IMG/VR virus record: IMGVR_UViG_3300045596_000160
Location: 1 to 36,800 of that record
Source: a virus
DNA: 36,800 nt
Reading direction: 5' to 3' (one strand)
In this document: positions 1 to 36,800 of the stretch, piece after piece
Layout of the letters: each line of letters starts with the position of its first letter
Numbering within the stretch: position 1 is the stretch's first letter
Translations under genes and position numbers: made by a program
The notes under the pieces: model-generated
The model's input: only the letters and a program-made list of their open reading frames with translations
Told to the model about the DNA's origin: nothing
The model's database searches: none

Positions 1-127
1 TGTTCTCATCTCCTTTGATCCTGAGGTCATTGCCTTTGACCTCAACCGTCTCGCACATCCCGGCGATGCGGGAGGCAAGGCTTTCCGCCATCTCTATATC
101 TGTTTGTTCCTCGATACGTGCGGCAAG
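1..127. repeat. Left copy of the exact 127-bp terminal overlap (identical to 36674..36800); circular-assembly closure
   Basis: Base-by-base comparison of both window ends. The overlap lies inside an ORF that reads through the junction. Confidence 0.95.
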
Positions 128-625
128 GCCGGAGATGCTGTAGTTGCTCGTCACGACCGTGCGGCGCAAGGCGTTGTAGCGATCGTTTATTACCCTATAG
201 ATCGTGGAGGCCTCCCAGGCACTGAGTCTCTGGCGGCCCAGATCGTCGAGCACTAGAAGCTCCACTCCCGAAAGCTCCTCGTAAAGGTCGTCTTCTGTGA
301 GCCCACGCCTGCGGTAGGTGGAGCGTATCTGGTCTTCAAAATTGGCCATAACGATGAAGCGCACGCTGTGGAAGCGGTCGCAGACGTAGGTGCCCTCAGC
401 GTCGACCATACGGATGGGAGACGCCAGAACGTTATGCGCGATGGCGCAGGCCGCCGCAGTCTTTCCGCGCCCGGCCTTTCCCCAAAGATAAAGCCCCCGG
501 CCACGAGATGCCGGGAGCTCCAGAGAGCTGCGTATGCCCCAATAACGCTCAGGGATGCCTGCGCGGCGGAGCTTATCCGTAAGCTGCGTACTTAGCTGCT
601 CTTGCTGCTCGGTTGTCATTTGCAT
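1..625 (-). CDS. DnaC/IstB-like helicase-loader AAA+ ATPase. The gene crosses the circular junction: the last 2 codons and the stop are at 36669..36673 (about 209 aa in total).
   Basis: My own minus-strand translation (absent from the ORF track because it runs off the window edge): MQMTTEQQEQLSTQLTDKLRRAGIPERYWG...GLYLWGKAGRGKTAAACAIAH (Walker A)...VELLVLDDLGRQ (Walker B)...RRTVVTSNY. AGGAG lies 6 nt upstream of the ATG at 625..623. The gene overlaps the end of the replisome-organizer gene. Confidence 0.85.
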   Translation of the reverse strand, partial: MQMTTEQQEQLSTQLTDKLRRAGIPERYWGIRSSLELPASRGRGLYLWGKAGRGKTAAACAIAHNVLASPIRMVDAEGTYVCDRFHSVRFIVMANFEDQIRSTYRRRGLTEDDLYEELSGVELLVLDDLGRQRLSAWEASTIYRVINDRYNALRRTVVTSNYSISGLAARIEEQTDIEMAESLASRIAGMCETVEVKGNDLRIKGDEN

Positions 626-1319
626 GGTGTGCTCCTTTCTGCTCCCGCGCCGCCCAGTTTCTGACCGCCGCCTTCCAGTCCCTCATCGGGCTCCTTCCGA
701 CCTTCCAGCCTTTTGAGGTGTAGTAGTCGCAGAAGCGCTCTGAGTCGAGAAAGAGGTTCTTGGATCTTGCATAGTTGGTGACCTGTTGGGGTGTGGGCGG
801 CAAAAAGCGCAGATGCTGACTTTTCTCTGCTCTCTCGTTAGAGAGAGTCTCTTTTGTTGTACTAACCTTACCTAACCTAACCTCGGGTTGTTTTTGGTTG
901 CCAGAAGGTTGCGCAGCGGTTGCCCCGTTGGAATCCATAGGTTGCAGACAGGGCGCAGGCGCAGGTAGGGGCAGTTGTTGGGATAGGTGGTAGATGCCAT
1001 CTTCGAGCGTGAGAAGCGCGAGGTCCTCCTGGTGCTCGGTCGGGTGGTAGCGATCACGCCGTATGGTGTTATCCAGCCTCCAGCGGCTAAGGACGCAGAC
1101 CCCGTCTGCAAAGGTTATGAGGTAGCCTTTGGCGATGAGGACTTTGAGGTCGTCCTCGCTTGCCCCCATGGAGCGCTGTATGCGCCTTACCCCATCGACA
1201 AAGCCATCATCGTCGGCAGCTAAGCCCAAATAGAAATAAAGAAGCCGTGCGGTCGGCGCCATGTCCGAGAACCTGTCGCTTTCCACAAGCTGCCTGCTAA
1301 ACATCCTTCTTTGTGCCAT
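573..1319 (-). CDS. Phage replisome organizer / DnaD-like replication initiation protein
   Basis: 248-aa ORF. The N-terminus (MAQRRMFSRQLVESDRFSDM...LLYFYLGLAADDDGFV) resembles the replisome-organizer N domain. The C-terminus (FCDYYTSKGWKVGRSPMRDWKAAVRNW) resembles the DnaD-type C-terminal domain. It sits directly upstream of the DnaC-like loader. Confidence 0.75.
   Translation of the reverse strand: MAQRRMFSRQLVESDRFSDMAPTARLLYFYLGLAADDDGFVDGVRRIQRSMGASEDDLKVLIAKGYLITFADGVCVLSRWRLDNTIRRDRYHPTEHQEDLALLTLEDGIYHLSQQLPLPAPAPCLQPMDSNGATAAQPSGNQKQPEVRLGKVSTTKETLSNERAEKSQHLRFLPPTPQQVTNYARSKNLFLDSERFCDYYTSKGWKVGRSPMRDWKAAVRNWAAREQKGAHHANDNRAARAAKYAAYG
863..945. repeat. Phased short iterons inside the organizer gene; candidate origin of replication
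   Basis: GGTTG(C) starts at 886, 896, 907, 918 and 940 (10-, 11-, 11- and 22-bp spacing). It is preceded by a TAACC/TTACC pentamer run at 863..883. All copies lie in the low-complexity linker-coding part of the gene. Confidence 0.45.
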
Positions 1320-1749
1320 GGCCTTTTGCCTCCCATCCGATCTCTAGGTTCTTCTTTGTCCTGTCATGTCTGTGCAGCTCGGCAAAGGCGCGTGTGGCAG
1401 CAGAGCAGGGCCACGGCCTCTCGCAGGCCATAAGGCAGCCCGGGCACACCTGCTCAGGCCACGCATCTATATCGATGAAGCTCAAGGAGTGCCAGGGTCT
1501 TTTGGTGTTGATGTGGGATCTCAAGGTTAGCGGGCGTATGCCGTACTTGTCGCTTATCTCTGCAGGTCGCATCGTGCCGACCCACTGCCCGTTATGAAAG
1601 CAGGCGATCCGGTGGTCTTTCTTCTCATCGTGCATCTGGTCGCGTCTCTTCCTCTTGTGGCATCCGATGTTATTTCTTCTAGGACTGTGTATCACTTTGA
1701 GGGGTGAGTGCTGATTAAGGGCTCGGTGGCTGTCGGTGTTTTCTCTCAT
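1297..1749 (-). CDS. Hypothetical protein with a Cys-rich C-terminal half
   Basis: 150-aa ORF. Its ATG overlaps the stop of the upstream gene (ATGA at 1746..1749). Contains CPGCLMACERPWPC. No family recognised. Confidence 0.5.
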   Translation of the reverse strand: MRENTDSHRALNQHSPLKVIHSPRRNNIGCHKRKRRDQMHDEKKDHRIACFHNGQWVGTMRPAEISDKYGIRPLTLRSHINTKRPWHSLSFIDIDAWPEQVCPGCLMACERPWPCSAATRAFAELHRHDRTKKNLEIGWEAKGHGTKKDV

Positions 1750-2165
1750 GAGCGGCCTTCTTTCTCGCCTGCGTCCTGGAGCAGGAAGAGGAAGCCTGTG
1801 AGGCTAAACACCGGGATGCCGCAGGCAAGGGCCACCTCAAGCTCGGTTCGCGCGCCCTCGCTCTCTTGCCAGCCTGAGAGCTGTATGAGGGCGTTGTAGT
1901 AGGCCTCAGCCCCGGCGAGGTGCGCCGTGAGCTCTGAGATACAAAGGCGCATGGCTGCGGCGTGGTCCCAGTTTGAAGGGACGTGGCGCAGCGGGTTAAA
2001 GACCCAGCAGCTCATCTCGCTGAGCTCCTCTATCTTTTTCTGGGCTCCTTCGAAGGCCTCCCGTGCGCTCTCATGGGAAACCCCTGTCACGGGGCCTGAC
2101 AAAAAGACGGCAGGGCGCATGGTCGATGCGGCCTCAGAAGAAAGGTCTGTGCGTAGCACTATCAT
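1746..2165 (-). CDS. DUF4406 / nucleoside 2-deoxyribosyltransferase-like protein
   Basis: 139 aa. VFLSGPVTG...VFNP...W..AMRLCISEL....IQLSGWQESEGARTELEVALACGIPV matches the DUF4406 pattern as I remember it (ISGPMTG, NP, L.GW..S.GA..E...A...G.PV). AGAGAGGA SD lies upstream of the ATG at 2165. Confidence 0.65.
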   Translation of the reverse strand: MIVLRTDLSSEAASTMRPAVFLSGPVTGVSHESAREAFEGAQKKIEELSEMSCWVFNPLRHVPSNWDHAAAMRLCISELTAHLAGAEAYYNALIQLSGWQESEGARTELEVALACGIPVFSLTGFLFLLQDAGEKEGRS

Positions 2166-2214
2166 GGTCGTCCTCTCTTTTGCGTGGAGAATTACTTATT
2201 GAACACCGCAAGCC

Positions 2215-3381
2215 TCACATCTGCGGGTTTGCCCGTTGCGGTGACATGGTGGGAAGGGCGGAAAAGGAGCGCCCCAGCCTCTCGAGGGCCTGCCTGTCAC
2301 CGGAGAGCAAGGCATGCGAGTAGACGTCTGCCGTCGTTGACTCCCGGGCATGGCCCAGGTGGCGGGAGACCACCGCCAAGGGAGTTCCTGCCGCGAGCAT
2401 GAGTGAGGCATTGGTATGCCTGAGGTCGTGGAACTTAGAGACGTTTAGCCCGAGCTCGCCGGAAAGCTGACGGAAGTTCAACTGGAGCCAGTTGGTGGTT
2501 GTCAGAGAGCCGTCCAGGGAAAGGAGTGGGCTCTCAGATGAAAGCGTCCCGAGGCGGGACTGCTGCCAAAGAATATGCGCAGCCACAACCTGCTGCCAGG
2601 AGGCGGGAAGGTCTATGCTGCGCCTGCTTGAGGTCGTCTTGGGCCGATCCTGCCTCACAACCCCGCGCTTCGTGCGGATGGCCGTTCCCGCGACGTGTAT
2701 GGTGCCGGCTATGGCTGAGTAGTCGCGCACGCGCAACGCGCAGACCTCGCCGTTTCTGAGCCCAAGGTAAAGACCTGCCCAGCAGCCGAAGGCCAGGCTT
2801 CTCGACCTCACGTCCTCGTCTTGGCCAAGCTGGGCCCTCATCCAGCCTATGAGGCGGGCTATGCTCATCTCGTCTAGAGGCGTCACCTCGCTTTTCTCGT
2901 AGCGTGGACGCGAGACGCCCCGCACGGGGTTGTCCTCGCGTATCCCATGCTCGTCGATCATCCAGTCAAAGGCGGCACCTAGGATGGAGATGATCCCGTT
3001 TACGTAGTTGCCGGACAGAGGCCTGTCGAGGAGGTCCCGGACAAGCCTCGCTACGTCCTGGCGCGTCACGTCTGTGGCCACGGGCTGTCTGATGCTTGCT
3101 CCCACGAGCCGAAACATCGAGCGGTACTTCTTGAGGCTTTGGGCGGCCAGGCCTTCCACCTTCCTTGCAGCGAGGTATTGTGCGAGCTGGTCTTGTAGCA
3201 GATAGGGTGTCTTTTGGCCTTTGGCCCAAAGCAGTGCCTGGGCCATCGCCTCGTCGCGCGTGAGCTCTTTCGGCAGCCTATGTGTCCTGCGCAGGCGCCT
3301 CCTGCTTTGTAGGTCACGTCCCCAGTCGGCAAACACCTTCCACGCGTCGCTGTCCTTTGAGACCGTGATCTTTGGCTCCAT
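2215..3381 (-). CDS. int: Tyrosine recombinase / phage integrase (Int1)
   Basis: Catalytic signature present: GLRNGEVCAL (Arg I), HDLRHTNAS (H-x-x-R), LGHARE (His), DVYSH (Tyr). Start moved to the MEPKITV ATG at 3381, which has GGGAGGA 8 nt upstream. The longer track ORF (to 3420) would run into the terminator hairpin. Confidence 0.9.
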   Translation of the reverse strand: MEPKITVSKDSDAWKVFADWGRDLQSRRRLRRTHRLPKELTRDEAMAQALLWAKGQKTPYLLQDQLAQYLAARKVEGLAAQSLKKYRSMFRLVGASIRQPVATDVTRQDVARLVRDLLDRPLSGNYVNGIISILGAAFDWMIDEHGIREDNPVRGVSRPRYEKSEVTPLDEMSIARLIGWMRAQLGQDEDVRSRSLAFGCWAGLYLGLRNGEVCALRVRDYSAIAGTIHVAGTAIRTKRGVVRQDRPKTTSSRRSIDLPASWQQVVAAHILWQQSRLGTLSSESPLLSLDGSLTTTNWLQLNFRQLSGELGLNVSKFHDLRHTNASLMLAAGTPLAVVSRHLGHARESTTADVYSHALLSGDRQALERLGRSFSALPTMSPQRANPQM

Positions 3382-3403
3382 ATCCTGTCTTCCTCCCTTC
3401 TGA

Positions 3404-3437
3404 GGAAAAGAAGAAGACACCTGGGACAGGTGTCTTC
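3404..3437 (-). terminator. Rho-independent terminator immediately upstream of the int1 SD
   Basis: Perfect 11-bp stem GAAGACACCTG / CAGGTGTCTTC (3413..3437) with a 3-nt loop. It is followed on the minus strand by TTCTTTTCC. Confidence 0.6.
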
Positions 3438-3476
3438 CTACGTATCTCGTGTCTTGTCTCTAGGCGGCCCTCTTAT

Positions 3477-3764
3477 CTAGGGACAGCCCCACATCTGCTT
3501 GAGGTAGTGCTTCCAGCGCTCAACGTCACGACCGCCTGCGGGTCCGATGTAGCGCACGTCGTAGGCACCGTTTTCTGTGCGGTCCGACTCGTCGAAGAGT
3601 CCTCCGAGCGATACGACGCAGCGGTGCTTTGTGCCTCTCACGCAGGCTGTGGCGAGTATGGTTCTCGGCTTGCCCAGATCATCGGGCGCTGTCGGGTCTG
3701 GCGCAGCCTCACGTATCTTGATCTCAGAGGGGCTACCTACCGCACTGTTGTAGTCGCTGGTCAT
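3477..3764 (-). CDS. Hypothetical early protein (GC-rich)
   Basis: 95-aa ORF. Its ATG overlaps the stop of the upstream gene (ATGA at 3761..3764). Followed by the terminator. Confidence 0.55.
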   Translation of the reverse strand: MTSDYNSAVGSPSEIKIREAAPDPTAPDDLGKPRTILATACVRGTKHRCVVSLGGLFDESDRTENGAYDVRYIGPAGGRDVERWKHYLKQMWGCP

Positions 3765-4138
3765 GAGGCATCACCGGCACACATATCCACCCACGTACAA
3801 AATGCCTCAAGGATAGGCTTGGTGTTTCCGGGTGCCGCCCATCCACAAAAACCGATGTAGCCGTCTTTGTTAAACGAAATGCACTCTCGACGAGTGAAAT
3901 ACGACCCGTTCACAAAAAGGTAGGCTTCAATAATCGAGCCGTTAGACTTTCTCTTAAATTTCATTTTGGAGCTTAAACTCATTGGGAAATCAGGGGCTGC
4001 TTTTCTCCATTCTTTTAATCTTTTATTGAGTGTCATAGTAAGAGTGAGCAGCTCACCTGTGGTTATGTCTTCATAGGAGAGATGCTTTGAAAAATAGGCG
4101 CGTGCGGCATCTCTTGGATCTAAATAGTTATCGCTCAT
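3761..4138 (-). CDS. Hypothetical early protein (AT-richer)
   Basis: 125-aa ORF, co-directional and tightly packed with its neighbours. No family recognised. Confidence 0.55.
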   Translation of the reverse strand: MSDNYLDPRDAARAYFSKHLSYEDITTGELLTLTMTLNKRLKEWRKAAPDFPMSLSSKMKFKRKSNGSIIEAYLFVNGSYFTRRECISFNKDGYIGFCGWAAPGNTKPILEAFCTWVDMCAGDAS

Positions 4139-4319
4139 GAGGCATCACCTGCCGAGGAGTCTTTACGACCTTGCCATCTGGCCTGATTTCGATATGGTCA
4201 GCAGGAGAATCAAACGAGATAGATACGTCTCCACATTCTTCTGATAATTTTTTAGTTAGCGCAGCCATCTTCTCGACCGCCTTTGGGCTGGTGAGAATGG
4301 TGTCTATATCCTTGCTCAT
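4128..4319 (-). CDS. Hypothetical small early protein
   Basis: 63-aa ORF that overlaps the downstream gene by 11 nt. Confidence 0.45.
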   Translation of the reverse strand: MSKDIDTILTSPKAVEKMAALTKKLSEECGDVSISFDSPADHIEIRPDGKVVKTPRQVMPHER

Positions 4320-4322
4320 CCC

Positions 4323-4418
4323 CTACACCCCCATCCATGTCCACACACCGAGGGCCAGGAGCCAAAAAGCGAGCAGGAGCAGCCCGGGGGCGTCCTCCTC
4401 TAATTTATTTTTTATCAT
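4323..4418 (-). CDS. Possible 31-aa single-pass membrane peptide
   Basis: Internal ATG of track ORF 4323..4520 gives MIKNKLEEDAPGLLLLAFWLLALGVWTWMGV, with a hydrophobic C-terminal helix. Confidence 0.35.
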   Translation of the reverse strand: MIKNKLEEDAPGLLLLAFWLLALGVWTWMGV

Positions 4419-4527
4419 GGTTGATCCTTTGAGTGTCTTCCCAAGCGAGGTAGATGATCGTAATAGGTACCGCCACGGCAATACATGCGGCCACGACGAT
4501 AACGGCACCCCAGAACGCATTGCTCAT
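4405..4527 (-). CDS. Possible 40-aa single-pass membrane peptide
   Basis: My own codon-by-codon translation: MSNAFWGAVIVVAACIAVAVPITIIYLAWEDTQRINHDKK. Its ATG overlaps the stop of the upstream gene (ATGA at 4524..4527). Too short for the ORF track. Confidence 0.35.
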   Translation of the reverse strand: MSNAFWGAVIVVAACIAVAVPITIIYLAWEDTQRINHDKK

Positions 4528-4775
4528 GAGACATCATCTTCAGGTGTGGGATCTATAAGTCTGTACTGCCACTCGTCGGCTCCAACCTGACGTCTTTCGA
4601 TGGTGAGATCTTGGGTATGGCGCATCTCGAAGAGTCGAGCGCCATAGCGCATGCCTCCTGCAGACACCATCTCTGCCTGTGTGTGCCAGTTGCCATCAGA
4701 GAGGAGACCAAGGAGCTTTTCGCAGTGTGATCTGCGACGTCTTGCCTCTTCACGGGGTATACTGATATCAGCCAT
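4524..4775 (-). CDS. Small winged-helix (HTH_11/BirA-like) DNA-binding protein
   Basis: LLGLLSDGNWHTQAEMVSAGGMRYGARLFEMRHTQDLTIERRQVGADEWQYRL fits a wHTH pattern. Start set to the MADISIP ATG at 4775, which has GGAGG 7 nt upstream. Confidence 0.55.
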   Translation of the reverse strand: MADISIPREEARRRRSHCEKLLGLLSDGNWHTQAEMVSAGGMRYGARLFEMRHTQDLTIERRQVGADEWQYRLIDPTPEDDVS

Positions 4776-4892
4776 ATTCATACCTCCTCTAAGGTTGTTT
4801 TTGGCTACGGCCTCTAACAGCTGCAACTGTTAAGGGGCCAACTATTTAGTTATGGGTGATTGATCTTGCTTTAGTGAACTGTGAGGAAACAA

Positions 4893-5555
4893 ATGCCCTC
4901 AATAGATCCAGTCGTCTTTGCCGCTCTGACAAGTGGATTGCCAGTTATTATTTCATCAGTCATAACAAAGGTTTTGCCGTCTCCTGCGCCTGTGAACAAG
5001 TGGCTAAAAAAGGCGAGAGAACTCTCTGAACTTTATGCCTCACTTCCCAATACTACCAATGAAGGTGTAGAAGCAAAAAAAGCAACAGAGCTTTTATCCA
5101 ACGAAATATCGAAAAATGTTCTTCGCGGTCTCAATTATCAATACATTGATGGTGATTTTAGGTATGATCCACCAATGATTGAGTCTCTTAGCCCAAGCGT
5201 TGTAATTTCTATTGTATTGATATCACTTTGGGCTCTTATTGCTATATCCACAGGATATTGGGGATTTTTAATCATATCGATAATTGCGGTGTCTGTTGGA
5301 CTGTTAATTGGGCGTTTTATACCCCATATGATAAAATTTTTAATTCTTAAAGTGCGTGTGTCATGGTACCAAAAAAAGATAAGTAAACTTAAGTTAGAGC
5401 TTACATCCGAAGAAGAGATACTTTCTAAAGCAGACGAAAAGATTTTTAGTTTTAATAAACGACTTAATGAATTAGAGAGTAGGTTAGATACAATCGATAA
5501 ACCAGAGTCTCTAGCTCATGATAAAGTTGTAAGGGAAAATCTGAATCCCAGTTAG
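4893..5555 (+). CDS. Membrane protein (about 3 TM helices) with a C-terminal coiled coil; moron-like
   Basis: Hydrophobic segments: VVFAALTSGLPVIISSVITKVL, VVISIVLISLWALIAIS, GFLIISIIAVSVGLLIGRF. Heptad-like tail: KISKLKLELTSEEEILSKADEKIFSFNKRLNELESRLD. GAGGAAA SD lies before the ATG at 4893. It is the only plus-strand gene among minus-strand genes and is very AT-rich. Confidence 0.65.
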   Translation: MPSIDPVVFAALTSGLPVIISSVITKVLPSPAPVNKWLKKARELSELYASLPNTTNEGVEAKKATELLSNEISKNVLRGLNYQYIDGDFRYDPPMIESLSPSVVISIVLISLWALIAISTGYWGFLIISIIAVSVGLLIGRFIPHMIKFLILKVRVSWYQKKISKLKLELTSEEEILSKADEKIFSFNKRLNELESRLDTIDKPESLAHDKVVRENLNPS

Positions 5556-5635
5556 CATGACTTCAATAAATGCAATGATCATATAACACCCCACAAATAT
5601 AAGCACTTTTGTAAGAATCCACCCACCATCCATAC

Positions 5636-5755
5636 CTACTCCACCTCAACCGTTAACACCGAAAAGCACTCCTCTCCGGCTTGTAGCCAGGACGTGACAT
5701 AGTGTTTGCCGTCGGCGCTATAACGGGTGATGTAGTGCTTGATCTCTTCTGACAT
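5636..5755 (-). CDS. Small 39-aa protein downstream of the leftward XRE regulator
   Basis: MSEEIKHYITRYSADGKHYVTSWLQAGEECFSVLTVEVE. AAGGAGAA SD lies 5 nt upstream of the ATG at 5755. The longer track ORF (to 5893) is probably an artefact. Confidence 0.5.
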   Translation of the reverse strand: MSEEIKHYITRYSADGKHYVTSWLQAGEECFSVLTVEVE

Positions 5756-5925
5756 GATGTTTCTCCTTAAATTGATTTTTACTTGTACGTGCTTAATCCC
5801 ACGACGGTTCTTTCGCATGAGAGCCGACAACTCGACGCCGATTACCCGCCACAGGCTCCCCCTGCTCGCGGTTCGACGGTATACGGTTGTCAAGGTAAGA
5901 GTTAGGGAGTGATTCCATGCCTGCG

Positions 5926-6138
5926 TTAGGCGGTGAGCTTCGGCTTTGTATGGATGCCCATAAGCTCATCAAATGAGCATCCATATAGATGGAGCATCAT
6001 CACTATTGCTCCTGCGCGAGGTTCACGGCTCCCGTCTTCAAATCCACTTAATGTCGATTGAGAAACTCCAAGCTCTTTCGCTACTTCAACCTGTGTGAGC
6101 CCCGCATTTTTACGAAAGACAGCAAAGTTTTGTTTCAT
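5926..6138 (-). CDS. XRE-family HTH regulator (leftward arm of the switch)
   Basis: FRKNAGLTQVEVAKELGVSQSTLSGFEDGSREP is a canonical HTH_3 motif. Start set to the MKQNFAV ATG at 6138, which has a GGGGAGG SD. Confidence 0.85.
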   Translation of the reverse strand: MKQNFAVFRKNAGLTQVEVAKELGVSQSTLSGFEDGSREPRAGAIVMMLHLYGCSFDELMGIHTKPKLTA

Positions 6139-6170
6139 CCGACCCAACACCTCCCCTCTTAATTTCGATA

Positions 6171-6245
6171 ACAAAAATATCCCTCTAATAGATATCTGTC
6201 AAGGGGATATCTGTTAAAAAGATATTTTTGTTGACAAATATCTGT
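6171..6245. promoter_or_regulatory. Operator cluster of the genetic switch
   Basis: ATATCTGT occurs at 6192..6199, 6207..6214 and 6238..6245. A perfect 11-bp inverted repeat, ACAAAAATATC (6171..6181) / GATATTTTTGT (6221..6231), overlaps the leftward -10 and abuts/overlaps the first base of the rightward -35 (6231). Confidence 0.5.
6174..6202 (-). promoter_or_regulatory. Leftward sigma-70-like promoter
   Basis: On the minus strand: TTGACA (6202..6197), 17 nt, TATTTT (6179..6174). About 35 nt upstream of the XRE(-) start. Confidence 0.5.
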
Positions 6246-6258
6246 ACGGGGATATATT
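6231..6258 (+). promoter_or_regulatory. Rightward sigma-70-like promoter
   Basis: TTGACA (6231..6236), 16 nt, TATATT (6253..6258). About 45 nt upstream of the XRE(+) ATG. Confidence 0.5.
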
Positions 6259-6302
6259 CGATTAGAGAAGAGTACACAACGCTCACGAAGGGGTGAACGA
6301 CC

Positions 6303-6530
6303 ATGAAAGAGAAATTCAATTGCAAACAGTTTGGCGCTCGCCTTAAACAGGCAAGAAAAGACCTTGGTTTGACACAAACACAAGCTGCTGCGTTAACTGG
6401 TGTCAGTCAGGGGAATATCAGCGACTTTGAGTCTGGGAATTCTGAACCTATGGCATCTACTATTGTCAGCTTTTCGAAAACTTATGGCGTCAGCGGTGAA
6501 TGGCTTCTTGGGGTTAGCGACAAGAAATAA
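6303..6530 (+). CDS. XRE-family HTH regulator (rightward arm of the switch)
   Basis: LKQARKDLGLTQTQAAALTGVSQGNISDFESGNSEP is a canonical HTH_3 motif. 75 aa. Confidence 0.85.
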   Translation: MKEKFNCKQFGARLKQARKDLGLTQTQAAALTGVSQGNISDFESGNSEPMASTIVSFSKTYGVSGEWLLGVSDKK

Positions 6531-6658
6531 TGAGAGCCCATTCGAATATGTTGGCGAAGTCTTCATGTATCGAACATTAGTTCTTATTTGTAGTAAAAAT
6601 ATCCTCATTAACGAAATTTTTACGAGCTGCTCAAAAATAACGGTAAGCGGATAAAATG

Positions 6659-6688
6659 GTGTCAAATTTAGTGTCAATATGGTGTCAA
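6659..6688 (+). repeat. attP left arm: three direct GTGTCAA repeats (putative Int2 arm-type sites)
   Basis: GTGTCAA at 6659, 6671 and 6682 (12- and 11-bp spacing). The same heptamer and orientation recur in the right arm. Confidence 0.6.
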
Positions 6689-6724
6689 ATAAAAAAGGTC
6701 ACGAGAAACATAGCCCGTGACCTT
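6687..6724 (-). terminator. Rho-independent terminator just downstream of the tRNA 3' fragment (also a weaker plus-strand terminator after the XRE(+) gene)
   Basis: 9-bp stem AAGGTCACG (6695..6703) / CGTGACCTT (6716..6724). On the minus strand it is followed by TTTTATTT; on the plus strand by GTCTTTTA. Confidence 0.55.
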
Positions 6725-6732
6725 GTCTTTTA

Positions 6733-6777
6733 TGGTGGGCGACGCTGGTCTCGAACCAGCGCCCTCTTCCGTGTGAA
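6733..6777 (-). other. attP core: 45-nt 3' fragment of a tRNA-Val(CAC)-like gene (anticodon loop through CCA)
   Basis: The reverse complement parses as TTCACAC (anticodon loop, CAC) GGAAG (3' anticodon stem) AGGGC (variable) GCTGG TTCGAGA CCAGC (T arm) GTCGCCC (3' acceptor) A CCA. The preceding bases (TCTGC) cannot pair with GGAAG, and no D arm or 5' acceptor is present. Confidence 0.7.
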
Positions 6778-6894
6778 GCAGAAATTTATCAATACATATA
6801 CCAGCATTTATATCTTATAGATTATCTACCTTGTGATATTACTATCCACTAGTAGATATAAGGAGTAAAATATCCACGAAACGATACAAAAATA

Positions 6895-6925
6895 GTGTCA
6901 AATATGGTGTCAAAAGTAGTGTCAA
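6895..6925 (+). repeat. attP right arm: three direct GTGTCAA repeats; the last one abuts the int2 ATG
   Basis: GTGTCAA at 6895, 6907 and 6919 (12-bp spacing). Confidence 0.6.
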
Positions 6926-8040
6926 TGGAAGGTCATTTAATGGAAGTTGGAAGCGAATTTGTTCGCAAACGTGGCAACCGCTGGCAAATGGGAATCCACT
7001 ACAGGGCTGATGCTAATGACAAATGGCACTTGAAGTCAAAAACATGCGATGCCAAAACTAAGCGTGAGGCAAAAGAATGCCTAAGGCAATGGCACACAAT
7101 CTTTGAGGCAAAGAACAGCGATACAGTGGCTATCCACGTTGCTGACTATGTAGACAAGTACATCGACCTCAAGGAGGCTTCACACGCCATTCAGCCAAAC
7201 ACTGTCGAAGGCTATCACTATGCGGCGATCTATATCCGCAAAGCGTTCGCATCCACTCCCCTAAACAGCCTCACAGCCAAAGACGTACAAAAGTGGGAGG
7301 CGTCCATACTTGCCTCCGGCAAATCTGTTGAAACCGTTATGAAGGCGCACAGGCTGCTGAAATCTGCAATGACGTATGCCGTGGAAGTCGACGATATACG
7401 TAAGAACCCAATGGCAGCGGTAAAACCACCGAAGATGGTACATCGTCGCCCCAACTCCCTCGATACTGCCACGCGCAAGAGGCTCATGGAGTCGCTCGAC
7501 ATGATGGGTAACTCCCCTGTCACGATAGCCGCGTGGATTGCACTTTGTGGCGGCCTGCGCGAGGGTGAGGTATGCGGCCTCAAATGGGATGACGTTGATA
7601 TGAAGGACGGCACGCTATGGGTCCGTCGCTCGATCGCCCACACGCGAGGCGGGACATACGTCAAGGAGCCTAAGACGGGGCGTATACGAGACGTGCCCAT
7701 CACCGCCACGCTCATGAGCCACCTCAAAGCATGGCGCGAATGCAGCACGTCAACCTATGTCATAGGGCAAGGTGCCGACTACCATAACTCAGCCATGCTC
7801 GGAAAGGAATGGCGCATTATCTCGCGGACCCTCAACCTTATCGGTACCGAGGGGAGACGCTGCACATTTCACGACCTCCGTCATACCTTCGCTACCGCAG
7901 CCATCGCGGCGGGTGTCGATGTAAAGACCGTGAGCTCAATTCTTGGCCATGCAAACGCGGCGATGACGCTCAACGTTTACGCGAGCGCGGACCCCGATGC
8001 GAAAAAACGCGCCGCTGACATAATCGAGCAGGCGATATGA
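6925..8040 (+). CDS. int: Tyrosine recombinase / phage integrase (Int2)
   Basis: GLREGEVCGL (Arg I), HDLRHTFAT (H-x-x-R), LGHANAAMTLNVYAS (His, Tyr). Start set to the first ATG (MEGHLMEV, 6925). The track's GTG start at 6895 lies inside the arm repeats. Confidence 0.9.
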   Translation: MEGHLMEVGSEFVRKRGNRWQMGIHYRADANDKWHLKSKTCDAKTKREAKECLRQWHTIFEAKNSDTVAIHVADYVDKYIDLKEASHAIQPNTVEGYHYAAIYIRKAFASTPLNSLTAKDVQKWEASILASGKSVETVMKAHRLLKSAMTYAVEVDDIRKNPMAAVKPPKMVHRRPNSLDTATRKRLMESLDMMGNSPVTIAAWIALCGGLREGEVCGLKWDDVDMKDGTLWVRRSIAHTRGGTYVKEPKTGRIRDVPITATLMSHLKAWRECSTSTYVIGQGADYHNSAMLGKEWRIISRTLNLIGTEGRRCTFHDLRHTFATAAIAAGVDVKTVSSILGHANAAMTLNVYASADPDAKKRAADIIEQAI

Positions 8041-8106
8041 GCGTAAATGTCTACTATGTTGATATTAAGTTCAGATAGCTGCTAAAAAACATTGAAGGGA
8101 TAAATA

Positions 8107-8670
8107 ATGGGGGATCATTTTAAATCTGCAACTAAAGGCAGTAAGGCAATAATGAGTGAAAAGGCAGCCCTGCACAAAAAGCATAAGCAAGAACTCTCTA
8201 CAGGTATTCATGTCACATCAGGAAAGAAGTTCATCCCGACTACTCTAGGCAGAGCAACGATGCGCCAACAAGCAGATGGACTCATTTATTTTGATAAAGA
8301 GCCCGATGTGTTTTATAAACTCATTGATTTTGAGTGGGATGGACCGAGCTATAAGACTGTTACCCATACAGACACCAAGGGAACGACGCGTGGGAGATCA
8401 AAACGCACGGGAAGGCTACTTGGAGCTGCAGTTGGAACCATGCTCGCGCCTGGTATAGGTACTGCTATCGGTGCAGGTGTTGGTACCGGTAACAAAAAGT
8501 CAAAAGGGAAAACGCATGAACACTCCGTCTCATATGACGAAGAGGTTGAAGTGAGCTCCCCGGCAGCTATCACACTTGAAAAAGTGGACACTGAAGAGAA
8601 GCTGCGCATCACCATTGATTGCAACACAAAAGTCGGAAACACCATAAAAAATATGGCGCTCTCAGAATGA
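8107..8670 (+). CDS. Hypothetical protein with a central glycine-zipper segment
   Basis: 187 aa. LLGAAVGTMLAPGIGTAIGAGVGTG has a GxxxG-type zipper. Basic flanks (RGRSKRTGR / NKKSKGK). First gene after int2, same strand. Confidence 0.6.
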   Translation: MGDHFKSATKGSKAIMSEKAALHKKHKQELSTGIHVTSGKKFIPTTLGRATMRQQADGLIYFDKEPDVFYKLIDFEWDGPSYKTVTHTDTKGTTRGRSKRTGRLLGAAVGTMLAPGIGTAIGAGVGTGNKKSKGKTHEHSVSYDEEVEVSSPAAITLEKVDTEEKLRITIDCNTKVGNTIKNMALSE

Positions 8671-8726
8671 CTCTCATTTGATAACAACAGAAATTCCATG
8701 GTAAGTCATAAAAATAAGGGTTAAAC

Positions 8727-9635
8727 ATGAAAAACGATGATGATATTTTTGACGATGAAGAAGACGACCCTTATGGCTTTCCTGGGGTGACCATTACTGC
8801 AGGAACATTGGATGGTCTCAACAAATTGCTTTCAATCCCCAAAGATAAAGTTATGGCAATAGATACAGAGACCACGGGTATAGATCCAAAAAAGGATGAA
8901 GTTCTATCCCTTTCGATAGTTGACGGAAATGGATCTGTAGTTTTTGATAGCCTCATTAAACCAGACCATAGAAAACGATGGCCAAACGCAACTAAAATAA
9001 ATGGGATAACATGGAAAGATGTCAAAGACAAGCCTACTCTGCTTGACTATAAAGACGAGCTATCAAAGCTCGCCTCAAAATGTGAGCTTGTAGTCGGATA
9101 CAACATAAAATTTGATCTTGCCATGTTATACGAAGGTGGTATCAGTGACTTCCCAAGTATAAAAAACTTCGATGTCATGGAAGAATATGCTCCCGTCCGC
9201 GGATCATGGGATGACTACCATCAAGATTATAGGTGGTGCAAGCTAAGCACCTGTGCAGGGCATTACCACATCAAATTTGATCCACATAAATCCAGCGAGG
9301 ATGCACGGGCAACCATGGAGTGTTTCTATGCTCTTCTCGCTGACGAAAAATATATAGATCCTCTAAAAGTAGCTTCTGAAAAAGAAAAAGCATCCGAAGA
9401 AAAACAAAGAGAAAATCAGAATTATAAAAACAATGAAGAACAATCTACTAAACCTAGTCAAATTAAAGATACAATTCGACTGATATTTAAACTATCCGCT
9501 TTTGCGCTAGGATTTATGGCACTTATATCGTTGCCATCAGGCAATGGGACTAGCACTTCTATATACATGGTCTTTTGTCTTATCTTTGCAGTGTTAGCAC
9601 ACGCTTTAAATACACGTAAAAGCAGTAAAAAGTAA
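8727..9635 (+). CDS. DEDDh (DnaQ/RNase T-like) 3'-5' exonuclease with a charged linker and two C-terminal TM helices
   Basis: Exo I: MAIDTETTG. Exo II: VVGYNIKFDLAML. Exo III: HKSSEDARATMECF. These are followed by EKEKASEEKQRENQNYKNNEEQ and then the hydrophobic segments LIFKLSAFALGFMALISLP and IYMVFCLIFAVLAHAL. Confidence 0.85.
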   Translation: MKNDDDIFDDEEDDPYGFPGVTITAGTLDGLNKLLSIPKDKVMAIDTETTGIDPKKDEVLSLSIVDGNGSVVFDSLIKPDHRKRWPNATKINGITWKDVKDKPTLLDYKDELSKLASKCELVVGYNIKFDLAMLYEGGISDFPSIKNFDVMEEYAPVRGSWDDYHQDYRWCKLSTCAGHYHIKFDPHKSSEDARATMECFYALLADEKYIDPLKVASEKEKASEEKQRENQNYKNNEEQSTKPSQIKDTIRLIFKLSAFALGFMALISLPSGNGTSTSIYMVFCLIFAVLAHALNTRKSSKK

Positions 9636-9975
9636 AAACACTTTATTTTAAATTTCTAAGCTTGTTGCAATTATGGTTGCTGTGTATATGAGCATGTTCA
9701 GCCGGGCTTACGATCATTATGTTTTCCGGCCTGTTGTCCATCTTTATCATGGAACCGTTAACAACAGTAACACCGTGTAGCGTAATCTAGCAGGGATTAT
9801 ACATAGCGTAACGGCAGCGACAACACCAACGAGAGTGATTAGGAACGCGCTTGGGACGCAAAAGTTGCATCCGCCTCCCAATTTCGTGACGCTACGAAAT
9901 TGGTTCTCTCCACCGCTGCCCCGGTGGGTTTTCTCCCCTTCGGTTTCCTTATATCCCGCGACTGACTTAGTCCGC
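9636..9975. other. ORF-free, GC-elevated structured stretch (candidate ncRNA or decayed remnant)
   Basis: No ORF of 60 aa or more on either strand. Perfect 10-bp hairpin CCAATTTCGT/ACGAAATTGG at 9878..9903. 6-bp hairpin CCACCG/CGGTGG at 9910..9927, followed by GTTTTCT. Candidate promoter TTGTTG-17-TATATG near 9661..9689. Confidence 0.3.
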
Positions 9976-10033
9976 TAGGGTTGGGATCTGGCCTCTATGG
10001 GGCTTACAATAAGCTGTTTAACTGGGGAAATAT
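9976..10033 (+). repeat. Imperfect direct repeat, copy A (core 9993..10030)
   Basis: The 38-nt core matches 10612..10649 at 33 of 38 positions by hand alignment, with weaker similarity about 17 nt further left. On the minus strand it retains an in-frame ..FPS-stop, like the end of gene 10637..11101 (..FPR-stop). Confidence 0.75.
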
Positions 10034-10125
10034 ATCAGCTATGACCTATCCTTGAACAATACTCATTAGGAGTAGATAATATAAATTATTTAGGTTCTAT
10101 TAACTATTAAACGGATGGAGATCAG

Positions 10126-10557
10126 ATGATCGCTAGTGGAACTTGGATTAAAGCGGAACGTAAAAAAGAAAATATGCAAGTAAGCGATCTCGCCAAACTT
10201 TCCAAATTGGACAGCGTCAGAATTGCTGAAATTGAAGAAGAAAAAAGAGTAGCTAGTCCAAGCGAAATTAAATTAATTTATAATGCGTTGGGCTCACAGC
10301 CAGAATATCCAAGACCAAAGATATGCCTCCCGCTAAATCCATTTTTAAGTGAATATTTACAGAAATATCCAGAAGAGCATGCTTGCATTGTTGGATTTAA
10401 AAAATATTTAAATAATTTTTTATATCTCTACTACGTAGGTATAAACACTAAGCATACAGAAGGGACAAGATGCGATATCGTTTTTCGCTCGACACTCAAG
10501 GAGGCTAATGACTGGAGCAGAGATCAAGGATTAACTAATTCTAGTTGCCAAAAGTGA
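10126..10557 (+). CDS. XRE-like HTH protein with an unknown C-terminal domain
   Basis: 143 aa. WIKAERKKENMQVSDLAKLSKLDSVRIAEIEEEKRVASPSEIKLIYNALG fits the HTH_3 pattern. GGAG lies before the ATG. Confidence 0.6.
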   Translation: MIASGTWIKAERKKENMQVSDLAKLSKLDSVRIAEIEEEKRVASPSEIKLIYNALGSQPEYPRPKICLPLNPFLSEYLQKYPEEHACIVGFKKYLNNFLYLYYVGINTKHTEGTRCDIVFRSTLKEANDWSRDQGLTNSSCQK

Positions 10558-10594
10558 CCCGGCAACTATAAGCTTCAAGAGTATAAAAGTTCAC

Positions 10595-10652
10595 TAAGAT
10601 TGAGATTAAGTCTCTACGGTGCTTACAACAAGCCGTTTATCTGGGGAAAGAT
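10595..10652 (+). repeat. Imperfect direct repeat, copy B (core 10612..10649); covers the last codons and 3' flank of gene 10637..11101
   Basis: See copy A. The cores start 619 bp apart. Confidence 0.75.
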
Positions 10653-11101
10653 CCTGCACGAAGTTCGACAGGGACTTTGGGCTCGTGAAGGTAACGAACA
10701 CGATTAATAATATATACTACAAGTGCTATTAAACCTACTATAAGTGCCTTTAAGGATAAGTTTACAAAAGCAATAACTACAGCAAGGGCGCAAATCGCAT
10801 ACTGAAGGACATCCCAATTGAAATCAGAACATCCAAGAAGGCATTCCTCGTAGCCTTTCGGTGTGATTTTATAACTCATATCTCTAATTTTGCCAACATA
10901 AAAATCCTTAGGTTCATCATTTTTTTTCACTATTTTTTTTAATGTCGAGACATCTTTGATGTAACCAGCATCAATAAAGCGATCTATCGCGCCTGTAACG
11001 TCATCTTTTTTTAGACTATATGTATCATCGGCGCTATTTTCATGGCGCCTAATGAGACTAGCCAGAAGGATTGTGTCGTTATATGAAAGTCTATGAGTCA
11101 T
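10637..11101 (-). CDS. Membrane-tethered protein: N-terminal wHTH-like domain plus two C-terminal TM helices
   Basis: 154 aa. ILLASLIRR...GAIDRFIDAGYIKD...YKITPKGYEE looks MarR/PadR-like. Hydrophobic segment: VLQYAICALAVVIAFVNLSLKALIVGLIALVVYII. Confidence 0.55.
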   Translation of the reverse strand: MTHRLSYNDTILLASLIRRHENSADDTYSLKKDDVTGAIDRFIDAGYIKDVSTLKKIVKKNDEPKDFYVGKIRDMSYKITPKGYEECLLGCSDFNWDVLQYAICALAVVIAFVNLSLKALIVGLIALVVYIINRVRYLHEPKVPVELRAGSFPR

Positions 11102-11300
11102 CTTTATCTCACCATTACATTTCAGAAGTCTAGGTTGAACTAGTCTCCTAGTACCATAGCTTCCAGCTTTTTTAACAAGACAGCAGCATCAAGGAGAAAC
11201 TATAGCTGCTCATTTTACTAAAGAAAAGCAACGGCTAATATTAAAGATTATTGTACATCAAATAACCTTTTATCAGCATTAGACAAAAAGTCGCTATACG

Positions 11301-11486
11301 CTATTCAATCGAGTCAAGTTCTCCTCTTGTTATAAGCTTTCCGCCTGTCATGCGGACAAGACCTGCGAGATTGTCTTGAAATTGCTTCTTAAGACTTGGA
11401 GATAGCCCGCAATTTATAAGAAGTTCACCGTGATATTTATTTTCTTCGGTGGCTTCTCTTATGTAATCAAAAAATCCGTACTGCAT
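11301..11486 (-). CDS. Hypothetical small protein (61 aa from the internal ATG)
   Basis: MQYGFFDYIREATEENKYHGELLINCGL... The track ORF extends to 11555 into GC-rich DNA that reads better on the other strand. Confidence 0.3.
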   Translation of the reverse strand: MQYGFFDYIREATEENKYHGELLINCGLSPSLKKQFQDNLAGLVRMTGGKLITRGELDSIE

Positions 11487-11664
11487 TTTTAGCCTATCTA
11501 ATCCGATCCTTGGCAAGAGGCTTGCTGTCGCAAACGCCTGTGGGGTGACGCGCAAGACGGTTGACAGATGGCTTAAGGGGACAAGAAAGCCGTCCCGCCA
11601 GATGATCTGTATGATGGCAGGGACTCTTGGGGTCCCTGTGGATTCTCTGCTGACAAAGGTGTAG
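11467..11664 (+). pseudogene. Start-less relic of a Cro/YdaS-type HTH gene in a GC-rich patch of about 210 bp
   Basis: My own translation: ..ILGKRLAVANACGVTRKTVDRWLKGTRKPSRQMICMMAGTLGVPVDSLLTKV-stop. The frame is open from 11467 but contains no ATG/GTG/TTG start before the HTH. GC composition jumps near 11515. Confidence 0.45.
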
Positions 11665-11697
11665 CTCTGCCCAGCGATCTCAATCTTGAGCTACGAA

Positions 11698-11735
11698 AGT
11701 CCTTCCCCGTTGGCAGGGAAGGACTCAACTATTTT
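11698..11735 (+). terminator. Rho-independent terminator after the HTH relic
   Basis: 10-bp stem AGTCCTTCCC (11698..11707) / GGGAAGGACT (11716..11725) with an 8-nt loop, followed by CAACTATTTTC. Confidence 0.5.
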
Positions 11736-11983
11736 CTAGAAAATTCTAGTGCAGAGCAAATAGAACAGTTGTTAGCTGCATAAAAATACAAAGTGCGTAT
11801 TCTCGAGTGATAAGAAACAAGCCGGACATTATGGTCAAGTAAATCAACAAATAAAGGATGCTTGTAGATTGGTCTTTCTTCAAGAGAGCTCACCTCGCCT
11901 AGCATGTAAATTATGTCGCTCATAAATACGAGGCTTGAATTATCGCTGCAGATACCCTTATAGTGAACTTGTCTAGGATTCAC
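11729..11983 (-). CDS. Hypothetical protein (weak call)
   Basis: 84-aa AT-rich ORF. No motif or clear SD seen. Confidence 0.3.
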   Translation of the reverse strand: MNPRQVHYKGICSDNSSLVFMSDIIYMLGEVSSLEERPIYKHPLFVDLLDHNVRLVSYHSRIRTLYFYAANNCSICSALEFSRK

Positions 11984-12013
11984 AAAGGGGAGCGTTCAAA
12001 CCCTATTGCACTG

Positions 12014-12048
12014 AGATCTCAGAGACTGCAATCTCCGAGATCTTTTTT
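12014..12048 (+). terminator. Strong plus-strand rho-independent terminator with no obvious upstream plus-strand gene
   Basis: 12-bp stem with one mismatch, AGATCTCAGAGA / TCTCCGAGATCT, and a 6-nt loop, followed by TTTTT. Confidence 0.55.
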
Positions 12049-12623
12049 ATGTACAGCGTCCTTGCTGTACAGCAGTGGATATTTTTCTCCTTCCATTCAT
12101 GCTGCCTCGTTAATATGATACACACAAATTCTTGGGGCTCTATCTACAATATCCCACAACATATTGTTAAAAGCTCGTCGAAAAGCTGTAAAAAACTAGA
12201 GGTTGTGCAGGTCGGGGCTTTATCGATAACCAATTACAGTACGGACTTTTTTTCACGAACGGCGGCGTGTAGAAACTTTGCTTCATGGCAGCAAGAAGCG
12301 ACTACTTCTAGGTTGTACAGCACAGCTACAATAGCTAAAAACATGGATGTTTTATTCAAGCACTTAATAAGTATCGTTATGCTATCGGAAAAGGCTTTCT
12401 ATACCTTGCTCTTGTCAGTCTTCTCCCGAGTCTGTCTGCTCCTATGTCTCTGTGACACTTAGCGTAAATGAGAACGGCCACGAGAGACTGAGGGAGATTA
12501 GCCTCGGAAACCGAAAGTAGAACTTGCAGGTTCAAATAAGCTGCACGAGATGTCGCGACAGGGGCATAAGTGGCTCGTAGTGGAAAAGAAGCAAAGATAT
12601 AAAAAACTTTCTAACTTCAATCC

Positions 12624-14024
12624 TCAACAATAAATTTTGCTAAAGAGCTTTCTATCTAGTTGGTTGATGCTGCCATATTCCATTCTATAGGTGAATAATT
12701 CTGATTCCAATGCGGCTGTTTCTTTATTATCACAAAAGAGATATGCACAGAGAAGATTAAGATAGATATCTGCATCAGAAAGGGAAGAACTACCGGCTAA
12801 AGCAGCACCGGCTATGGATTTGCTTTTGTCTGAAAAGAAGAGGAGCCCTTCCGTATACTTCCACAGGAGACCAAAATCTTTCTTGGTTGCCATCTCATGC
12901 CAATTAAGCTCTTCCCCTGTCAATTGAGCGGCTACTACTACTGGGAAGAGCTGATCTTCTATAAAACCTATAAGACTACTGCTAGGTCGCTCCTCAAGGA
13001 CATGTCTACTGAGGTCAATTTCAGAAATTAGCCTGTTTGTATCACGCATAGAGAGAGATTTTACATCGATAATTTCTGATATCTGTTTGTTGATTATTGT
13101 ACCATCCGCGTTAAAGTGACCGGTTTTACAAAGGTATTTATTCCCGTCGACACGATTGAGATGTAAAGGCGACAGATCGAAGAAGCGGTTCAGATAGCGA
13201 TGCGCATCGAACCCCTCGCCATAGAAGTTCCCGACAGCCTTCTCGAGCTGTGTTAGACAGGTCGAGTAGACGACGATGACCCTATCATTTCGGGAGATAA
13301 ACTTCATCTCGTCAAGTAGCCTCAGGGCGAACCTCGGTTCACAGCGGTCGAGTTCATCAACGAATAAAACAAGTCGGTCACCAACATCCTTGAGCAACGC
13401 GTCAACATATTTGACCAAGACATCCTCAAGTTTCTTGCGTTTGTCAAATGACTCTACCAAACTTTTGATACCAGAAGACTCCGCTGCTCTGCTAGCATCA
13501 TCGACCATATCTGCAGCAGCCTTCGTTGTAACACCTGCCAACGGATTTATAAGACCGACAATAGGAGAGATGAGATCAATTACACTGGACGCACGATTAA
13601 GCAAATCGCTTACACTGCTTCCAGTGGTATCGGTAGCTAGATCCAAGGGGTGCTCGGCGCACATAGTCCCGACCAGAGCAATAAGGGGGTCGGGGAAGGT
13701 GTCTACATCCCACGCGTTGAAGTAGACAGGAAGGTAGTTCTTTTCGACTTTTGGTCCAAGCGATTTTTCTTTTCCAATCAACCCAGCAAGCTCTTCATAG
13801 GACTCCTCAAGCTTGTCGTTCTCATGCTGGAGCAACATCTCGACTTGCTTGACGAAGAAGGTCTTGCCTGACCCCCATGGTCCATCTATACACAGAGAAT
13901 AGCCACCCTCTATTTCATCAAGTATTCCGATGAAGGACGCTATATCCTCGTCGCGATCTAATTCGTTATTAGTCATACTCTCGAGTAACTTTTTGCTGGT
14001 CGGCAACTCATCGATTCTCTTCAT
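12624..14024 (-). CDS. KAP-family P-loop NTPase
   Basis: 466 aa. Walker A: CIDGPWGSGKTFFVKQ. Walker B: LVLFVDELDRCEPRFALRLLDEMKFI (the hhhhDxLDRC signature typical of KAP NTPases). No TM insert was evident by eye. Confidence 0.8.
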   Translation of the reverse strand: MKRIDELPTSKKLLESMTNNELDRDEDIASFIGILDEIEGGYSLCIDGPWGSGKTFFVKQVEMLLQHENDKLEESYEELAGLIGKEKSLGPKVEKNYLPVYFNAWDVDTFPDPLIALVGTMCAEHPLDLATDTTGSSVSDLLNRASSVIDLISPIVGLINPLAGVTTKAAADMVDDASRAAESSGIKSLVESFDKRKKLEDVLVKYVDALLKDVGDRLVLFVDELDRCEPRFALRLLDEMKFISRNDRVIVVYSTCLTQLEKAVGNFYGEGFDAHRYLNRFFDLSPLHLNRVDGNKYLCKTGHFNADGTIINKQISEIIDVKSLSMRDTNRLISEIDLSRHVLEERPSSSLIGFIEDQLFPVVVAAQLTGEELNWHEMATKKDFGLLWKYTEGLLFFSDKSKSIAGAALAGSSSLSDADIYLNLLCAYLFCDNKETAALESELFTYRMEYGSINQLDRKLFSKIYC

Positions 14025-14114
14025 GCTAACACCTGCTTTTATACAGAAAACTATAGGCCTGATAACTAGGCATTCTACAGCACTGAGTCTTGCACTATTT
14101 TCTTCTTCTAACGC

Positions 14115-14144
14115 AAAAAAGCCCCCCCGGCCTAAGCCGAGGGG
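14115..14144 (-). terminator. Strong rho-independent terminator closing the late/lysis operon
   Basis: Minus strand: CCCCTCGGC TTAG GCCGGGGGG (9-bp stem including one G-U pair) followed by CTTTTTTGCG. Confidence 0.7.
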
Positions 14145-14150
14145 TTATCT

Positions 14151-14339
14151 CTACTCGATTGTCCCACCGCCGAGGTATACCCGGCAGACATGTGCCACGT
14201 TATCCCACTCCATCCGGACGGCTCCGACGTGCGTGTAGCACCACTCCTTGAGTGTCCGCTTGCTGCGGAAGTCGAAGATCCCCGCCGGGCCGTCGTCGAT
14301 GCCGTGGTCATAGATCTTGAGCGTCCATGTGTCGGACAT
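14151..14339 (-). CDS. Hypothetical 62-aa protein at the end of the lysis cassette
   Basis: Internal ATG (MSDTWTLKIYDHG...) begins 2 nt after the endolysin stop. The longer track ORF would overlap the endolysin. Confidence 0.45.
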   Translation of the reverse strand: MSDTWTLKIYDHGIDDGPAGIFDFRSKRTLKEWCYTHVGAVRMEWDNVAHVCRVYLGGGTIE

Positions 14340-14341
14340 GG

Positions 14342-15484
14342 CTAGGCCTGCTCGGTCCATGAAAGGCATACATAGCGGGTATGACCCGAGTATGACGTGT
14401 ACTTGCCCCATGGGCGGCCACCTACCCATACCACCGAGTCTATGTGCACGGTAGATCCTGTGCTGTAGGTGCCAACGCGAGAGTATTCTGTTCCAGCACC
14501 GGTGCGAATATTTGTCGCTGATGTAAAGCGGTAGGTTCCAGCACTGTATGTATCTGATGTAATAGACGTAGATGTAGTATCAGCCTTGACGAGATAGTCA
14601 TCCGATGCTGCAGCTCCTGTCGCACGCCCAACGCAGACGTAGCGGACCTTGCCGCTGTATGCTGTGTACTTGCCCCAGATATAGCCGTCTAGCTTGATAC
14701 AGTAACTATCAAGGTTGACTGTCTGCCCCTTGGTGTACTGTCCGACAATGTCGCCGCCTGGAGAATCTCTGATGTTAAGAGCGTCTACAGTACAGGTATA
14801 GGTCCCTCCATCAAAGCTAAGGGTTGTACCAGACCCCCCATTGGTGTACTCAGTTGCGGGGGCCTCTACTGTATCATCGCCTGACTCAGAAGTAGAGTCG
14901 CTATCATCAGTTGAGCTTCCGAGCTTAGCCGATACATCCGAGACAAACTCGCTCCAACTTTTACCATATGTCTCAAAATATCCATCGGGGTCAGTATGAT
15001 CAGATCCTCCCCAGCGCTCAGATGCCATATGATGCGAGATCATACGATCGATGCCCCAATCATGAGACGTTAAGAAGTCGGCTGCCCACTGAGTAGCCTC
15101 TTCCCATTGGGCATCGAAGTCTTCCTGGTTCGTAGCATAGCAGAGCTCGATGCCAACTACATAACTGTTACCATAACCTACCTGCCACGCCTTGCGATCC
15201 TCTTCCATCGCTTGATAGACCACTGAGCCGTCAATGTCCATCGTATAGTGCACGACGTAGGGGGTGTTTCCAGATGCCCAGTAATCCATGAGGTTACGAG
15301 CAGTGGCTCCGTAGTCATCAGTGTCGTGTATCACAAGATAGCTTGCATCAAGTGAACCATGTCCGGTAGAAATGATCTCCTTAACACTGGTATACGCAAG
15401 TGCTGGTACAGGCGCTCCCCCCATAAAAGCGGCGCCAAGCATAAGTCCAGCACCGATAGCCGCAATTTTTTTGTGTTTAGTCAT
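14342..15484 (-). CDS. Endolysin: N-terminal signal/SAR-like peptide, Amidase_2 (N-acetylmuramoyl-L-alanine amidase) domain, two SH3b-like repeats
   Basis: N-terminus: MTKHKKIAAIGAGLMLGAAFMGGAPVPALA. Amidase: LVIHDTDD...AWQVGYGNSYVVGIELC...ISHHMASERWGGSDHTDPDGYF. Two C-terminal repeats: ..NIRDSPGGDIVGQYTKGQTV...WGKYTAYSGKVRYVCVG and ..NIRTGAGTEYSRVGTYSTGSTV...WGKYTSYSGHTRYVCLS. Confidence 0.85.
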   Translation of the reverse strand: MTKHKKIAAIGAGLMLGAAFMGGAPVPALAYTSVKEIISTGHGSLDASYLVIHDTDDYGATARNLMDYWASGNTPYVVHYTMDIDGSVVYQAMEEDRKAWQVGYGNSYVVGIELCYATNQEDFDAQWEEATQWAADFLTSHDWGIDRMISHHMASERWGGSDHTDPDGYFETYGKSWSEFVSDVSAKLGSSTDDSDSTSESGDDTVEAPATEYTNGGSGTTLSFDGGTYTCTVDALNIRDSPGGDIVGQYTKGQTVNLDSYCIKLDGYIWGKYTAYSGKVRYVCVGRATGAAASDDYLVKADTTSTSITSDTYSAGTYRFTSATNIRTGAGTEYSRVGTYSTGSTVHIDSVVWVGGRPWGKYTSYSGHTRYVCLSWTEQA

Positions 15485-15813
15485 TAGGCCGCCTTTTCCG
15501 TGGTCTCGGTGGTGGTCTTGGAGACACTCACATGCAGGGCCGACAGAGCATCCAGCACCTTGGACTTAACTCCAATTGCGACAAAGCAGAGATAGGCCGT
15601 CTGGCAGCCGCCGACAAAGGTCACAGATACCGGGACGATATCGGTGATAGCAAGCCCGGACTGCACGACGTAGGCAGCTCCGACAATAAAGCTGATAGCA
15701 ACCGCGATCCACTCTTTAGTGCGTGAGCTCCAACTCTCGTTTTGCAGCAATGCGATGACAAATGGGAGCACGATTGAGGTAACAACAAGCGAGATGCCGT
15801 AGGTAATAGTCAT
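15484..15813 (-). CDS. Holin-like membrane protein (about 3 TM helices)
   Basis: Start set to the MTITYGISLVVTSIVLPFVIALL ATG at 15813, which has a GAAAGGA SD. Further hydrophobic segments: WIAVAISFIVGAAYVV and VSVTFVGGCQTAYLCFVAIG. Lies directly upstream of the endolysin. Confidence 0.65.
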   Translation of the reverse strand: MTITYGISLVVTSIVLPFVIALLQNESWSSRTKEWIAVAISFIVGAAYVVQSGLAITDIVPVSVTFVGGCQTAYLCFVAIGVKSKVLDALSALHVSVSKTTTETTEKAA

Positions 15814-15835
15814 ATAAATTGTCCTTTCAATTTGT

Positions 15836-16129
15836 TTACTTGTCGCCAAGATGCTGGTCGCATCGAGTCTCAACGCGCGAGAGTCTGCCGTCGAGTCCGT
15901 CGACCCTGGCGGTGAGTGTCGATAGCTGTTGGGAGTGCTGGTCTTGGGAGACATTGAGGTCTTTTAGGTCGCCTTTGACTTCTTTTACATCCGCGCTGAT
16001 ATCTTCGAGCTGGTCTTTTAGCTCTTGCGACTCAGTCGTATGGGCGTCCCGGCGCTGCAGATAGGAGACGGACACCGTTACGATCGAGGCCGTGACGCCC
16101 AGGAGCGCGATTACCTGATCAAAGCTCAT
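15836..16129 (-). CDS. Membrane protein with an N-terminal TM helix and a coiled coil (XhlA-like / holin accessory)
   Basis: Start at the MSFDQVIALLGVTASIVTVSVSYL ATG (16129), preceded by GAGGGGGTGATT. Coiled-coil tail: QELKDQLEDISADVKEVKGDLKDLN. Confidence 0.5.
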   Translation of the reverse strand: MSFDQVIALLGVTASIVTVSVSYLQRRDAHTTESQELKDQLEDISADVKEVKGDLKDLNVSQDQHSQQLSTLTARVDGLDGRLSRVETRCDQHLGDK

Positions 16130-16150
16130 AATCACCCCCTCTCGAGTCAT

Positions 16151-16172
16151 AAAAAAAGCCCCTCGCGGGGCT
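16151..16172 (-). terminator. Rho-independent terminator between the fibre genes and the lysis cassette
   Basis: Minus strand: AGCCCC GCGA GGGGCT followed by TTTTTTT. Confidence 0.6.
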
Positions 16173-16194
16173 GGTAAAATGGATGTAAAAATTA

Positions 16195-16638
16195 TTATCC
16201 TGCAACAAACGCTATGTTTCCCGAGTACGACGCTGTGGTGGACGATGCCGTAGCCCAGATCACGCCACTGGTGTTGATCCAGTTAAGGCGGAAGTTGTTA
16301 GAGTTGTCCATCGTGACAAAATTGATAATTTTCGCTGGGCGACACCCTGAAGGCAAAGTGCCAACAGCGACTGTTCCAGTAGTCCCAGGCACTAACGCTG
16401 TTATCACAACCGATACAATACCTGCTTTTTTTATATAACTTACGTAATCATTAAGTTTGACATACCCTGAGCTATCTAGGTCATCTTTTATAGTAGCAAT
16501 GTCTGTCGTATTGCTATTTATCTGCGCCGTTGCGTTGCTGATCCCACTTTCGATGTTGTTGAGCCTTTCGGCATTGATCGGGGTAGCACCGTCTTCGCCA
16601 TCTGCCCAAGTTGTGGATGTGTAGTCTAGAGTTGCCAT
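16195..16638 (-). CDS. Tail fibre / receptor-binding-associated protein
   Basis: 147 aa. The N-terminus (TWADGEDGATPINAERLNNIESGISNATAQINSNTTDI) is a motif I associate with prophage fibre proteins. Confidence 0.55.
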   Translation of the reverse strand: MATLDYTSTTWADGEDGATPINAERLNNIESGISNATAQINSNTTDIATIKDDLDSSGYVKLNDYVSYIKKAGIVSVVITALVPGTTGTVAVGTLPSGCRPAKIINFVTMDNSNNFRLNWINTSGVIWATASSTTASYSGNIAFVAG

Positions 16639-16658
16639 GTGTTATCTCCTGTCTGATA

Positions 16659-17102
16659 TTAAGCGGATGCCACTAGGTCTGATGCGAGCGTGTAGCTGTC
16701 CCATGCCCCTTGAGGCGCTGGATAAAGCGTCTCTGACGGGTAGGTCGTGTCCGACGGGTAGTGCGCATCGCCCACCTGTGTCGTATCCCATCTTTTTAGT
16801 GCTGTTACTTTTTTGTCTGCGGTATCTGCGACCATCCATAGCATGCCGTCGGTACGGCTGTCTATGGCGGGCTCGACGGCGGAAAAGACGATGCCGGTCT
16901 GCTCGGCTATCAATATCTCAGCCTTTTCCTCCCAGCTCTTTGCCGCAGCCTCAGATGCTTGCGCGCTTTTCGCTGATGATGCAGCGTCGTCCATGTGCGA
17001 CTCCGCCGTGTCTCGCATCTCTTCGACGTCGTTTCGCACGACTTCGATGTCTGCCGGGATGCCTACCGTGCGCTTATCGACCACTTGATCTGCCATATAC
17101 AC
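16659..17102 (-). CDS. Tail fibre-associated structural protein
   Basis: 147 aa. Ala/Ser-rich helical N-terminus (AASSAKSAQASEAAAKSWEEKAE). Shares the YPSDT.YPS.TLYP motif with 17479..18495. Confidence 0.5.
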   Translation of the reverse strand: MYMADQVVDKRTVGIPADIEVVRNDVEEMRDTAESHMDDAASSAKSAQASEAAAKSWEEKAEILIAEQTGIVFSAVEPAIDSRTDGMLWMVADTADKKVTALKRWDTTQVGDAHYPSDTTYPSETLYPAPQGAWDSYTLASDLVASA

Positions 17103-17105
17103 CTC

Positions 17106-17447
17106 CTATGCGAGTTGGTAATAGCCATTTCCTAAGATCTCGGTCGTGCTCCCGTCGGTGGCTGTGATCTTCCATGATCCGTTCATCATCGAGAGCCACT
17201 CCCTATCGGTAAAGGCAGTAGCCGGGATGGACGCCCATGCGTAGCCGTCCGACGTGCAGGTGCAGCTGAGGCTATAGACGACATCGCCGTCACAGCTCAT
17301 CTGAAAGGTGGCCTGCCAGTCTGAAAGGTCTTTGCCGGTGTATGTGTTTTCGTAGAGAGATTCTTGCCACAGCACCCCGATACGCTCATCGCTTCCACGG
17401 TGCAATAGGATGTCACCTCGACCGACAGCCTTGCTGATAGTCGACAT
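17106..17447 (-). CDS. Hypothetical structural protein
   Basis: Start at the MSTISKAVGRGD ATG (17447), which has an AAGGAGAGG SD. The longer track ORF would overlap the upstream gene. Confidence 0.5.
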   Translation of the reverse strand: MSTISKAVGRGDILLHRGSDERIGVLWQESLYENTYTGKDLSDWQATFQMSCDGDVVYSLSCTCTSDGYAWASIPATAFTDREWLSMMNGSWKITATDGSTTEILGNGYYQLA

Positions 17448-17478
17448 TGCCTCTCCTTGTGAGTTGTTGTTAGTTGGA

Positions 17479-18495
17479 TTAGGTGTTGAGGAGGTCGTAG
17501 AGCTTAGAAAGCTCGAAGGTCCCTTCCCGGCCGTCCCCATCAACTATGTAGATATACGGCCCTGTCATAATGATTCCGCGCTCGATGCCAGAGTCGTCTG
17601 AGCCTACATTTCCCGCGCCTATGCTGCAATCGGTACCGAGGAGCTGCACCCCTGCTGCTGAGTCGATCACGAAAGCAGATCCAAGAGCGTCCGATATCAA
17701 GTTTGCATATAAACTTGCCGTGCCGCCACACATTGTGATCTTCGCGGATGTGCTGTTTTTGCCGAGCTCGATGAGATCGGCTGCAATCGTCATTAGATCT
17801 GTCGTGCCATCGCGCAGAGCTATCATGGCTGCGGCGAGGAGCAGATTAAGCCCCGAATTAGGATTACCCTCGACAGTGCCAACGTGAGCCCCGTCGGTAT
17901 CTGAGCTGAAATAATTATTGATTGCCGTCGCAAGAGCTTGTGCGGTATCGGCGGTGGCCTGTGCGTTAGCAGTTGAAGCGCTCTTTACTTTCACCCATTC
18001 AGACCCATCGTAGCAATAGGTCGTACTGTATCCGACGCTGCCTGGATATGTGTCGTCCCCCGGATAAAGCGTGTCTGACGGGTAAGGCACGTACGTGTCG
18101 ATCCACGTGTCCCCCTCGGATGCATCCGTCGGGGCACTAGCTTGCTGGTATGTCTTTGTCTTGCTATCCGCGGTATCTTGAGCTTTTGAAGCTGCTGTTC
18201 CTGCCGCAACAGCTTTGTTATACGCAATTTTTGCCGCTTCATAGCTGGTTGAAAGGCTTACATCGGAGTAGTAAAAGGTACTATCCGAGAAGATCGTCTC
18301 ATCAGTAAAATACAAGCTGTTGGTGCTGCCTTCGGTATACGTAGGCTCAGTTGAGGTCCATGAGCTGCTTGGCGGGCTAGTCGTAGGCTTAGATGGTGTT
18401 GCAAGTGTTGAGGACTGCAGCAGGTAGTACCGAGTCGTGGAGGCAACATCATTGATCGAAGCAATCGTGATGGAGTTGGAAGCTTTAATGGCCAT
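17479..18495 (-). CDS. Tail fibre / minor structural protein
   Basis: 338 aa, Ser/Thr/Ala-rich. Contains the YPSDTLYPGDDTYPG motif. Position lies in the tail-tip module. Confidence 0.55.
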   Translation of the reverse strand: MAIKASNSITIASINDVASTTRYYLLQSSTLATPSKPTTSPPSSSWTSTEPTYTEGSTNSLYFTDETIFSDSTFYYSDVSLSTSYEAAKIAYNKAVAAGTAASKAQDTADSKTKTYQQASAPTDASEGDTWIDTYVPYPSDTLYPGDDTYPGSVGYSTTYCYDGSEWVKVKSASTANAQATADTAQALATAINNYFSSDTDGAHVGTVEGNPNSGLNLLLAAAMIALRDGTTDLMTIAADLIELGKNSTSAKITMCGGTASLYANLISDALGSAFVIDSAAGVQLLGTDCSIGAGNVGSDDSGIERGIIMTGPYIYIVDGDGREGTFELSKLYDLLNT

Positions 18496-18498
18496 AGG

Positions 18499-19857
18499 CT
18501 ATCCCTCCAACTGTGCGACATAGGTCGCCTTGTCCGTGACGTCCCCAGCGTCAATCGTCAAGGTTTGGCCAGTAGCGGCAGCCGTGGAAGACCCATCTTT
18601 GTACCATTTGATGGTCCCCAATGCAGTAAGTGCAGAGCCTGTCACCTCGGCGCCCGCTTGATAGACGTGAGCGGTCAGGGTTGTGGCAATGGAGCTGTTT
18701 TTAAAAATAACTCCGTTGCTTGATGTGACGACAAGGGTAAGAGCATCCGCTCCTGCCGCGCCTGTTGATCCCGTAGCGCCGGTTATTGACTTTGACCAGG
18801 CAAAGACGAAAGCAAATGCTTTACCGCTCGCAGTAACCGTTAAAGTGATTGACCCTGAAGAAGACCCGCCCAGGGTAGACCCAGAGGCAACTGAGAGAGT
18901 TAGTGATCCGTTTGCGGAGGTTGTGCCCGCCGTGTTCGTACCAGAAGTAATGCCCGAAGGTAGCGTTCCCACAGCGATAGTTGCTGCGATACGGCTAGTG
19001 CCTTGGTACGCCGTGAATGGGATAGTTATTGTAGTCGCCGCAGAAGTTGCTCCAGATTTATCACAGGCAATACTTACCGATTGATTACCAACGAAAGCAG
19101 TAATCGCAGAAGTTCCGGTGCTGCCCGTAGTTCCGGTGGCACCCGTCACGGCAGCAGTAATAGTCAATACCCTAGAGAATGTCAACGAGTTTACTGTGTA
19201 CGTTATGATCACCGAAATGCTGGATGACAAAGAGGTACCAGACGCAACAGAAAGAACTAGAGAGCCATCCGCAGAGGTCGTTGCCGCGGTGTTCGTAGAT
19301 ATAGTAACCCCCGTGGGCAGCGAGCTAATTGCTGCAGTAGCCGCTACACGACTTGTGCCAACGTAGCCGGCAAAGGGAATTGTTATAGTCTGAGCCGCAG
19401 TAAGTGCTTTCGAAGTATTCGTGGTAAGTGCAATGGTATCAAGACCAACAATAATATTCGTTGCGCCAGCTCCGGTTGATCCTGTTGCCCCCGTAGAACC
19501 AGTAAATGCGATAGCGAAGCTAAAGGTCTTTTCTATCGTGATGTCTGAGCCAATATGCACCGGGATTGTCACCGTTCCGGCAGAAGTAACGGACGTGTCT
19601 ACAGCAATCGTAAGCGTTGGCGCCGTACTGTCGCTGTCAGATGTCACGGTTACCCCGGTGGGAGCGGTCACCTCTGATAGCGTTACGGAGGCGGCCACTT
19701 GATCGGAGCCTTGCATTGCGATTACCTGCGTGGTGGTGCTGCCCGCCTTAGCTGCCGATGTGGTGCCGGGGAAGGTATGTGCCTCAGAGGTCAAGATGAC
19801 CGAATAAGCGTCAGTGACGTCTACGACATCAACTTGCCCTACTGCCTTTGTTGCCAT
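18499..19857 (-). CDS. Tail fibre with short collagen-like (Gly-X-Y) linkers separating repeated modules of about 120 aa
   Basis: 452 aa. Collagen-like linkers: GSTGATGSTGAGAT, TGATGTTGSTGTSA, TGATGSTGAAGADA. Repeated module: ..TITIPF.(A/T)Y.GTSR(V/I)AAT.A...LP.G(V/I)T..TNTA.TTSA.GSL.LSVASG.. AAGGAGAA SD. Confidence 0.65.
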   Translation of the reverse strand: MATKAVGQVDVVDVTDAYSVILTSEAHTFPGTTSAAKAGSTTTQVIAMQGSDQVAASVTLSEVTAPTGVTVTSDSDSTAPTLTIAVDTSVTSAGTVTIPVHIGSDITIEKTFSFAIAFTGSTGATGSTGAGATNIIVGLDTIALTTNTSKALTAAQTITIPFAGYVGTSRVAATAAISSLPTGVTISTNTAATTSADGSLVLSVASGTSLSSSISVIITYTVNSLTFSRVLTITAAVTGATGTTGSTGTSAITAFVGNQSVSIACDKSGATSAATTITIPFTAYQGTSRIAATIAVGTLPSGITSGTNTAGTTSANGSLTLSVASGSTLGGSSSGSITLTVTASGKAFAFVFAWSKSITGATGSTGAAGADALTLVVTSSNGVIFKNSSIATTLTAHVYQAGAEVTGSALTALGTIKWYKDGSSTAAATGQTLTIDAGDVTDKATYVAQLEG

Positions 19858-19879
19858 TTTTTCTCCTTGTCTATGGGTT

Positions 19880-20425
19880 TTAATCGACTACGACCGATGC
19901 CTCGAAGCTCGTCCTGTCGTTTACATCGTCAGGCGATACGGTGAGCGTGAAGCCATCATCTGTGAGTCGATCGTCACTTGTGAGGATCGTTTTCCATTCG
20001 TCTTCATCGTCACGACGCCACCTCCACTCGATATGAGCAGAGCTGCCGAAGGCGTCCGTAAGGGCCGTCTGGTCCTCGATCCTTGTCCCTCCCGGTTGGA
20101 AGACGATCACCATGAGTGCGGTCGAGATCGCCGAGTCCTTAAAGACCAGCCCATGCGTTGAGGTGATGGTGATCGTGGCAGCGTCCTTAGCAGTTGCCAC
20201 GGCGGTGTTTGCTGTATCGACGGCGCTATCTGCTGTTGACTGTGCGGTACTCGCTGTTGTAGAGGCCTTGTCTGCTGTGGACTGTGCCTCATCAGTCTTA
20301 GCCGTGGTCTGGTAGGTCTGCGTCTTTGATGCGGTAGTGGCCACCTCGGCGAGTCTGCGCTGCTTGCGTAGGGTGCGCCCTATCGCTGCTACATCATCGA
20401 AACTAGTAGGTTTGTACTTGCTCAC
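19880..20425 (-). CDS. Tail fibre / baseplate-associated protein
   Basis: 181 aa. Ala/Thr-rich helical part. The C-terminal module (ITITSTHGLVFKDSAISTALMVIVFQPGG...) resembles the C-terminus of 18499..19857 (LTLVVTSSNGVIFKNSSIATTLTAHVYQAG...). Confidence 0.55.
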   Translation of the reverse strand: MSKYKPTSFDDVAAIGRTLRKQRRLAEVATTASKTQTYQTTAKTDEAQSTADKASTTASTAQSTADSAVDTANTAVATAKDAATITITSTHGLVFKDSAISTALMVIVFQPGGTRIEDQTALTDAFGSSAHIEWRWRRDDEDEWKTILTSDDRLTDDGFTLTVSPDDVNDRTSFEASVVVD

Positions 20426-20432
20426 CTCGTGA

Positions 20433-21539
20433 TCACCCCCTCAGCCTGCACCCGAGCGTCTGCGTTGTATCTTTGGCTGCGCAGGACACGTCGGTCACCT
20501 TGAGCTCGAGCACATCGCTCTCATTGCTCCCATAGCGGACGTTTGCCCAATCGCCGACATGTACCTGCGAGGTCGCAGGGACAGTGAGTGCGACTGAGCC
20601 GGATGGGACGTCGCTTGCCGAAACGGTTGCCGTAGCGTAGGACTGCAGCGTCGAGAGCACCGAAACCGTGCTGTGCGAAGTGTCTGCCACTTGGAGCAGC
20701 GGCCAGCCCGCATCGGTGAGTGTGGCACCCACACTGTGAGCGATGAGTAGCGTATCATCGTCCTTGCCCCCAGTCATGTAGCAGGCTGAGGCCATGTCCG
20801 ATCCGTCTGCGTCCTGATCTCCGAGCACGACACCAGAGGCCGGCACGAGGGCGTTCCATACCCATGTGTTATCGACGATCTCTCCGCTGTCTGCGCTTGT
20901 GACCTGCTGGAAGCTGAGCACCCATGCGTCAGAGAGCTGCGGATCGAAACGCCACTCCGGCCCCGCGTCGAGATCCCCTATATCGCTTATTCGATCGGCG
21001 ACTGTGGCGAGGTCCCAACTATCCCATGTGCGGGTCTTATCTCCGCCTGTGGATGAGGCCGGCGTGATCGGGAGCGATCCCCACTTCTCTGTCTCTACAA
21101 TGAGGGCGCGAATGAGATCGGAGTAGCTACCGTCAGCCGTGAGCACCCAGTCTCCCGGCGGGTTATCGTCGTCGATCACCACGGTGCCATCTGTCCAGGA
21201 CGACGCGAGCGCATGGTTGAGCACAATCCGCTTGGTAAGTATCGTCGCCCCGCCACCGGCAGAGACGCTGTAGGTGCCGTCGCCCTTGTTGTAGGTCCAT
21301 TGCTTGATGTAGCCCGCGTGGCGCACGGCATTGTTCTCGTCGAGCACTGCGAGGATCGTGCCGTATGCTCTGAGGCATGAGCTAGGGTCTATGCTGCCAT
21401 CATCTACCACCGTGGCTGACATTGAGCCTACCTCATTGATGGATTCCGACCAGCTGAGCGCCGAAAAGTCGAGGCGGCGCACGTGGGCTCCCGTGAGGCC
21501 GTCGAAGGCATGCAGATAGTACGCCATAGCTACCGCCAC
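20433..21539 (-). CDS. Tail-tip protein (Tal-like / prophage tail endopeptidase-like)
   Basis: 368 aa, immediately after Dit in the canonical TMP-Dit-Tal order. No catalytic motif confirmed. Confidence 0.55.
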   Translation of the reverse strand: MAVAMAYYLHAFDGLTGAHVRRLDFSALSWSESINEVGSMSATVVDDGSIDPSSCLRAYGTILAVLDENNAVRHAGYIKQWTYNKGDGTYSVSAGGGATILTKRIVLNHALASSWTDGTVVIDDDNPPGDWVLTADGSYSDLIRALIVETEKWGSLPITPASSTGGDKTRTWDSWDLATVADRISDIGDLDAGPEWRFDPQLSDAWVLSFQQVTSADSGEIVDNTWVWNALVPASGVVLGDQDADGSDMASACYMTGGKDDDTLLIAHSVGATLTDAGWPLLQVADTSHSTVSVLSTLQSYATATVSASDVPSGSVALTVPATSQVHVGDWANVRYGSNESDVLELKVTDVSCAAKDTTQTLGCRLRG

Positions 21540-22270
21540 CCGTCGCGCGTGTAAAGTGTTGCATAGCCGTCAGTTGAGATCTTTACTTCATTGATGCCGG
21601 GCTGCAAAGCAAAGGCGTTGTCGATGCTCACAGTGCCGGAGCTTGGTACCATCTCAGCGAGGTCAAGCGTGAGCTCGTCGGCGTTGCCCGTCCACTTGAC
21701 GGTCTTGTCTGAGCAGGTGAGTGTGAGATAGGTTATCTGCTGCCCATACAGCTGTGTGACTTTGACTTTAGGGTAGCTCTCTACGTTTCCGTTATTACGG
21801 ACTTCGACGGTCCCTTCAAACGGGAATGAGTACGCGGACCACCTTCCGTATCGGTGGGGATCGGGACAGGTGATAATCAAGTCAAAGGTGGCCTTATCTT
21901 CATCGCCTAAGATCTGCGGGTCGGGATCGTCTGAGAGAAAGCCCGTCGCGATCCTAACCCCGTGAGCGTCTTCGGACTCTATGGTGAGCGTGTGCCCCAT
22001 GAGGCCGTTTATCTTGTCGACAGCCTGCGCAAGCTCAAGGGCCGAGTGAGCGCAAATAACACCCGAGAGCGTGACCACACGGTTCGGCTGCGTTATTGTC
22101 GCCGGCCAGAAGTCCCCGTCACGACCGACCGACTCCGCCACATCTTCGCGCGGGGCAGGCGAGCCGAACCAGTTTTTTATCGTAGAGCCGAGATACCAGC
22201 CCTTCTGATTAAGCCGTGCATCTCTGAGTACGATCCGGTTCCCGTCATCTGAGATGATCGTAAAACGCAT
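21530..22270 (-). CDS. Distal tail protein (Dit)
   Basis: 246 aa, immediately downstream of the tape measure. Size and position are typical of siphovirus Dit. Confidence 0.65.
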   Translation of the reverse strand: MRFTIISDDGNRIVLRDARLNQKGWYLGSTIKNWFGSPAPREDVAESVGRDGDFWPATITQPNRVVTLSGVICAHSALELAQAVDKINGLMGHTLTIESEDAHGVRIATGFLSDDPDPQILGDEDKATFDLIITCPDPHRYGRWSAYSFPFEGTVEVRNNGNVESYPKVKVTQLYGQQITYLTLTCSDKTVKWTGNADELTLDLAEMVPSSGTVSIDNAFALQPGINEVKISTDGYATLYTRDGWR

Positions 22271-22282
22271 ATGACCTCCTCT

Positions 22283-25200
22283 CTAAGTGAGTGCTCGGCG
22301 GAGCTTAGACTCGACGACTGCGGCCACCAGTGTCGGGTCGTTGGTGTTGACCGTGAAGCTGGCGCTGTATTCTTGATTTACCTGAGAGCTTGTCTTAGAC
22401 GATCCTTCAGAATCAGAAGAAAGAGAGCTGGCTAGCTTCGCCGCTGCAGTTTGCGCCACAGCTGATGCAGCAAGCGCTGCCTTGGTCGCGGTTGTTTCGA
22501 TATCTACAGGGACGCTTACTGTACCCATAGCATCCTCTATAGCCGGAGCCACGTTATCTACGACGGTTTCTACCTTGCTGAAGCCTGTCGTTATGCCGTC
22601 CGAGAGGCTCGACATGATGGCCTTGCCATTGGGTATGAGCAGCTTTGCGTCATAGCTAATTGGTCCCTTGTTCTCGGCGATCCATGAGGCTATACCGCCT
22701 ACGAAGTCTGTGACGCTGCTCCACGTTGACTTCAACCCGTTGAGAAAGCCTTGCATGATGTTGTCGCCAGCATTCCATAACAGGCTCCCTAGGTCCCCTA
22801 GGGCATCGAGGATGCGCCCCGGCAGGCCACCTACCCAGTCGAGTAGCTCGCCTGCCTTGTCGTTCGCCCCCTGCAGCAGGCCGCCGAAGAAGTCGCCGGC
22901 AGCAGAGATCATCTGACCGACTCCGCCGGAGATTGCACCTGCAGCGTCTCCGACTAGCCCTCCAAGCGCACTGAGCAGATTACCGAGAACATTGTTGACA
23001 GATTCAACAAGTGTGACAAAGAACTGCCATCCTGCTGATAGCATGCTACCAGCTCCACCTATAACCGCAGAAGCGGCAGAGGAAAGTAGGCTGCCGAGGG
23101 TATTTAGCAGATTGCCAAGAATGTTGTTTATAGCTTGGACGAGTGTAATAAAGAATTGAACCCCCGCAGAAAGCATACCGCCTACAGCACCAATAACGGT
23201 GCTAATGGCAGATGTAAGCAGACCGCCCAATGCACTAAGCAACTGCCCGAGGATATTTCCTACAGCTTGGACAAGGGTGAGGAATAACTGCACACCTGCT
23301 GCAAGCAGACTGCCAATGCCGCCAATGATGGTAGACACCACAGAGGCGATAAGACTGCCAAGGGCACTAAGCAGCTGTCCTAAGATGTCGGCAACCGCCT
23401 GGACGAGCATGAGAAAAAGTTGCATGCCAGCCGACAGTATTTCTGGTAGGTGAGATACAAGGGATGCGACAAGGGAGATAATAAGCTGTCCTATAGCCAC
23501 CGCAAGGACCGGAAGCACCGGAGCAACCGCCTGGTTGATGCCTTCCAAAAGCGTGACAAAGCCCTGCACGACTTGGTCGGCATTCTGTGCCAGAGATTGC
23601 ACAATTCCGGTTATAACTTCAAGTCCCACCTGCAAGATAATCGGGAGCAGGATCGGGACGGCTGTGACAAGCCCTTGTATGAGGGATGTCATAAACTGTT
23701 CTGTGCCAGTAGCTATTGTCGTCGGATCAATTGAGCTGAACGCTGAGGAAACTGCAGTTGCTATCTGCGAAATCAAGGATGGCACCTGTTGCACTACAGC
23801 CCCTATTGCTTGCAGGAGCGAAGGCCCAAGCGTCGTTACCAACTGCCCTACCATAGACACCGCTTGATTTATGAGATCAGGCAAGGCCGAGACAACCGAA
23901 TTCATGATTTGCGCAATGCGCGGTCCAACATTATTCGCAACTGTTTGCACTGACTGTATGAGCTGGTCGGTCAGAGAGCCCATGTCGGCGTTCTCATTGC
24001 CGAGACCCGTTAGCCAGTTAGACCACGACGCCTTTGCCATGGAAACCGAGCCGCTGATCGTGCTTGCCGCCTCCTCGGCGGTTGTGCCGGTGATCCCCAT
24101 CTCCGTTTGAACCGCATTGATGGCCTCGACCATATCAGCGAAATTGCCGAGTTCGTAGTGCTGGCCTGTGATCTTTTCCGCATCGGCAAGCAAAGCCTCC
24201 ATGCCCTCTTGACTTCCGGCATAGCCGAGCTTCAGGTTGTCGAGCATGGTGTAGTTGTTCTTAGCGAATCCCTGGTAGGCGTTCTGAACATCCGAGATGT
24301 TGCTGCCGAACTTGTTGACGTTGTCCGACATATCGGTCATAGCGGTGTTGCCTACTTCTGCCGCCGCTGATGTATCCCCGCCGAGAGACGAGATAAGAGA
24401 GGCTGAGAAGCTGGTAATTTGCGTCATGTAGTCATTGGCAGAAAGTCCTGCAGTTTGGTACGCGTTTGACGCGTACTGCTGCACTGTTGATGAGGCGTCA
24501 CCAAAGAGTGTGTCTACACCACCGACAAGTTGCTCATAGTCTGCGTAAGATGACAAGGCAGCCCCACCAAGGGCCGCTACGGCTGCGCTTAGAACTGCCA
24601 CACCCTTAGCTGCAACGCTCGTTGCAGTCCCAACTGCGCTGGATATTCTGGACGCGACGCTTCCGAGGGCGCTCGACACAGTGCTCCCAAGCGACCCGAG
24701 TATCCCTCCGATCTCGCTGGAAATACCGCTAAAAGCGCTCGACACCTTGGACGCAACGCCGGACATGACATTGCCGATTGCTGACGTAAGCGGAGAAAAA
24801 TGGTTTGATATGGCAGATACGGTAGATTGTGCAAGAGAGGACACATTACCGAACACGGATGACACGACACTGGTAACAGGTGATAGCGCGGAGCTTATTT
24901 TGCCGCCGATGGTTGAAAAGACGCTTCCTATGCTCGACGCAACGCCTGAGAGCTTCGTTCCAATCGATGAGGCAACGCCGGAGACCGATGCCGCAGCAGA
25001 TGATGCAAAGCTAGATATTTTAGATGAAAGCGTAGAGATGCCTGTCGTGTCAGCAAACGCACGGATTAAGCCGCCGACAGATCCGGCAAGTCCCGTCGTG
25101 GCGCTTTGTGCTTGCTCGGCCGAGCTAAACCCGGACTTGAGGTTTTTGACCATCTGAGAAAGACCACTTGAGACACCCGTCGTGGATGTTGAGACGCTAG

Positions 25201-25684
25201 ACTGCGCCTTCGCGAGGCTGCGTTGCGCATCCTCGAGCTTGGCTGAGGCCATCTCGACGTTCTCGGTTGTGATCTGCTGCTTTGAGCGAGCAGAGGAAAG
25301 GCGGCCCTCGGCTGCTATGGTCTGCGATGCGGTAGAGCCGTACTTCTCAAGGGTCTCTTGGTATTTAGCCTCGGCTGTGGCCACGGCGTTATCAGCAGAC
25401 TGCGCCTTGAGCCGTGCGGAGGAGAGCGCAGAGGCGGCAGAGGCAACAGATGACTCGAGCTGCTTAGTCGTAGAGCCAGCTAAGCCCGAGGACGAAGACG
25501 AAAAGGCTGCCTTCATTTTTGCGCCAAGGCTTGTGCCCACGCTCTCGGCTACCCCATTAAAGCCCTTCGAGAAAGACGCGGCAGATCCTGACGCGCTTTC
25601 AGACACGCCTTTTGAGACGGCTGACTTAAAGCCCGTCATTGTCGGGAAGATGCTGATGTGGGCAGAGCCTACCTCGCTGCTCAT
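22283..25684 (-). CDS. Tape measure protein
   Basis: 1133 aa, Ala/Ser/Gly/Leu-rich and helical, with internal tandem repeats. Follows the G/GT chaperone genes. Confidence 0.9.
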   Translation of the reverse strand: MSSEVGSAHISIFPTMTGFKSAVSKGVSESASGSAASFSKGFNGVAESVGTSLGAKMKAAFSSSSSGLAGSTTKQLESSVASAASALSSARLKAQSADNAVATAEAKYQETLEKYGSTASQTIAAEGRLSSARSKQQITTENVEMASAKLEDAQRSLAKAQSSVSTSTTGVSSGLSQMVKNLKSGFSSAEQAQSATTGLAGSVGGLIRAFADTTGISTLSSKISSFASSAAASVSGVASSIGTKLSGVASSIGSVFSTIGGKISSALSPVTSVVSSVFGNVSSLAQSTVSAISNHFSPLTSAIGNVMSGVASKVSSAFSGISSEIGGILGSLGSTVSSALGSVASRISSAVGTATSVAAKGVAVLSAAVAALGGAALSSYADYEQLVGGVDTLFGDASSTVQQYASNAYQTAGLSANDYMTQITSFSASLISSLGGDTSAAAEVGNTAMTDMSDNVNKFGSNISDVQNAYQGFAKNNYTMLDNLKLGYAGSQEGMEALLADAEKITGQHYELGNFADMVEAINAVQTEMGITGTTAEEAASTISGSVSMAKASWSNWLTGLGNENADMGSLTDQLIQSVQTVANNVGPRIAQIMNSVVSALPDLINQAVSMVGQLVTTLGPSLLQAIGAVVQQVPSLISQIATAVSSAFSSIDPTTIATGTEQFMTSLIQGLVTAVPILLPIILQVGLEVITGIVQSLAQNADQVVQGFVTLLEGINQAVAPVLPVLAVAIGQLIISLVASLVSHLPEILSAGMQLFLMLVQAVADILGQLLSALGSLIASVVSTIIGGIGSLLAAGVQLFLTLVQAVGNILGQLLSALGGLLTSAISTVIGAVGGMLSAGVQFFITLVQAINNILGNLLNTLGSLLSSAASAVIGGAGSMLSAGWQFFVTLVESVNNVLGNLLSALGGLVGDAAGAISGGVGQMISAAGDFFGGLLQGANDKAGELLDWVGGLPGRILDALGDLGSLLWNAGDNIMQGFLNGLKSTWSSVTDFVGGIASWIAENKGPISYDAKLLIPNGKAIMSSLSDGITTGFSKVETVVDNVAPAIEDAMGTVSVPVDIETTATKAALAASAVAQTAAAKLASSLSSDSEGSSKTSSQVNQEYSASFTVNTNDPTLVAAVVESKLRRALT
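22860..23440 (-). repeat. Four or more tandem 132-nt (44-aa) repeats inside the tape measure gene
   Basis: Phased landmarks AGCA(G/A)(A/C)T at 22974, 23106, 23238 and 23370 (exactly 132 nt apart). Peptide unit: ILG.LL..LG.L..S..S.(V/I)IG..G.(M/L)L.AG.Q.F.TLV....N. Confidence 0.8.
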
Positions 25685-26063
25685 GTGAAGATCACCTCTT
25701 CGTCGATTTCCTTTTGCGCCTTTGCGATTTCCCGTGCAGTGGGGGTCTGTCTACGCTTTGCACCCAATGCCCACGGCATGAGCTTTCCTGCCGCCTTGGT
25801 GGCCTTGCGGCCTATCTGGGCAGATGACATGAGGACCTGGGTTATTTCTGGGACGCTGGCCGGATAGGACCACCCGGCGAGCTCAGCCCCGAGAGCGGTG
25901 GACGGATCTGCCGCAGCCGACATCACAAGGTCTCTTGCCTCGCCCCATGAAAGGGCCCCTGTGCCGATTGCCGACACAGAGGCCCCGAACGTCTCGCGGA
26001 ATGTACGCGTCGTTGCTTGGCGATGCGACTTTATGAGTGCAGCGACGCCTGAGATTCCCCCAG
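25681..26063 (-). CDS. T part of the tail assembly chaperone, reached by a -1 frameshift from the G ORF (GT fusion spans 25681..26423)
   Basis: The -1 frame is open from the CUG GGG GAA site (run of 5 G at 26057..26061 on the minus strand) through the track ORF 25681..25977. I checked codon by codon and found no stop. Its stop overlaps the tape measure ATG. Confidence 0.6.
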
Positions 26064-26423
26064 CGATGCTTGGTTGATTTTCTGGAATAGATCGAAGTAT
26101 CGGTTAGCGAAGGCGCTCACGGACTGGAACGGCTCTGCCATGAGGGCCTTGGATGCGCCGTCCCCACACAGTCTTGAGAAGAGCTTCCTCATCTGCTCGA
26201 CGGCATCATCGCCGTCTATCTCCTTGAGCGCGTCGGCGTCATCAATCGAGAACGTGAGAGGCAGGCGGTATATCTCCCCGTCGGGAAATTTCGCCACAGC
26301 ATCACCCTCAACGACAATGACCCTCGGCTCAAGAGATTCCGAAAGGCTCGCCAAGGCCGCATCTTCGTCATAGCCTTCAAGCAGTGCGTCGAAGTCTAAC
26401 TTCTCTGTTTTCTTCTCAGCCAT
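26031..26423 (-). CDS. Tail assembly chaperone (gpG-like)
   Basis: 130 aa, acidic. Lies between the major tail protein and the tape measure. Confidence 0.7.
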   Translation of the reverse strand: MAEKKTEKLDFDALLEGYDEDAALASLSESLEPRVIVVEGDAVAKFPDGEIYRLPLTFSIDDADALKEIDGDDAVEQMRKLFSRLCGDGASKALMAEPFQSVSAFANRYFDLFQKINQASLGESQASLHS

Positions 26424-26426
26424 GGA

Positions 26427-27257
26427 CTATGCCTCCGCAACTGTTATGGAAAGCGTTGCAGACACGCCGGCATAGGATGCTGTGATCGTAGCTGTACCAA
26501 CGGCAACACCTGTGAGAGTGCCGTCAGAAACAGTTGCCACCGCGACATCACTTGAGGCCCATGTGGCAGAGACATCGATTGTCGTGTTATCTGTCAGGGT
26601 GGCAACCGCCTTAAGCTCAACCGTAGAACCGACGCTCACTGATGTTGCAGCAGAGCTTCCATCAGATGCCTCAATCTTAAGAGATGAGACTGAGCTAGTG
26701 CTGGGGTTTACAACCCACTCTCGGTAGAACCCTCCCACGGTTTCATCGCTGATCCATTCGAATGTTATGTCATAGCCTGCCACATCGCCACGGGTCTGCT
26801 GAGCAGGTGCAACGGTGGAGATTTGCGCCAGACCGTTCCTGCGAAGAGACATACCGTTCTTGTATTTAACATATTCGAATAACGGGAATTGGTTCTCGTT
26901 TCCCTGGTCGACGGTGATCATGCCGTTGGAATCCGGTGCTACGCCGTTGATGAGCTCACGAACCGTGTCGTTGAGCTCGGCCGTGGTGATCTCGAGCGTG
27001 CGACTCGTGACGTCACCGCGGAGCTTGTAGCCCTTCTGCCAAAGCTCGATGTCGTCATCTGAGTCCGAGTCATCCTGCGGTGCGCCGTCATCTGTTAGAA
27101 GCCCTACCTTCTTGTATCCGGACGGCAGGACCAGAGGCGTGAGACCTCCGGCGGCAGAGGCAATATAAGACGGTGTCCCGGACATTTGCACAGCGATGAA
27201 ACCTGTGACGGGCACGCTCACAAGAGAGAGGTCGTTGCCGTTAGTGTCTGCTGACAT
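26427..27257 (-). CDS. Major tail protein with a C-terminal Big_2 (Ig-like) domain
   Basis: 276 aa. C-terminus: VGSTVELKAVATLTDNTTIDVSATWASSDVAVATVSDGTLTGVAVGTATITASYAGVSATLSITV, a Big_2 pattern. Confidence 0.8.
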   Translation of the reverse strand: MSADTNGNDLSLVSVPVTGFIAVQMSGTPSYIASAAGGLTPLVLPSGYKKVGLLTDDGAPQDDSDSDDDIELWQKGYKLRGDVTSRTLEITTAELNDTVRELINGVAPDSNGMITVDQGNENQFPLFEYVKYKNGMSLRRNGLAQISTVAPAQQTRGDVAGYDITFEWISDETVGGFYREWVVNPSTSSVSSLKIEASDGSSAATSVSVGSTVELKAVATLTDNTTIDVSATWASSDVAVATVSDGTLTGVAVGTATITASYAGVSATLSITVAEA

Positions 27258-27266
27258 GTGTTCTCC

Positions 27267-27689
27267 TTAGCTGATATCTCCGACGATCGTGTACTCGACC
27301 GTCATGTATTTACGATGCAGGTCCTGCTGCTCGGCGACGCTGTAGGGGCCGTTGCATCCATCACGCTCGACGGACGCGACAGGCGACCCTTCAGCCTGCG
27401 AGACCCCATCATCTGCCATGAGGGCCATGATGAGGCGGGCGATATCTCCTGTTTTCTTATCGTCTTGGTGGCTTCCCCAGAGCACTGATATCCCAAGGGA
27501 GCGCTCATAGGTGACGGCGCTCTCCTGGGGCCCCGAGTCATCTCGGACGATGACTAAAGGCCGCGTCATAGCAGCCGCAGAGAGGCTCTCGGGCTCCTTG
27601 TTGGATACCTCCACGTCGTAGCCAAGCGATAAGAGGCAGCTTCTTATATACTTCGTCGCCCATAGCTCCATGTCTGGTGGGGTGATCAT
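27267..27689 (-). CDS. Tail terminator / tail completion protein
   Basis: 140 aa. Position lies between the gp10-like protein and the major tail protein. Confidence 0.55.
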   Translation of the reverse strand: MITPPDMELWATKYIRSCLLSLGYDVEVSNKEPESLSAAAMTRPLVIVRDDSGPQESAVTYERSLGISVLWGSHQDDKKTGDIARLIMALMADDGVSQAEGSPVASVERDGCNGPYSVAEQQDLHRKYMTVEYTIVGDIS

Positions 27690-27973
27690 GCCTTCTTCAC
27701 CGCCTTGAGCGCGCGGGCGAGGTTCCCGGTCTTTGACTCGATGATCAACGTCTTCTTGTCATGGCCCACCACCTCATAGGTGTCGCGGTACTTGTGGGGC
27801 ACCTTCTCGATCCCAAGACCGTCACGATAGGCCCCGGTATCTACCGGGGCCGTCGATCTAGCTATGGCAAGAGCGTCTTCGGCCTTGCCCTGACAGAGCG
27901 CCTCGACGCCTGCCGAGCGCATGATCTGGTCGAAATAGGACTGGTTAAAGTCGACAGTCACCTTCTTGGCCAC
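27686..27973 (-). CDS. HK97 gp10-family head-tail joining protein
   Basis: AIARSTAPVDTGAYRDGLGIEK matches the gp10-family motif. Start set to the GTG overlapping the upstream TAG (TAGTG at 27971..27975). Confidence 0.7.
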   Translation of the reverse strand: MAKKVTVDFNQSYFDQIMRSAGVEALCQGKAEDALAIARSTAPVDTGAYRDGLGIEKVPHKYRDTYEVVGHDKKTLIIESKTGNLARALKAVKKA

Positions 27974-28356
27974 TATCCATCCACCTCCTCGACATCTACG
28001 ACAAGCGTCGGCTGCCATCCTGAAAACGGGTTGATGTCGCTTGCCGGGATTCCGGTGACAGACCAGCTGTGCGTGCCGTCGCTTATCCGGTCGCCCCTTT
28101 TGATGTCTGCCGCCGGGTCTGGCACGATGATCTGCACGGTCGTGATGAGCTGGGCGCGCACTGCGTCGGTCTGCTCAGTGGATGTCTGCGAGGAGACGTA
28201 TCCGCTGAAGGAAAGGACGTCGGGGCTGCTCCAGTCATCGGTTGTGCTATCGGGGTTGTACGGGTCTTCCTTTTTTGTCGCGCGCTTTCTTGTGAGGGTC
28301 GTGAGCGAGCCCATCTGGAGATCTGACGATCCGATGAAGTCCGCTGCGGTGCTCAT
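27973..28356 (-). CDS. Head closure / head-tail adaptor protein
   Basis: 127 aa. Position and the C-terminal pattern (..IKRGDRISDGTHSWSVTGI..) are typical of SPP1 gp16/HK97 gp9-like adaptors. Confidence 0.6.
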   Translation of the reverse strand: MSTAADFIGSSDLQMGSLTTLTRKRATKKEDPYNPDSTTDDWSSPDVLSFSGYVSSQTSTEQTDAVRAQLITTVQIIVPDPAADIKRGDRISDGTHSWSVTGIPASDINPFSGWQPTLVVDVEEVDG

Positions 28357-28877
28357 GGCCTTGCCCCCAGACGGTACGGGGCAAGGGCGTCCATCTCGGC
28401 CTGCATGAGCGGCACCCCTAAAGGCACGCCGCTTGAGGTTGCGAAGTTGACTGAGGCGCCGTTGACGCTCTGGGATGAGATCGCGCCGGGATTGGTGCGT
28501 GCGCGCTTGGCAACTGAGAGGATTATCGCCGCAACGTCCGGCACATCATCGGTATCCCAGCCGTGTGTGAGTGACACCTGGACAGACCCTGGCAGATCAG
28601 GCCACAGGCCAGACGTGAGGACTACCGTGCCGGCCTCAGACCAGACGGCGTCGGCTATGACGTCGGTGCCAGAAATGGTAATAGAGGCTATGGCCGTGAC
28701 ATGCTTGGACGGGAGGGCAAGCGTGCGCCCGCCGTAGCCGTCGACGGTTATCGTCTCGGTGACAGACGGGGAGATGTGCCAGCCGCAGTAGTGCCTCACT
28801 GCCGCCTGCGCGGCCCTCATCCACCATGTTTGGTCGATCGTGTCTGCGGCCCCGATTATGTCATCATATTTCGCCAC
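28353..28877 (-). CDS. Head-tail connector (gp6-like)
   Basis: 174 aa. First gene of the connector set downstream of the major capsid gene (after the small 28893..29048 ORF). N-terminus AAQAAVRHYCGWHI is typical of this family. Confidence 0.6.
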   Translation of the reverse strand: MAKYDDIIGAADTIDQTWWMRAAQAAVRHYCGWHISPSVTETITVDGYGGRTLALPSKHVTAIASITISGTDVIADAVWSEAGTVVLTSGLWPDLPGSVQVSLTHGWDTDDVPDVAAIILSVAKRARTNPGAISSQSVNGASVNFATSSGVPLGVPLMQAEMDALAPYRLGARP

Positions 28878-28892
28878 GTGCCCTCCCCTCTC

Positions 28893-29048
28893 CTATTTCG
28901 TGGATGTGGCTTTCTTCGGCTTCGCGGAAGCGCCTGCGGCTGGCTTCGTTGAGCCTGCCTTCTCGACAGAGGCAACAAGCCCGAGCCTTTCGGCGTCGGG
29001 CTTGCGATAACGGACGTTTTTAACCACGATCATCTCTGGAATGTCCAC
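28893..29048 (-). CDS. Possible small 51-aa basic protein between the capsid and connector genes
   Basis: My own translation from the GTG at 29048: VDIPEMIVVKNVRYRKPDAERLGLVASVEKAGSTKPAAGASAKPKKATSTK. AGGAG lies upstream. Confidence 0.4.
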   Translation of the reverse strand: MDIPEMIVVKNVRYRKPDAERLGLVASVEKAGSTKPAAGASAKPKKATSTK

Positions 29049-29056
29049 GGCCACTC

Positions 29057-30280
29057 CTAACTGGAGGCCAGAGACACGACGGCGAGCTTCGCGGGCTGGC
29101 GGATGAGCTGCAAGGCGCGGAACTCAGCGCGCAGATAGGTGAGGTTGCGCTGTGCGTAGTCCTTGTGCTGGTTGAAGGCGAGCACGCTCATAGGCTCGAG
29201 CGTGAGCAGCTGTATCTGGCTGAAGTCCCCCATGATCGCCTTGCCCACAGGCACGATCTGGGATGTCACGCGAGGGATTGCCCAGATGGTGGACGGCCCG
29301 CTTCCGAAGGGGCCATTTCCGTAGTAGCGCTTGTTGGAGTCCTGCGCGAGATCGAACGCCTCATCGTCTTCGGGGTTGAGCACAACTGCCTGCGCAATCG
29401 TGTTGGAGGTGGTCGCAAGCAGGGTCTTGGCCTTGCGGATCGTGGTGATAGCATCAGTCGAGAACGCCTGTGCCAGGACGCCGGTCGTGTTAAGGATACC
29501 TGCGGGCTCATCATCGGTGCCTGCGCCCTCAAGGATAACGCGCTCGGTCTCAAGATCGACGTTTTGCCGCAGGATGCCGTCGATGAGCGATACAAGCGCG
29601 CCGTCGTCTGCGAGCTCCTGGTTTGTGATCTCGATGCCGTCCGCGTAGGTAAACGCAACGGCATTTTTGGTCTGCGTGCTAAGCGTGGAGAGAGGCTTGA
29701 GGCCTCCTGCCTTGTCGGTGCCGGAAGTTGTCTTTGCCTCGCCGACGATGCCGGCGTTGTCCGTGATGGCGATCAGCTGTCGATATTGCAAAGACGCGCT
29801 CGTTGCTGTCCCACGCGTGACGAGGTCGAGCAAGGTGGTCGGGCGGCGATAGGTGAGGTCGTCGATGCCGGGAAGGCGCACCGGCAGGATGTCTCCGTTG
29901 TCTGAGGTGTTAAGAGGGGCAGGGTCAGCCTTGGTCCTTATCACGCCGATTGACTTCGCGCTGATGTTTATCGGGGTGCCCTTGGAGACGCCGCGGGGGT
30001 TGGCCTCCCGGAAGGCCTTATAGGCGGAGCTTTTGACGAAACGTTGGCCGAGGGTGCCTTTTGCCTCGCCGTCGCCTACGGTTGTGCGCTCCTCCTTTTT
30101 TGCAAGGCCGGAGAGCTTCTTTGCTGTCTGCTCGGCGGCTGCGATCTCAGACTTGAGAGAGGCTATCTCGTCGGCCAGCTTGTTGGCCTCGGTGATCTCC
30201 TCCTCGCTGAGATCCTCGCCTTTGGCGGCAAGCTCTCCTGCGCGGTCGAGCTTCTTGAAAAGCAGATCTTTCTTGTTCAT
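29057..30280 (-). CDS. Major capsid protein, HK97 fold, with an N-terminal coiled-coil scaffold (delta) domain
   Basis: 407 aa. N-terminal EEEITEANKLADEIASLKSEIAAAEQTAKKL, then capsid-like body. Directly follows the prohead protease (TAATG overlap). Confidence 0.9.
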   Translation of the reverse strand: MNKKDLLFKKLDRAGELAAKGEDLSEEEITEANKLADEIASLKSEIAAAEQTAKKLSGLAKKEERTTVGDGEAKGTLGQRFVKSSAYKAFREANPRGVSKGTPINISAKSIGVIRTKADPAPLNTSDNGDILPVRLPGIDDLTYRRPTTLLDLVTRGTATSASLQYRQLIAITDNAGIVGEAKTTSGTDKAGGLKPLSTLSTQTKNAVAFTYADGIEITNQELADDGALVSLIDGILRQNVDLETERVILEGAGTDDEPAGILNTTGVLAQAFSTDAITTIRKAKTLLATTSNTIAQAVVLNPEDDEAFDLAQDSNKRYYGNGPFGSGPSTIWAIPRVTSQIVPVGKAIMGDFSQIQLLTLEPMSVLAFNQHKDYAQRNLTYLRAEFRALQLIRQPAKLAVVSLASS

Positions 30281-31005
30281 TAGTGCTCCTTCCCGGCCGA
30301 TGCGGCCAGAGCGATACGTGCCGCCGCGATTCGCGCCGACATCGACTTGCCGGATTCGTCCGGCTTTTCTTTGCTCCCGCCATCTGACGGGTCTTGCTGG
30401 GCATCGACCTCTTCGATGAGATCGTCGAGAGTTTTCTTAACGCCTGCCATCTCCGAGCTCACGTCCTTTAAGGTCTTAACGTGATGCCCTGCGAGCACAC
30501 GGCCGGCCTTTGTGGCGTCTGCCTCACGGGACTTTATGCCGATGAGCTGCGTGTCTGGGTTCGCCCCTTTGAGCGTGAGGGACACCTCGACCAGATCGAA
30601 GCGCTCCACATGGCGTATGCCATCTTCATCTGTCGTGGCCGATTCCGGCGGCTCGAAGCCCCCGATCGAGAACTCATGGACGCGGCCTTGGGACAGAAGC
30701 CGGTAGGCCTGCTTGGCTGTGGGGTTGTCCATATCGAGTTGTGCCTCGACGATGAGGCTGTCTTCGGTTTGCTCTGCTGTGGCAGTGCCGATGTGCGACC
30801 ATATGTCATCCCATTGGTGGTCCCAGAGTATCGGCAGGGGCTGTTTGTCGCTGAAGGCCTTGAGGCCCTCGGTGAAGGCGCCCGGCTCTATCTCTTCCAT
30901 CTGGGAGTCGAGCGTGCCGAAGGTCGATACGAGAGCTGTGAACTTTCCCTCGCCGCCGACGTCCATGTCAGCCTTGAAGGTCTTCCTGACCTGCTTCATA
31001 TCCAT
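30280..31005 (-). CDS. Prohead protease (HK97 / S78 family)
   Basis: 241 aa. FTALVSTFGTLDSQMEEIEPGAFTEGL...PILWDHQWD...HEFSIGG. Confidence 0.85.
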   Translation of the reverse strand: MDMKQVRKTFKADMDVGGEGKFTALVSTFGTLDSQMEEIEPGAFTEGLKAFSDKQPLPILWDHQWDDIWSHIGTATAEQTEDSLIVEAQLDMDNPTAKQAYRLLSQGRVHEFSIGGFEPPESATTDEDGIRHVERFDLVEVSLTLKGANPDTQLIGIKSREADATKAGRVLAGHHVKTLKDVSSEMAGVKKTLDDLIEEVDAQQDPSDGGSKEKPDESGKSMSARIAAARIALAASAGKEH

Positions 31006-32264
31006 GTGTCCTTCCTGTTTTGGCTTCCTGAGTCGGTGGGAGATGCCTGTCCTCCCTCGGTGACGTTAAGCGGGACTATGAGCTCGTCGGTGCCGTCGAC
31101 ATGGGGCAGGTTAACACGGCCCCTGGCCTCGGCGCGGCTCATGAAAGGCCCACCCACCGCCGTCTGGAGATAGGTCGCCTGCTCGGCGAAGCTGCCGTTC
31201 ATGGCCGCCTCGCGGTCGAGCTCGGCATAGATGCCTTCCGTGCTGTCTAAGGAAGGCACGATCTCGGAGTTGAACGCCTCCTCGAACTGTGTGAGCTGGG
31301 GTCCTAGCGTCGGCCCGAAGAGCATCGAGCGGAAGGCGTCGATGTTCGAGAAGGTTCCCTGGCGAGCACCCACAAGCTCGGGCGGGATGTGGAAGGAAGA
31401 GCAGACCTCGACGTCGGTGAGCTGCCTGCCATCTATGTCCTTGGCATCAGCCGGAGAGACGGTTGAGCCTATCTGCTCGTAGTCCATGCCATCCTCGAGG
31501 ATCGGTGTCCCTGCCGCCCGACCTTCCCTAAACTCCCGCCAGACGCGCATGAACCTCTCGCGGTCCTTCGGGTCCCATTTCCCAGCTGTGCTGTCAGCTG
31601 GCCTTTTTAGCACCCCGGTTATCTTCGGAGCTCGTTCCCACTGAGCATTTCTCCATTCGACGGCGTGCATCTGCTCACGCAGGATCGATGCGAGGGTCAC
31701 AAGAGGCGATATGCCATCTCCGTCCCACGCCGACCACCCCGCACCGAGTGCGAGGGGAAGGCCTGTTATATCGACGACGCCGCCGGCAAGGCTCACGCCT
31801 ATGCGGTTAACGTTGTCGAGCCCGTCGCTGTCAATCACAAGCTCCCGCGGAGGTATGCGCTGTAGTGTCCCGTCAGGGAGCAGCGCAACGCACCACCGGT
31901 CATAAAGCATCGCGTCCACCGTGAGCCGGTACATCAGCTGATAGTGCGTGAGGCGCGGACGGGGATGCCTGAGAGCTTTCTCGGCAGGAGAGCCTGAGGC
32001 TCGCTGCCTGTCATCATCGCTTACCCTCAGGTAGGCCTTCCACGGCACGGATGCGACGTTTCTGGCCGCGAACTCAACGACCTTGCGAACGCTCGGCTGC
32101 GTCTTCCAGATCGCCTGGGGATCTACCGGGCCCGTCCTTGTGAGCGCTGATATAGGTATCGGCGGGTCCTTGACCTCGATGCCCCATGTCGTACGGGTGT
32201 TGACGCCGGGAATTGACGAGTCGCCGATGGTCACGGCCCCCGAATCCGTCTTGAGCGTGATCAT
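30996..32264 (-). CDS. Portal protein
   Basis: Start set to the MITLKTDSG ATG at 32264 (ATGA overlap with the upstream small gene). The 104-codon N-terminal extension in the track is Arg/Pro-rich and overlaps TerL. Position lies between TerL and the protease. Confidence 0.85.
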   Translation of the reverse strand: MITLKTDSGAVTIGDSSIPGVNTRTTWGIEVKDPPIPISALTRTGPVDPQAIWKTQPSVRKVVEFAARNVASVPWKAYLRVSDDDRQRASGSPAEKALRHPRPRLTHYQLMYRLTVDAMLYDRWCVALLPDGTLQRIPPRELVIDSDGLDNVNRIGVSLAGGVVDITGLPLALGAGWSAWDGDGISPLVTLASILREQMHAVEWRNAQWERAPKITGVLKRPADSTAGKWDPKDRERFMRVWREFREGRAAGTPILEDGMDYEQIGSTVSPADAKDIDGRQLTDVEVCSSFHIPPELVGARQGTFSNIDAFRSMLFGPTLGPQLTQFEEAFNSEIVPSLDSTEGIYAELDREAAMNGSFAEQATYLQTAVGGPFMSRAEARGRVNLPHVDGTDELIVPLNVTEGGQASPTDSGSQNRKDTWI

Positions 32265-32452
32265 GGCATCACCTGCACCGTCAGCACCTTGTCGTGGGGG
32301 ATGATAACGACGCCCGCCACCTCGGCAGGGCCGATAACAACACCGGAGAGCTTGAGCTTTCCGGGAAGCGCGAATCTCGTCTTGCCGTTTATTGCCGAGC
32401 CGTCTGTAAGCGAGACTGTGACATCCCGCCCCGGCCTGATCCAAAGTTTCAT
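32261..32452 (-). CDS. Hypothetical 63-aa protein between TerL and the portal gene
   Basis: Strong AGGAGG SD 6 nt before the ATG. Tightly coupled to the portal start. Confidence 0.6.
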   Translation of the reverse strand: MKLWIRPGRDVTVSLTDGSAINGKTRFALPGKLKLSGVVIGPAEVAGVVIIPHDKVLTVQVMP

Positions 32453-32460
32453 ATGACCTC

Positions 32461-34002
32461 CTAGGCCATGAGAAGCCCGTGCCCGTCGTCGTAGGCAGAC
32501 GATGGGGTCTCATCAACATGCGTCTCGAGGCCGTAGAGCGCCACGGTCTCGGCGACAAGTCCAGATATGTCAGCAATGGATCGGTGGCGATCCCAGGCGA
32601 CGTTTTCGGCGACGGTCTTCACGACGCCGGCAGACACAGCCTCATCTGCCGCCGGCTGGGCGACGTGTATGAGCGAGCGGTCCCTCACACGGTCGCGAAA
32701 GCGTCCCGTAGCGATGCCGATATGGCTGCCGTCCACCTCTATAACGTCCAACCCGCGATCTTCCAGGGGACCTATGAACTCCATCGACGCGCAGCCTTTT
32801 GACTGTAGGGCCACTTCACGGCTTCCGCTTGCCCCAGCGATCTCTTTGAGGAAGTCCGGCACCCACAACATCCCCGGCCTGCGCTCTCGCACCTCAACGA
32901 ACGCACGGCCTGACGCATCTGTTGTGGCTGCCGCGACGCAGCTCACTGAGCGGTCGTAGGACACATCGATACCCCAGACCGTGCGCTGGCCGTGCGGGAT
33001 CTCCACGGCAAAAGGTGACACCTCGCAGGCGCGCCAGTCTGCCGGGTTGATGTAGCTGTCTACCTTAGCGGTCACCCACTGGCATAAGACCTCGGTGCGA
33101 TACCCCGCCTCCTGCATCGTCTTAGAGTCTGATATGCAGTCGGCGACGGTTATACCGCCGTAGCCGATGGAGGGGTTGGCCTGGAGGATCGCCCCCACAT
33201 CGTCAAGGGCACACCCGTCAGGTGCGCTCCACTCGAAAAGGCCGAGGGACCGGTCGAACTTCTTCCCTTCTTGTTGGGCCTTGACCTGCTCGATGCCGAT
33301 CTCACGTTCCTTCTTTAACACTACCGAGCGGGCGTCCCCGGCGTTCGAGATGGCCCACATCTGACCTGACCAGAAGCTCTTGGTAGTCTGTGATACGGCA
33401 TTCCACACCTTCCAGTCATGCTGCTCGCGAATCTCGTCGAGGATAACGCGGGCGGCGGGCTTACCCCTTGCGTCTGCCCTGATCTCGTAGTGTGAGCGGT
33501 TGTCCTCATATATCGCCTCCTGGCCATGGGCGTCTACCACCTTGAGGGCATGCGATCTCAGCGACGGTATCGCAAGGGATGCGTCGGCGTCGTTTGCCGG
33601 GTTGGGGTTGCACCACAGCTTCACCTGCTCCCAGGGCTCCCTCGCGATATCGAGGTTCTGGGCGATGCCGACGACCTTGAACTTGAAGGCCGGCACCTTG
33701 TCAGGATGCCGGCGCGAGTCAATCGCGAGCCACCATGCGGCGAGTACGCCCATGAGCGTCGTCTTGCCGTTTTGGCGGGCGACGAGCACGATGATGCGCC
33801 GGAAGCGGTATCTGCCGTCCGGTAGAAGCTCGAGGGCATGGATGAGGAGCCAACGCTGCCACGGGAAGAGCGACAGGCCGAGGACAACGGTCGCGAAGTC
33901 GATAACCTCAAAGCCAAGCGAGGTCTCGGGTGTGAGCTTTCTGAGTGGCTTTGAGAAGATGCGAGGCTCCGTTGACCCGTGCGCGGCCTCACCGGATGCC
34001 AT
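32461..34002 (-). CDS. terL: Terminase large subunit
   Basis: 513 aa. Walker A-like VLVARQNGKTTLMG, with a nuclease-type C-terminal half. Follows TerS. Confidence 0.9.
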   Translation of the reverse strand: MASGEAAHGSTEPRIFSKPLRKLTPETSLGFEVIDFATVVLGLSLFPWQRWLLIHALELLPDGRYRFRRIIVLVARQNGKTTLMGVLAAWWLAIDSRRHPDKVPAFKFKVVGIAQNLDIAREPWEQVKLWCNPNPANDADASLAIPSLRSHALKVVDAHGQEAIYEDNRSHYEIRADARGKPAARVILDEIREQHDWKVWNAVSQTTKSFWSGQMWAISNAGDARSVVLKKEREIGIEQVKAQQEGKKFDRSLGLFEWSAPDGCALDDVGAILQANPSIGYGGITVADCISDSKTMQEAGYRTEVLCQWVTAKVDSYINPADWRACEVSPFAVEIPHGQRTVWGIDVSYDRSVSCVAAATTDASGRAFVEVRERRPGMLWVPDFLKEIAGASGSREVALQSKGCASMEFIGPLEDRGLDVIEVDGSHIGIATGRFRDRVRDRSLIHVAQPAADEAVSAGVVKTVAENVAWDRHRSIADISGLVAETVALYGLETHVDETPSSAYDDGHGLLMA

Positions 34003-34294
34003 GGTCTGACATGAAGCCGGCTAGTTGGTCAGCCCCCTTCGGCTTAGGCCCTGGCTTCTTTGGCTTAGGCTCAACAGTAAGTCCGAGCGCAGACAGATAG
34101 CGCAGATAGGTAGGCACTGAGACGTTATCAAGCTTGCCTGAATCGTCGGCAAAGCCCGCTTTTGATATCTCGTCGATCCTGTCAGCAAGTACGCGGGCGC
34201 AGGCCACCGTGGCAGCGAGCCTCTTGGGCAGGCGTGCGGACCTGATTGAGTCCTCGAGGGCCTCCCGGCATGTCTTAGTCTCAAATCCCGCCAT
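33989..34294 (-). CDS. terS: Terminase small subunit
   Basis: 101 aa. ..YLRYLSALGLTVEPKPKKPGPKPKG.. is typical of small-terminase C-termini. Overlaps the TerL start. Confidence 0.6.
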   Translation of the reverse strand: MAGFETKTCREALEDSIRSARLPKRLAATVACARVLADRIDEISKAGFADDSGKLDNVSVPTYLRYLSALGLTVEPKPKKPGPKPKGADQLAGFMSDHGIR

Positions 34295-34490
34295 CTTTAC
34301 ACCTCCAAGATCAGAACTATCTCGCGCGCGACCCCCCTGTCGTCTAATTTTCGGGGGGAGCGGACCAAAGGCCGCGCGGGAGGTAGGCCGGCTACCAGCT
34401 ATTTTGAAACCAGAACGCCCCTACCCATGTGAAATTATTTAACTATAACCATGATATGAAGATAAAATAATTATATTTAGATTAATCTAA
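34295..34490. other. Putative cos / packaging-recognition region
   Basis: 196-nt intergenic region between HNH and TerS. It has a GC-rich part with CCCCCC..14 nt..GGGGGG symmetry (about 34333..34365) and then a very AT-rich part (34440..34490). Confidence 0.3.
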
Positions 34491-34808
34491 TCAAAACCAG
34501 TCAGGGACAATGTCACCGAGTGATGCGTTGTGCCTCGTGCCGTCTCCGCGCTTACGGTTGCAGCTGCGGTGGGCGTGTCGCCAGCCTGCCGGATCGTCCT
34601 GCAACTCGGGGAAGCGTGAGACCGGGTAGTAATGGTCGAGCTCATGGCTATCGTCGGTAGTTCCCGGTGGCACTGAGTAGTTGATGCGACCGTGGCAAAG
34701 CCAGCAGTCTGCCGCCGGGTCTCCCTTGGCGTCGAGTATCCTGCCCTCTTCGAAGAAAGCCTTGGCATCAGCCTTGAATCGGCGTGTGCTTGTCCGCTTG
34801 CTAGTCAC
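34491..34808 (-). CDS. HNH endonuclease (terminase-associated)
   Basis: CWLCHGRI...HELDHYYPVS...WRHAHRSCNRKRG. GTG start. Confidence 0.85.
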   Translation of the reverse strand: MTSKRTSTRRFKADAKAFFEEGRILDAKGDPAADCWLCHGRINYSVPPGTTDDSHELDHYYPVSRFPELQDDPAGWRHAHRSCNRKRGDGTRHNASLGDIVPDWF

Positions 34809-35010
34809 ATCTCATCTTCCTAAGCTCGCGCAACGTGCGGCGTTCGCGGGATCTCTTCGGCGTGCTTTTGGCCTTGGATGCGAGCATCTGCTCGATGGTG
34901 ATCACGAGCGGTGTGGGATGCACACTCGTATGCTGCATGTGATGGCCTCCCGGCATGAGAAAGCCCCACATCTCCGAAGAGACGCGGGGCCCGTTGGTTC
35001 TTCCATCCAA
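34801..35010 (-). CDS. Doubtful small ORF upstream of HNH
   Basis: 69-aa track ORF with a basic C-terminus. No SD or motif. Confidence 0.2.
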   Translation of the reverse strand: MDGRTNGPRVSSEMWGFLMPGGHHMQHTSVHPTPLVITIEQMLASKAKSTPKRSRERRTLRELRKMRCD

Positions 35011-35072
35011 ATTAAGACAGCCTAGGTATATCAGTAAAATTCACGATGTTGAAGTATGTTTTGGTATGTTCT

Positions 35073-35525
35073 TTAAGTTCGTGGGGAGAAATACCTTTCG
35101 GTCATCACGTCAAGCCCTACCCGTTTTTCCTGCTTGGTCCATATCTCAGAATACCCCACAACCACAGCCGTCTTCTTGATGCTCATGTCGTCGACGTAGT
35201 AGCACTCAAGGATGCGCCCCCATTTGTGCCGGGGGTTCTCGACGTCGAGCGTGCGACAGTAGTAACGCGCACGGGAGACCTCCTCACCCACGAGCAGCTG
35301 CCGGTCGAGAACATCGGCCATGCCGGAAAGGTCATCTGAGCACCCTGAGCGAGGCATGCCGTCGGGCCACTTGCCGAGCGCCGTGAGGCGCGCCTTGTCA
35401 TCTGCCAGTTGCCTCACGTCTGACTGGACACGCCGCAGAAACGTCTCGGCGGTGTCGAGGCAGCCGCCGCATGACGGTCCGCGGCTGACGAAAATTCCAG
35501 GGTCGTTTGCATCCCATCCGTTCAT
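35073..35525 (-). CDS. Putative late-gene transcriptional activator (RinA/ArpU / sigma-70 region-4-like)
   Basis: 150 aa. The C-terminus (RILECYYVDDMSIKKTAVVVGYSEIWTKQEKRVGLDVM) looks like a region-4 HTH. Its position just upstream of HNH-terminase is typical. Confidence 0.4.
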   Translation of the reverse strand: MNGWDANDPGIFVSRGPSCGGCLDTAETFLRRVQSDVRQLADDKARLTALGKWPDGMPRSGCSDDLSGMADVLDRQLLVGEEVSRARYYCRTLDVENPRHKWGRILECYYVDDMSIKKTAVVVGYSEIWTKQEKRVGLDVMTERYFSPRT

Positions 35526-36418
35526 CTGGCATCAACCCTCCTGCACTCGTCGATATGCGAGAGGGCAAACTCCGTGCATGCTCCTATCACAGCCGAGGCA
35601 GTAGGGCTACCGCCGGCATACGGAGCGACGATATTGGTTGCGTATGCCTCTGGTAATCCAACATGTGTTAAAAATTTCATGGTAAACATGCATGCATCAT
35701 CAGGCGTTAGATCCTTGACTTCATGGTCAAAAGAAAATCTACGGGCAAGCGCTGGGTCTATGATGTCTCGCCTGTTAGTCGTACCAATGACAACCATGTC
35801 GTTTGGGATATCGTCCATCTCCTGCATGATCGCGATTGTGACTCTGCTCATCTCGCCTACGTCGTCTTTCTGCCCCCGTGCAAGCCCCACGGCATCGAGC
35901 TCGTCGAAGCAAAGGACGCAAGGTCTTCCCCTTGCGAAATCAAAGACCTTCTGAATGTTTTTCTGCGTCTTCCCGAGGTACGACTCTACCAGGCCTGAGA
36001 ATCTCACGCGGATGAAGGGGAGTCCAATGAGGTAGGCCGCATATCGTGCTAGCGTTGTCTTCCCCGTACCACTTGCACCGTAGAGGAGCAGCGTCGGAGC
36101 GTATGCGATGCCGAGATCAGAGAGCACCTCAGAGGCTCTTAGGCATCTCATGAGCCTGTCTACTGCGTCTGTGTCGCCTTTCCGCGCCAGAAACAGATCG
36201 CTATTAAACTCCGAGCTGCCTTCAAGCGTAATTAAGCCCTTGAGCTGGTCTGGAACCTCCATGCCATCGTCTTTTGCGAGCTTTTTTAGCTGATAGTCAC
36301 GAAATGAGGCATCCTTTGCCGTAGAGATATGCTCGAGGATAGACTTCGTCTGTACACGTGCTCTGCGGTAGTCCTTAGAGCATACGTAGCTTATGAGATA
36401 CCTTTCGTCTGCGTTCAT
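35522..36418 (-). CDS. Classical-clade AAA+ ATPase
   Basis: Walker A: LLLYGASGTGKTTLA. Walker B: CVLCFDELDAVG. Sensor-1: VIGTTN. SRH/Arg finger: DIIDPALARRFSF. Confidence 0.85.
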   Translation of the reverse strand: MNADERYLISYVCSKDYRRARVQTKSILEHISTAKDASFRDYQLKKLAKDDGMEVPDQLKGLITLEGSSEFNSDLFLARKGDTDAVDRLMRCLRASEVLSDLGIAYAPTLLLYGASGTGKTTLARYAAYLIGLPFIRVRFSGLVESYLGKTQKNIQKVFDFARGRPCVLCFDELDAVGLARGQKDDVGEMSRVTIAIMQEMDDIPNDMVVIGTTNRRDIIDPALARRFSFDHEVKDLTPDDACMFTMKFLTHVGLPEAYATNIVAPYAGGSPTASAVIGACTEFALSHIDECRRVDAR

Positions 36419-36672
36419 CTAGCCTCCTTAAGAAAAAGCACCCAATGGGTGCCTGATGTCTTTGCCTTCTTGTTGCCTATCAGCGGTCTGTGAGGTAGCG
36501 CAAGGGGGAGAATCTCAGAGAGATGCACCTGAACGTCTGACCACTTGAAAACCAGCACGCCTGTTGGTTTGAGCACACGGAAGCATTCGGCAAACCCGTC
36601 TCTCAGTTTGAGCGTGTGCATCTTGATGCCGTAGGCCCCGGTGATCTCTATCGTGGTCATCGCATTGCTCAT
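36415..36672 (-). CDS. 85-aa ORF resembling only the C-terminal half of a small phage SAM-dependent methyltransferase
   Basis: GFAECFRVLKPTGVLVFKWSDVQVHLSEILPL...PLIGNKKAKTSGTHWVLFLK. The N-terminal SAM-binding and DPP-type motifs are absent. Its ATG overlaps the DnaC-like stop (ATGA). Confidence 0.45.
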   Translation of the reverse strand: MSNAMTTIEITGAYGIKMHTLKLRDGFAECFRVLKPTGVLVFKWSDVQVHLSEILPLALPHRPLIGNKKAKTSGTHWVLFLKEAR

Positions 36673-36800
36673 CTGTTCTCATCTCCTTTGATCCTGAGGT
36701 CATTGCCTTTGACCTCAACCGTCTCGCACATCCCGGCGATGCGGGAGGCAAGGCTTTCCGCCATCTCTATATCTGTTTGTTCCTCGATACGTGCGGCAAG
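36669..36800 (-). CDS. 3' end of the DnaC-like gene (same gene as 1..625, seen again because of the terminal overlap)
   Basis: ..MCETVEVKGNDLRIKGDENR-stop. The stop TGA is at 36671..36669. Confidence 0.85.
   Translation of the reverse strand, partial: LAARIEEQTDIEMAESLASRIAGMCETVEVKGNDLRIKGDENR
36674..36800. repeat. Right copy of the exact 127-bp terminal overlap
   Basis: Identical to 1..127. Confidence 0.95.

Follow-up and report, generated by a model that had tools for sequence, protein, structure and literature searches.

Membrane-associated exclusion and tethered nucleases

Superinfection-exclusion genes occupy the slot between repressor and integrase in Gram-positive temperate phages, examples being lactococcal Sie2009 and Ltp of S. 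thermophilus TP-J34. Genes of this type are single, membrane-associated and expressed in the lysogen, and a block to DNA entry has been proposed or shown for them. Their products are small non-enzymatic membrane proteins or lipoproteins, whereas the protein described here, gpB, would act catalytically on DNA.

Membrane-bound nucleases with a role in defence have been described. One, SNIPE, cuts phage DNA while it is being injected (Saxton et al., Nature 2026, PMC13190303). Among its homologues, 59% have one transmembrane (TM) segment and 7% have two, and the anchor sequences are poorly conserved (PMC13190303). M. smegmatis is defended by Mpr, a membrane-anchored 3'-5' DNA exonuclease, which has been proposed to degrade the incoming linear genome (PMC12596739). 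In mammals, cytosolic DNA is cleared by TREX1, a DEDDh 3'-5' DNA exonuclease with a tail anchor (PMC11904002, PMC5957452). Finally, DEDDh exonucleases are associated with CRISPR systems, either standing alone in type I-E or fused to Cas2 (Cas2-DEDDh and Cas2-DnaQ; PDB 8h18, 8fy9). Among those fused to Cas2, the ones characterised so far trim 3' overhangs of DNA (PMC10284694, PMC10470216), those of prespacers in the case of the Cas2-fused DnaQ 8h18 (PMC10470216).

The protein gpB is encoded by a temperate phage and would function in a manner similar to SNIPE and Mpr, while its predicted architecture recalls that of TREX1. Like SNIPE it is a single protein, with a predicted membrane anchor and a nuclease domain predicted to face the cytoplasm, and the logic proposed for both is a spatial one of self and non-self. 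The two are not homologous: SNIPE has an N-terminal TM segment, DUF4041 and a GIY-YIG endonuclease, with a demonstrated function, while in gpB a DEDDh exonuclease at the N-terminus is joined by a helical stalk to a C-terminal anchor, DUF4041 is absent, and the function is deduced. Mpr and gpB are alike as membrane-anchored 3'-5' DNA exonucleases, anchor and activity being predictions for gpB, but Mpr is anchored through its N-terminal region, has a nuclease region unlike known nuclease families, contains DUF4352, and is a chromosomal gene rather than part of a lysogeny module. TREX1 has the layout predicted for gpB, in which the DEDDh exonuclease comes first and faces the cytosol and the tail anchor is at the C-terminus, but it is a eukaryotic protein of the ER membrane. 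It is absent from the sequence and profile matches of gpB at E<=1e-3, and the likeness is therefore one of convergent architecture and not of close homology. The first-pass annotation had remarked that proofreading and RNase T-type exonucleases are normally soluble; the example of TREX1 (PMC11904002) makes that statement too strong. The closest homologous group is the Cas-associated DEDDh exonucleases, which have the same catalytic motifs but are soluble proteins of 187-251 residues in a cas-operon context, unlike gpB with its stalk, its anchor and its repressor-integrase context.

The locus and its phage genome

The window, that is, the whole stretch of DNA that was analysed, is a complete siphovirus genome of 36.8 kb with a 127-nt terminal repeat. 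The phage is temperate: the structural and lytic genes are all on the minus strand, while a cI-like gene, the integrase, gpA and gpB are all on the plus strand. The lytic strand begins with a cro-like HTH gene (5926..6174, minus; HTH seed family) and the lysogeny strand is headed by the cI-like HTH gene (6303..6530, plus; an open reading frame of an HTH family), with divergent promoter-like sites by the cro-like gene at 6202-6174 (minus) and 6231-6258 (plus). The tyrosine integrase, labelled int2 in the first-pass annotation, lies at 6895..8040 (plus; PF00589, E 1.1e-25). Directly downstream of it on the same strand come gpA (8107..8670, plus; 187 residues) and gpB (8727..9635, plus; 302 residues), originally described as two AT-rich genes 56 nt apart. 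The open reading frames are exactly as claimed, and the GC content falls from 0.536 in the integrase to 0.457 in gpA and 0.387 in gpB, against 0.531 for the genome.

No promoter-like site was found upstream of the start of either gpA or gpB, the only one within 8041-9635 falling inside gpB. A hairpin followed by a T-run at 9909..9928 (plus), identified by consensus match only, would end both the int-gpA-gpB transcription unit and the exonuclease cassette described below. Neither promoter-like nor terminator-like sites are more numerous in the region than expected from shuffled sequence.

The 490-nt gap 3' of gpB was searched for attP, tRNA and non-coding RNA, and no tRNA or Rfam family was found there. 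A 65-nt direct repeat (copy 1 at 9969..10033, plus; copy 2 at 10588-10652; 77% identity) flanks the cargo gene that follows, which encodes an HTH protein (10126-10557); in relatives the repeat occurs once, and that copy matches both of those in the window. The left flank of one relative, L184, differs from that of the window and was considered as an attachment junction; this was rejected, since the difference reflects mosaicism.

The only replication genes of the phage encode a DnaD-like loader and an AAA ATPase. No polymerase is encoded in the 36.8-kb genome, which bears out the earlier statement that the exonuclease has no polymerase partner, and no cas genes are present among the scanned open reading frames of the window. 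In a nucleotide search of deposited phages the locus was unmatched, and the rest of the genome gave only a 264-nt match to Microbacterium phages, in the tape-measure gene.

The exonuclease domain of gpB

gpB matches RNase_T (PF00929) above the gathering score (E 3e-15, residues 44-200); its Pfam matches are RNase_T and DNA_pol_A_exo1 only. The three DnaQ/RNase T motifs reported at first pass are intact, namely D46-T-E48 (Exo I, DxE), N126xxxD130 (Exo II) and H187xxxxD192 (Exo III), and the five catalytic residues D46, E48, D130, H187 and D192 (codons 8862-8864, 8868-8870, 9114-9116, 9285-9287 and 9300-9302, plus strand) are invariant across 39 homologues. The AF2 model is confident (pLDDT 91, pTM 0.76), with a block from residue 21 to 240 at pLDDT 94-98, and together with Foldseek it indicates an RNase H-like α/β exonuclease fold. 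The catalytic DEDDh domain spans residues 28-204 (8808..9338, plus), as delimited by AF2, Foldseek and the invariant catalytic residues. The Foldseek matches are the exonuclease domains of DinG and PolC, RNase T, Cas2-DnaQ, epsilon and ExoX (E 4e-9 to 1e-7, probability 1.00), and SDN1 is a further fold match; of the top matches listed, 8h18 has the highest identity to gpB (26-27%). On the evidence of sequence and model, gpB is a member of the DEDDh (DnaQ/RNase T, PF00929) superfamily with a confidently predicted fold, and it is predicted to be a metal-dependent 3'-5' exonuclease.

The sequence is under purifying selection. Compared with L184, dN/dS is 0.072 for gpB as a whole; the value is 0.042 for the catalytic domain and 0.16 for the TM region.

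DNA is the probable substrate. In profile searches the best match is the PolC exonuclease domain (6e-21), the Cas2-fused DnaQ 8h18 matches at 4e-13, and the relatives at profile level and in the nearest clade act on DNA. The best single-sequence match in the PDB is ISG20 (E 6e-7), an RNA-preferring enzyme, and for this reason an RNA substrate also deserves consideration. gpB further matches PHROG 192, which is labelled 'DNA polymerase exonuclease subunit'. It does not belong with the proofreading class of Pol III epsilon and PolC, being neither fused to nor encoded with a polymerase in the window genome; the first reading of gpB as something other than a proofreading subunit also holds by context, in that the neighbours of its relatives are a repressor and an integrase.

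Stalk and predicted membrane tail

The catalytic domain is followed by a charged α-helical stalk (residues 207-248; 9345..9470, plus) and a predicted membrane hairpin (9471..9608, plus). This is the charged linker with two C-terminal TM helices that was originally proposed. The word transmembrane is used here on the basis of Kyte-Doolittle hydropathy, of the helices predicted and of the conservation of this trait among family members. The hydrophobic segments are residues 252-270 and 276-294, with Kyte-Doolittle values of 1.91 and 1.97, which makes them only moderately hydrophobic. AF2 predicts one continuous helix from 207 to 268 and a second from 276 to 300. The resulting layout is a hairpin with TM1 at about 249-270, a neutral loop (SGNGT), TM2 at 276-294 and a basic tail (NTRKSSKK). 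About 46% of the stalk residues are K, R, D or E, and in the family the linker has a median length of 44 residues, of which 40% are charged.

One or two C-terminal TM segments are present in 86 of the homologues P0001-P0099, although the anchor sequences are mutually unrelated. An exhaustive HMMER search found the tail in 91 of the top 150 cluster representatives and in 42 of the top 50, but in only 4 of 128 distant homologue loci. Judging by these sequence comparisons, the membrane tail is a clade trait under selection. Family members have no N-terminal signal peptide and a K/R-rich flank before TM1. Those with a single TM segment have a median of 7 residues after it; in those with two, the segments are joined by a short neutral loop and followed by a basic tail. 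Hydropathy, predicted helices and a positive-inside charge pattern agree across the 86 homologues, and they suggest that gpB is inserted in the membrane with the catalytic domain facing the cytoplasm.

Family and genomic context

The family to which gpB belongs is sizeable, apparently undescribed, and found in many prophages of gut bacteria. It is common in prophages of Coriobacteriia and Firmicutes from the human and animal gut, where each member is a single gene encoding 240-400 residues. Long forms of 400-810 residues also occur, and these have no Pfam match beyond the exonuclease. A literature search for TM-anchored DEDDh exonucleases in prophages, which covered few of the subscription journals, returned nothing relevant.

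The genomic position is conserved. In 15 of 20 independent loci with a TM tail the gene is directly upstream of a tyrosine or serine integrase, and in 14 of these 15 it lies behind a cI-like gene, giving the order repressor-exonuclease-integrase. The gap between cI and exonuclease is mostly about 50 nt or less and reaches about 124 nt, with two overlaps. Four of the repressors (L008, L009, L015, L026) contain HTH and Peptidase_S24 domains, and a fifth (L180) has a Peptidase_S24 match only. Examples of prophages with the order cI-exonuclease-integrase are those of Collinsella vaginalis (L008) and Lancefieldella rimae ATCC 49626 (L009). The same slot also holds HicA/HicB (L180) and Abi_2 (L182). 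The window is an exception in that gpB is not directly behind cI but comes after the integrase and gpA. It is nevertheless on the lysogeny strand, downstream of int and among lysogen-side cargo, so that its assignment to an int-proximal moron slot stands. From this position, gpB is probably expressed in lysogens, and the conserved context makes it a credible candidate for an exclusion or defence gene.

The pair gpA-gpB had not been recognised as any named defence system, and this agrees with the PADLOC results, which consist of a Cas-associated DEDDh profile and the exonuclease half of a candidate system, PDC-S48. The likeness to PDC-S48 is confined to the DEDDh exonuclease domain (E 2.8e-13). 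PDC-S48 was rejected as a name for the family, because the match extends only over roughly positions 7-200 of 411 (or 21-215 of 512); the same partial match is seen in gpB and 10 relatives including long forms, and the defining C-terminal half is absent. The literature search found no mention of PDC-S48. The gpB family is absent from PADLOC as a system.

Relationship to CRISPR-associated exonucleases

gpB matches the PADLOC profile for Cas-associated DEDDh proteins (PDLC01247) over its full 139 positions (E 1.5e-29, 101 bits). Members with a TM tail score 84-117 bits on this profile, and two Cas-adjacent proteins (L021 and L024), with 109-110 bits, fall in this same range. Among soluble proteins, its closest kin are the DEDDh exonucleases associated with type I-E CRISPR systems; in Olsenella, Collinsella and Alistipes their genes lie immediately 5' of cas3 and cse1. 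Adjacency to cas3 and cse1 is confined to these soluble sisters; gpB itself is not in a cas operon, its neighbours being int, gpA and an HTH gene. A neighbour-joining tree nests the Cas-associated group within the TM-tailed clade with weak bootstrap values (51, 37 and 45 of 100), and at 37-51% neither a nested as opposed to a sister placement nor a direction of transfer was accepted from it. It is worth adding that the kinship with CRISPR exonucleases was missed in the first-pass annotation.

gpA and its relationship to gpB

gpA has a full-length match to phrog_4431, a PHROG without assigned function (E 4e-24, residues 8-183 on profile positions 13-181 of 184). Its central GxxxG-rich zipper, RLLGAAVGTMLAPGIGTAIGAGVGTGNKK, does sit between basic patches as first described; the core (residues about 99-131, flanked by K/R) is encoded at 8401..8499 (plus). 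The residues G102, R103, G106, G110, G118, G122, G126, G128, N129 and K130 are invariant in 14 homologues. In Pfam there are sub-threshold matches only, to DUF1269 (17.7 bits, cutoff 26.9) and Gly-zipper_YMGG (13.3 bits, cutoff 28.9). The visible GxxxG repeats give gpA a resemblance to glycine-zipper membrane proteins (PF13441, DUF1269) that falls short of membership. The AF2 model is mediocre (pLDDT 67) and suggests a β-domain formed by residues 30-92 and 138-185, with the zipper inserted as a low-confidence segment at 91-138. Foldseek against the PDB gave nothing below E 0.9, with faint PH-domain-like similarities only, and gpA was given no function from its structure. The gene is under purifying selection (dN/dS 0.05).

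It had been proposed that the two genes form one defence or exclusion module, with the zipper protein as partner or sensor of the membrane nuclease. In favour of this, they are adjacent on the same strand with no terminator in between, both are AT-rich cargo, and both are predicted to be membrane-associated. The int-gpA-gpB triplet also recurs in three further loci (L184-186), with 82% nucleotide identity across the block. These three were fetched through the exonuclease and are of the same lineage as the window, so that the pairing there is linkage by descent. Co-occurrence was surveyed from both sides, at 167 exonuclease loci and about 32 gpA loci. The gpA-family HMM had no match within 8 kb of the 167 exonuclease-homologue loci, and the exonuclease HMM had none beside the gpA homologues, L184-186 excepted. 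Apart from linkage by descent, the two genes therefore do not co-occur at the loci surveyed, an outcome that the first-pass annotation had itself named as speaking against the pair. Each of them alone fills the cI-integrase slot in other prophages, gpA recurring in loci that have no exonuclease.

Close relatives carry this further. Presence and absence among them define an exonuclease cassette at 8680..9934 (plus). In L168-170 a 1,326-nt deletion has removed the exonuclease and left gpA intact: L168 retains the ribosome-binding site and about 15 codons and then jumps to about 9930, and apart from the deletion its flanks are 96% identical to those of L184. L191 and L192 are cleanly without the cassette, their homology to the window ending at 8679 and restarting at 9935, and gpA is again intact. 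The exonuclease has thus been lost in close relatives without other change, which fits an accessory gene and also shows that gpB is dispensable. We conclude that gpA is an independent single-gene mobile cargo, stacked in the same slot as gpB, and is not the partner of gpB.

Proposed function and alternatives

On the basis of these observations, we hypothesise that gpB is a 3'-5' DNA exonuclease expressed in the lysogen, tail-anchored with its catalytic domain towards the cytoplasm, and that it attacks DNA where this crosses the membrane into the cell. We give this reading a probability of about 0.5; it draws on sequence, structural models and analogy. gpB would be a single-gene accessory function in which gpA plays no part. 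The enzyme would be made in the lysogen from the lysogeny-strand operon and anchored by its C-terminal tail on the cytoplasmic face of the membrane, with the catalytic domain held on a charged helical stalk of about 40 residues. There it would attack free 3' ends during DNA entry, be it the genome of a superinfecting phage or some other linear or single-stranded DNA coming in. Once its cohesive or recombinogenic 3' ends had been trimmed away, the invading genome would be unable to form a circle or would be degraded. With no free ends at the membrane, the host chromosome and the resident prophage would be spared. The proposal assumes that entering phage DNA has an accessible 3' end, which action as a membrane gate would require. 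By analogy with the systems described above, the expected phenotype is exclusion.

A more specific version includes the origin of the enzyme: temperate phages of gut Coriobacteriia and Firmicutes may have taken a type I-E prespacer-trimming exonuclease, added a stalk and a tail anchor, and deployed it in lysogens as a stand-alone, sequence-independent exonuclease that erases 3' ends at the point of entry. This fuller account is tentative, and we would put it at somewhat worse than even odds.

Several other functions were considered. gpB might act in abortive infection or as a toxin, being harmless at the membrane until infection releases or activates it to degrade host or phage nucleic acids and kill the cell. 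The slot is shared with Abi_2 and HicAB, and SNIPE without its TM segment is toxic (PMC13190303), so tethering can restrain a nuclease. We regard this as unlikely, since there is no recognisable sensor or regulatory domain, even the extensions of the long forms being without Pfam match; no protease or release mechanism is found nearby; an intact circular chromosome offers an exonuclease no substrate; and the tails of many members are so short as to leave no room for regulation.

The kinship with Cas-associated exonucleases suggests another role, in which a captured type I-E adaptation exonuclease over-trims prespacers or titrates Cas1-Cas2 and so prevents spacers from being acquired against its own prophage. 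The genomic position of the closest soluble relatives and their similar profile scores are consistent with this, and expression from a prophage would suit a need to avoid self-targeting. It would leave the membrane tether, the defining feature of the family, without a role, however, and the invariant catalytic residues speak against a pure decoy. The family is also found in Firmicutes prophages and in varied contexts, and bootstrap support for how it branches with respect to the Cas group is weak. A modulator of CRISPR adaptation is thus a rather slender prospect.

We think it just as improbable that gpB acts on RNA (such as transcripts near the membrane, small RNAs or nucleotide signals, by analogy with ISG20, RNase T and oligoribonuclease) or is a proofreading or repair accessory in phage DNA metabolism. 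The ISG20 match, the presence of RNase T and SDN1 among the fold matches, the PHROG 192 label and the PolC profile match could all be read in this way. Against this, the genome has no polymerase, the gene is in the repressor-integrase slot of the lysogeny strand and not among replication modules, its loss in close relatives changed nothing else, and the relatives nearest to it by profile and clade are DNA-acting enzymes. A two-gene system of gpA and gpB can be set aside as very improbable, given the independent distribution of the two genes and the retention of gpA under purifying selection where gpB has been deleted.

If gpB works as a tail-anchored exonuclease on entering DNA, it would be a mechanistically distinct member of a very recently recognised group of defences that sense where DNA is and not what it is. 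SNIPE (2026) is an endonuclease, whereas gpB would be an exonuclease working on DNA ends. Bacteria would then have a counterpart to TREX1 and, beside SNIPE, a second way of treating location as non-self, this time by exonuclease action; gpB would also provide an evolutionary link between the enzymes of CRISPR adaptation and prophage-encoded exclusion. The family is compact and easily tested, comprising a single gene that offers obvious catalytic point mutations and an anchor that can be removed. The gap between repressor and integrase is a hot spot that swaps single-gene cargo, including the exonuclease, gpA, HicAB and Abi_2, and should be useful for mining further functions in the temperate phages of gut Coriobacteriia and Firmicutes, whose phage-host biology is poorly charted.

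Genome organisation

The window is a complete genome, bearing a 127-nt terminal repeat. The virus is a temperate siphovirus that encodes terminase, portal, capsid, major tail and tape measure proteins, an endolysin, a DnaD-like loader and an AAA ATPase, and no nucleotide-level resemblance to deposited phages was found. There is a genetic switch near position 6200, consisting of divergent HTH genes with promoter-like sites. The plus strand carries a cI-like HTH gene, the integrase, gpA, gpB and one more HTH gene, while all the lytic and structural genes are on the minus strand.

The tyrosine integrase (6895–8040, plus strand; PF00589, E = 1e-25) is directly upstream of the genes for the glycine-zipper protein gpA (8107–8670, plus strand, 187 aa) and the exonuclease gpB (8727–9635, plus strand, 302 aa). 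The first-pass annotation placed these as two same-strand ORFs 56 nt apart, directly after the integrase, and the coordinates are confirmed. Both are AT-rich, as it noted, with a GC content of 0.457 (gpA) and 0.387 (gpB) compared to 0.531 for the genome. The reported absence of a polymerase also holds: no DNA polymerase was found in the complete genome, in which the only replication genes are those for the DnaD-like loader and the AAA ATPase.

The region from 4.5 to 13 kb has a GC content of 0.37–0.49 throughout, compared to 0.51–0.62 elsewhere. It contains two predicted membrane proteins for which no family match was found, one of 224 residues (4881–5555, plus strand) with several hydrophobic segments and a coiled-coil-like tail, and one of 154 residues (10637–11101, minus strand) with two hydrophobic segments. 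At the edge of this AT-rich cargo region, just past the endolysin, is a KAP-family P-loop NTPase (12624–14024, minus strand; PF07693, 2e-21), which may also be an accessory or defence-type gene. A second tyrosine integrase (2215–3420, minus strand; PF00589, 2e-14) lies within the early lytic-strand operon. An integrase is found at the equivalent place in comparison loci L001–L003, L178 and L180, close to a ParB_N protein in L001–L003 and L178, which suggests that these phages conserve a second recombinase, one that might resolve dimers or serve a plasmid-like state.

Structure and conservation of gpB

gpB matches RNase_T (PF00929) with an E value of 3e-15. The three exonuclease motifs (DTE, NxxxD and HxxxxD) are intact, as first described, and residues D46, E48, D130, H187 and D192 are invariant across the family. 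AlphaFold2, run with a 39-sequence alignment, generated a confident model (pLDDT 91, pTM 0.76), in which a DEDDh domain (residues 28–204) is followed by a single unbroken helix (207–268) comprising a highly charged stalk and the first hydrophobic segment, and after a short loop by a second helix (276–300). Kyte-Doolittle hydropathy likewise supports the two C-terminal hydrophobic segments proposed earlier, at residues 252–270 and 276–294. Compared with the homologue in contig L184, dN/dS is 0.04 for the catalytic domain, 0.15 for the stalk and 0.16 for the hydrophobic tail. Residues 1–27 (window 8727–8807) form a strongly acidic N-terminal extension, MKNDDDIFDDEEDDPYGFPG, modelled with low confidence, which gpB shares only with P0002 and P0003, the two proteins nearest to it.

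Fold and profile searches group the catalytic domain with DNA-acting DEDDh enzymes. Matches include the PolC-type exonuclease 2p1j (E = 6e-21) and 8h18, the Cas2-fused DnaQ domain of S. thermophilus type I-E (E = 4e-13), which at 26–27% has the highest identity to gpB among the top fold-search matches listed; the 8h18 enzyme trims prespacer 3′ overhangs (PMC10470216). Further matches are Pol III epsilon, ExoX, S. aureus DinG exonuclease and RNase T. The top match in a single-sequence search is ISG20.

The predicted membrane tail

The best 99 gpB homologues from a large protein database were examined for C-terminal hydrophobic segments. One segment is present in 62 of them and two in 24, with mutually unrelated sequences; median linker length is 44 residues, and 40% of the linker is charged. 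When 1.84 billion cluster representatives were scanned exhaustively with HMMER, 261 proteins reached E ≤ 1e-30; a tail is present in 42 of the top 50 matches and 91 of the top 150, and is almost missing among the loci of distant DEDDh homologues (4/128). The predicted C-terminal tether is thus a family trait.

No N-terminal signal peptide was found in the gpB-type tailed proteins. They have a K/R-rich flank ahead of the first transmembrane (TM) segment; single-TM members have a median of 7 residues after it, and in two-TM members the loop is short and neutral and the C-terminal tail basic. Such a distribution of charge agrees with the positive-inside rule, and we infer that the enzyme is tail-anchored and faces the cytoplasm.

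Some tailed members are longer, at 380–760 residues (P0069, P0073–P0077, P0143, P0151 and P0208), with an extra 100–400 residues between exonuclease and anchor for which no Pfam match was found. A conserved block, e.g. 'LRLGEVTRGKTKG..YEC', was seen in the group of about 400 residues (P0069, P0073 and P0077). Soluble family members of 203–214 residues also occur, on IMG/VR viral contigs L093 and L094, adjoining a large tail-fibre-like gene (in L093, with FNIII-A_GpJ and collagen repeats). Some phage copies are therefore untethered or outside the lysogeny module.

Genomic location

Twenty independent loci encoding tailed exonucleases were examined, none of them from the window's lineage. In 15 of these (L001, L004, L008, L009, L012, L013, L015, L026, L088, L089, L091, L092, L178, L180 and L182) the exonuclease is directly upstream of an integrase (tyrosine or serine recombinase), and in 14 of the 15 it is also immediately downstream of a cI-like gene, itself divergent from a cro-like gene. 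Full HTH+Peptidase_S24 repressors are present in L008, L009, L015 and L026; the gene in this position in L180 matches Peptidase_S24 only. Most gaps between cI and exonuclease measure no more than about 50 nt, and the widest about 124 nt; in L013 and L182 the two genes overlap. Downstream of the exonuclease, the repressor-integrase gap also holds HicA/HicB in L180 (6965–7652), and DUF2806, a 105-aa protein and Abi_2 in L182 (2032–4376). The gap is a cargo hot spot in related prophages. The named hosts are mostly Coriobacteriia (Collinsella, Lancefieldella, Olsenella/Thermophilibacter relatives, Atopobiaceae and Slackia), with a minority of gut Firmicutes. This slot is the classic home of superinfection-exclusion genes in Gram-positive temperate phages, such as Sie2009 and Ltp.

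Relationship to CRISPR-associated exonucleases

The closest soluble relatives of the tailed enzymes are 187–251 residues long and score about 220–230 bits on the family HMM, compared to at most 130 bits for other soluble phage exonucleases. They are stand-alone proteins encoded next to cas3, with cse1 further on, in the type I-E CRISPR loci L016, L019, L021, L024 and L031 (Collinsella, Atopobiaceae, Olsenella and Aveggerthella) and in L025 (Alistipes). In Olsenella, Collinsella and Aveggerthella the gene is directly upstream of cas3, then cse1; in Alistipes it adjoins cas3 in divergent orientation. Because of this location they are identified as the stand-alone DEDDh exonucleases that accompany type I-E systems as accessory proteins, described in the literature as a widespread ancillary part of CRISPR systems (PMC10284694). 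The best PADLOC match of gpB is the Cas-associated DEDDh profile (1.5e-29), on which tailed members score equally to truly Cas-adjacent ones. In a neighbour-joining tree of 173 catalytic domains, 100 of the 101 tailed sequences share one clade of 131 with the Cas group, with weak bootstrap values (37–51%). Because the bootstrap is weak, we claim only that the two are one family, and not a direction of descent.

gpA and gpB as separate cargoes

Co-occurrence of the two families was analysed from both sides. A gpA-family HMM run over all ORFs within ±8 kb of 167 exonuclease loci matched only the window itself, and the exonuclease HMM gave no match in about 32 loci fetched via gpA. The only other exonuclease matches adjoining a gpA gene are in L184–186, three short contigs obtained via the exonuclease (P0002), which belong to the window's own lineage (82% nucleotide identity over the block from the integrase 3′ end through gpA and gpB).

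Within this lineage the presence of the exonuclease varies. In L168–170, whose flanks are 96% identical to L184, 1,326 nt are deleted, and all that remains of gpB is the RBS, the ATG and about 15 codons. L191–192 have no gpB remnant and a gpA 94% identical to that of the window; their homology to the window ends at 8679, 9 nt past the gpA stop codon, and restarts at 9935. This presence or absence among relatives places the gpB cassette at approximately 8680–9934 (plus strand). gpA is intact in all of these relatives, including L184–186 (dN/dS 0.05, dS about 0.8).

A 65-nt direct repeat (9969–10033 and 10588–10652, 77% identical) flanks the HTH gene at 10126–10557, and its first copy begins about 35 nt past the downstream boundary of the cassette. 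Only one copy is present in L168 and in L192, and it matches both window copies. The repeat may serve cassette exchange or recombination, or else act as a conserved regulatory or terminator element.

gpA belongs to the functionally unannotated phrog_4431 by PHROG profile match. Its model has a β-rich domain (residues 30–92 and 138–185) and a low-confidence insert bearing the invariant glycine zipper with basic residues on either side, and gave no significant structural neighbours; roughly half of the homologues also carry a SHOCT domain at the C-terminus. gpA is probably membrane-associated. Homologues fill the space between a cI-like gene and a tyrosine integrase on their own (L189, L193, L194, L196, L198 and L208), or occur as reverse-oriented morons within a structural module (L174–177) or as stand-alone chromosomal genes (L171–173). 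gpA is thus a recurrent, selected, single-gene prophage cargo. Given the co-occurrence surveys, the loss of gpB with gpA retained, and the occurrence of gpA alone in other settings, the two genes are independent single-gene cargoes that lie one after the other in a single slot.

Proposed function

We hypothesise, with a probability of about 0.5, that gpB is a 3′-5′ DNA exonuclease that would be made in the lysogen, held at the membrane facing the cytoplasm, and attack DNA ends during entry into the cell, which would make superinfection exclusion, or entry defence, a catalytic process. The logic of a membrane-located nuclease defence is supplied by SNIPE and Mpr. SNIPE, a GIY-YIG nuclease bound to the membrane, cuts lambda DNA during injection, spares induced prophage DNA, and is toxic without its TM (PMC13190303); Mpr is a membrane-anchored 3′-5′ DNA exonuclease required for defence against D29 (PMC12596739). 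The nearest analogue in architecture is TREX1, a tail-anchored DEDDh DNase (PMC11904002), although none of the three is a close homologue of gpB.

It is unlikely that gpB acts as an abortive-infection effector. Interference with CRISPR adaptation is improbable, and equally so a role in RNA metabolism or replication, although an RNA substrate is kept in consideration because ISG20 tops the single-sequence search. The two-gene system of the first-pass annotation is rejected as very improbable, since in the loci surveyed the pair is confined to the lineage of the window and gpB is lost while gpA stays.

gpB therefore represents a sizeable family of predicted tail-anchored DEDDh exonucleases of the prophage repressor-integrase slot, related in sequence to the trimming exonucleases of CRISPR type I-E and, as far as we could find, undescribed in the literature. 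Membrane-localised nuclease defence is already known, and the predicted form of gpB would add to it a tail-anchored DEDDh variant.
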